NCBI GenBank assembly: GCA_964016885.1
Contig: OZ024743.1
Span: forward strand, 94,860,001 to 94,924,000
DNA: 64,000 nt
From: Eledone cirrhosa
Taxonomy: Eukaryota
Direction: 5' to 3'
Shown: piece after piece, positions 1-64,000 of the stretch
Layout of the letters: every line of letters begins with the position of its first letter
Position numbering within the stretch: position 1 is the stretch's first letter
Position numbers and translations under genes: made by a program
The notes under the pieces: model-generated
Told to the model about the DNA's origin: nothing
Database searches by the model: none
The model's input: the letters and a program-made list of their open reading frames with translations, nothing else

Positions 1-6
1 TTCATT

Positions 7-1386
7 TTGAACTCTTTGAGTCGGAAAATTCCTCAACTTCGCGGTGGAATTTATCGTGACGATGGACTCTTTACTATCCTAAATTGCAATATAGTTAACC
101 TTAATATTATTAAGAACAATATACGTAATTTCTTTAACCAACATAACCTAAAAATTGAATTTGATAACAGTATCAAACTAGCTAATTTCTTGGATGTATC
201 TCTTAATCTTGACACTGGCCTATATTACCCTTACCATAAAAACAATGAGAACCTTAATTATGTTAACTTTAAATCTAACCATCCTACCAATATCAAGAAT
301 GCTATAGTTAATAATATTGGAAAAAGAATATCTAACATATCTTCTAATAAAAACATCTTTGATGCTCACGCCAATTACTATAATAACGCACTTTCTAAAG
401 CCGGCTATCCAGATAAAATCAAATATAGTAAAGAAACAAATTCTAGAAAAACTTACAGTAGAATAATTAATCATGACCATTCCAAAAATTTTAATAAAAG
501 ACCTAGATACAAAAACATAATCTGGTATAATGCTCCTTTCTCCATCTCTATTAATAACAATATTCCTAAATTATTTTTTAATGCCTTAAATAAATGCTTC
601 CCTCCCTCACATATCTATAGTAAAATATTTAACAAACACACCATCAAATTTTCGTATTCTACATCCTCCAATATTTCTAACATCATCTCTAAACACAACA
701 ATAAAATACTAAATACTAAATCTCTTCCTTCCAATATTGAATTTCATAATAACAGTAATAGTACTCCCGACGTCATTGTAAACCCTAGGTTAACTTCTGT
801 AAACCCAAATACAACGTCAAACACAACTTCGCTAAATGTTCATAATCCAACTCTAAATCAAGAAACTATTATTCCTATTATTCCTATCGCAAACAACTTC
901 TCCAATCCAATTCCTTCTATAGATAACACTAGATCACTCATTAATAATCTCTCTAATTGCAACTGCCGCATTAAAAATAAATGTCCTCTCAACAACCATT
1001 GTCTCGATAAAAACTTAATTTATGAATGTAAAATTATAACTAGCACCAATTCCTTCACCTATTTTGGCTCCACTTCCACCTCTTTTAAAGCTCGTCTCTA
1101 TAATCATCATTCATCTTTCAAATACAAACTTAAAAGAACCAACACTGCTCTCTCAGAACTCATATGGTCCTTAAAAGACAAAAACATTAAATATACCATC
1201 TTTTGGAAGAAGATTTCTTCTGCATCCTCATACTTGAACAGCTCTCTATCTAAAATCTGTAATCTCTGCCTAAATGAAAAATTTACCATTATCTCTAACC
1301 TAGATTCTATAATAAATAGACGCACAGATTTGTTTTCTATCTGCCTGCATAAATTCCATAGAACTTTTCACAAAGTATACAGTTAA
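7..1386 (+). CDS. PLE reverse transcriptase C-terminal half + GIY-YIG endonuclease (open at 5' end)
   Basis: GGIYRDDGL catalytic motif, NFLDVSLNL..YYPYHK..YVNFKSNHP thumb region, CNCRIKNKCPLNNHC linker, LIYEC..TYFGST..FKARLYNH GIY-YIG, terminal CNLC..C.H. Confidence 0.9.
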   Translation: MNSLSRKIPQLRGGIYRDDGLFTILNCNIVNLNIIKNNIRNFFNQHNLKIEFDNSIKLANFLDVSLNLDTGLYYPYHKNNENLNYVNFKSNHPTNIKNAIVNNIGKRISNISSNKNIFDAHANYYNNALSKAGYPDKIKYSKETNSRKTYSRIINHDHSKNFNKRPRYKNIIWYNAPFSISINNNIPKLFFNALNKCFPPSHIYSKIFNKHTIKFSYSTSSNISNIISKHNNKILNTKSLPSNIEFHNNSNSTPDVIVNPRLTSVNPNTTSNTTSLNVHNPTLNQETIIPIIPIANNFSNPIPSIDNTRSLINNLSNCNCRIKNKCPLNNHCLDKNLIYECKIITSTNSFTYFGSTSTSFKARLYNHHSSFKYKLKRTNTALSELIWSLKDKNIKYTIFWKKISSASSYLNSSLSKICNLCLNEKFTIISNLDSIINRRTDLFSICLHKFHRTFHKVYS

Positions 1387-1896
1387 TATTCAATTCTTTA
1401 TCAATTTAGAATCTTTTCTCAAAGGCACATATACATACACCTCTTTAAAATATACCCATCTACCTTACTTTAAAGGGCATTATACACTCTATAATACTTG
1501 TTTACTCATTACCCTCATTCTATCTTCACCTTGTAAAATCATAACATATACATTTGTTGTTTTGACGTTAGAATATTCATCCGCAATCATTATTATTTTT
1601 TCTCTCTATCATAAATCTTTTTAATCTCAATTTCATCCTTAATTTATTATTTTTTTCTCCCCATCAACGAACTCATTATTAATACATATTAACTCTTTAT
1701 TCGCATATATTATCAATTCCTTCAATATACAAACTTTAACTTCACATTATTTTTCTCAAATCCTTCTACACACAAACCTTAATAATTTTTCTCTTCGTTA
1801 ATTTTGAAATTGCCACAATACATACATTTCTTTTTTTGACGTTAGAATATTCATCCACAATTATTATTTTTTCTCTCTATCTTCATACATAAATTC

Positions 1897-2305
1897 CCTT
1901 CGTTAATTTTCAAATTCCTTTAATTTATACATTATCTTCCAACGGTTCCCAACCTCTCTATGTTAAAACAATATATCTTTTTCTCAGTTATAAAAACTAT
2001 CTCTTTCTCTCTATCACCCATCTCTCCCTCTCCACCTTCACTCTCATCTCCTCCCCCTTTTTTTCATCCTTTCCACCCCCCATCCCTAAATAAAATATTT
2101 TTTCCTCGCACATATCCTCCCTTCGTTAATTTTCAAAATTTTTAATTTATACATTATCTTCCAACGGTTTTCAACCTCTCTATGTAAAACAATATATCTC
2201 CTCTCAGTTATAAAAACTATCTCTTTCTCTCTATCACCCATCTCTCCCTCTCATCTCCTTCCCTTTTCATCCTTTCCCCCCCCCTCTAAATAAAATATTT
2301 TTCCC
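1897..2305 (+). repeat. ~220-bp tandem duplication in PLE 3' region
   Basis: ccttcgttaattttcaaa...acattatcttccaacgg...taaataaaatatttt occurs at ~1897 and ~2120. Confidence 0.8.
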
Positions 2306-2397
2306 AATATCACACATCAATCTAAAACCACTTTTCATATGTTGATTTAAAACTGCACTATCCACAAGTGTTTTTTAGCCTTCATATCATGTTCTCC

Positions 2398-2468
2398 TGT
2401 TTTATCTGATGAAAACACAAATATTATTGCATGATGATGTTTGTTTTTGAAATGCGCATAATAAAATA
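2398..2468 (+). ncRNA. Type I hammerhead ribozyme motif
   Basis: TGTTTTAT-CTGATGA-stem II-GAAA-TGCGCA(palindrome)-TA-ATAAAATA. Confidence 0.8.
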
Positions 2469-2589
2469 CATGGAACTCCTTTAACCATCTTTTGATCTTA
2501 TATTATGCATACTCCAGTCCTACAAACTGTAGAGTGCTTCTTATCCGATATCTGCATTGCTTTATTGTACTACAATAAAACTCACCTCC

Positions 2590-2592
<3 letters not shown>

Positions 2593-2672
<80 letters not shown>

Positions 2673-3052
2673 ATATAATTACATATACATGTGTGTGTTT
2701 ATATTATATACGTGTACGTGTTTGTGTATGTATGTGTATGTACGTGTTTATGTATTTGTATATGTATATTTATGTGTGAGAGTGTGTGTATGTGTTTACT
2801 ATTTAGTACGTATGTATATGTGCTTTTGTGTGTATTACTTACCACGCGTGTCTGTCCTGTTAGCTGGGGCATGTATCGCTGTCAAAAATTTGTTAATATA
2901 TATTTATATATTTTTTTCTTATATTTATTTGCGTGTGTGAATATGTAGTGGAGTGCATTCATGTATGTGTATGTATGTACGTTGTATGTTTGTGTGAATG
3001 TATGTATGTGTATATATATGTGTGTGTGTATGTGTATGCTTGTACACACACA

Positions 3053-3118
<66 letters not shown>

Positions 3119-3144
3119 TGTATATATATGTGTGTGTGTATGTG

Positions 3145-3181
<37 letters not shown>

Positions 3182-3320
3182 ATGTATGAATGTATGTATG
3201 TGTATATGTGTGTATATATGTGTATGTGTGTGTAGGTGTACGTTTTATATATATATATATGTGTATATGTATATATGTATGCGTACATTTATATATATGT
3301 ATATATGTATGTGTGTGTAA
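2593..3320. repeat. (TA)n/(TG)n compound microsatellite
   Basis: direct reading. Confidence 0.95.
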
Positions 3321-3461
3321 GTATGCTTTTGTGTTTTTTTGTGTGTGTTTGCATGTGTAGTTTTATTTTATTTTTCCTTTCCTTCTCCCTTTTCCAGCCT
3401 CACTTTCATATAGATTGCATTTTTGTTTTTAGAATCCATATTCAATAAACAAACCAGGATT

Positions 3462-3521
3462 TTTCATTCTGAGGATTGAAAGCAAAACCTTTTGCTTTTA
3501 AGAAACCACTGGTAAATGGAA
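3462..3521 (+). ncRNA. Type I hammerhead ribozyme motif
   Basis: TTTCATT-CTGAGGA-TTGAAAGCAAAA/TTTTGCTTTTAA-GAAA-CCACTGG-TA-AATGGAA. Confidence 0.85.
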
Positions 3522-3617
3522 TAATTGCCTTATGTTGTTTATTACATAATAATAATAATTAAGCTCTGTTGCCTACATAGAGCACTCTTTTTTCCTGGAC
3601 TTTTCCGATGGAATTAC

Positions 3618-4001
<384 letters not shown>

Positions 4002-5094
4002 AGCAAAGGGATATTTAATTTGTTGGTAATTCAACAAATATATTTATAACAGATTCGAAGCAGTCGACAGATTTTCTGGAGTATAATATCAATGGTGGTA
4101 TTAATATAAACACATCTATCGACGTAGATAGTATCTAAATACATATATAATTGAAATTCTCATCCTTGAAAACATGTAATATAAAATACCTTATAATCTT
4201 ACATAAGATAATATATAATTTTCTCTACATACTTTCCGCATTTTCTAAGAAAATTATTCATCAAATCTAACATTAATAGTTTAACAAATAATATTGGAGT
4301 TATCTTTTCCTTTATAATTGAGCAAACATGGACATTTTGCATAACAACTTGTATGTTAAATTCTATGTAATTTCACTAACTTAATAATTTTCTGTAAATA
4401 ATTTCAAATTTTGATGAAACTATTTGAATGTACAAAATGTTCTTCTCTTAAATTTGAACTACGTCTTTTTTCTTAACTATATATTTAAAATGTAAACTCA
4501 ACATCCTTCGTAACTTATATTAGAAATGTAAACGAATTAATACGTGCGTTATATATCTATAAAAAATAACAGCATATAATCACCAATAATATTTATATTT
4601 ATATATTTATTAATCTATATAGATATTTATATATTTACAACCTGTTATAATATAATAAGATAAAATGTACTTACAACCATAATTCTTCATATAATTCTCA
4701 TTATAATGATTATATATATAGTATTATAACTCATGATTTAGTTCAATATTTTTTTAATTCTGGATTGATATTCCACCACTTCAACAAACATTTAATTTTT
4801 AACGTTTTAATTTTTAAATTCACGTACAATGTAATACTATTAATATAAGCTTCTCTTTCTTCTTCCCACATATATATATATATCCTAATAATTATTTAAA
4901 TCTACCTAGCGTCTAAAAATAACGATTTTTTTCAGCCCTACGCTTCAACTTCATTTGAATATTCATCAAAATAATTTGAAACATTTGTTTTTTCCTTTCT
5001 TCCCCTTTTCCTTCTTTCCTTTCACTGTCCAAACGGAACTTGAACTGTTAAGGTCTGATTCCTGGGTATGTCACTATTTATAAAACAAACTTTG

Positions 5095-5155
5095 TATTTT
5101 ATCTGATGAGAGCGTACCAAAGTTTTGGTACTCTTGAAATATATATAATAGAATA
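5095..5155 (+). ncRNA. Type I hammerhead ribozyme motif (same family as 43586)
   Basis: TATTTTAT-CTGATGA-..GTACCAAA/TTTGGTAC..-GAAA-TATATA-TA-ATAGAATA. Confidence 0.85.
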
Positions 5156-5287
5156 AATATGGTTTTATAAATATCGTTTCCATTTATTAATATCATTGAT
5201 ATATATATATATATATATTAGAAAATGATGTTTTTTTTTCACAAAATGAAAAAAAAAACGGGATGTGCTGCACGAGTGAAAGTATAA

Positions 5288-5628
<341 letters not shown>

Positions 5629-5777
5629 GAAAAATTAAAAAAATGTTCGCTCTACATGGCTGAATACAATAAATGTAATCTGAGTTTTTCGAATATTAAT
5701 AATAATATTCGATTCGTCACTATATATTTTAGAAAATATATATTTTCACTAGCTCTGACAGTTGGCAGGTGAACAGT

Positions 5778-5827
5778 GAACAGTACTGATGAAGAGTAAT
5801 GCCCAGAAACATTAGTGTCTGCAGTTC
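5778..5827 (+). ncRNA. Degenerate hammerhead motif
   Basis: GAACAGTA-CTGATGA-weak stem II-GAAA-CATTAGTG-TC-TGCAGTTC. Confidence 0.5.
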
Positions 5828-5980
5828 TGTTTACATGCCAACACAAGAGCAAGAATGAGGGGCTCATTCTATTGACATGGCTTTAAAAATGACGTTTGTT
5901 TGCATAATTGTAAACGAATCAAATATTATTGTTAATTTTGGAAAAACTCAGATTACATTTATTATATATATATATATATA

Positions 5981-6380
5981 AAGAAAAGACCCCTCAATCT
6001 TAAATGAAATAGGAAAGAAAACAACACAGCTAGAAAAAGGGACGGAAAAATATTAAGGAAATTTATTATAACAGAAAGGGAAATCACTGAGACTAACGAA
6101 TGCCTAAAATACTTTTTCTGTTAACAAAACTAGCAATTTCACTCCAAACCAAAGCGATTCTACCAGGAATTTAGTAGATGCAAAAAATAAAAGTAAATGT
6201 AGCCCCTAAGTTAAACATAGTGGAAGAGTTCTGGGGCAGATTGTGGGCTGCAGAGAAATCACTGCACACGGGATTAATAAAAACAACAAACACAGACCCT
6301 GAACAACTTTGGGAAGACATCACAGCAGATGAAAAAGCAAGCTACCAGAAGTCATCGGGATATGATAAACTCCCAAACTG
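5981..6380 (+). mobile_element. Decayed R4/Dong-like LINE internal fragment
   Basis: VEEFWGRLWAAEKSLH resembles VQEFWEKIWVEEKVHN of the element at 21111. Confidence 0.5.
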
Positions 6381-7254
6381 GCCAGGCCAGAGATGTCTGG
6401 AAGCTATTCATGGTCTCTAGGCCGAAACCCTCTGGAAAAGCTGGAGATGACGTAGCCTGACGTAGCCTCAACGCACTTTTGCGTATCATCAGACACGGCA
6501 TGCCCAGTCCCCCACGTAGCGGATATTGGCAGCAAATGGACCCCCTGGTGTGTCCCTTCCAAGAAAAGCGAAGAATAAACACGCCAGTGCAGTCAGACAG
6601 GGACTAGGACAAGGTACGACAGTCAGGCGGTAGTAGATGACGGACGCGATGAACGCGTTCAGCACCTCTTCCCGACCTTTCAAGGATAGCTTTCTCTATG
6701 TCGGTTTCTGGGTGAGAGTGCTCATTCTGCTCATTACCTCCTCTCAGCTTTTGTCCTTCTGGAGGTCCAGATCAAACCAAACCCCGAACAATTCAACCTG
6801 TCCGTCTATCCAGCTCCCGAAGACGCTGTTATACAGTATAGAGCTGCTTCTGCAGGTGTCGAGCTGCAGGCCCACCGACTTTTCCTGGTTAATGTTTGCT
6901 CCTGTTACCACTTCGTACTTCCTGAGAGCAGTTTTGCTGTTCGATACCACAACGGTGACGTCGATGACATATGCTGATGCGGGTCTCCCACATCCTAGTT
7001 CGCAAGGGGAGGCCCCTCAATGGCTCCTGAGTTAATACATACAAAAGGGACGAGAGGAGACGACCTTGGCAAACTGAGCGCATGTTGAACGGTTTCAAGA
7101 GTTAACCGTTCATTCGGACCACAGAGCAGATGTCTTTGTGTACTGCAGCGATGTAGCCTCCGAAAACGAGCCCGAAGCCAGCTACCTTGAGATCTGATGC
7201 CACGTGACAATGGTCGGCTCTATCGAGAACTTTCGATTGATCTAAGTTGATCCT
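6381..7254 (-). mobile_element. Decayed Tx1-clade LINE ORF2 (RT) fragment
   Basis: INLDQSKVLDRADH, SVCQG, ANAFIASVIYYRLTVVPCP; homologous to other Tx1 copies; internal deletions. Confidence 0.85.
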
Positions 7255-7554
7255 AAACATTATACACGACAAAAAAAGTACATTACTAGAAATTCCATAC
7301 GTTATGAAATAAATAGGATAGATTCGGGTCTCTATATGTAAACTAAACAACTAATTCTGGTTTAAAAATAAATGGTAACAACCAAGAAACAATACCGATT
7401 CCCTACCCCTATTATTAGGGACACGAGAGTAAAAGAATAAAAGATGCTCAAACACACGCACGTATATATATATATATATATAGAAAAAGAGATGAAATCG
7501 AAAATGCAACTGGAGTCTTATTTAAAAAAAATATATATATATATTTATTTGGTT

Positions 7555-7592
7555 CCTTTACCGGTTTCGCAGTTCTTCTGCTTTTCAAAAGG
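7555..7592 (-). ncRNA. Minimal hammerhead motif, U3-A8 core variant
   Basis: minus strand CCTT-TTGAAAA-GCAG/CTGC-GAAA-CCGG-TA-AAGG. Confidence 0.7.
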
Positions 7593-7726
7593 TGAGTTGA
7601 GATGGAGGGTCTGTGGTTTTTCTCACATCTGGTTGGTCTCTGAATGTTACTTGTTTTATATGGAAAAAGTGGCTCGAAATGCCAGGTTTTTCGAGAAGTA
7701 ATTTATATATATAGATTTTCGAGAAG

Positions 7727-7796
<70 letters not shown>

Positions 7797-8182
7797 TGCC
7801 CCCAGGTCATCGAGTATGGCCATTGCACGACAAAAAAAATCATAATAATAATAATTGTTTCTACTTTTGGCACAAGGCCAGAAATCATAATAATAATAAT
7901 AATGATAATAATAACAATAACAACAATAATAATGATTTCTTTATTAACCACAAGGGTTTACATAAAGTAGACATTAAGGACAATGCAGGACAATACAGGA
8001 CGGTACAAATGGGCATTTCTGCGTGTAAAAAACAGAAACAGAGGATGTAACAAAAATAACAATGAAAAATTCCCCAATAGGGGGGAGACTTCGGAGGGAC
8101 ATTTGTGGAGAAAGCCCAGTAAAAGGCCACAGTGACCCTGACCACCAAGGCAACTGCCCTCTCCCAGTTTTCCACTTTTAAT

Positions 8183-11100
8183 TTACAGATACGTACTCAG
8201 AGTAGGCCCATTCACTCGGGCCATTCTTGCTTCTCTCAAACATCTTTCAACAAAATGCTAGGAAGAGAGCACTTCCCTCTCTACTCTGATTTTCCTTTTC
8301 AAATGAAATTTGAAAAGTCAATCAGGGCATCACCGAAGAGGTAAGTGCTCGTCTTCAGCACTTTCAAACGTGTCCACCATACTATCTCTTTCGCCATGGC
8401 CACCAGACAGATAAAAACTGCCTGCCCTTCCCGGCTAAAGGAAGAAGGCGGGACAATCCTCACGATGGACTCAGATGATAGCCGGATCCGTCCTACACGC
8501 GACAGCAGGTGTTCGACATAAACCCACAAGTCAGCAATTTTCGGACACTGGACTAGTGCGTGCAGGACGGTTTCGTCGCCCTGCGCGCATCTCGGACATG
8601 CCCGGCTGACGGCACCTCCATGCCTGTAGAGTTTATCCCGAACTGGCAAGGCTCCTCGGTAGCACTGCCAGGCCAGAGATTTCTGGAAGTTGTCCATAGG
8701 TCCCGGCACGAAAGTTCTTCCGAAGAGATTGGCTAGTTGATTTTCGTCGACGCCTAGAGTTTCCCCAAGTACGTCGTAACTCTTCCCCTCCACTAATCTT
8801 CTATAGAACGTCGAGGTGGAGTTTCCACCGATCACATTGCCCGATTGGTCGAGGGCTGTGAGCGCCTGAAGACATTCCAGTCTCCAGGCGCTCCCTCTCG
8901 GTCTTCGCTTGACCCAGGACTGCAGCTCCGTCAAGGAGACGAGCTGGGGAAATACGTGTCGAGTAAACAGCGACCACACCTGATCACCGTCGAGGAAGAG
9001 GTGGAGATGTCGTAGCCTGAGCGCGTGTCTGCGCATCATCAGCCACGGCATTCCCAGCCCTCCACGTAGCGGGTATTGACAGCAGATGGACCGCCTGACC
9101 ATCGGAGCACGTCCCTTCCACAAAAAGCGAAAGAGCAAACGCTCCAGCGCAGTCAGAGGGGGCTTAGGACAAGGTACGACGGTCAGGCGGTAGCAGATGA
9201 CAGACGCGATGTACGCGTTAGCCACCTTCGCTCGACCTTTCAGGGATAGCTTCCTCTCCGCCCATTTCTGGGTGAGAGAAGCCACCCTGCTCGTCACCTC
9301 GTCCCAGTTTTTGTCCGTCTGGAGGTCCGGACCGAACCAGACCCCTAGCAATTTAACCGTCCGACGACGCTGTTGGACGGCATGGACCGGCCTCTCCAGG
9401 TGCCGAGCTGCATGCCCACTGACTTTTCCTGGTTGATCATTGCTCCTGTCACCGCTTCGTATTCTCTTAGTGTAGTGCCGATCGCCTCGATGTGTTTGGC
9501 GTTTGACACCACTACGGCGACATCGTCCGCATATCCTGACACGGATCTTCCGCATCCTAGTTCGCGCGGGACGCCCGTCAACGTCTCCAGTTTGTGCAGT
9601 AATGGCTCGAGAGTCAATACGTACAAGAGGGACGAGAGGGGACATCCTTGGCGGACCGAACGCATGATGTTGAATGGTTCCGAAAGGTGACCGTTCACTC
9701 TCACCACAGAGCAGATGTCGCTGTGCATGGCAGCGATCCAGCCTCTGAAGACGTGCCCAAAGCCAGCCGCCCTCAGGACTGCCGCTAGGTAACGATGGTC
9801 GACCCTATCGAAAGCTTTCGACTGATCTAAATTGATCAAGGACCCACCCGTGCCAGGTTCCCTAGCTACCCTCTCTACGATGTATCGCATGAGGTGGAGG
9901 TTGTCGTGGATGGATCTGTCGGGAATGACGCATGTCTGCGCCTCTCCCACCAGACCACCAACGACAAGCGTCAACCTCTTTGCTAGCACCTTGGCCAAAA
10001 TCTTGAACTCTGTGTTTAGCAGAGTTATGGGCCTGATATTATCTATGTTATCCCCCTTGTTCGGATCCTTTCTCAGCAGTGCCACCGTTCCTCGGCTCAC
10101 AGAGCTGGGAATTCTCCCGTTCTGTTGCCAGTTGCAGTAGACGTCCGCCAAGAGGCCTCCGAACAAGTCTGGCATCTGTACGTAAAGTTCATAGGGCAGA
10201 CCATCCAAACCAGGCGATTTACCCCTTGTGCAGCCAGTCATTGCCTCCCATACTTCAGCGGCTGTTATCGGCTTTTCGCAACACTCCGCCTCAGTGGCCA
10301 AGAGCCGCGGCAGTCCGTCGATGTAGACACTAAAGTCCATCCCTCGACCCGGCCCACCGCTGCCCACGTACAGCTGAGCGAAGTGTCGCTGAAAAGCTTC
10401 ACACATTTTCCCGGGATCGAGTAGCATGCGCCCGTCGTGGTCCACCAAAGACCGGATCGTGGCTTTGTTGCCACGACGCGCCTCCGCCACTCGGGCCCAT
10501 TGAACGGCTTTTGTCCCCTCGTGTCTGAGAGCACGCACCCTAGCTCTGAAAACGCAGCCTTTGTGCTTTGCATTGAAGAATTGGTCAAGGGCCAATTTCG
10601 CCGCAAGCACGTCGGTCGCGATGCCTTTGCTAAGCGCCTCGTCTAATTTTCTAACTAGTTCTCCCTCTGCTCTATTTTTCTCTATTGCTAAAGCCTTACT
10701 AAACCTAATGGATTCTATTCTAATCGCTCTTTTCAGAGCAAACCACCATTTGTTGTTGTCAAACCACCATTTGTTGTTGTCAACGCTCGCTTAACTAGTT
10801 CGCTAATCGGGTCTCTGTAGGCCTTGCGCGCTGGTAAGGACGCGTTTAGCTTCCAGTAGCCGGGTCCTCGTCTATGAAGCCTATCTAAATCAAGCACACA
10901 TATCACGATTTTGTGGTCCGTGTAGCTGACTATCTTGAATTGTGGACAGCCTATGCTAGACCTATCTATTTCCCTACAAAATACTCTATCTAGATATGAT
11001 CTGGATGACGCTATACGATTTGTCCAAGTCCACATTGGCACATTCTGGAAATCCAATCGGTTCCTGTCAGACAGTTCAAAAAGCCTGAACAGGTTGGTGA

Positions 11101-11593
11101 GGCTCTTGCACCCTCCTCCCCTATCCGCTAATCCCACACAGTCCCAGCGTGCATCTAAGATCCCGTTCCAGTCGCCCACTAACACTAAAGAGCGGGACGT
11201 TCCAAGAAAGGTCTCCAGACGTTGGAAGAAATCAGGCCGCCCTGCTCCTGTCGGGGCATAGACGGCCACTAGCCTGAAAGCTTGCCCGTCTCCGCTGGTC
11301 ACGTCCAGCACCACCAACTTACCCTCTGGGTCCAGGAAGATGACCCGTATGGCGAGATCCAAACCTTTCCGAAAAAGCACAGCAATGTTTGCCCCCGATC
11401 CAGGACGGCTGGGAGATGCGTACACATCGTAGCCGCCGAAGATCGGTGCGAAGTCCCGTGCTTCGGAGATTCTGGTCTCGCTGATGGCCACTACATCTAT
11501 GTTTAGTGACCTGAGGTCGTTGAGCAGGTGACCCTGCTTCCCTGACGACCCCAAGTCACGCGCATTTATGCTGCCTATTCTGAGTGAGGTCAT
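8183..11593 (-). pseudogene. Tx1 ORF2 (APE endonuclease, RT, CCHC), frameshifted
   Basis: IGSINAR, AISETR, AVYAPT, VGDWN, SYLDRVF, TDHK; KSPGLDGLPYE, RPITLLNTEFKI, LDQSKAFDRVDH, VRQGCPLS, YADD; CPRC..ETVLHALVQC. Confidence 0.95.
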
Positions 11594-11626
11594 GTTTAAA
11601 ATAGAGTGGAAAAGATGGGAAAGACC

Positions 11627-11632
11627 ACTTAC
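11627..11632 (-). promoter_or_regulatory. Candidate 5' splice site (GTAAGT) overlapping the ORF1 stop
   Basis: CG|GTAAGT, 33 nt upstream of ORF2 ATG; conserved at 17615, 28131, 49775. Confidence 0.55.
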
Positions 11633-13738
11633 CGTAATTTTCGTAGAGGAAAGATGGTTTCTCCATCCCTTTTCACTTGATCGTCTGGTGAAGGGACCGT
11701 TGAATCGTCCCTTCGGCTGGTCGTCGGCACTTCTATGAGTATGTCGGAATATACTCTCCGGTTGAGAGTCCCTCCTAGGTCTCTGAAATCACCAACTGCT
11801 TTGGGGAATTTCGTTTTAATATTTGTGTATTGTTTCTGTGCTATTTTTAGCAGTATTACGTTAGTTGGCGTTTTGATTGGTGCTGGTATTATGTAGTCGT
11901 GCTGTGAAATATCTGTGTGTTCAATTATGTAAGTCATTAGTTTCTTGTTGTGTGTATTTATTGCCGTGCATTTGTTTTTCAGGGGGTGGGGTATGGTTCT
12001 GCTATTTTCTTGTCGTTGTTGCTGGGTGTGTGTGTTTTGTTGTTGTGTTTGCGATGTTGGTGCTTGTGGTGGTGGTGTTGAAGGTGTTGTTGTTGTTGGC
12101 GGTGGGGTTGTCGCCGGTGGTGATGGTGTTGGTGGTGTTGCTGCTGTGAGTCTCTTTGCAGTAGCCTTTACCCTTTTTTCATTTCTTTCCTCCCTTTTCG
12201 AAGGCGACGATGCGCTGCTTCTGCGTTTGTGCCTTCTTACGACCTTTTTCCATCCCTCTCCCACCTCACACTCCATGTCTGATTCTGTGAGGTCGGGGAG
12301 GGGTACCAGCTCCACTCTTTCACTTGTTGTTGTTGTTGATGTTTGCACTGGTGTCTCTGTTGCAGCTGCATTTGGTATTGCTGTTGTTGTTGTTAATACT
12401 TCCACTGCTGCTGCTGTTTTTGATTTCCGTGGCGTGGGTATGGGTGCCACGGACCTATCGTTCCGGGTTGGCGCTTGTCCTGTTGCTGGTAGCTGTGGAG
12501 CCGGTTTCGGAAGGAGGGGGGGTCTCCTTTCTCAGGGTCTTCTCGTTGCAGAAGGCCCTGAGGTGAGTCTTCGATCCACAGCGAAAGCATTTCGGGCGTT
12601 TGCCCTCAACACTTATAGGCAGTTGAGTGCCGTTATCGAAGTCTATCACATCCGGGATAGCTTCGATGCACTCCTGGTTGGTTTGGATTAACATCTCAAT
12701 GGAGGTGCCAACCCAATCTTCTCTTACTTTTTTTCTGTACTTGCAGTAAAGTTGTTTTGTCCTCGATTCCGACGAGGACAGACGCGGCCAGCCAAGAAGG
12801 GGCCATCCCGGGGGGGACGTGGGTCAGTTTGACCCTCACAATTTTTTGCCCGCAGTAGGGGGCACGAACACCATTTCCTCGCTCCTTAGCGTCACAAAGA
12901 TTGAGCCTTTGCCTCCTGGGGTGTGGCAAAAAGCACGTCTACGGTGGCATATTTCTTGCCTCGGGTGATGTGCGTTTTCCGCTGCCACACAGACCCTAAG
13001 GCTTTTTGTATTTGAGCCTCTGTGGCTCTTTCAACCCTACGGGATTTTGTGCTTACTGTACGGTACGTGACCGTACAGTGCTGTTGGGTTTCGAAAAATT
13101 TTTCGGCTGCCTTGCAGATTGCTCGGTGTCCGGTTTTTGTCACCATCTTCTTCGTTTCCTCTAATTCCTCATTTGTTATGAGGATGGTTTCCAGGTTCTT
13201 TGCGATACCTGCAAACGAGATTGGTTTTTCTTTGCTGCTGTTGTTGTTGTTGTTGTCGTCAGAGCTGCTGTTACTTTTGTTGTTGCTGCAGGTACTACGA
13301 CCACTGCCGCCGCCGCTGTTGCTGTGGTTGCTGTTGTTTATGCTGCTGCTGCTGTTGCTGTTGCTGCTAATGCTGTTGTTGTTTATGCTGCTGCTGATGC
13401 TGTTGCGGCTGCTACTGTTGTTTTCCTTGTCACTGTTGCTGGTGCTGCTGTTATTACGGCTGCTACTGCTATTTTTCCTGACGTCAGACGAATGAAATGG
13501 GTTTTCGTATTTCCCGCACACCTTTTTCGTCGTTGTCGTCGTCGTCGTGGAGAAATCTTGCACGCTTTGCACGTGATTTTTCTTTTCTGGCGTCGCTTGC
13601 GAAAGAGAAGGGGGGGAGGAGAGACACATTTAGAGAAGGGAGGGAGAGAGACAATATTCTCTCTGCTGTAGTGACGATTGAGGAAGAAGAAGACGGAATG
13701 AATGGGAGTGACCTATGAAAATTCTTTTTCGTAGCCAT
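11629..13738 (-). pseudogene. Tx1 ORF1 (gag-like, single CCHC knuckle), frameshifted
   Basis: KRPKCFRCGSKTHLRAFC; Ser/Asn- and Thr/Pro-rich tracts; upstream of ORF2. Confidence 0.85.
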
Positions 13739-14244
13739 GTTTTTTTTTTTGTTTAAAATAAATATTGGGCACAAAACCTCAATAAGCTGTTATTTAACCC
13801 CGAAGGGCCAAATAACGGGCAGATAGGCCCCTCTCACGAGGAGGAGGGTGTTTTTGTCTACAATTTGGTTAAAGTTTTAAACAATTTACAATTGTTATAG
13901 CGGTCAAAATTTACAATACCTTACAGAGCCGAGCCTCCGTCAACCATAGCATTCAACAATAATAATAATAATGATTTCATTTATTGGCCACAAGGGCCGG
14001 CATATAGGGGACAATACAAAAGACTGGGACAATGGGGTTTTACAGAAAAATCGAGTAAACAATATGAATAAACAAAGTAACAATAACAAAGTAACAATCA
14101 AGTAACAAGAAAATTACAAGAAAACATTCCCCAATAGGAGGGATGACAACCTAGGGTTCGCTGAGGTACCCCACTAGTCCTGAACGACCCGACGCTTCGA
14201 GAGAACCCTGGAAGAGCACCCCTCTCCTCTTCAAATTTACCTAC

Positions 14245-17200
14245 CTACAGCCGCATGACCAGAGTAGGCCCACTCACACTGGCCATTCTCGCCAAATTCA
14301 CCCACCTTTCAGCAAATGTACTGGGGGGAAGCACTTCTCTCTCCATCCTCACCTTCCTTTCCAAGTGAAACTTGAAAAAGTTGATGAGGGATTGGCCGAA
14401 GAGAAAAGTGTCTGTCTTCAGTCCTTTCAACCTCGTCCACCATACAAGCTCTTTCGCTACAGCCACCAGACAGAGGAAAATTGCCTGCCCTTCCTGGCCA
14501 AAAGAAGGCGGTCGATCATCACTATGGACTCGGCCGATAGTCTGATCCGTTCTACACGCAACAACAGCTGTTCAACATAACTCCACAAGTCAGTAATGCA
14601 CGGACACTGGACGAGTGCGTGCAGAACTGTTTCGTCGCTCTGCGCGCATCTCGGGCAGGTCCGTCTGACAGCACTTCCGTGCCTGTAGAGTTTATCTCGA
14701 ACCGGCAGTGCTCCCCGGTAGCACTCCAAGCGAGGGATTTTTGGAAATTATCCATCGTCCCCGACTCCAAAGTCCTCCGGTACAGACTGGTTAGTTCGAC
14801 TTCGTTGACTCCCAGAGCCTCTCCGAGTGCGTTGTCGCACTTGTCCACCACTAATCCTCTATAGAATTCGAGAGTGGAAGTTCCACTGACCGCATTGCCC
14901 AACTGATAGAGGGCAGTGAGTGCCTGGCAACATTCCAGATGCCAGTCACCCAGTCTCGGTCTCTTCTTGACCCAGGACTGCAGTTCAGTCAAAGAAACGA
15001 GCTGCGGAAAGGCCCGTCTGACAAACGGCGACCACACCTGTTCACCGTTTAGGCAGAATATCTGGAGATGCCGCAGCCTTAGCGCGTGCCTGCGCATCAT
15101 TAGCCACGGCATGCCCATCCCTCCACGTAGAGGGTGCTGGCAGCAGATGGACCGCCTCACCAGCGGAACCTGACCCCTCCACAAGAATTTGAAGAGGAGC
15201 CGCTCCAAAATGGCGAGGGGCGAACGGGGGCAAGGGACGACGGTCAGACGGTAGTAGGTGACGGACGCGATGTACGCGTTCGCCACCTCCGCCCGACCTT
15301 TCAGTGATAGCTTCATCCCAGCTTATTTCTGGGTGAGACTGGCTACCCTGCCCGTCACCTCGTCCCAATTTTTATCCACCTGGAGGTCTGGCCCGAAACA
15401 AACCCCTAGCAACTTTACCGGTCCGTCCGTCCAGCGCCTAACGACGCTGTTGGACGGCATGGACTTGCCTCTCCAGGTGCCGAGTTGCAAGCCCACCGAC
15501 TTTTCCGGGTTAAGTTTTGCTCCCGTCAACCTTTCATATTCCTCCAATAAGTTGCCGACCACCTCGATTTCTGAGGTGTCCGACACCATCACGGTGATGT
15601 CGTCCGCATAAGCCGACACAGCCTTTCCGCGTCCCGGTTCGAGCGGGATGCCCTGCAACAGCTCCAGCTTCCGCAGTAAAGGCTCGAGAGTCAATACGTA
15701 CAGAAGGGAGGAGAGAGGGCACCCTTGACGGACCTGAAACGGTTCCGAGACGTCGCCATTAATTTTTTACCATCGAGCAGGTGCCGCTGTGCATTGCAGC
15801 GATCCAGCTTCTGAAGACGGGGCCGAAGCCAGCCGCCTTGAGGACAGCCTCCAGGTACCGATGGTCGACCCTATCAAATGCTTTCGATTGATCGAAATTG
15901 ATCAGAGCCCCACCGAAGCCAGGTTTACACCCTACACTCTCTATGATGTATCGCATTAGGTAGAGGTTGTCGTCGGGGACCTGGTTGGGATTGCGCAAGT
16001 TTGCGCCTCCCCAACCAAATCCCCGACGACAAGCAACAACCTTTTCGCTAATACCCTGGCCAAAATCTTAAACTCTGTGTTGAGAAAAGTTATGGGCCTG
16101 AAATTGTCTAATGTGTCCCTCTTGTTCTCGTCTTTCCTTATCAGCGTCACTACGCCCCGGCTCACAGAACTGAGAATACTCCCGTTTTGCTGCCAATTGC
16201 AGTAGAGGGCTTCGAGGAGATTGGAGAACAAGTCTGGCATATTTACGTAAAGCTCGTAGAGCAGACCATCCAAACCGGGTGACTTGCGCCTCATGCAGCC
16301 GACAAGGGCATCCTGAATCTCGGCTGAAGTAATTGGTCTTTCGCAGCGCCCAGCGTCAGCCGTCGAGAGTTGCGGCAAGCCATCGAGGTAGGGGCTGAAG
16401 TCCGCCACCATCTCTGACTCGCCACTTCCCCCGAACAACCGAGCAAAATGTTGGCGAAAGGCCTCACACATCCTCTTGGAATCGCTCAGCTCGTGCCCGT
16501 CTCGGTCCGTCAAAGACCGAATCGTGGTTTTATTACCAAGCTGCGCCTCTGCCACCTTCGTGTTTCGCATTGAAGAAATGGTCTAATGCCATTCTCGCCA
16601 CTAGCCCGTCAGTTGCAATGCCACTACCAATAGCCCCGTCTAACTTATCTACCAATTCCCCTCCTTTCTATTTTTCTCTAACGCTACTTCTTTGCTAAAC
16701 TCTATCGACATTACTTCATCTCTCTTTTGAGAGCCCCCCACCATCTATTGTTGACGACTCCCCCTGTCAACTTTTTCTTAACTAAATTGTTGACCTGGTC
16801 CCTGTAAGCCTTACGAGCCTGAAATGACATGTTTAGCTTCCAGTAACCAGGTCCTAGCCTACGCGTCTTATCTAGGTCGACCATATAGATCACAAACTTG
16901 TGATCTGAATAGGCGACCGTTTCAAAACGTGGACAGCTTACACTATTTCTGTCTATTTTCCTAATGAATATCCTGTCTATATACGATCTAGATGACCCTA
17001 TGCGGTTAGCCCAGGTCCACACTGGCGTATTAGGGAAATCTAGTCGGTAACTGTCAGACAGTTGGAACTGGCTGATCAGGTTCTTGAGGCTTTTGCACCC
17101 CCTGCTCCTTTCGGACTCTCCCACACAGTCCCAGCGTGCGTCTAAGATGCCGTTCCAGTCCCCCGCTAACAGTAAAGGGCGAGACGTACCCAGAAAGGCT

Positions 17201-17581
17201 TCCAGGCGTCTAAAGAAGTCCGGCCGTCCTGCCCCCAGTAGGAGCATAGACGGCCACCAGTCTAAAGGCACCACCTTCGTTATTGTTAACGTCCAGGACC
17301 ACCAACTTCCCGTCCAGGTCCCGGAAGATCGACTTTACCTCGATATCCAGGCCTTTCCTAAACAGCACTGCCACCCCGGCTCCCATTCGCGGCCGGCTAA
17401 CAGATGCAAAGATCTGATAGTCGTCGAAAATGGGTGCTAGTGCGCGCGTGTCGGAAATCCTGGTCTCGCTGACTGCAATTACATCCATTTCTATAGACCT
17501 GAGGTCGTTGAGCAGGTGGCCCTGCTTCCAGGACGATCCCAGGCCTCGAACATTTAAACATCCTACTCTTAATACGACCAT
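14245..17581 (-). pseudogene. Tx1 ORF2 (APE + RT + CCHC), disrupted
   Basis: VGCLNVRGL, AVSETR, AGDWN, SDHK, KSPGLDG, DQSKAFDRVDH, SAYADD. Confidence 0.92.
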
Positions 17582-17614
17582 GTTGGCAGGTTAAAAAGAG
17601 AGAGAGGAAGGTTT

Positions 17615-17620
17615 ACTTAC
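17615..17620 (-). promoter_or_regulatory. Candidate 5' splice site (AAG|GTAAGT)
   Basis: 33 nt upstream of ORF2 ATG at 17581. Confidence 0.55.
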
Positions 17621-17645
17621 CTTCCGGGCTCTTGTGAAGGTCGGG

Positions 17646-19322
17646 TTATTCGACCTCCATAGTTGGTGGGGTTTCTTTTGGGAACCCCTTTAAAAGTCTT
17701 GAAGTGGGTTTTACGTTCGCGGTTCCCACGTCCCGAGGAAAGCTGTCTCGTATTTCTTTGAATATATCGAGCGACATTCGCACCAGAACCAAATCTTCCG
17801 GCACGCGAAATGTGCTCGATTTAAAAATGTCCCCCTCTTTTTGTATATTTTCACTTCGTGCTACGAGGGCCATCAGTTCCTTGTTGGCCCACATGACCAG
17901 CACGAAGTTTTGTATGTTTTGTTGGTGTGATTTTATTTGTTTGCGTGTTGTGGTGGTGATGGTTTTCGTGGTGGTGTTTCGGTTCTATCTGTGTTTGTTG
18001 TGAGTGCGGTGTCTGTGGTTTCAGATGTTTGTGTGTATATTTTTTTCTTGCGTCTGTTTAGGTTGTTTGCGTTTGGGGGATTCTGGTGATGGTGATGGTG
18101 GTGTTGATGTTGGTGTTATTGGAGAGATGTTTGCGTGGGTGGTATCTGCGTTTTTTATTGTGGGTGATTTTGTGCTTTGTTGAGTTTTTTTTTTCTTTTT
18201 GTGTTTCCTTTTTTGTATTTTGGGGGATTTGGGTTTTCCCTCATCTTCACTACTGGTAGATGAGGGTTCTGTGTCTGTAAGTGTGTCTGTATGTATGTTT
18301 ATGATTTTATTGGTGTGTGTATTTTTTGGGGGTAGGGGGGGGGATATGACAGCTTTCCTCGTTTCCCCCCTGGGTGGTCAATGTTGGTGGTGGTCTTTCT
18401 ATTGGTGTTGTTGTTGGTGGTTTTGCCGGTGCTGGTGTTGGTTGTTGTCCTCGCCCCGGCGTCTGCAGCAGTGGAACCTTTCGACCCCTTGTCTCTTTCA
18501 GCAGTTGAGGGCAGAAGACTCGCAAATGGGTTTTTTCCCCACAAACAAAACACTGCGGCCTTTTGCCTACGGTCATAATGTGAATGACCGTCCCATTCTG
18601 AAGGCGGATGTGGTCCGGGATTGTCTTCACATTCTCGGGCCTGATCTGGAGAAGGATCTCCAGGTCAACCCCGGACCAGTCCTCTCTGGCCGTTCTGGTC
18701 ACTTCTATAGGGACGGTATCCGTCTCCTCCACAATCACACATCCCAGAAGCCACCACATGTCAAGTCCTGGTTGGATTCTGGGAATGCGGAGACGGGCCG
18801 TTCTTTTTCCCATGTGGGAGGGGTACATTATGACCTTGATGGTTTTGCAAGGAGACATAGCGTGTTTCATAGCGAGGGCTTTTGACTTGAACAACACCGA
18901 AATGGTGCCGTACTGTCTGCCCCTCTCTATGTATTCGGTGTCTTCTCTGATGCAGCTCAGCGCGATTTCGACATCTTCTTGTGGGATTAAAGCTGCCTTT
19001 TTGGTTTGTGCTGAGATGTATCTAAAATGCACCGTTCTGCGCTCCACTGCCTCAATAGCTTCTTCCGGGACAGTTAAGTTGGCCCAGGTTTGCTCTTGCT
19101 TGATGAGCTTCTATGCCTGGGCATGTTGAAGCATGGCCTCTTTTTTGCTGCTGCCTCAGCGAAAGTGTTCTTGTTTTCGTTGGGTGTGTTGTTGTCGTTG
19201 TCGTTGTTCTTGTTGGTGTTGTTGTTACCACTGTCGCTGTTATCATTGTTGTCTTTGTTGCCACCGTTGTTCTCGGTGCAGTTGGTATTGTTGCTGTTGG
19301 TGTTGTCGCTATTTGTTTTCAT
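17646..19322 (-). pseudogene. Tx1 ORF1, disrupted
   Basis: KRPQCFVCGEKTHLRVFC knuckle; TFAEAA motif; Asn-rich N-terminus. Confidence 0.8.
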
Positions 19323-19639
19323 GTTAGTGGTGTTGATATTGTTGTTTTTTTTTTATCTGTATTTTCGTTGTCGCTGTTACTGTCATTTTTTTCAAATTAG
19401 AGTTCTCATTGGTATCATTGGTGTCTTTGTTTACATTGTTTGTGGTGGTGTTTGTGTTATCAATCTGTGTTAATTTCGCTGTAGCGCTCCTCTCAACTTC
19501 TACGTCGTTGTCACACGACAGCAGACATATCGCTGGGGGCGTGGCTCAACCATGATTTTTTTTTCTTCGTAAATTTTTTAACATGTAAAGAAAGTTCAAA
19601 TATTTGGGCAAAAAGGCCCAAATATTATACTTTCCCCTT

Positions 19640-21110
19640 CACATTCATCCACCTTTTAGCAAATGTACTGGGGGGGGGGGGGGGGCAGCATTTCTCTCTC
19701 CACCCTTACCTTACTTTCCAGGTGAAACTTGAAGAAGTTGATGAGGGATTGGCCGAAGAGAAAAGTGTCTGTCTTCAGTCCTTTTAACCTGGTCCACCAT
19801 ATAACCCCTTTCGCAACTGCCACCACACAGAGGAAAATTTCCTGCCCTTCCTGACCTAAGGAAGGCGGTGGATCGATCTTCACTATGGACTCGGCCGATA
19901 GCCGGATTCGTTCCACACGCGACAGTAGCTGTTCTACATAACTACACAAGTCAGTAATGCACGGACAAGTGCATGCAGAACGGTTTCATCGTTCTGTGCG
20001 CATCTTGGGCAGGTCCGTCTGACAGCACTTCTGTGCCTGTAGAGTTTATCTCGAACCGGCAGTGCCCCCCGGTAACACTGCCAAGCGAGGGATTTTTGGA
20101 AATTATCCATCGTCCCCGGCTTGAAAGTCCTCCGGTACAGACTGGTTAGTTCGACTTCGTTGACTCCCAGAGCCTCTCCGAGTGCGTCGTCGCACTTGCC
20201 CACCACTAATCCTCTATAGAACTCGAGAGTGGAAGTTCCACTGATCGCATTTCCCGCTTGGTAGAAGGCAGTGAGTGCCTGGCAACATTCCAAGTGCCAG
20301 TCACCCAGTCTCGGTCTCTTCTTGACCCAGGACTGCAGTTCAGTCAAAGAAATGAGCTGCGGAAAGGTCCGTCTGATAAACGGCGACCACACCTGTTCAC
20401 CGTTGAGGCAGAATATCTGGAGATGTCGCAGCCTCAACGCGTGTCTGCGCATCATTAGCCACGGCATGCCCAGCCCTCCGCGTAGAGGGTGCTGGCATCA
20501 GATGGACCACCTCATCAAAGGAACTTGTCCCCTCCACAAGAATTTGAAGAGGTGCCGTTCCAACTTGACGAGGCGCGGACGGGGCCAAGGAACGACGGTC
20601 AGGCGGTAGTAGATGACGGACGCGATGTACGCATTCGCCACTTCCGCGCGACCTTTCAGTGATAGCTTCCTCCCAGGCCATTTTTGGGTGAGACTGGCTC
20701 TCTGCTCGTTACCTCGTCCCAACTCTTTTCCACCTGGAGGTCTGGACCGAACCAAACCCCGAGCAACTTTACCGGCCCGTCCGTCCAGCGCCCCACAACG
20801 CTGTTGGACGGCATGGGCTTGCCTCTCCTGGTTCCGATCTGTCAGCCCACCGACTTTTCGTTAAGTTTGGCTCCTGTCAACCTTTCATATTCCTTCAATA
20901 AGGTGCCAACCACCTCGATTTCTGAGGTGTTCGACACCATCACGGCGATGTCGTCCGCATAAGCCGACACGGCCTTTCCACGTCCCGGTTCGAGAGGGAT
21001 GCCCTGCAACAGCTCCAGCTTCCTCAGTAAAGCCTCGAGAGTCAATACGTACAGAAGGGAAGAGCGAGGGCACCCTTGACGGACCGATCGGGAGAGCCGA
21101 AATGGTTCCC
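19640..21110 (-). mobile_element. Tx1 family 2 ORF2 C-terminal fragment
   Basis: highly similar to 14290-15730; RQGCP, SAYADD, CPRC. Confidence 0.9.
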
Positions 21111-23971
21111 ACAAGAAATCTACTTGGCAAGAGAACATCAATCGCCAAATAAACCTTCTTCGATCTGACATAGAAATTTTAACAAACTACAAAGTAGGTG
21201 AACATGTTAAACAAACTAAACTTAGAAAATTGAAAAGAAAATACAGTATAAAATCAACAATTGACATAGACATGCTGATAGAAATAATCAAGCAAAAAGT
21301 GTCGGCCAAAGCTTCTCGTATAAGGCGCTTTGACAAGCGATCTAGATTCTATAAGGACAATAATATGTTCAAAAACAACCAAAGAAACTTCTACAGAAAA
21401 ATTGGCAAGTCAATTACTGCTAAATCAATACCACCCAAGGAGGAAGTGCAAGAATTCTGGGAAAAGATCTGGGTCGAAGAAAAAGTTCATAATATACATG
21501 CCCCATGGATAGACAGACAAATGAAAGATACAGCTCACCTTCAGGAACAAATATAGGAAAATATAACAGTTGAACAGTTGCGTTTGGCTCTTAGAAAAAC
21601 CAGGAAAAGACAAAATACAAAATTTTTGGATAAATGCCTTCACAGAGTCTCATGAGCTGTTAGCCCAACTTTACAATGAAATAGTTAAGCAGCCAGAAAA
21701 GATACCATCATGGCTAGTTAACGGCATTACATTCCTACTTCCGAAGAATGATGAGACAAACAATCCCAAAAATTACAGACCGATAACTTGCTTGACCCCA
21801 ATGTATAACATTTTAACATCAGTCCTAACTTAATATACATATGACCACCTGATAACAAATGATCTATTTCCCAATGAGCAGAAAGGGTGTAAACGAGGCT
21901 CATATGGCTGTAAAAATCAGCTTTTGGTTAGCAAAATGATACTGGAAGATTGTCATAATAGACACAAAAGTCTATCAATTGCTTGGATAGATTATAAAAA
22001 AGCATTCGATAGTTTGCCACACAGTTGGATTGAAAAATGTTTAGAGATTTTCAAAATATCTCCCGTTGTCAGGAGGTTCCTATCATTCAGTATGAAGACA
22101 TGGAAAACGACACTCCTTTTGAATAGTGAAAAAAAATCACTGGAAGCTGGAGAAGTTAATATTAATTGTGGAATTTTTCAGGGTGACTCTTTATCACCGC
22201 TTTTATTCTGCACCGCACTTATACCATTAAGTAAAATGCTCAATGAAAAAAACATGGATATAAAGTCTATGACAAAACCATTAATCACTTCTACATGGAT
22301 CACCTGAAACTATTTGCAAACATGATGAACAATTGCAAGGGCTATTATCCACTGTGGAGCAGTTCAGTGATGACATTAAAATGGAGTTTGGACTAGATAA
22401 ATGCGCCAAAGCAACGTTCACCAGAGGAAAGCTGCTGAAAAGTTCAGACATTAATCTTGATCGGGGAATGTGATAAGAAAACTTGATAAAGAGGAAACTT
22501 ACAAATATCTAGGTGTTTGTGAATGAGACGGCATCAAGCACTCGACAATGAGGGAAAGGATAAGGAAGGAATGTTACCGCAGAGCAAGAGCAATCTTAAG
22601 AACGGAATTGAATGCAAGGAATAGGATCGATGCCATAAACACGCTTGCCATACCAGTAATAGCCTACAGTTAAAATGTCATCAACTGGTCAAGCACAGAG
22701 ATCCGTAGGCTCGATACAAAAATTAGAAAATTCTTAACCACAGAATGCATCACCCTAAGGCAGATACAGATAGAATATATCTCTCTAGGAAAGAAGGAGG
22801 ACGTGGGTTAATCCAGTTAGATATTGCTTTGAAAACTGCAACAATTGGATTATCTACATATCTAAGGGAATCACATGATTGGATGATCAAACTCGTTTTG
22901 AAACACGAAAGCACCAAAAGATCATACTCTATTACAAAAGATGCACAAAGATACAGTAATGGACTACAAATTTCAGAAGTTCCATTTACTGCTAAAATGA
23001 AAAACACAGAAAAAGCAAAGCAGGTAAAAGTAACTGCAAAGAAAGAACTGCTACAGAAACTGGCTAAGAAATGGCAAGAAAAGCCTCTGTATGGAAAATA
23101 CCCAGAAAGAGCTAACAATCCTGATGTTGACAAAACTTTAACCCTTCAGTGGTTGGCATCCTCTGGACTGAAATCGGAGACTGAAGGACTGATTATATCA
23201 GCACAAGATCAGTGTCTGCCAACAACAAATTACCAAGCCAACATAATAAAAAATGGATGTAACCCATTATGCCGTGTATGTAAAAAACAACCAGAGACCA
23301 TTGATCATATAATTTCAATGTGCAGTCCTATAGCTCCAACAGAATACCTAAACAGGCATGACAGAGCTGCACAATACATACATTGGATAATGTGTAAGCA
23401 TTTTGACCTGCCCCATCAAAAGAATTGGGGGGAGCATCAACCACCTCCCATACTTGAAAAAGATCACATCTCAATCTTGTGGAACTTTAGCATCCAAACA
23501 GACCGAAAAATAGATGCAAATAGACCTGATATAATACTGAAGGACTTTAAAAAGAGAGTATGCCTGCTAATTGATATGTCCGTTCCAATAGACAAGAATG
23601 TATCTATAAAAACATTTGAAAAATTGAGCAAGTATAAGGACCTAGAGATAGAAATTGGAAAAATGTGGAAATTGAGAACTAAAACAATACCAGTGGTTGT
23701 AGGTGCTCTAGGAATGATACCTAAGGGGTCTAATGATTACTTATCGCAAATCCCAGGAAACCCGCGTATAGGAAAAATACAAAAGATAGTACTAATGGGA
23801 ACTGCCCATATACTAAGGAAGATTCTGTCTATATAAGTACATCACAAGTCTAAACACCTAAAGATGCTTGTGTGTGTATGTATGTTCTTTCTTGAACATG
23901 GAGGACCTTGTTGTCTCTTGAGGTCACTGGTTGTAACTCGTATGAACATAAAGCAAGATAAATGCAACTGT
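21111..23971 (+). mobile_element. 5'-truncated R4/Dong-like non-LTR retrotransposon (RT + restriction-like endonuclease)
   Basis: NYRPITCL, AWIDYKKAFDS, GIFQGDSLSPLLF, CRVC..ETIDHIISMC, RHD, RPDII..LIDMSVP..EKLSKYKDL, IPVVVGALG; ends in (TAA)n. Confidence 0.92.
21230..23836 (+). pseudogene. RT-RLE ORF with stops and frameshifts (last 363 codons open)
   Basis: ORF segments 21230-21556, 21570-21833, 21924-22307, 22745-23836. Confidence 0.9.
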
Positions 23972-23992
23972 AATAATAATAATAATAATAAA

Positions 23993-24452
23993 CGATCAGG
24001 TGGGTGAAGGTGCTATGGGATTTTAGGATACAGACGGATAAGAAACTGGAACACAATAGGCCTGACCTGGTGGTTTTGGACAAGGAAAAAAGATCGTGCC
24101 TGATGGTAGATGTAGCCTGCCCATTTGACACGAGAGTACAAGAAAAGGAGAGGGAGAAAATTAACCGATACCAGGACTTAAAGTGGGAGGTAAAAAGGAT
24201 TTGGAACTGCCATGAAGTCAGAGTGGTCCCGATTGTCATAGGCGCACTAGGTACTATCTCAAAGAGTTTCCAATGATGGTTAAAGAAGATTAGTCCAACC
24301 CAGCTTTTTGGAACACTTCAAAAAGCATGCTTGCTGGGAACAGCAAGAATCCTCCGATACGTCCTGAATATCTGGGGCTGCTGGTAGCGGCTTGATATTC
24401 ATTTCAACAAACTTTCCAGTTAAATAACATCAATGACTGAGACTCAAAGAAC

Positions 24453-24454
<2 letters not shown>
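23993..24454 (+). mobile_element. 3' fragment of a second R4/Dong-like family
   Basis: VLWDFRIQTDKKLEHNRPDLVVLDK..VDVACPFD..EKINRYQDLK..VPIVIGALG; (TAA)n on both sides. Confidence 0.88.

Positions 24455-24536
<82 letters not shown>
24455..24536. repeat. (TAA)n microsatellite shared by tail-to-tail LINEs
   Basis: direct reading. Confidence 0.95.
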
Positions 24537-24538
<2 letters not shown>

Positions 24539-24769
24539 TTTCTTTATTAACCACAAGGGTTCACATAAAGTAGACATTAAGGACAGTGCAGGACAATACA
24601 GGACGGTACAAATGGGCATTTCTGCGTGTAAAAAAAGCCTAGAGGATTTAATAAAAAATAACAATGAAAAATTCCCCAATAGGGGGGAGACTTCCGAGGG
24701 ACATTTGTGGAGAAAGCCCATTAAAAGGCCACAGTGACCCTGACCACCAGGGCAAGTGCCCTCTCCCAG

Positions 24770-27700
24770 TTTTCAGACACATACTTAGAGTAGGCCCATT
24801 CACTCGGGCCATTCTTGCTTCTCTCACCCATCTTTCAACAAAATGCTGGGAAGGGAGCACTTCCCTCTCTATCCTGATTTTCCTTTTCAAATGAAATTTG
24901 TAAAAGTTAATCAGGGCATCACCGAAGAGGTAAGGGCTCGTATTCAGCCATTTCAAACGTGTCCACCATACTATCTCTTTCGCCATGGCCACCAGACAGA
25001 TAAAAACTGCTTGCCCTTCCCGGCTAAAGGAAGAGGGCGGGGCAATCCTCACGATGGACTCAGCTGATAGCTGGATCCGTCCTTCACGTGACAGCAAGTG
25101 TTCGACATAAACCCACAAGTCAGCAATGCTCGGACACTGGACGAGTGCGGTTTCGTCGGCCTGCGCGCATCTCGGACATGCCCGGCTGACGGCACCTCCA
25201 TACCTGTAGAGTTTATCCCGAACTGGCAAAGCTCCTCGGTAGCACTGCCAGGCCGGGGATTTCTGGAAGTTGTCCATAGACCCTGGCCCGAAAGTCCTTC
25301 CGAAGAGATTGGCTAGTTGATTTTCGTCGACGCCTAGAGTTTCTCCAAGTACGTCGTCGCTCTTCCCCTCCACTAATCTTCTATAGAACGCCAAGGTGGA
25401 GTTTCCACCGATCACATTGCCCGATTGGTCGAGGGCTGTGAGCGCCTGAAGACATTCCAGTCTCCAAGCGCTCCCTCTCAGTCTTCGCTTGACCCAGGAC
25501 TGCAGCTCCGTCAAGGAGACGAGCTGGGGAAAGACGTGTCTAGCAAACGGCGACCCCACCTGATCACCGTCGAGGAAGAGGTGGAGATGTCGTAGCCCGA
25601 GCGCGTGTCTGCGCATCATCAGCCACGGCATGCCCAGCCCTCCACGTAGCGGGTGTTGACAGCAGATGGACCGCCTTACCATCGGAGCGCGTCCCTTCCA
25701 CAAAAAGCGAAAGAGCAAACGCTCCAGCGCAGTCAGGCGAGGCTTAGGACAAGGTACGACGGTCAGGCGGTAGTAGATGACGGACGCGATGTACACGTTA
25801 GCCACCTTCGCTCGACCTTTCAGGGATAGCTTCCTCTCCGCCCATTTCTGGGTGAGAGAAGCCACCCTGCTCGTCACCTCGTCCCAGTTTTTGTCCGTCT
25901 GGAGGTCCGGATCGAACCAGACCCCTAGCAATTTAACCGATCCGTCTGTCCAGCGCCCGACGATGCTGTTGGACGGCATGGACCTGCCTCTCCAGGTGCC
26001 GAGCTGCAGGCCCACTGACTTTTCCTGGTTGATCATTGCTCCTGTCACCGCTTCGTATTCTCTTAGTGTAGTGCCGTTCGCCTCGATGTGTTTTGCCTTC
26101 GACACCACTACGGTGACATCGTCCGCATATGCTGACACGGATCTTCCGCATCCTAGTTCGCGCGGGACCCCCCCTCAACGTCTCCAGTTTGTGCAGTAAT
26201 CGCTCGAGAGTCAATACGTACAAGAGGGACGAGAGGGGACAACCTTGGCGGACCGAGCGCATGATGTTGAATGGTTCCGAAAGGTGACCGTTCACTCTCA
26301 CCACAGAGCAGATGTCGCTGTGCATGGCATCGATCCAGCCTCTGAAGACGAGCCCAAAGCCAGCCGCCCTCAGGACTGCCGCTAGGTAACGATGGTCGAC
26401 CCTATCGAAAGCTTTCGACTGATCTAAATTGATCAAGGACTCACCCGTGCCAGGTTCCCTAGCTACCCTTTCTACGATGTATCGCATGAGGTGGAGGTTG
26501 TCGTGGATGGATCTGTCGGGAATGGCGCATGTCTGCCACCAACGACAAGCGCCAACCTCTTTGCTAGCACCTTGGCCAAAATCTTGACCGCTGTGTTTAG
26601 CAGAAAATATCTATGTTATCCCCCTTGTTCGGATCCTTTCTCAGCAGTGCCACACCTCCTCGGCTCACAGAGCTGGGAATTCTCCCGTTCTGTTGCCAGT
26701 TGCAGTAGACGTCCGCCAAGAGGCCTCCGAACAAGTCTGGCATCTGTACGTAAAGTTCATAGGGCAGACCATCCAAACCAGGCGATTTACCCCTTGTGCA
26801 GCCAGTCATTGCCTTCCGTACTTCAGCGGCTGTTATCAGCGTTTCGCAACACTCCGGCTCAGTGGCCTAGAGCCGCGGCAGTCCGTCGAGGTCGACACTA
26901 AAGTCCATCCCTCGATCCGGCCCGCCGCTGCCCCCAAACAGCTGTGCGAAGTGTCGCTAAAAAGCTTGACACATTTGCTTGGGATCGAGTAGCATGCGCC
27001 CGTCGTGGTCCACCAAAGACCGGATCGTGGCTTTGTTGCCACGACGCGCCTCCGCCACTCGGGCCCATTGAACGGCTTTCGTCCCTTCGTGTCTGAGAGC
27101 ACGCACCCTAGCTCTGACAACGCAGCCTTCGTGTTTTACATTGAAGAATTGGTCAAGGGCCGATTTTGCCGCAAGTACATCGGTCGCGATGCCTTTGCTA
27201 AGCGCCTCGTCTAATTTCCTAACTAGTTCTCCCTCTGCTCTATTTTTCTTCATAGCTAAAGCCTTACTAAACCTAATGGACTCTATTCTAATCGCTCTTT
27301 TCAGAGCAAACCACCACTTGTTGTTGACGATGGACCCCGTCAACGCTCGCTTAACTAGTTCGCTAATCCGGTCTCTGTAGGCCTTGCTCGCTTGTAAGGA
27401 CGCGTTTAGCTTCCAGTAGCAGGGTCCTCATCTATAAAGCCTATCTAAGTCAAGCACACAGATCACGAATTTGTGGTCCGTGTAGCTGACTATCTTGAAT
27501 TGTGGACAGCCTATGCTAGACCTATCTATTTCCCTACAAAATACTCTATCTAGATATGATCTGGATGACCCTATGCGATTTGTCCAAGTCTACATTGGCA
27601 CATTCTGGAAATCCAATCGGTACCTGTCAGACAGTTCAAAACGCGTGAGCAGGTTGGTGAGGCTCTTGTACCCTCCTCCCCTATCCGCTAATCCCACACA

Positions 27701-28098
27701 GTCCTAGCGTGCATCTAAGATCCCGTTCCAGTCGCCCACTAACACTAAAAAGCGGAACCGGGCATAGACGGCTACTAGCCTGAAAGCTATCCCTTCTCCG
27801 CTGGTCACGTCCAGCACCAATAACTTACCTTCTGGGTCCAGGAAGATGGTCCGTATGGCGAGATCCAAACCTCTCCGAAAAAGCACAGCAACTCCTCCCC
27901 CGATCCCGGACGGCTGGGAGATGCGTACACATCGTAGTCGCCGAAGATCGGTGCGAAGGCCCGTGCTTCGGAGATTCTAGTCTCGCTGATGACCACTACA
28001 TCTTTGTTTAGTGACCTGAGGGCGTTGAGCAGGTGGCCCTGCTTCCCTGACGACCCCAAGCCACGCGCATTTATGCTGCCTATTCTTAGTGAGACCAT
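24770..28098 (-). pseudogene. Tx1 ORF2, disrupted
   Basis: APE, RT (SAYADD) and C-terminal motifs across several frames. Confidence 0.92.
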
Positions 28099-28132
28099 GT
28101 TGAAATGGAGTGGAAAAGATGGGAAAGACCAC

Positions 28133-30287
28133 TTACCTTACTTCTCGTAGAGGAAGGATGGTTTCTCCATCCCTCTTCACTTGATCGTCTGGTGAAGGGA
28201 CCGTTGAATCGTCCCTTCGGCTGGTCGTCGGCTCTTCTGTGAGTATTTCCGAATTTACTCTCCGGTTGAGTGTCCCTCCTAGGTCTCTGAAATCACCAAC
28301 TGCGTTAGGGATTTTCGTGTTAATGTTTGTGTATTGTTTCTGTGCTATTCTTACCAGTCTTATGTTCGTTGGTGTTTTGATTGGTGCTGGTATTATGTCG
28401 TCGTGCTTTGAAATGTCTGCGTGTTCAATTATGTAAATCATTAGTTTCTTGTTGTGTGTATTTATTGCCGTGCATTTGTTTTTCTGGGTGTGGGGTGTGG
28501 TTCTGCTATTTTCTTGTCGTTGTTGCTGGGTGTGTGTGTTTTGTTGTTGTGTTTGCGATGTTGGTGCTTGCGGTGGTGGTGTTGAAGGTGTTGTTGTTGT
28601 TGGCGGTGGGGTTGCCGCCGGTGGTGATGGTGGTGCTAGTGTGGGTGGTGATGGTTTTTGGTGGTGTTGCTGCTGTAAGTCTCTTTGCAGTAGCCTTTAC
28701 CCTTTTTTCATTTCTTTCCTCCCTTTTCGAAGGCGGCGATGCGCTGCTTCTGCGTTTGTGCCTTCTTGCGACCTTTTGCCATCCCTCTCCCACCTCACAC
28801 TCCATGTCCGATTCTGTGAGGTCGGGGAGGGGTACCAGCTCCACTCTTTCACTTGTTCTTGTTGGTGATGGCTGCAGTGGAGTCTCTGTTGTAGCTGCAG
28901 TTGGTATTACTGTTGTTGTTGTTAATGCCTCCACTACTGCTGCTGTTCTTGATTTCCGTGGCGTGGGCATGGGTGCCACGGACCTATCCTTCGTGCTTGC
29001 CGCCTGTCCTATTGCTGGTAGCAGTGGAGCCGGTTTCGGAAGGAGGGGTTTTCTCCTTTCTCAGGGTCTTCTCATTGCAGAAGACCTTGAGGTGAGTCTT
29101 CGACCCACAGCGAAAGCATTTCGGGCGTTTGCCCTCAACACTTATGGGCAGTTGAGTGCCGTTATCGAAGTCTATCACATCCGGGATAGCTTCGATGCAC
29201 TCCTGGTTGGTTTGGATTAAGATCTCAATGGAGGTGCCGACCCAATCTTCTCGTACTTTTTTCTGTACTTGCAGTACATTTGTTTTGTCCTCGATTCCGA
29301 CGAGGACAGACGCGGCCAGCCAAGAAGGGGCCATCCCGGGAGGGGGGGGGACGACGACGACGGACGTGGGTCAGTTTGACTCTCACAATTTTTTGCCCGC
29401 AGTAGGAGGGCACCAACACCATTTCCTCGCTCCTTAGGTCACTAAGGATTGAGCCTTTACTTCCTGGGGTGTGGCAAAAAGCACGTCCACGGTGGCATAT
29501 TTCTTGCCTCGGGTGATATGCGTTTTCCACTGCCACACAGACCCTAAGGCTTTTTGTATTTGAGCCTCTGTGGCTCTTTCAACCCTACGGGATTTTGTGC
29601 TTATTGTACGGTACGTGACTGTACAGTGCTGTTGGGTTTCGAAACATTTTTCGGCTGCTTGCAGATTGCTCGGTGTCCGGTTTTCGTCACCTTCTTCTTT
29701 GCTTCCTGTAATTCCCCATTTGTTATAAGGATGGTTTCCAGGTTCTTTGCGATACTTACAAACGAGATTGGTTTTTCTTTCTTGTTGTTGTTGTCGTCAG
29801 AGCTGCTGTTACTTTTGTTGTTGCTGCTGGTATTACGACCGCCACCGCCGCTGTTGCTGTGGTTGTTGTTGTTGTTGCTGCTGCTGCTGTTGCTGTGGTT
29901 GTTGTTGTTGTTGCTGCTGCTGTTGTTGTTTATGCTGCTCTGATGTTGTTGCGGCTGCTACTAGTCTTTTCCTTTTCACTGTTGCTGCTGTTATTACTGC
30001 TGCTGCTGCTATTCTTCATGACGTCAGACGAATGAATGGCTTTCCGTGTTTACCGCACACATCGTCGTCGTCGTGGAGAAATGTTCCACGTTATGCACGT
30101 GCTCTTGGTGAAAGCTATCAGAAACTATATTTTTCTTTTTCTTTAATGGCGTCACTTGCGAAAGAGGCGACACCGCATTTAGAGAAGGGAGGGAGAGAGA
30201 CAATCTTCTCTCTGATGTAGTGACGATTGAGGAAGAAGAAGACGGAATGAGTGGGAGTAACTTGTGAAAATTCTTTTTTGTAGCCAT
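28133..30287 (-). pseudogene. Tx1 ORF1, disrupted
   Basis: KRPKCFRCGSKTHLKVFC; AAG|GTAAGT at 28131-28136 overlaps the stop. Confidence 0.85.
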
Positions 30288-30503
30288 GTTTTTTTTTGGT
30301 TTAAAATGAATATTGGGCACAAAACCCCAATAAGCGATTATTTAACCCCGAAGGGCCAAATAACGGGCAGAAAGACCCCTCTCACGAGGAGGAGGGTGTT
30401 TTTATCTACAGTTTGGTTCAAGTTTTAAACAATTTACAATTGTTATAGCGGTTAAAAATTACTATACCTTACAGAGCCGAGCCTCCGTCAACCATGGCAT
30501 TCG

Positions 30504-30570
<67 letters not shown>

Positions 30571-30571
<1 letters not shown>

Positions 30572-32545
30572 TTCTTTATTGGCCACAAGGGCTGACATCA
30601 AAAAAGCATTACAGACGGCACAGGGCGGTACAGGACGGTACGATGTGGGTTTTGTGCGTGTAAATATTTTTATTATTTATATAAGAAAAGAAAAAAAAAG
30701 GACAGAAACATATATATATATAAACAATAAAAATGAAAATTGAAACAATGAAAAATTCCCCAATAGGGTGGAAACCTCCGAGGGTTATTCGTGGCGAAAA
30801 CCACACAAAAGACCACGGCCACCCTGACCACCAGGGCAAGCGCCCTCTCTCAATTTTTCCATTTCTCAAACTACAGACGTATATTAAGAGCTGTCCCGTT
30901 CACTCGGACCATTCTCGCTACATTCACCCACCTTTCAACAAACTTGCTAGAAGGCAGCACTTGCCTCTCCACCCTGATTTTCCTCTTCAAGTGAAACTTG
31001 AAAAAGTTAATTAGAGATTCGCTGAAGAGGAAAGTGTCTGTCTTTAACCTTTTCAACCTTGTCTACCACACAATCTCTTTCGCCATGGCGACCAGGCAGA
31101 TGAAAACCGCCCGCCCTTCCTCCTCGAAGAAAGACGGCGAGACCATCTGCACAATGGACTCAGTCGATAACCGGATCAGTCCTACACGCGACAGCAACTG
31201 TTCGACATAGCTCCACAAGTCAGCAATGCTCGGGCACTGAACGAGTGCGTGCACGACGGTTTCGTCGATCTGCGCGCATCTCGAACAGGCTCGGCTGACG
31301 GCACTTCCGTGCCTGTAGAGCTTATCTCGAACCGGCAGCGCTCCCCGGTAGCACTGCCAGGCCAGGGATTTTTTTGAAGTTATCCATAGGCCCTGGGTTG
31401 AAAGTTCTCCGGAAGAGAGCAAACAGCTGATCTTCTTCGACGCCCAGGATCTCTCTGAGAACGTCGTCGCTCTTCCCCTCCACTAGTCCTCTATAGAACG
31501 CCGAGGTGGATGTTCTACCGATACTGGTTCCCAGCTGGCAGAGGGCAGTGAGCGCCTGGAGACATTCCAGTTTCCAAGCGCTAGCCCTCGGTCTTTTTCT
31601 GACCCAGGACTGCAGCTCCGTCAAGGAGACGAGCTGTGGGAAAACGTGCCTGGCGAACGGCAACCACACCTGTTCACTGTCAAGGAAGCACCAGAGATGT
31701 CGCAGCCTCAGCGCATGTTTGCAATCATCAACCATGACATGCCCAGTCCTCCACGCAACGGGTATTGACAGCAGATGGATCGTCTGACCATGGGAGCGCG
31801 TCCCTTCCATAAAAAGCGGAAGAGGAGGCGCTCCATTTTGGTTAGAGTTGGGCCGGAGCAAGGGACGACGGTGAGGCGGTAGCAGATGACGGATGCGATG
31901 TACGCTTTCGCCACCTCCGCCCGGCCTTTCAGGGACAGCTTCCTCTCGGCCCATTTCTGGGTGAGGGAAGCCACCTTGCTCGTCACCTCGTTCCAGTTTT
32001 TCTCCATCTGGAGGTCCGGTCCGAACCAGACCTCGAGCAATTTAACCGGTCCGTCCGTCCCACGCCCCACGACGCTGTCGGACGGCATGGACTTTCCTCT
32101 CCAGGTGCCGAGCTACAAGCCCACCGGCTTTTCCTGGTTTATCGTTGCTCCTGTCACCGCTTCGTATTCCTTGAGAGCGGTGCCGAGCATCTGGACGTGT
32201 CTGGTGCTCGACACCACCACGGTGACCTCGTCGGCGTAAGCCGACTCGGATTTCCCGCATCCTAGTTCGCGTGGGACGCCCCTCATCGCGCCCAGTTTGC
32301 GAGAGGGGACAACGCTGGCGTCCTGAGCGCATAATGCTGAACGGCTGCGACAGGTGACCTTTCACCCTCACAACTGAGCAGATGTCGGTGTACATCGCTG
32401 CGATCCAACCCCTGAAAACGGGCCCGAAACCGGCTGCCTCGAGGCAGGTACCGATGGTCGACCCTATCGAATGCTTTGGATTGATCCAAGTTGATCAGGA
32501 CCCCATCCGTGCCAGTTTCCTTAACCACCCTCTCTATGATGTATC
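30571..32545 (-). mobile_element. 5'-truncated Tx1-clade LINE (family related to family 1)
   Basis: LDQSKAFDRVDH, YADE, ORF2 C-terminus, 3' end CCTTGTGGCCAATAAAGAAA in (AAT)n. Confidence 0.9.
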
Positions 32546-33510
32546 TACTTGCAATGATAGTCGATGTGGCACATGTCAGTTCATACATACTGATCAATAT
32601 ATGAATACAAAAACTGCAAAAATATTCCAAAAAATGAAAATATGAACTGCAAAAGCAGAAATCTAATTTACTGCATTAAATACCCGAATTGTGAAGAACT
32701 ATGTCGGTCAAACTGGAAATGCACTATTGGAACGTGCACGGGTGTACGGACAGCAAATCAGAGACCCAAATGTCCGTCAGATATCCCTGAGTAACCATCT
32801 AGCAACATGTGGTCAGAAAATATTTATAATATTTCCATCTACAAACTACACAGCCCAAGTGAAATCAAGAGAAAAATTAAAGAAAAGAATTTTATTGATA
32901 AATTCCAACCCAAGCTAAATGAACAATAATAATGCATAGGGGTATTACTTCTACTATGACTACGCCTACGACCATGTCGATTACCACCACTAACAAAAAC
33001 AACAACAATAATAATAATAAAAGTGATGTTGATGTTGATGATTACTGAAGGTTTTTTTATAAAAACCCTAGAAAATGCTATTTCATCATTTCTAAAAATA
33101 GCAAAACAATTGATACTTTGGATAGGGTCAAATAGAAGTCGTCAGACATACTTAACCAACCGTGACGCCTAAACCAATCAGCTTTAGTAATCTAGTGAAA
33201 CCACACACCTATTGGTCGAAATAAAGTTTGCAAAATTTAGCATTCTGTAGCCCCTTTTTACTGTATATAAGGCACAGATTTTAGCCATCTTATTACAGTT
33301 GAAAATTGCAAACTTGACTGTCACCACTGAATATGAACCTGAAGATTGCGAAAGCATGAAAGTACTTGTTCAATTAACACTTAACATTTAATATTCTACC
33401 ATACTATTTCATTATAATATTATAATTTTAAAGAATTGTAAATAAAGCGAGTAAATCAGACAAAGTTGGAATTCCTTTTATTAATATAATCATACACAAT
33501 CATACACACC
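32546..33510 (+). mobile_element. PLE 3' fragment (Neptune-like GIY-YIG remnant + 3' region)
   Basis: CNDSRCGTC linker, NCKSRNLIYCI, YVGQTGNALLERARVY..QIRDP..LSNHLATC; hammerhead downstream. Confidence 0.8.
33334..33372 (+). ncRNA. Minimal hammerhead motif
   Basis: TGAAC-CTGAAGA-TTGC GAAA GCAT-GAAA-GTAC-TT-GTTCA. Confidence 0.75.
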
Positions 33511-33516
33511 AATGTA

Positions 33517-33562
<46 letters not shown>

Positions 33563-33563
33563 A

Positions 33564-33613
<50 letters not shown>

Positions 33614-33755
33614 GAGTTAAAAAAGATTCAATGAGTACATCAAAGAATGAGTTTTACAGTAGATTGGAAGCACTTTACAGAATAAAATAATTTTCCAGAG
33701 TTATTAATATTAAAATACAAATATTAATAAAATAGATGTTCTTTTGATCAATTAA

Positions 33756-33808
33756 ATTTTATTATACATATTTCAGAGGTACAACAGTACGTCCTCATCA
33801 GACAAAAT
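33756..33808 (-). ncRNA. Hammerhead motif (left arm of inverted repeat)
   Basis: minus strand ATTTTGT-CTGATGA-..GTAC/GTAC..-GAAA-TATGTA-TA-ATAAAAT. Confidence 0.8.
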
Positions 33809-35543
33809 ATAATGATACATGACATACCCTGAGATGTTAAATGGTTAAGATTTAATCAAGGTAGTGATTAACCTAAGAGAAAACTCCACATTTATACCCT
33901 AATAATGAGAAAATGCGAAAACGTAATAAATTCAATAGAGGATGTATGAGTAAGAAAAACGTTGCTTAATGTGACAGCTATAGAGATTTTAAAATGTGGG
34001 ATACTACAAATTAGATTATCTAGGAAAACGTCTCTTGAATTATAACAGTTTATGAAGGCAACTGATAGAAGATTTAAAGAGAGAGAGAGATAAAGGGGAG
34101 TAATATATGCAAAAAAATTATCTTTTTTCCTTAAAGGCTAAACGGTTAAGTCTCAAAATATTTAATTTATGTTATTTTAAGGGTGAAGAACCAACATTTT
34201 AAGTTTTTTAAAAGTTGATGGTTATTTATATTTATTAATTTTATAAATTCTATAAATATGTTAACATTTCTAAAATTCTGAATTTTATGAAGACAAAGTT
34301 TAAAGGATTTACTTGGCCAGCGAAAGGAAAATTTACACTGTTGAATATTTTCTTAAATGTAATCTTTAACGAAAATTACCTATAAGAATGTCAACATTTT
34401 CGGTATGTAAGTACTTATTGTTAGAAATATCTAAACATTTATTGTCAAGTAGTTAGTGTAATGATTAACGCAGAGTTTTCAGCCACGTATATACATATAT
34501 ATATATGTGGAATTATGGTAATAAATTAATATTTGTTATATTATATTAAATCTCCATATAAGTTCTACCTTCATGAGAGGAATAAACTCTAAATAATAAA
34601 TATGCTATTGTACAATATATCTATATTTGCACAAACTATATATTTGCACAAACTATATATAGCGTTAACCAACACGGTAATTATGTTATTATACACTACA
34701 GATATATATGCAAAAAAAACCAAAAGCTGAGATATACGTAACTAATAATATGATTATGTTATTATACAGATACACATATTTGGAAAAATAAAAATTAGGT
34801 ATAGAGAGATATACTAAGTATTAATGAGCCAGTATACTTTTGGTAAATGATAACGAATATAAAATAATAGATTCAAACATGCTAAAGTTAAATACATACA
34901 TATATATAAAAGAGTGTAAAGGCATGAATTATTCACAGTTCAAAATAAGTAATCTAAAAATTTAAAAATTATCTAAAAATTAGGTATAGCGAGATATACT
35001 AAGTATTAGTGAGACAGTATACTTTTGGTAAATGATAACGATTATAATCTTATATAATAGATTCCAACATGCTAAAGTTAAATACATACATATATATAAA
35101 AAGAGTGTAAACGCATGGATGATTCACAGTTCAAAATAAGGTCCGTAAAAATTTACAGGTTGGATATTTGAACTATATTTAAATCATGGATAGAAAAATA
35201 TAAAGGTAGGTATATTTAAAAACTTACAAAAGACATACATATTATAAATAAATAAAAGAGTGTAAACACATGAATGATTCACAGTTAAAAATAAGTTCCG
35301 TAAAAATTTACAGGTTGGATATTTAAACTAAAATTGAAACTTAGATAGGAAAATAAAGATAGAGAAATAATGGTATGGATCAAAGTTAATAATATTATGT
35401 TATGTATATCAACGTGTCAGCGTGTTATTGAACAAGTGTCATTCATTCGAGCGTTATTCCTTCTATAGATAGTTATAAGATAAAACAATATTAAAGGCCA
35501 TTAAGGTTTTCAACTGTTGATTATTTACGTCTAAAAACCGAGT

Positions 35544-36840
35544 TTAATGGTTTAGTGTTTTTTTTCTGGTCTTATGGGAGGCTTGGAATGTAGACGCAGC
35601 TTTATGAAGGCATTTAGAGAATAATTCACTTTTTTTGTTAATTAGGGTATCATAGTTATTAATAATCAACAGGGTATCCATTGTACAGAGCGCGCAGTTA
35701 CTTGATATACTTGAGTTGCGGTAAACTCCACAATTCCGAAGTTTAGTCCAAAGAATAGAGTATTTTAAATTCCTCTCTTTTAATGACCATATGAGCTGTG
35801 ATAAAGAAGTGGATGATTTCCTCTTGGAGTTCGAAAATGAGCATTTATGGTTCGCAAATCTGGCTTTAAATGTAGAAGTCGATCCTATGTAGTTGTATGT
35901 GTTGTGATCAGTTTTTAGGGTGCATTTATAAACCAAGTTACTATCTAGACAATTATTTTGCAGAAGGCAATCAGTTTTATTTCTACAATTACATTTTGGT
36001 TTAGTATCATTTATGTTAACGCTATTATTTAGATCATTATGCTGATTCTGTTTTAGAATGTTAGTGTTTAATTTAGCAATGTTTTGGGCCATATTCATAG
36101 TTGTAGAATACGACAATTTAATGGTGTGTCTATTAAAAATGGAATGGTATTTATGTTGAGTAGGGAAAGAGGTGTCCAAAGCATTAACGAATAATTTTGC
36201 AATTGGTGTTCTAAGCAACCGAAGCAGAGGGCGAACCATATGACTGATTTAGTTCTAGTTCTTTTCCTCAATTTGTTTGGCGTATGGGTATTTGAATTAT
36301 AATTATTAGAGTTTCGTTTATATATGTCATTATTTTTATCGGGATTAAGACTTGGATTATTATTATCTACATATTCTATATTATTCTCATATCCTGCTCT
36401 TTTTAACGCGTTGTTGTAGTATTCAGCATTTTCGTCAAATATAGCTTTATTGGCTGATATTTTATTAATACATTTTTGCACACTATTTACTATAGCTTTT
36501 TTTTTTACAGATTTAGGGTGATTGGAATGGTTAATAACATAGTTTAAGTTTTCATTGGGCTTATGAAAAGGGTAATAAAAGCCAGTGTTTAAGTTAAACG
36601 TAACGTCTAGGAAATTAACTATTTTGGTACCGTTTTCTACTTCTAACTTAAGGTCATACATTTTAAAGAATTCAATTATATTTTTGTTTCCTCTATTTAG
36701 TTCTATATTGTTGTGTTTGACCACCGTAAATAAAATGTTGTCCCTATATAAACCACCGGTAATCTCCGGCAGTTTTCTATTTATCATATTTAACATGAAA
36801 ATTCCCAGAAGATCTGTTATTTGCGCAGAATCGTTTTGGT
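35544..36840 (-). pseudogene. PLE RT C-terminus + GIY-YIG, frameshifted; homolog of 7-1386
   Basis: GGLYRDN, NFLDVTFNLNTG, SNHP, CNCRNKTDC, LVYKC..YIGST. Confidence 0.9.
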
Positions 36841-37667
36841 TTAACGCTATATATATAGTTTGTGCAAATATAGATATATTGTACAATAGCATATTTATTA
36901 TTTAGAGTTTATTCCTCTCATGAAGGTAGAACTTATATGGAGATTTAATATAATATAACAAATATTAATTTATTACCATAATTCCACATATATATATATG
37001 TATATACGTGGCTGAAAACTCTGCGTTAATCATTACACTAACTACTTGACAATAAATGTTTAGATATTTCTAACAATAAGTACTTACATACCGAAAATGT
37101 TGACATTCTTATAGGTAATTTTCGTTAAAGATTACATTTAAGAAAATATTCAACAGTGTAAATTTTCCTTTCGCTGGCCAAGTAAATCCTTTAAATTTTG
37201 TCTTCATAAAATTCAGAATTTTAGAAATGTTAACACATTTATAGAATTTATAAAATTAATAAATATAAATAACCATCAACTTTTGATTCTTCACCCTTAA
37301 AATAACATAAATTAAATGTTTTGAAACTTAACCGTTTAGCCTTTAAGGAAAAAAATTTTTTTCTCCATATATTACTCCCCTTTATCTCTCCCTCTCTTTA
37401 AATCTTCTATCAGTTGCCTTCATAAACTGCTATAGTTCAAGAGACGTTTTCTTAGATAATCTCAATTTGTAGTATCCCACATTTTAAAATCTCTATAGCT
37501 GTCACATTAAGCAACGTTTTTCTTACTCATACATCCTCTATTGAATTTATTACGTTTTCGCATTTTCTCATTATTAGGGTATACATGTTGAGTTTTATCT
37601 TAGGTTAATCACTACCTTGATTAAATCTTAACCATTTAACATCTCAGGGTATGTCATGTATCATTAT

Positions 37668-37720
37668 ATTTTGTCTGATGAGGACGTACTGTTGTACCTC
37701 TGAAATATGTATAATAAAAT
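37668..37720 (+). ncRNA. Hammerhead motif (right arm of inverted repeat)
   Basis: same motif as 33756 on the plus strand. Confidence 0.8.
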
Positions 37721-37765
37721 TTAATTGATCAAAAGAACATCTATTTTATTAATATTTGTATTTTA

Positions 37766-37863
<98 letters not shown>

Positions 37864-38025
37864 TAGAAATGGTGCTCTGAAATAGCGATATATATATGAA
37901 TGTATATATAGTTTATTTTGCAATACACTATATGCTTAATTAAAAGCATTTCGAAGACCTTACGCTATTGTTTTAGAGTAGTGACAGTCTCACTTACTTT
38001 AATTTTCAGCAAACAAGGGAGATAA

Positions 38026-38070
38026 AGCTGACAGAGCTCTGTTTCGCACTTTTTGGTGCTTATCAAAGCT
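38026..38070 (-). ncRNA. Hammerhead motif, U3-A8 variant
   Basis: minus strand AGCT-TTGATAA-GCAC/GTGC-GAAA-CAGAGCTCTG-TC-AGCT. Confidence 0.75.
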
Positions 38071-38103
38071 AATGATGATTTTCAGCAAACAGGCGGAGTA
38101 CTT

Positions 38104-38148
38104 AGCTTTGATAAGCACTAAAAAGTGCGAAACAGGACTCTGTCAGCT
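38104..38148 (+). ncRNA. Hammerhead motif, U3-A8 variant
   Basis: AGCT-TTGATAA-GCAC/GTGC-GAAA-CAGGACTCTG-TC-AGCT. Confidence 0.72.
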
Positions 38149-38273
38149 TTATCTCCCCTGTTTGCTGAAAATTAAAGTAAGTGAGACTGTCACTACTCTA
38201 AAACAATAGCGTAAGGTCTTCGAAATGCTTTTAATTAAGCATACAGGGTATTGCAAAATACACTATATATACA

Positions 38274-38350
<77 letters not shown>

Positions 38351-38645
38351 TTTATATACATATATATATATATATATAAATGGAAAAAATGAAACGAAAT
38401 TTCATTTCCCACTCTTAGTACGGCTGTTACTTAAATATAAGTATGTACATGTACATACATATATGTATACAGACGTACAGTAGTATGTAATATATATATA
38501 TACATACATGCACACATATATATATGTACGTATGGATTCACCGAACATTTATTATAATGCTCGGTGTGTTTGTAAACAAACATCCCGTATTAAGCCGTAG
38601 TGTCTAGCAACCATCGTTGCTCGTTTGTTCAACACTGACAAAGGA

Positions 38646-38688
38646 ACGCTGTACTAGTTTCAAGCTTATTAGCTATCGTTAGCAACGT
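38646..38688 (-). ncRNA. Hammerhead motif with G5A core mutation (probably inactive)
   Basis: minus strand ACGTTG-CTAACGA-TAGCT/AGCTT-GAAA-CTAG-TA-CAGCGT; lies between ~100-bp direct repeats at ~38378 and ~38801. Confidence 0.55.
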
Positions 38689-38919
38689 ATACCTTCCTGC
38701 CAGATTGTTGAACGTATATACTTACCTTATGCATATTAACGGCTGAGTAGCCCAATTTGCATATCGAGTGGGTTAATCGGCCGGGTGCACCGAAAACGAT
38801 AAACGGAAAAAATGAAACGAAATTTCATTTCCCACTCTTAGTACGGCTGTTACTTAAATATAAGTATGTACACGTACATACATATATGTATACAGACGTA
38901 CAGTATATATATAATATAC

Positions 38920-38982
<63 letters not shown>

Positions 38983-39176
38983 TAATAAAAACAATGAATA
39001 AAAACAAAGAACAAGTTCCTTATATTAAAAAAATTCCTTATATTAATTTATCTTGACTCTGTTTTCCTGTGATTTTCATCGAAAGTTTTTGAATGCATCT
39101 TCTCTTTTCATGATATCTGGATTACATTGAGTTCTTCATACGGATTGAACACTACCGTATATTTTGGTAGATTTAT

Positions 39177-39328
<152 letters not shown>

Positions 39329-39531
39329 GTAGAACACTGGAAGGTATTATCCGTAGTGGTAGAGCACTCAGTCCATGGGAAAAGAGTCAGGACCCCGACA
39401 GCTAGATCGAAACGACCGGAGCTCAGTCGTCGGGATCCTGACTCTTTTCCTATAACGCACTCTACTACCCTAAGTATTGAGTATTCTGGTGCGTTATGGT
39501 CCACCCCGTATCTTACCACACCCTGTTTGTT

Positions 39532-39610
<79 letters not shown>

Positions 39611-39615
<5 letters not shown>

Positions 39616-39975
39616 TAACCGTGGTCTTCCTCTTCTAGTGTGTCCATGTAGGGGCTCCCAAAGGAGCACTGAGTGCAATGTCAACTCTGGATGTCGGTGA
39701 GCATGTCCAGCCAACCTCAGTCTCCTCTGTGTCACTTTTGAGCTGACTTTTGGGATGCTCCCATACAGCTCTGAGTTTTTCATCCTCAGTGTATACTGAT
39801 TAATGTTCATAGCCATCCTCAGCATTCTCGTGTAGCACCCATCCACCATCTGAGTGAGTCTCTTGGTCAGTGTCCAAGTCTCAGACCCATACAGCAGCAC
39901 AGACTCCACTACAGCAATGAAGAGGCGGATTTTCAGGTCTCTACGAAGGTCCGACTTCCACACCGATCTCAAGCT
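39611..39975 (-). mobile_element. RTE-clade LINE ORF C-terminal fragment
   Basis: KIRLFIAVVESVLLYGSETWTLT..RMLR..RRLRLAGHAHR..RRGRPRLT. Confidence 0.85.
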
Positions 39976-40083
39976 GTGACACTGGTCTGTTGGAGATGCA
40001 GGATATGGCAGCGATAATGAGGGACAGAGACCGCTGGAGAGAACTCGTCCATGGATCTCGGGAATTTTACCCGCCTTAGATAG

Positions 40084-40172
<89 letters not shown>

Positions 40173-40481
40173 GAAAGGTATAGAAAATATTGTAGCAAAA
40201 AGCCAACAGTATTCCATAATATATAAGTGACTATAGCGTCAAAATGGAAAAATACTTAACGTAAGATGTGGGAAAAATAATTCAAACTCAACTAAAAAAG
40301 AATCAGGATATAGATTCGTCCAACAGAATTTAGTGAAATCCAGAAAAGTTAAACAAGGTTCAATGAATAAATCAAAGAATGAGTTTTACAATAGATTGGA
40401 AGCACTCAACAAAGTTGGTTTTCCAGATTTATTAATATTAATTCAAAATATTAACAAAATAGATATTCATGTGACCAAGTA

Positions 40482-40548
40482 TATTTTATTATACATATTT
40501 CAGAGGTACTGAGTTAAGTTCAACAGTACGTCCTCATCAGATAAAATA
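40482..40548 (-). ncRNA. Hammerhead motif in PLE 3'-end relic (~40345-40610)
   Basis: reverse complement of the 45721 motif; same family as 33756. Confidence 0.82.
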
Positions 40549-40619
40549 AGATGATGCATGACATACCCTGACATAGTAGATGGTTAAGATTTAGTCATGG
40601 TAGTGAGTAATATATATCG

Positions 40620-40689
<70 letters not shown>

Positions 40690-40819
40690 CGAGAGAGAGA
40701 GAGAGAGATAATATATATACTGTATATATAGATACGTGGTAGATACTTGACATATGCGCACATATGTACATATCAATATCCTCATTCATAATCCACATTA
40801 TTAAAAATAGTTCCGTCCC

Positions 40820-41048
40820 CTTCTCTCTCTCCCCTCTCTCTCTCACTCTCTTTCTCTCTCTTTCTCCCCCCTCACTCCCATGTCTCTCTCTCTTTCTCTT
40901 TCTACTCTCCACTTTCTCTCTCTCACCTCCCTATCTCTCTCTTTCTCCGTCCCCTCTCTCTCCTCTACTCTCTCTCCCACCTCCCTATCTCTCTTTTTCT
41001 CCGTCCCCTCTCTCTCACCTCTCTATCTCTCTATTTCTCCATCCCCCT

Positions 41049-41093
<45 letters not shown>

Positions 41094-41524
41094 TCCCTAT
41101 CTCTCTCCTTCTCCATCCCCTCTCTCTCCACTCTCTCCATCTTTCTCTCTCTTTCTTCCCCTACACTCCTTTACTCGCCACCCCCCTCTCTCTCTCTCTC
41201 ACCTCCTCATCTCTCTCTTTCTTCGTCCCCTCTCTCTCCACTCTCTCCATCTTTCTCCCTCTACTCTCCTCTACTCTCCTGTCCTCTCTCCTTGTCCGAC
41301 TTATCTTTTTCTATCTCTCATTTCTTCGTGTTCCTTCTCCTACTCTGTCACTATTGCTCATCTCTCTCCCTCTCTAATATCATTGCCTGTTTTTCTCTCT
41401 CTCCCTCTCTCTCATGTTCTTGCCCTACCCCTTCTCTGCTTATCTTCTTTCCCTCTCTCTTTGTTTATCTCACCTTCTTTCTGTTCATCTCTCTCTCTTC
41501 CAGTCAATATCTTACTCCCTCTCA

Positions 41525-41578
<54 letters not shown>

Positions 41579-41599
41579 CACTCCATCCCCCCCCTCTCC

Positions 41600-41625
<26 letters not shown>
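40820..41625. repeat. CT-rich low-complexity tract
   Basis: direct reading. Confidence 0.9.
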
Positions 41626-41644
<19 letters not shown>

Positions 41645-41999
41645 CATACATACACACACATACTCTCCTCCCCCTTCCATGACGTCCACCGAACCAAGCG
41701 GCTAGCTCCCCCGACCCCCTTCTCTCTATTAAAGAATTAGTTAGACACAACAAAGCAGATCCACGGATATTGCACGGATTTTGAGATTCCAAAGGGATCT
41801 GATGTCGCTAACATGGCGCTAGACCGTTAAAGTGGTTTTATCCGACGATTTCACTGAAATCCTTCTCTGCTGGAATTATATACACGCTGCCAGAATCGCT
41901 AGCTTTGTCTTCTTAGCTTAAGCTTTATACAGCTGAGCTGTGCTGAGGAGTTACACATATACACAGTTACAATGAGAGAGGTTGAGAGTGGCATATTGT

Positions 42000-42016
42000 T
42001 ATAGAGGGAGGAGGAG

Positions 42017-42080
<64 letters not shown>

Positions 42081-43260
42081 GCAGTCAGTTATAGAGTGAG
42101 ATAGTGAGTGAATGAGTGAGTGAGTGAGAGGGGGAGGAGAAAGGTTGGCGGACAGTGAGTGGGTGATAGGAGAGACACTAACAGAGAGTCAGTGAGAGAG
42201 AATGAGTGGATGAGAGAAAAGATAATAGACGGAGTGGCTGTTTGCGGCGTTTGTGTGTGATAGATAGATAGTAGATAGATAGAGGGAGAGAAAGATAGTT
42301 AGATAGATAGATAGATAGATAGATAGAGAGGTAGATAGATAGATAGATAGAGAGGCAGTAGATAGAGATAGAGATAGAAAGAGAGAGAGAAAGAGTGGGA
42401 GAGAGAAGAAATGACTGACAACAGAAAGTGAGAGAGAGAGAGAGAGAGAGAGAGATAATGAGAGAGAGATAGGGGGGGGGGGCAGACAACGAAGAATGCG
42501 AGAGAGAGTGAAGAAGGGCGAAAGAAAAGTAGTATTTCTGGAGAGGGGGGCGTAAAGCAGAAAGATTGACTTGGCTTTGCTTGGCTTCAGTTAAGCTGGA
42601 ATATACGACTGAGAGAGGTGGCAGAGAATAGGGGATGAGTAAGAGGAAGGGGAGTGTACTGGAAACATCGGAGATTGAGGAAGAGGGGATAGGGAGATAT
42701 AGTGTAGGAGAGAGAGTGAAAGAATGGAAAAGGGAAATATAGAGTGAGTGTGTGTGAAGGAGAGAGCCTGGCTTGGCTTTGGAGCTGTACTGGAAATATT
42801 GGAGAGTGAGGAAAGGAATGAGAAAGCTATAGTGTAATAGAGAGTGAAAGTAGAGAACAAGAGTAATAGAGAGAGAAGGGGGGGGGGGCAAAGGACGAGA
42901 AGTGAACTGGAAATATGGGAGAGTGAAGAAGTCGGGGAAAGAAAGACATTGTTTAAGAGAGAGAGAGAGAGAGAGAGGGAGAGGGGGAATAAAAGCTATA
43001 TAGAGAGAAGAAATGTGAAGCAGAGAGAGAGTGGAGCTGGACTTGGAAGAGGATAACATGGTTAGGGAGAGGAGAGACAGCGCGGGGGTGGAGAATGAGT
43101 GTGTGTGGAGAGAGAGTGAGAGTGAGAGAGTGAGAGAGAGAATATGAGTGAATGTAAAGATAAAGAGAGAGGAAGAGGGCGAGAGAGAGAGAGAGAACTG
43201 GATAGAGACGGATTTACTTATGAAGCTGAGCAGATATGGTAGCAGTATGTGAAGTAGAAT
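42000..43260. repeat. GA-rich low-complexity tract
   Basis: direct reading. Confidence 0.9.
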
Positions 43261-43328
43261 GGAGAATACTACGCACACACACACATTGGTGTGTGTGTGC
43301 GTGTGTGCTTATATGCGCCTTCGTGAAA

Positions 43329-43363
<35 letters not shown>

Positions 43364-43585
43364 GAGGTTATATTTAATTTAAAATTTTTTATAACTGATA
43401 TAAAGCACTCAACTAATTTAAATAAACCGTTATCTTTTCAACCTTTCGGACACTCATTTGCATACTCACTCATAATTTTGTATTACCCTCAATAAATGTA
43501 ATATCTACACTATCCAGGAAGCTCCAACCGTTAAGGCTGTCTTTTTTTTCCGGGTATGTCAATATTTATTTATAAAACAAATTTG

Positions 43586-43651
43586 TATTTTATCTGATGA
43601 AAGCGCACCATAATTTGCCTTGGTTGCCCTTGAAATATGTGTAATAAAATA
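43586..43651 (+). ncRNA. Hammerhead motif (family of 5095)
   Basis: TATTTTAT-CTGATGA-stem II-GAAA-TATGTG-TA-ATAAAATA; flanks homologous to 5060-5195. Confidence 0.78.
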
Positions 43652-43750
43652 AATATGGTTTTATAAATATAGTTTCCATTTATTAATATATTGTAGTAAT
43701 GTACTGGGTAATTGCTGGCCTTGTGCCTAACGTAGAAACAATTAATATAT

Positions 43751-43822
<72 letters not shown>

Positions 43823-43895
43823 ATATACATATGTACCAAGGCTCTGATACCATCAACACTATACACACAGAGTTGGCATATCTAAGAACTGACTA

Positions 43896-43953
43896 ACTGC
43901 CTGATGAGGTCATAGCCATTCAATGGCCATCATCGAAATATATATATAGCAGT
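43896..43953 (+). ncRNA. Hammerhead motif
   Basis: ACTGC-CTGATGA-..GCCATT/AATGGC..-GAAA-TATATATA-TA-GCAGT. Confidence 0.8.
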
Positions 43954-43994
43954 AAATAAAGGATTATGAGTTCATGCAATTGACTTATGTTTCG

Positions 43995-44133
<139 letters not shown>

Positions 44134-44134
44134 G

Positions 44135-44248
<114 letters not shown>

Positions 44249-44388
44249 TATGTGTGTGTGTGTGTGTATTTATATAAGGATAGAACCACTTTAAAACTAG
44301 TCTATTACTCAACAGAGTACTCGATAATTAGTGTAGTAGAGTGTGGCTATATTATAAAGAGTCGGGACACGACTCTTTATTATATATA

Positions 44389-44864
44389 CTAGCAGAAAAG
44401 CCACCCGAAGAGTGGTTTTCTGCTAGCATGTGTAGTGTGTATATTGATATTATACGCAAGTATATATACATGTAGATATGATATATCAAATAAAATCGTA
44501 ATTGACAATATACACAGAAATTGAACGAAGACTGCGTTACACTGTCTTATGTAATCAGTAACGTAATCCGTGATACATTTAAAAAAGATGATACTATATA
44601 TAAACTGAATTAGGAGAAAATTAGTGACGGAAATATATGAATGTTTATTTAAGTGATCGCTAACCGGAAGTGTTGAGAATTGAAAATTTTAAAGAACTGA
44701 ATCTTAAAAAATAAGCAACAAAATTATTTATATTTAATCAAGAATAACGAAATTTAGTAGATAAATTATGTAATATTCATTCATTCATTATTAAAAGTAA
44801 CAACCGGGATAACATTATTTATTATGGACGCAGTCCCACCCTCCTTACTTTATTATAGTTTAGA
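44389..44864 (-). mobile_element. Non-autonomous Helitron-like element
   Basis: minus strand starts TCTAAACTATAATAAAG, ends in a hairpin + CTGCTAG, inserted between A and T. Confidence 0.6.
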
Positions 44865-45016
44865 TACATATATATATATTGATGCGTGTGTGCCATTCGG
44901 GGATGTGTCACCGTTACGATAACACTAAATTGGCAAGCCATCCCCGAACCAAATTTATCCTCTATTCTCTGTGTTTGCCGTAATCCTGTTATCTTATATA
45001 GCTAATTTTGTAATCT

Positions 45017-45090
45017 ACACCTGATGTAATCGCTTAAGTCTTGCATCATGATCAGATGATGAAACTGGGCCATTGAAATACGTATAGCGT
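45017..45090 (+). ncRNA. Degenerate hammerhead motif
   Basis: ACAC-CTGATGT-long insert-GAAA-TACGTA-TA-GCGT. Confidence 0.4.
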
Positions 45091-45295
45091 TTTCGCAAAA
45101 ATTATGACATTAAAAAATCTTTCCAGTTCGGCTTGCTGTTGTTTTTAAATGAATATTTAACTCCGTTCCTGCACCATCCACGGGATACCACATCTACGAT
45201 GGATGATTTGCATAACGTCGAGTACAAATTATTGCACCATCCTTTATCAACCGGAATTACCAGTTTTACACATTGGTAAACAACATATCATAAAT

Positions 45296-45329
<34 letters not shown>

Positions 45330-45720
45330 AAAGTTAAACAAGGTTCAATGAATACATCAAAGAATGAGTTTTACAATAGATTGGAAGCACTCAACAGTTA
45401 GGTTTTCCAGAGTTATTAATATTAATTCAAAATATAAACTAACCCACCTACTAAATATATTATCACATCAGCTGTTTCTTCCTCTATGCTCTCCTTTCCC
45501 TCCTCTTTCTCCAATAGTTTTTAAAAATAAAAAAATTATAACTGTTATATTGATGCCATGTATTTCTTAAGCTCTATTACACGCACCCTCTCTGTTGTTT
45601 GTATTATGTTATCTCATGTTCTCAATATTAGGGTATAAATATTGAGTTTTGTCATAAGTTAATCACTACCATGACTGAATCTTAACCAACTACTATGTCA
45701 GGGTATGTCATGCATCATCT

Positions 45721-45787
45721 TATTTTATCTGATGAGGACGTACTGTTGAACTTAACTCAGTACCTCTGAAATATGTATAATAAAATA
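45721..45787 (+). ncRNA. Hammerhead motif in PLE relic 45329-45830
   Basis: TATTTTAT-CTGATGA-..GTACTG/CAGTAC..-GAAA-TATGTA-TA-ATAAAATA. Confidence 0.85.
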
Positions 45788-45924
45788 TAATTCATTACAA
45801 GAATATCTATTTTGTTAATATTTTGAATTATTATATATATATATATATAAGCTTATCCCGGGTTCAATCGGGGGTAACCACAGTAGGTAAGGTACTCAAT
45901 ACATAGCAAAGTATAAATATTTAA

Positions 45925-45992
45925 TATAGAAATGGCTTCTACAGGACTAGAACTCCCGAATGAAACAGTTCTAGTCCTGTAGAAGCCATTTC

Positions 45993-45996
<4 letters not shown>
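45925..45996. repeat. Perfect 30-bp inverted repeat, 12-bp spacer
   Basis: tatagaaatggcttctacaggactagaact / agttctagtcctgtagaagccatttctata; one arm recurs at ~52945-52975. Confidence 0.9.
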
Positions 45997-46027
<31 letters not shown>

Positions 46028-46310
46028 GATAGATAGATAGATAGATAGGTTTCTTTTATTTGCCACTAGGGCATCAAAAGTGGGACAAGTACAAAGGGGG
46101 AGTTTACACAAAAAGGCGTCCTCAATAAGGAGGAGGCAATAACAAAATATAAAAATAAAATAAGATATAACAAAAAATAAAATTTTTAACAAAATCCTCA
46201 ACAGAGAGGAGGCGCCTTGGGGGGTCGCACACACCCCCGAAAAAAGTGTGCAACCCTTCTCCTCAGGAGCACAGAGAAGGGGTGCTCCCTTGGTCTTTCA
46301 TCTTCCTCAC

Positions 46311-49300
46311 CTATAGTCTGATGTAGAGTGAAGGCCCATTCACACGGGCCATTCTCGCCACTTTCACCCATCTTTCATAGAAACGGCTGGGGTGCAGCAC
46401 CTCTCTCTCCATCCTGATCCTTCTTCCGAAATGATAACGGAAGAAACGGACCAGTTGTTGGCCAGAGAGAAAGGTGCCTGACCTCAGTCCTTTCAGACGC
46501 GTCCACCATACAACCTCTTTCGCCATGGCTATTACGCACAGAAACACCGCCTCTGCTTCATCTTTGAAGGGGGGAGGCGGCTTGATCATTACAATAGACT
46601 CGGTGGTCAACCGGATCGGTCCCACCCTTGACAGCAGTTGTTCGACATAGCCCCACAGATCGGCTACGCCCGAGCAGTGTACCAATGCGTGTGCAACGGT
46701 TTCCTCGTCGCACACGCATCTGGGACAGATCTTTTTGGCGGGGTCCCTACCCGGGCGCCCGTGTCTGTAGAGCCTTTCTCTCTCGAACGGGTAAAGCCCC
46801 TCGGTAGCACTGCCAGGCCAGGGACTTCTGGAAGTTGTCCATAGGTCCCGGGCTGAATGTCCTACCGAACAGGCTGGCCAGTTCGTCCTCCTCCATGTCT
46901 AGGGCTTCTCCGAGGGCGTCGTCGCACCTGCTGCGTACCAGCCCTCTATAGAATGTTGCGGTGGAGTCTCCACTGATAACCGGATCCGCCTGCCAGAGGG
47001 CGGTGAGCGCCTGGGCACACTCAGTGTGCCAGGCGCCCAGTTTTCTCGGTCTTTGCTTGACCCAGGATTGCAGCTCGGTGAGTGAGACGAGTCTGGGAAA
47101 GGTTCGTCTCACAAACGAGGCCCACACCGGTTGTCCGGTGAGGAATGCGTAGAGGTGCCGTAGCCTTAATGCGTGTTTACGCATCATTAGCCACGGCATC
47201 CCCAGCCCTCCTTTCGAAGGGTGTTGACAGCAGATGGATCTCCTCACCATAGGAGCCCGCCTCTTCCAAAGGAATTGGAAGAGCGCGCGCTCCATCTTGG
47301 TGAGGGTTTCCCTTGGGCAGGGCACTACGGTCAGGCGGTAGTAGATGACGGACGCTATGTAGGTGTTCGCCACCTCCGCCCGACCTTTCAGGGATAGTTT
47401 GCAACTGGCCCACTTCTGGGTCAGTGCAAACACCCTGTTCGTAACCTCCGCCCAGTTTTTCTCCACCTGGAGGTCCGGTCCGAACCAGACCCCGAGCAAC
47501 TTCACCGGGCCCTCCGTCCAGCGTCCGACGACGCCATCGGAGGGCATCGGTCTGCCCCTCCACGTGCCGAGTTGCAAACCGATCGACTTGTCCCGGTTCA
47601 GCTTAGCCCCTGTGAACTTTTCGTACTCCTCCAGTAAGGTGCCGACCGCCTCGATTTCGGAGGCCGTCGACACCATTACTGTCACGTCATCGGCGTAGGC
47701 CGACACCGCTTTCCGCAATCCCGGTTCCAAAGGGATGCCCTGCAACAACTCCAACTTCCGCAGTAGTGGCTCGAGAGTCAACACATACAGAAGGGAGGAG
47801 AGAGGGCACCCTTGTCGGATGGACCGCGCGATTTTGAACGGCTCCGAGAGGTAGCCGTTCACCTTGACCCTAGAGCAGATGCGGCTGCTGTGCATAGCAG
47901 TGATCCAGCCCCTGAATACGGGTCCAAAGCCTGCCGCCGCTAGCACCGCATCCAGGTAACCATGGTCGACCCTATCGAACGGCTTAGATTGATCCAAGTT
48001 GATCAGAGCCCCACCAAAGCCGGGTTCGTTCCCAACCCTCTCTATGATGTATCGCATGAGGTGGAGGTTGTCATGGATGGACCTGGACGGGATAGCGCAT
48101 GTCTGCGCATCTCCCACCAGGTTGCCCACGACAAGCGCCAACCTCTTTGCTAGCACCTTGGCCAAAATCTGTAACTCTGTATTTAGCAGAGTTATGGGCC
48201 TGAAGTTACTTATTTCGTCCCCCTTGTTCTCGTCCTTCCTCACTAGCGTGACTACGCCCTTGGTCACAGTACAGGGAATTCTCCCGTTCTGTTGCCAGTT
48301 GCAGTAGACCGCCTCGAGGAGATCGGGGAACAAGTCCGGCATAGCTAGATATAATTCGTAAGGAAGACCATCGAGACCCGGGGATTTGCGTTTGCCGCAT
48401 TGGCTCAGCACGTCCTCTATCTCAGCGGCCGAAATCGGCTCCTCGCAGGACTTCGCCTCCCTGTCCGAGAGGCGCGGCAGGCCGTCGAGGTATGGACCGA
48501 AGTCCACGTTCCCAACCGGCTCCCCGCCCTTCCCGAACAGTCGGGCAAAGTGCCTTTGAAAGGCCTCACACATCTGCTTAGGCTCAAGAATCGCCCGTCC
48601 ATCCAGGTCTCGCAAAGACCGGATGGTGGATTTAGTTCCACTGTTGGCCTCTGTCACGCGGGCCCAGCTAACAGCTTTGGTCCCCTCGTTCCCTAGAGCA
48701 CGTATTTTACTTCGGACAACGCAGCCTTCGTGCTTCGCGTCAAAAAACTGGCTCAAAGCCGTTCTCGACGCTAGCACTCTGGCCACGTCGCCGCTTCTAA
48801 TTGCCTCTTCTACTCTATCTATTAGCTCCCTTTCCTTCCTATTCCTATCCGCAGCTAGAACCTTACTAAATTCTATCGAGACTACTCTAATCTCTCTCTT
48901 TAGAGATACCCACCACCTGCTGTTGACGATCGCTCCAGTCAACCGTTCCTTAACTAACGTACTAATCCGATTCCTGTAGGCTCTACTTGCCGGCAAGGAC
49001 AAGTTGAGCTTCCAGTAACCGGAGCCCTGTCTATGAGTTCTGTCAAGGTTGACCATGCAGGTCACTAATTTGTGGTCTGAATAGCCAACCATGCGCATTT
49101 TTGGACAACTTAAAAAGTCCTTATCCTTAATTCTAACTAAGAACCTATCTAGGTACGACCTAGATGATCCGCTACGATTTGCCCAAGTCCAGGTTGGCGC
49201 AGTCGGAAAATCTAGTCGATATCTATCGGCCAGGTCAAATCGACCGATTAACCCTTTGAGGCTATTACACCCCTCTCTGTCGGGGCAGGCCCCTACGTAG

Positions 49301-49752
49301 TCCCAGCGTGCATCTAGGATACCATTCCAGTCCCCCACTAATAGCAAGGAGCGGGACGTCCCTAGAAAAGTCTCCAGACGATGGAAGAAGTCCGGCCGCA
49401 TTGACCCGAAAGGGCCGTAGGCGGCTACCAACCTAAACGCTCCGCCTTTACTACTGCCAAGGTCCAGAACCACTAGTCGACCCTCCGGGTCCAAATGTAC
49501 CATCTGTGTTGCGAGACCCAGATGTTTTTGCAGCAGAACGACAACTCCACCCCCACCTCCGGGCTGACAGAGAGATGCGTGCATCTCAAAGTCATCAAAG
49601 GTGGGGGCCAGCTGTCGCACGTTGCTGATCCGGGCCTCGCAAATAACCATCACATCTATACGTTGTGACCTGAGGTCATTTAGAAGCATTGCTTGCTTCC
49701 AAGTTGAGCCCAGGCCACGCGCATTTAAACAGCCTACTCTTAGCATAGCCAT
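46311..49752 (-). CDS. Tx1 ORF2 (APE-RT-CCHC); open for ~1000 codons, frameshifted near 46780
   Basis: ORF track 46747-49776 + 46311-46715; all APE and RT motifs present; likely start is the ATG at 49752. Confidence 0.92.
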
Positions 49753-49776
49753 GTTGGTGGTGAAGAGAAAAGGCAC

Positions 49777-50856
49777 TTACCTCTCTGCGTCCCGGGTATC
49801 GGGCTGCACAATTTCCATTAGGGTGGGGGATGGGTTGTTGGGTGGGGTGGTGGTTTGTGGAAGTGTGGGGGCATCAGTGTGTTGTGTGGTTGGGGAGCTT
49901 GGAGTTGTGTGGGTGTTTGGGGAGGGGGTGGGATAGTTTTTTAGGAGGACGCGGTTAATGGGCCCGACGCAGGGGGGACCCACGTCCTCTTTAAAATTGT
50001 TTTTTAAAGTTTTATAGGTGTCCTGTGGGGCCTTAATCATTTTGAGGTGGGGGAAATCCCCTGCCTGGGTGAAGTTAGGCCCTTGTGATTTTATTAGATT
50101 GTTGTTGTACACAATGTTTAACAGTTTTTTGTTTCTTGTATTTATGTATGTGTATGCATGTTTTTGTTTTTGTGTGGTGTTTTTTGTTTGCTGTTGTTGT
50201 GAGCTCTTTTGTGTTGGTGTCAGTGTTATGTTTTGGGGAGGGTTTTTTTTCATTTGTGTGTCTGAGGTGTGTTTTCTTTTTTTTCTTTTGATTGTGTGGA
50301 AGTGCTCCTCCTCGTCTGACGACGAACTAGGGTCATCTTCCGCGTTGGAGGGGAGGGGTATATTTTCGGGTTGTGTTTGCGGTACGGGTGTTTTGGAAAT
50401 TGTTTTTGTTTTTTGAGTGGAGGGGATGGGTTGGACATTGTTTTGTTTTGGTTTGAGCTGTGGTGGTTGTTTTTGTAGTGGTAGTTGTGGTGATTGTGTT
50501 GGTTGTGCAGTTGTTGGTGGTGTAGGCAGAATTGGGGTTTTCTTATTAAGTTGGGGACAGACAGCCCTCAGGTGACCTCTGGTTCCGCAGAGGTAACACG
50601 AGGGCCGTCTACCCTCAACGGTAATGTTGATGAAGGTTAGATCATCCAGTATGACGCGTTCAGGGATCTGGGCGATCCTTTCGGGCCTCATTTGAACTAC
50701 AAGTTCGAGGCTCGTTCCACTGAACGCGTCACCCGATGCCTTTCCCATGGACACCAGCATGTCATCCTCCAGGTCCAGAAAACCTGTCAAAACCCACCAT
50801 ATGTCCATAATCGGCAGGATGGTGTGGATTTTTATTTTTTGTGTTCTTCTACCCAT
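49777..50856 (-). CDS. Tx1 ORF1 C-terminal two-thirds
   Basis: RRPSCYLCGTRGHLRAVC knuckle; GAG|GTAAGT at 49775-49780 overlaps the stop. Confidence 0.85.
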   Translation of the reverse strand: MGRRTQKIKIHTILPIMDIWWVLTGFLDLEDDMLVSMGKASGDAFSGTSLELVVQMRPERIAQIPERVILDDLTFINITVEGRRPSCYLCGTRGHLRAVCPQLNKKTPILPTPPTTAQPTQSPQLPLQKQPPQLKPKQNNVQPIPSTQKTKTISKTPVPQTQPENIPLPSNAEDDPSSSSDEEEHFHTIKRKKRKHTSDTQMKKNPPQNITLTPTQKSSQQQQTKNTTQKQKHAYTYINTRNKKLLNIVYNNNLIKSQGPNFTQAGDFPHLKMIKAPQDTYKTLKNNFKEDVGPPCVGPINRVLLKNYPTPSPNTHTTPSSPTTQHTDAPTLPQTTTPPNNPSPTLMEIVQPDTRDAER

Positions 50857-50911
50857 GTACGTAGGGTAGAAGGTGTATGCGGTGGATGTGATAGATAGAT
50901 AGATATGCGTT

Positions 50912-50951
<40 letters not shown>

Positions 50952-50989
50952 TGCGTTGATAGATATGCGTTGATAGATAGATAGATATA

Positions 50990-51279
50990 TTTCTTTATTA
51001 GCCACAGGGGCACAAAAGAAGGGGACAAATACAAAGGGGGAAGTTTACATACAATAAAAACGTGTAAAATGTTATCACAGATGGAATTTAAAAGTTAGTC
51101 GATTTTCCCCAATAGAGGGAGACAGTTTATATGGGTAACACATACCCCCGAAAAAATGTGCAACCCTCATCTCCAGGAGTACGAAGAGCTTGTACTCCTT
51201 TCCTCTCCTCCTCCTTTTCCTCAATCTACAGGCTGATATAGAGAGAAGGCCCATTCACTCGGGCCATTCTCGCCACTTT
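50990..51279 (-). mobile_element. Short 3'-end Tx1 insertion in (GATA)n
   Basis: KVARMARVNGPSLYISL* + 3' UTR; GATA flanks. Confidence 0.85.
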
Positions 51280-51390
51280 GATAGATAGATAGATAGATAT
51301 TTATATATATATATAGTAAAAACTGGGACGGGAACAAAACCAGAGAGGCAGTACAAGCAAAGGTTTATTTGTTTAACGCTCTTGAGAGTG

Positions 51391-51438
<48 letters not shown>

Positions 51439-51696
51439 AAGAAATAGAAGCTTTCGCCGAGAATTTGGCACAGAATTTTCGAAGCGTGGATTTACAAGGA
51501 CTTCAAAATTATATAATCATGGTCCAGATCAGACTGAGGAGCCGAATGATGGAAAGTGTGAATTCCGATGAATTTTATACAACAAAACATGCAATTCCTA
51601 GCAGGTTTTAAAAGACTCTGCATAGTTCATAGCCACTAATAGAGACAGTGATGGTCTTAATCTGTTAACGAGTTGACGGCCATTATTATGTATGAA

Positions 51697-51873
51697 TTGG
51701 CAGTATAAGTAGAGGGTCGGACGGCATGCTTTCCACCATAATTACGTTTCTTTACTGTTTGAGTTCAAATCCCGTCGAGGTTAACTTTGCTTTTCATCCT
51801 TACAGGGTCTATAAAATAGAGTACCAGTAATGTACAGGATAATTGCTGGCCTTGTGCCAAAAGTAAAAACAAT
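51697..51873 (+). mobile_element. tRNA-derived SINE (octopod-type), decayed
   Basis: GAGTTCAAATCC B-box, ..ctttgcttttcatcc..agtaccagt..gctggccttgtgcc; homologs at 57720, 58410, 58560; 3' tips at 7855 and 43695. Confidence 0.7.
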
Positions 51874-52619
51874 TATTATGTATGAATGAATGTAAGGATA
51901 TATATACACACACACACACGTATATATTATATATATATATGTCGCAGGTTTTAGCTTCTAGGAGAAGGTACTCTGATGTAAAACCTACGACTTTGTTTAC
52001 AGCCAATGATGTAGACCAGTTCTTCTTTTTGGGTAAGTGCATTCGATGTTCAGAGAATGGGATTGGCCCCGTGCAAAGCCTTTCCTCACTTAAAAAAGCT
52101 TCAAACATAGGCATCACTTGATATGTGATATTTTGTGCGATGCATGGCATTGCTGGCCATAGGCAAGTCCCTAGTAGGACTCAAAAGCCACGTACATGAT
52201 GATCATGCTTAAGTATCAAGCGAGAAGCATCTTTAAGTATATTTAAGAAAAGGAGAGAATGGAAAATATACTGAATTCACAGTACACAGGTATACCATAC
52301 TTGAATTCAGGCATCTATTCCGTAGTGGGCACTTATCCGGTAGGTGGCAATTACAATTTGAGGTTTTATTTACACGCTCTCACCTATTTATTTGTTTATC
52401 TCTTTATATTTTCCATTCTCTCTTTTTCTTACTTTTTAATGTACTCTATCTTATATTTTATTTTTACTATCTGTAACTTCTCTACCTATTTACCATACAT
52501 GTATTATTATTGATGTTATTGTTTAGATTATACGCTATTTTATTATTGATGTTATTGTTTTAATTATACGCTATTTTTCTATATAAGTCTTACTTCGAGT
52601 AAATTACTTTCATATCTAC

Positions 52620-52730
52620 GTACTCTGATGTGTTGATCAGAGGTGAATAATGTATTGGAGATCGAATAACGCAACCTCAAGCGATTAGCGAACTCTAGAC
52701 CCACATGATCAACGAAACAATTGTCAGCAC
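52620..52730 (+). ncRNA. Hammerhead motif with ~66-nt stem-II insertion
   Basis: GTACT-CTGATGT-GTTGATCA...TGATCAAC-GAAA-CAATTG-TC-AGCAC. Confidence 0.7.
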
Positions 52731-52783
52731 TTTAAATAAAGCCCTTATTGTACAGCCAACCATGTTACTCTTCATCCTTTAAC

Positions 52784-52814
<31 letters not shown>

Positions 52815-52972
52815 AAGAAAGTGTGGTAAGGAACCAGGTGGACCATAACGCACCAGAGTACTCAATACTTAGGGTAGTAGAGTGGGTAATAGGTAAAGAG
52901 CCATGATCCTGACGGGGTCCTGACTCTTTTCTTCTATATATAGGAATGAAGCAGTTCTAGTCCTGTAGAAGC

Positions 52973-53065
<93 letters not shown>

Positions 53066-53186
53066 TTATTAAAATAACAGATTAAAGTTTAAGCAAAGAA
53101 TCGCTGCTTTCACCCTTAACGGGATCTTCTATATATTTATCCTTATCGAGCCCTCTTTGGATTTTAGTCTTCAAATTTATTATTAT

Positions 53187-55169
<1,983 letters not shown>

Positions 55170-55256
55170 CGAAGCAAGCGTGGTAAGGAACCAGATGGAC
55201 CAGACCATAACGCACAAGAGTACTCAATACTACTTAGGGTAGTAGAGCGGGTAATG

Positions 55257-55523
<267 letters not shown>

Positions 55524-55534
55524 CATATATACAT

Positions 55535-55700
<166 letters not shown>

Positions 55701-55874
55701 AAAATCATGCTTCTTGTTTAGCATTCCTTTTTGAAACATCCTCCCTCCTTCCCCCTTCCTCAACTCTGGCTTTCCTCTTCTTTCTTATTCTCTTCCTACT
55801 GTTCTCCACTCATTTCTTTCACTTCCCCCTCTCTTTAATTTATCACACTCCCACACTCTTCATTCTCCTCCGTT

Positions 55875-55950
55875 TTCTTCTTCTTCTTCTTCTTCTTCTT
55901 CTTCTTCTTCTTCTTCTTCTTCTTCTTCTTCTTCTTCTTCTTCTTCTTCT
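55875..55950. repeat. (TTC)n microsatellite
   Basis: direct reading. Confidence 0.95.
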
Positions 55951-56249
55951 CCCCTATGAGCTTTCGCTGTAAATATATCTATCTCTTTGTTGCTTATTTA
56001 GCAGCAATCAAGCAACCACATGCAGTAACAGTCGCTGCTGCTGTTGCTGTTATTGCTGCAGCTGTTATTGTTATTGTTGCTTCTGCTGATATTGTTGTTG
56101 TTGTTGTAGCAGCTGCTGCTGCTACTGCTATCCCCCGGATCTCCGATGATCCGTCCCGGAATATTTATGTTAATCGAAGCTGATCTCCACATATTAGCGA
56201 CATCAGGTTGCAGGAAAATATATTCGGTTTGTACTTTAAAACGCCAGCT

Positions 56250-56287
56250 GCTGCAACAACAACAATAGCAGCAGCAGTAGCAACAGC

Positions 56288-56320
<33 letters not shown>

Positions 56321-56528
56321 AACAATAATAATAACTGCTATACGAACAATATCAGCAGCATCAATAACTACAACACACCATATCAGCAATAATATTAACA
56401 GTAACAACACCACAGCAATAACAACAACAACAGCAACAACAACGAGAACAGCAACAACAACAAAAACGACAACCACAACAACAACAACAACAACAACGAG
56501 AACAGCAACAACAACAAAAACGACAACC

Positions 56529-56559
<31 letters not shown>

Positions 56560-57370
56560 CGAGAACAGCAACAACAACAAAAACGACAACCACAACAACA
56601 ACGAGAACAACAACAACAACAACAACAACAAAAACGACATCAACAACAACAACAACAACAACGAGAACAACAACAACAACAAAAGCGACAACAACAACAA
56701 CAACAACAGCAACAACAACAACAACAACAACAACAAAAAACGACAACAACAACAACAACATCGAGAACATCAACAGCAACAAAAACGACAACAACAACAA
56801 CAACAACAACAGCAACAACAACAAAAACGACAACAACAACGAGAACAGCAACAACAACAAAAACGACAACAACAACAACAACAACAACAGCAACAACGAG
56901 AACAACAACAACAACAACGAGTACAGCAACAACAACAACGAGTACAGCAACAACAACAACGAGAACAGCAACAACAACAAAAACGACAACAACAACAACA
57001 ACAACAACAACGAGAACAGCAACAACAACAAAAGCGGCACCGACAGCAACAGCAACAAGAATAACAGCTATAGTGACAATAACTACAACAGTAACAACAT
57101 CAACAACTATAATATCAACAGTAACAATAAGCACTACAGCAATAACAACAACAACACAACAACAACAATAACAAAACCAATAACAATAGTAAAAATTAAT
57201 AACTGTAATACTAAGAAGAACGACAATAACAGCAGCAACAACGACATCAGCAATAGCAACAATAACGACGGCAACAACAATAGCAACAACAATAATGAAA
57301 ACAACAGAAACATCAATAGCAACAACAATAATAACAACAACAACAATAAGGACAACAACAGCAACAGCAC
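56250..57370. repeat. Degenerate (CAA)n tract
   Basis: direct reading; explains the poly-T/poly-N ORFs. Confidence 0.95.
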
Positions 57371-57374
57371 TAAT

Positions 57375-57698
57375 TGTGCTGGTTATCCGTCGGTTCCGAC
57401 GATGAGTATTCCAGTTATTTGCTCAACAGAACAGCCTGCTTGTAAAGTTAACGTGCAAGTGACTAAGCATTCTCTAGATACGTGTACTCTTAACGTAGTC
57501 CCCAGGGAGATTCATCGTGGGTCAGTATGGGATAAGGCCAGTCCTTTGAATTACAGGTACAACTCGTTTTTGCCAGGAGAAAGGACCGCAGCATCATGAA
57601 ATAAAGTGTCTTGCTCAAGGGCGCATCACACCTTCGCGAATTGAACTTACGACCTTACAATTGTGAAGTGAACATCATAACCGCTGAGCCACGTGCCT
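57375..57698 (-). mobile_element. tRNA-derived SINE (second family), full length
   Basis: minus strand A-box TGGCTCAGCGG, B-box GTTCAATTC, then CCTTGAGCAAGACACTTT core. Confidence 0.78.
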
Positions 57699-57719
57699 TT
57701 AACAACAACAATAACAATA

Positions 57720-57900
57720 GTTTCTGATTTTAGGCACAAGGCCAACAATTTCTTTGTGTGTGTGTGGGGGGGGGGGAGTCGATTAAATCGAACTAGTACG
57801 TTACTGGTACTTTATTTTATCGACACCGTAAATATGAAAGGTGAAGGTAATCTCGGCGGCATTTCAGCTCAGAACGTAAAGGGCCGTAACCCTATGCTGC
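57720..57900 (-). mobile_element. SINE, family of 51697
   Basis: ggcacaaggcca..actggtactttattttatcgac..gaaagg. Confidence 0.7.
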
Positions 57901-57919
57901 AAAGGAACAACAATAATAA

Positions 57920-58386
57920 TTTCTTTATTATTGGCCACAAGGACCGAACATAGAGGACAACACAAAGACAGGGGGCAGTGGGGGTTTACATATATTCGAG
58001 TAAAAAATATAAACAAAAACAATTAACAAAAAATATAAACAGAATTCCTCAATAGGGGGGGGGGGGGCGCGTACCACCCAGAGGTAATGTTAGGAACCCC
58101 ACAAATCCCAACCCACCTTCATCTCCAAGAGTACCCTAGGAGGGTGCACCTCGCTTCCTCTATCCTTCCACCCTACAGGCGCATGTTCAGGCCCATTCAC
58201 ACGGTCCACCCTAGCAACAATCGCCCACCATTTAAGAAATGTTCTGGGTGGCAGCATTTCTCTCTCCACCCTCATCTTCCTTTCCAAGTGGAACTTGAAA
58301 CAGTTGACGAGGGCTTGGCCGAAGAGGAAAGTGTCTGTCTTCAGACCTTTCAGTCGCATCCACCATACAACCTCTTTCGCTACAGC
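57920..58386 (-). mobile_element. Tx1 3'-end fragment
   Basis: RLKGLKTDTFLFGQ..KFHLERK; 3' end CCTTGTGGCCAATAATAAAGAAA in (AAT)n. Confidence 0.85.
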
Positions 58387-58559
58387 TATCAGCTGACAAT
58401 GATAATAATTATTTCTAATATTAGCACAGGGTCAGCAATTGGAGGGAAGGGATAAACCGATTATATCAACCCCATTGTGTTACTGGTACTTTATTTTATC
58501 AGAGCAGGTTGAAGCATTACTACAGTTTTATCGAGGCTGATAATTAATCCATCACTAAT

Positions 58560-58765
58560 AATTGTTTCTACTTTAGGCACAAGGCCAGCAATTTTAGGAA
58601 GGGGTAAGCCAATTATGTCAACCCCAGTACTTAACAGGTACTTTATTTTCTCGAGCCCGGAAGGATGGAAAGCAAAGTTAACTTCGACGGGATTTTAACT
58701 CAGGAAATCGTAACTAAATACTGCAGAGCATTTTGTCCGAAGCTCTACCGATTCTACCGAATATC
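58560..58765 (-). mobile_element. SINE, family of 51697
   Basis: ggcacaaggccagca..aggatggaaagcaaagttaacttcgacggg. Confidence 0.72.
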
Positions 58766-58776
58766 AATAATAATCA

Positions 58777-59095
58777 TTAATACCTACCATCAAAATTTAT
58801 CCAAGCCTCCATGTCACCATGAAAAGATTTGATTATATTAAAAAAGTGTTCTGGGCACCCTAATCTGACAAGGATCTCCTTCAGAGCAACAGTAGACAAA
58901 CGGGAAAGCTCCATGCAGTCTTTCAACCTATTAGAAATAGCAGCCAAATCCCCCCACATATCACACATATCAATGTCTTAAAGAACGTTATGGACGTATT
59001 GGATAATGAAGTCCTAGATACGTTGTATTTGAACAGAAGAGGTAATGATCACGGTTGGAACGTCTGTTATAGGTTTGCTCAGGGAGCGATGACCT
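58777..59095 (-). mobile_element. Decayed RTE-like LINE fragment
   Basis: ILVRLGCPEHFFNIIKSFHGDMEAWINFDG. Confidence 0.55.
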
Positions 59096-59099
59096 GGAG

Positions 59100-59750
59100 C
59101 ACAACATCATAACAAATAGCAGTAACAACAACAACAACAGCAGCAACAACAAAAGCAGAAATAACAATAACATCCACAACAACTGCAATAACAACAGCAA
59201 TAACAAAAACATCATCAACAACAACAACAGAATAACAAGAACAATAACAACAACAGTAACAAGAACAGCAATAACAACAACAACAGTAACAACAACAACA
59301 ACAACAACAACAGCAGCAACAACAATAACAGCAATAACAATAACATCCACAACAACTGCAATAACAACAGCAATAACAACAACATCCACAACAACAACAA
59401 CGGTAAAAACAATAGCAGCAATAACAATAACATCAACAACAAGTACAGCAATAACAACAACAGCAATAACAACATCATTAACAATAATAACGGTACTAAG
59501 AAGAACAACAACAACAAAAGCAAAAGCAGTACTAACAACAACAGCAACAACAACATCAACAACAAAAACAACAGTAATACTAACAATAACAACAACATTA
59601 ACAAAAGCAGCTAAAACAACAGCAACAACAACATCAACAAAACATCAACAACGAAAAGAACAACAACAATAGCAGAAGCAACAATAACAACAGCAGCAAC
59701 AGCAGTAATATGAACGAGAATAGCAACAAGAACAAGAACAACAACTAACA
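59100..59750. repeat. Degenerate (CAA)n tract
   Basis: direct reading. Confidence 0.92.
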
Positions 59751-59760
59751 TTTATATGTG

Positions 59761-60890
59761 TATATCTATAGTTTACCTGTATATCTATAGTTTACCTGTA
59801 TATCTATATTTTACCTGTATATCTATAGTTTACCTGTATATCTGTAGTTTACGTGTATATCTATAGTTTACCTGTATATCTATATTTTACCTGTATATCT
59901 ATAGTTTACCTGTATATCTGTAGTTTACGTGTATATCTATAGTTTACCTGTATATCTATAGTTTACCTGTATATCTGTAGTTTACCTGTATATCTGTATC
60001 TCTATATTTTACCTGTATATCTATAGTTTACCTGTATATCTATAGTTTACCTGTATATTTGTATCTCTATATTTTACCTGTATATCTATAGTTTACCTGT
60101 ATATCTATAGTTTACCTGTATGTCTGTAGTTTACCTGTATATCTGTATCTCTATATTTTACCTGTATATCTATAGTTTACCTGTATATCTATAGTTTACC
60201 TGTATATCTGTAGTTTACCTGTATATCTGTATCTTTTACCTGTATATCTATAGTTTACCTGTATATCTATAGTTTACCTGTATATCTGTAGGTTACCTGT
60301 ATATCTATAGTTTACCTGTATATCTATAGTTTACCTGTATATCTGTAGTTTACCTGTATATCTGTAGTTTACCTGTATATCTGTATATCTGTAGTTTACC
60401 TATATATTTATAGTTTACCTGTATATCTGTATCTCTATAGTTTACTTGTATATCTATAGTTTACCTGTATATCTATAGTTTACCTGTATATTTGTATCTC
60501 TATAGTTTACCTGTATATCTATAGTTTACCTGTATATTTGTATCTCTATAGTTTACCTGTATATCTATAGTTTACCTGTATATTTGTATCTCTATAGTTT
60601 ACTTGTATATCTATAGTTTACATGTATATCTATAGTTTACCTGTAAATCTGTATGTCTATAGTTTACCTGTATATCTATAGTTTACCTGTATATCTATAG
60701 TTTACATGTATATCTATAATTTACCTGTATATCTATAGTTTATCTTTATATCTGAAGTTTACCTGTATATCTATAGTTTACCTGTATTTCTATAATTTAC
60801 CTGTATATCTATAGTTTATCTTTATATCTGTAGTTTACCTGTATATATATATAGTTTACATGTATATCTATATCTATAGTTTACCTGTAT
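59761..60890. repeat. 19-bp minisatellite TATATCTATAGTTTACCTG
   Basis: direct reading; some units carry an extra 8-bp insert. Confidence 0.95.
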
Positions 60891-61019
60891 ATTAACATCT
60901 GAGGTAACCCCAGCTTTGGCGGTGAATTTAAATTTGAGACAAAGGAATGAAAATCCTTTAGACAAACCGAATTAAGCACTCAACCAGAGCTTATCAAACA
61001 AACATAAACAATTAATCAA

Positions 61020-61936
61020 TCTATATATATATAAAACTGTGGTTGTCTGTCTGTCTATCGATTTTTGGCACACATCTCCTCTTAGAATCTCTCACGAAAT
61101 TGCACCGAAATTGCTATACTTATACATTAAGCCCTAGCGAAGACATCGGAAAAAAAAAATTTCAAATTGACCCGCCCTATGTGACGAAATCGAATATAAT
61201 GTATCGATTTTTGAGCGTAAGTTATCAGTTATTTTCCTTTGTTCTGTTTACATTGAGCGTCTTACGTAAAAAATTACGCTGGCTTTCTCAGCGTTTAAAA
61301 TGACATTAACACAATACACGAACAGACAGTTGTCGAGCCAGCAAAATATTGACCTGCAAAATTCATCAGTTCGAACACTAAGCTTCTGTTTTGCTTCATT
61401 TCCATTTAAAAGCATTTTAAAACAATATTTTTACTTGAAAACAAGTCTATTTAAAGACTACGTAAAACAAGCAAATATTTCGTCGTTAGGCGTGCAGACA
61501 GACAGTCGTGCAGACAGACAGTCGTGCAGAGAGGTGATATACGCGTGCAGACAGATAGTCGTGCAGAGAGGTGATATAGGCGTGCAGACAGACAGTCGTG
61601 CAGAGAGGTGATATAGGCGTGCAGACAGACATAACTGATAATTTGGTTACGCTAATGTTTTTCTCTGCGTTGCAGTGTTTACATTTTCGATCTTTGTTAA
61701 TAAATAACCAGTGCAGTTTCTATCCCCAGCATCCTCTTTTGTTATAACATTCGGGTTATCATTATGTTTTCTTAACTTCATAAGGCATATTGTTGGTTGA
61801 GGGAATATTAATCAAAAACACCACATGCAAGTCTGCACAGTAGACACTACAGTTTTTAAGCCAAGAAAGAAACTTAACATTGTAACTTTAACACAGCTAC
61901 TGAGCGACCCCGAGCAACGCCGGGCTTTACTGCTAG
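61020..61936 (+). mobile_element. Non-autonomous Helitron
   Basis: A|TCTATATATATATAAAA start; CCCGAGCAACGCCGGG hairpin + CTGCTAG|T end; internal ~37-bp repeats 61488-61630. Confidence 0.8.
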
Positions 61937-61940
61937 TCAA

Positions 61941-62648
<708 letters not shown>

Positions 62649-62739
62649 CCCACCAATCAAAACAAACTTCACTGACCACCATAGGAACATCAGACTTTCT
62701 CATACGTATGTATATTCATTTTTCCATTGCCATTACAAG

Positions 62740-62826
62740 GGGCCTGACGATCCGCGGATTACAGAATCGGGTTAGATCGATACAGATCGAACCTTGAGCT
62801 GATCAGTAGCGAAACGCGCGTCACCA
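62740..62826 (+). ncRNA. Hammerhead motif with ~60-nt branched stem-II region
   Basis: CTGACGA...GAAA-CGCGCG-TC; stem I weak; insert flanked by (TA)n. Confidence 0.6.
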
Positions 62827-62946
62827 ACCAATAAACGTAATGAAGGAGTAACTTCAGTGTCTAGCTCTACACCTCGACACTGAAGTGAACCTAAACATCT
62901 AATGCTCACCCGGGTGAACCTACAGTAACTCTAAGTTACACTCCCT

Positions 62947-62998
<52 letters not shown>

Positions 62999-63333
62999 CG
63001 AAGGAGTTGTGGTAAGGAACCAGATGGACCATAACGCACCAGAGTACTCAATACTTAGGGTAGTAGAGTGGGTAATAGGAGAACGTATGACCCCACTTGG
63101 GGGCATACTTTCTCCTATATATATATACAACCGGCCTCCCAGCCTTTTCCCCAGTCTGTACTGTGCTCAAATATATTCATAAGTCACCTATTGTCATCTA
63201 TCGTAATACCCATATCCTTAGAATAAAATATGTTAAAAGGTATTTAAATATATTTATTTAAAATATCTAAATAGAGGAAGTAATAAAGAAAATAATAGAA
63301 AAATGTTTTCTACAAAAATGTATTCTACGAAAA

Positions 63334-63535
63334 TTAGAACTTCAGTTTATAGAATGTTTTAACTGTTTTCTTTGAAGTATATATGAAGAGTTTGTGGGGG
63401 CTTCCTATTCTGTAACAACCTATATATCATGTGAGAAACGGCGCTCTTCTAGATGGAGATCAACAACCTGTATAGTTGGACCTTGGGACTTGTTAATGGT
63501 CATTATGTAACTGAGTCTCATTGGGAATAGCAATT
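63334..63535 (-). pseudogene. Helitron RepHel (PIF1 helicase) C-terminal remnant
   Basis: minus strand FPMRLSYIMTINKSQGPTIQVVDLHLEERRFSH, matching the PIF1 motif FPxRLxFAMTINKSQGQT. Confidence 0.78.
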
Positions 63536-63567
63536 GGTATTATCGGAATTTTAGGACAGATGTTGTA

Positions 63568-64000
63568 GTGGAACTATTCTGGAGAAATGATAGTCTGAGA
63601 GGTGGAAGTACTGTAGTAATGGTGTGGTAATGTCAGAAGTGGCAGTGGAACTATTCTGGAGAAATGGTAGTCTGGGAGGTGGAAGAACTGTAGTAATGGT
63701 GTGGTAATGTCAGAAGTGGCAGTGGAACTATTCTGGAGAAATGGTAGTCTGGGAGGTGGAAGAACTGTAGTAATGGTGTGGTAATGTCAGAAGTGGCAGT
63801 GGAACTATTCTGGAGAAATGGTAGTCTGGGAGGTGGAAGAACTGTAGTAATGGTGTGGTAATGTCAGAAGTGGCAGTGGAACTATTCTGGAGAAATGGTA
63901 GTCTGGGAGGTGGAAGAACTGTAGTAATGGTGTGGTAATGTCAGAAGTGGCAGTGGAACTATTCTGGAGAAATGGTAGTCTGGGAGGTGGAAGAACTGTA
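63568..64000. repeat. 77-bp tandem repeat, at least 5.6 near-identical copies, runs off the window
   Basis: unit starts at 63568, 63645, 63722, 63799, 63876, 63953. Confidence 0.95.

Follow-up and report, generated by a model that had tools for sequence, protein, structure and literature searches.

LINE copies in the window

The window, a stretch of 64,000 nucleotides from Eledone cirrhosa (contig OZ024743.1, positions 94,860,001 to 94,924,000), contains several non-LTR retrotransposons (LINEs), four of which retain the junction between their two open reading frames, ORF1 and ORF2. All four lie on the minus strand and carry G/GTAAGT at this junction, a 5′ splice site (donor) sequence in which the slash marks where an intron would start (Table 1). 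The sites had been pointed out in a sequence-only reading of this DNA, and their positions, including the preceding G, are confirmed. The same is true for the distances from donor to ORF2 ATG (33, 33, 32 and 22 nt in the copies at 11.6, 17.6, 28.1 and 49.7 kb) and for the use of the TAA within GTAAGT as the ORF1 stop in three of the four copies. Other details had to be adjusted. The 11.6 kb copy reads CG/GT at the donor and not AG/GT. The ORF1 ends, described as otherwise unalignable between families, are not entirely so, as the 49.7 and 17.6 kb families share M-E-[IV]-x-x-P-D, and the spacer before ORF2 is free of AG in the window and contains AG in 4 of the 18 families considered below. The 11.6 and 28.1 kb copies belong to the same family (B), so that the window holds three families, A, B and C. 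GGTARGT occurs 16 times in the window on both strands together, which gives a chance of about 0.4% per 30-nt span. As the window copies are related by descent, the real test of the motif lies in synonymous sites, reading frames and a distant lineage.

Table 1. Features of the LINE copies in the window.
Feature	Position	Strand	Remarks
Junction donor GTAAGT, family B copy 1	11627..11632	-	TAA inside is the ORF1 stop; phase 2
Pyrimidine-rich spacer (33 nt) before ORF2 ATG (11591-11593)	11594..11626	-	Family B copy 1
Family B element, full span	7940..13950	-	Broken by frameshifts; AATAAA and (ATT)n at end
Family B 3′UTR acceptor candidate	8019..8030	-	U-rich tract, GCAG; putative acceptor
Second GTAAGT, within family B ORF2 coding sequence	11317..11322, also 27823-27828	-	Not in family A
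Junction donor GTAAGT, family C copy	17615..17620	-	Phase 1; ORF1 stop from +6
Family C ORF2 end	14245..14277	-	CTGTAG then GTAGGT; weak acceptor candidate, donor-like too
Junction donor GTAAGT, family B copy 2	28131..28136	-	Phase 2
Family B copy 2, 3′UTR acceptor candidate	24622..24633	-	
Junction donor GTAAGT, family A copy	49775..49780	-	Phase 2
Family A ORF2 as far as frameshift	46750..49752	-	APE endonuclease and RT (PF03372, PF00078)
Family A ORF2 end	46311..46343	-	Pyrimidine tract, CTATAG, purine-rich run; weak acceptor candidate, predicted hairpin
Family A ORF1, 5′-truncated	49780..50890	-	Weak zinc knuckle; preceded by (TATC)n tract

Other 5′-truncated copies, which have lost the junction, are present at window:19680-21117 (H/C-like fragment), 30871-32546 (B2) and 51226-51260 (J). 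In most families ORF1 closes with M-[ED]-[IVT]-x-x-P, which follows a low-complexity stretch and precedes the donor by a few residues (window:49778-49820, 17612-17660). This ending, which is possibly a short binding motif, is missing from the B-group families.

Classification and general properties of the elements

The elements have the organization of L1-group non-LTR retrotransposons. ORF2 encodes an N-terminal APE endonuclease followed by a reverse transcriptase (RT), and among solved sequences human L1 ORF2 comes closest (E 4.5e-48, residues 8-857). It is preceded by a separate ORF1 of 580-698 aa with a zinc knuckle, for which zf-CCHC matches were found in three of five ORF1s, below the curated cut-off, and 5′-truncated copies occur. 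By inspection, complete ends adjoin (TATC)n, (ATT)n, (TCTG)n or satellite, a Tx1-like target preference. The target is (ATT)n in families B, C and H, (TATC)n in A, E, F, G, J and K, (TCTG)n in A3 and a satellite of about 55-60 bp in D. The putative Tx1 label agrees with this layout and with the use of simple repeats as targets; the tree described below holds no labelled Tx1 reference. Copies also form head-to-tail arrays with a period of ~5.8 kb and target repeats in between (window:7900-30600; L190-L193; L201-L202). In this 3.0 Gb genome, the elements are a large and active group, with families that include hundreds of near-identical intact copies. The 150 best matches to the first 80 residues of family A are all 100% identical, from which it follows that family A is very young. 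One of its intact copies, L033, has an ORF1 of 594 aa and an ORF2 of 1145 aa.

A number of further observations concern the element ends and single families. Close to the apparent 5′ end, at a distance of ~5-20 nt, there is an RGACRY word (L033, L108, L110, L112, L202, L090), which we take to resemble a downstream promoter element; transcription may start in the flanking repeat. A terminal CCYYGTG...AATAAA is common to the families of this genome and to lineages with 40-41% ORF2 identity (window:7940-7956, 46055-46071; L292, L346), and is a candidate RT recognition or 3′-end signal. In L204 and L210 an A2-type 5′UTR is joined to a family A junction, which suggests exchange of 5′UTR/ORF1 between families. 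In family F (L101-L106, L059, L063, L072), ORF2 starts with ATA and not ATG in every copy read, overlapping the ORF1 TAG, while ORF1 is intact in L102 and L105. This arrangement suggests AUG-independent initiation of ORF2, or frameshifting. A distinct RT-like ORF of 468 aa adjoins the intact family A element (L033:1-1400, minus strand). Rfam gave no match among 8 loci, and no relatives were found among viral contigs.

Conservation of the junction donor

To determine how widely the donor occurs, ORF2 starts were located with an endonuclease-start pattern that is blind to the donor, and GGTARGT was sought 30-60 nt upstream. It was present at 10,316 of the 11,582 starts, and at none in a reversed control. 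Conservation across families, which the sequence-only reading had proposed as a check, is thus strong. In representatives of the 18 families, G-1, T+2 and T+6 are invariant and +3/+4 are always purines (A/G). G+1 and G+5 are kept in 17 of the 18, the exceptions being single degenerate copies of K and B4. By column counts and pairing rank, this consensus of the AG/GTRAGT type, complementary to U1, is that of a U2-type 5′ splice site. The junction GT is the best or joint-best for U1 pairing in 10 of 13 representatives and the second in the other three; in the intact family A copy L033 it ranks first among 281 GTs.

The donor is also present outside these families. In the sister lineage S, of which ORF2 is 41% identical to that of family A, AG/GTAAGT follows the ORF1 stop by a single base and precedes the ORF2 ATG by 13 nt. 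It was found in 63 of 64 contexts, a count in which overlapping loci enter some copies twice. Lineage P (L346, L348), with 40% identity to family A, has no junction donor, but a donor is present 40 nt after ORF2, followed by a strong acceptor. The families of this genome form one clade with S and P (SH-aLRT 100), apart from the plant L1 rows, and on this tree, built by a quick method, the junction donor needs two changes. It is absent from 16 metagenome loci at 27-35% identity, several of them near-duplicates, and from L349. Judged by these comparisons, the junction donor is lineage-specific and not general to L1/Tx1. Lineage S was found as tandem arrays in a bacterial genome assembly, of which many contigs (L290-L348, L352) consist of intact LINEs of animal type, arranged head to tail; most likely, these represent contamination by host DNA in a species-representative genome.

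One explanation for such a motif would be neutral inheritance combined with the constraint of the stop codon. The families are related, with 58-97% ORF2 identity, and the stop lies inside the motif in 12 of the 18. Against this, four-fold synonymous sites are only 43-58% identical between the deepest families, and among those shared by 11 intact families just 13 of 66 are invariant. Moreover, the GT is found in three phases relative to ORF1 (12 families have it in phase 2, five in phase 1 and one in phase 0), with at least four changes along the tree during which the motif was retained. The motif overlaps TAA, TAG or TGA, and in the 41% lineage it lies downstream of the stop. Neutral inheritance is therefore largely refuted and very improbable. 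As the motif persists in three phases, with all three stops, next to variable four-fold sites and in the 41% lineage, it is, on the sequence comparisons made here, a selected RNA signal and not a by-product of the stop codon.

Acceptor candidates and ORF2 as a possible optional intron

A donor at the end of ORF1 raises the possibility, put forward in the earlier reading, that ORF2 is a regulated intron. In its full form, this model holds that ORF2 is an optional intron of 3.4-3.7 kb and that the main role of the donor is to allow its removal, giving a short ORF1-only mRNA. The acceptor would be at the ORF2 stop codon in most families and in the 3′UTR in family B and the distant lineage, while unspliced RNA would be used for the production of ORF2p and as the template for copying. 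A LINE lineage would then use its whole ORF2 as an optional spliceosomal intron, copy the unspliced RNA only, and have kept this plan across hosts in which the ORF2 proteins are 41% identical. We consider this possible, at appreciably less than even odds.

Acceptors were scored with a heuristic, using approximate weights from general knowledge and not trained on the host. The AG at the ORF2 stop is in the top 4 of ~260 AGs in nine of the 18 families, and in the representatives of three more (B, Bb and B4) the first-ranked AG is the one in the 3′UTR. Hence, a good acceptor is available in 12 families, at two different places. In A, B2, C, C2, H and K, the AG at the ORF2 end has only ranks 7-28; A and H are very young. 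In family B, ORF2 no longer stops with TAG and the 3′UTR AG is present, while its sister B2 keeps the TAG and is without the 3′UTR AG, a swap that speaks for an acceptor function. The same is suggested by lineage S, in which a second donor lies 14-20 nt past the ORF2 end and is followed, ~240-260 nt on, by a strong acceptor with a pyrimidine tract, canonical in form, in 77 of 77 contexts. Nevertheless, no single acceptor is conserved across families. In addition, the pyrimidine tract at the ORF2 end encodes P-S-L-Y-I-S-L, and predicted structures pair it with the purine run that follows the stop (unpaired probability 0.11-0.40), with a hairpin z-score beyond -2 in one of the 18 families; both points weigh against the intron model. 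Canonical-looking 3′UTR introns are present in S and P (L292:6469-6750, L346:6460-6650), with the acceptor 140-260 nt on, and are retained in all copies read.

The reading frame offers another view on the same question. Joining the donor to the AG of the stop codon brings the ORF1 frame to an end within 1 codon in 9 of 16 families and within 3 codons in 10 (permutation p 0.08 and 0.05, phylogeny ignored; B and Bb, which end in TAA, are excluded), a limited match that counts against the intron model. When the first AG of the tract is taken, it stops within 3 codons in 16 of the 18 (permutation p 0.014), in support of the model, with a rule chosen post hoc and a p-value that ignores phylogeny. 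General background here is the 50-nt rule of nonsense-mediated decay (NMD). The covariation between donor phase and stop looked strong in 13 families and proved marginal on testing; a blind prediction of the donor phase from the 3′ end was right for one of three new families (J1) and wrong for two (J2 and K). Altogether, the acceptor and frame evidence for splicing is suggestive, not decisive.

Search for spliced copies

If ORF1-only RNA were retrotransposed, copies precisely lacking ORF2 from the GT onward would be expected, and a search for these had been proposed as well. None were found in the families searched, which were those other than B2, G, J and K, for joins other than those of family C starting with GTAG and those of A2, A3 and A4 to an upstream AG. 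In family A, all four exceptional copies are unspliced, against 876 normal unspliced copies. Further sets of exceptions likewise yielded no spliced copy (10 of 10, 5 of 5, 47 of 47, 1 of 1 and 6 of 6 read, and 30 read of another 77). None of 54 listed exceptions, 30 of which were read, starts with the AA of the family B acceptor. The exceptions are explained by point changes, small indels, microhomology deletions, inversions or unrelated sequence, and 41 internal deletions inspected by eye include none with GT..AG borders. A search among ORF1 homologues for spliced C-termini gave no match. These results count against the intron model. They weaken it and do not refute it, since ORF1-only RNA would need trans-mobilization and cis preference could hide such retrocopies.

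Among the matches listed for contigs of five runs, of a kind not on record, no joint falls at the donor; 223 further joints lie outside these. In run X4, again of a kind not on record, the end of one contig coincides with the last exonic base (L033:5219), and this contig overlaps the unspliced one by 30 nt. This is at most a weak hint in favor of the intron model, a lead for splicing from one study.

A much shorter intron of 42-53 nt, from the junction GT to an AG in ORF2 codon 5, would fuse ORF1 and ORF2 in frame. The AG would keep the ORF2 frame in the phase-2 families. The phase-1 and phase-0 families, on the other hand, have no matching acceptor, and the distant lineage has just 13 nt to the ATG. 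Moreover, a fused RNA would copy itself in cis, and yet no fused copy was found in the sets of exceptions searched. This fusion, the least probable of the explanations considered, was rejected for its missing acceptors in phases 1 and 0 and the missing fused copies.

Proposed U1 binding to mostly unspliced RNA

The reading that is tentatively preferred, with a probability of about 0.45, is that the donor serves to bind U1 on RNA that mostly stays unspliced. The conserved 5′ splice-site sequence that ends ORF1 would recruit U1 snRNP onto an intron-less bicistronic LINE RNA, where bound U1 would help transcription to run through ORF2 and suppress premature cleavage and polyadenylation. Some splicing, at a low level or in specific tissues, may take place alongside, as in the retrotransposon EVD, with an acceptor located at the ORF2 stop or beyond it. 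We infer all three elements of this reading: the occupancy by U1, its effect on elongation or 3′-end choice, and the rarity of splicing. With regard to the earlier interpretation, U1-type pairing stands as the best description of the motif and U1 binding without splicing is a slightly better fit than ORF2 as a regulated intron.

Several observations are in line with U1 binding. The donor is present at most ORF2 starts, with variation limited to A/G at +3/+4 in intact families, it was kept through the phase changes and in the 41% lineage, and it is the first or second U1-pairing GT in 13 of 13 representatives. No exception read is a spliced retrocopy, and one third of the families, among them the very young A and H, have no good acceptor. 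Besides the junction, other non-coding parts of the elements contain donors. Of the 12 families whose 5′ end is complete, 10 have GTRRGY in the first 130 nt, in the 5′UTR, where shuffled sequences lead one to expect 2.5, and relatives have a donor after ORF2. In the A group, the AG ~67 nt downstream of the 5′UTR donor is not conserved, and seven of seven family A-type copies that are without it retain the donor, none of them spliced. A true 5′UTR intron is not supported, as the AG varies and no spliced copy was seen. The non-coding slots of the elements are thus occupied by donors without a fixed partner.

Other observations fit less well. AATAAA/ATTAAA is scarce downstream in ORF2 (0-2 per element); it is found within 500 nt upstream of the donor in 11 of 13 representatives, in an ORF1 that is itself A-rich. 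Family B and the distant lineages have strong acceptors, to which a donor this strong should sometimes splice. The junction donor is missing from lineage P and the 5′UTR donor from B and B2. Finally, according to the available text of PMC5860796, a conserved donor in human L1 was attributed to a RUNX3 site, i.e., to a function at the DNA level.

This last precedent also favors a role that does not involve U1 at all, in which the motif would be a protein-binding or rRNA-pairing signal for translational re-initiation from ORF1 to ORF2, or a DNA promoter element. It agrees with the position of the motif, which always precedes the ORF2 start by 13-52 nt and is never more than 36 nt away from the ORF1 stop. 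Such a role is unlikely, as the spacer (19-46 nt), the frame of ORF2 relative to ORF1 (all three occur) and the phase of the motif all vary, the variation of the motif itself tracks the splice-donor consensus, and the motif recurs in 5′UTRs and after ORF2, where no re-initiation follows.

Comparison with known systems

U1 telescripting and the occlusion of a poly(A) site by the major donor of HIV-1 are cases in which a donor acts via U1 without splicing. The principle proposed for the elements described here would be the same, by analogy, i.e., a donor that works through U1 binding. We know of no case of this type in a LINE.

The closest parallel is offered by EVD, a Ty1/Copia element of Arabidopsis. 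In the available text of PMC5580714, U1 at the EVD donor has two effects: it makes possible an RNA for the structural protein only (shGAG), and it keeps the full-length RNA from terminating prematurely, a precedent for U1 binding in the LINEs. In both, a U1-type donor is conserved close to where the structural gene ends. EVD, however, has LTRs and a single gag-pol ORF, and RNA data show its short intron at the protease and its premature termination, whereas the LINEs are bicistronic non-LTR elements in which any intron would comprise all of ORF2. Of a Copia-like donor-acceptor pair, the donor is conserved, and a good acceptor is present in 12 of the 18 families, at two different places.

Human L1 is an L1-group LINE as well, with a long-conserved donor that, as far as the available text of PMC5860796 goes, is rarely used. 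Splicing from this 5′UTR donor gives SpIREs, in which the 5′UTR or ORF1 is removed; spliced retrocopies make up ~2% of full-length insertions (PMC5860796). Splicing of another type, SpORF2, is found in the available text of PMC2896524. In contrast to human L1, of which the spliced retrocopies keep ORF2, the donor described here ends ORF1, the candidate intron is ORF2 itself and no retrocopy was found. Within the Tx1 clade, the microsatellite-targeting Kibi and Koshi resemble the present elements in their two ORFs, APE and RT, animal host and simple-repeat insertion. The targets differ, and the available text of PMC4494074 describes no Tx1 splice signals. A repeat annotation of octopus from 2026 contains 13 recently active L1-Tx1 families, and "splic" does not occur in its main text as available (PMC13282606). 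A full-text search, with most subscription papers and Repbase Reports outside its range, gave no ORF1-end donor and no ORF2 as intron in a LINE, in agreement with the earlier statement that none was known for Tx1. The conserved donor at the end of ORF1 is real, selected and, for a LINE, apparently undescribed.

Significance

The success of a LINE is thought to require full-length, unspliced RNA. For human L1, splicing is described as a dead end in the available text of PMC5860796. Donors that are selected in the non-coding slots of such elements would mean either that intron-less retroelements borrow U1 for their long transcripts, or that a LINE sets its ratio of ORF1p to ORF2p by splicing. 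The latter, if true, would mean that a non-LTR element follows a strategy like that of retroviruses and Copia elements. The more than 10,000 strong donors present in one genome could also disturb host splicing when they are located inside introns.
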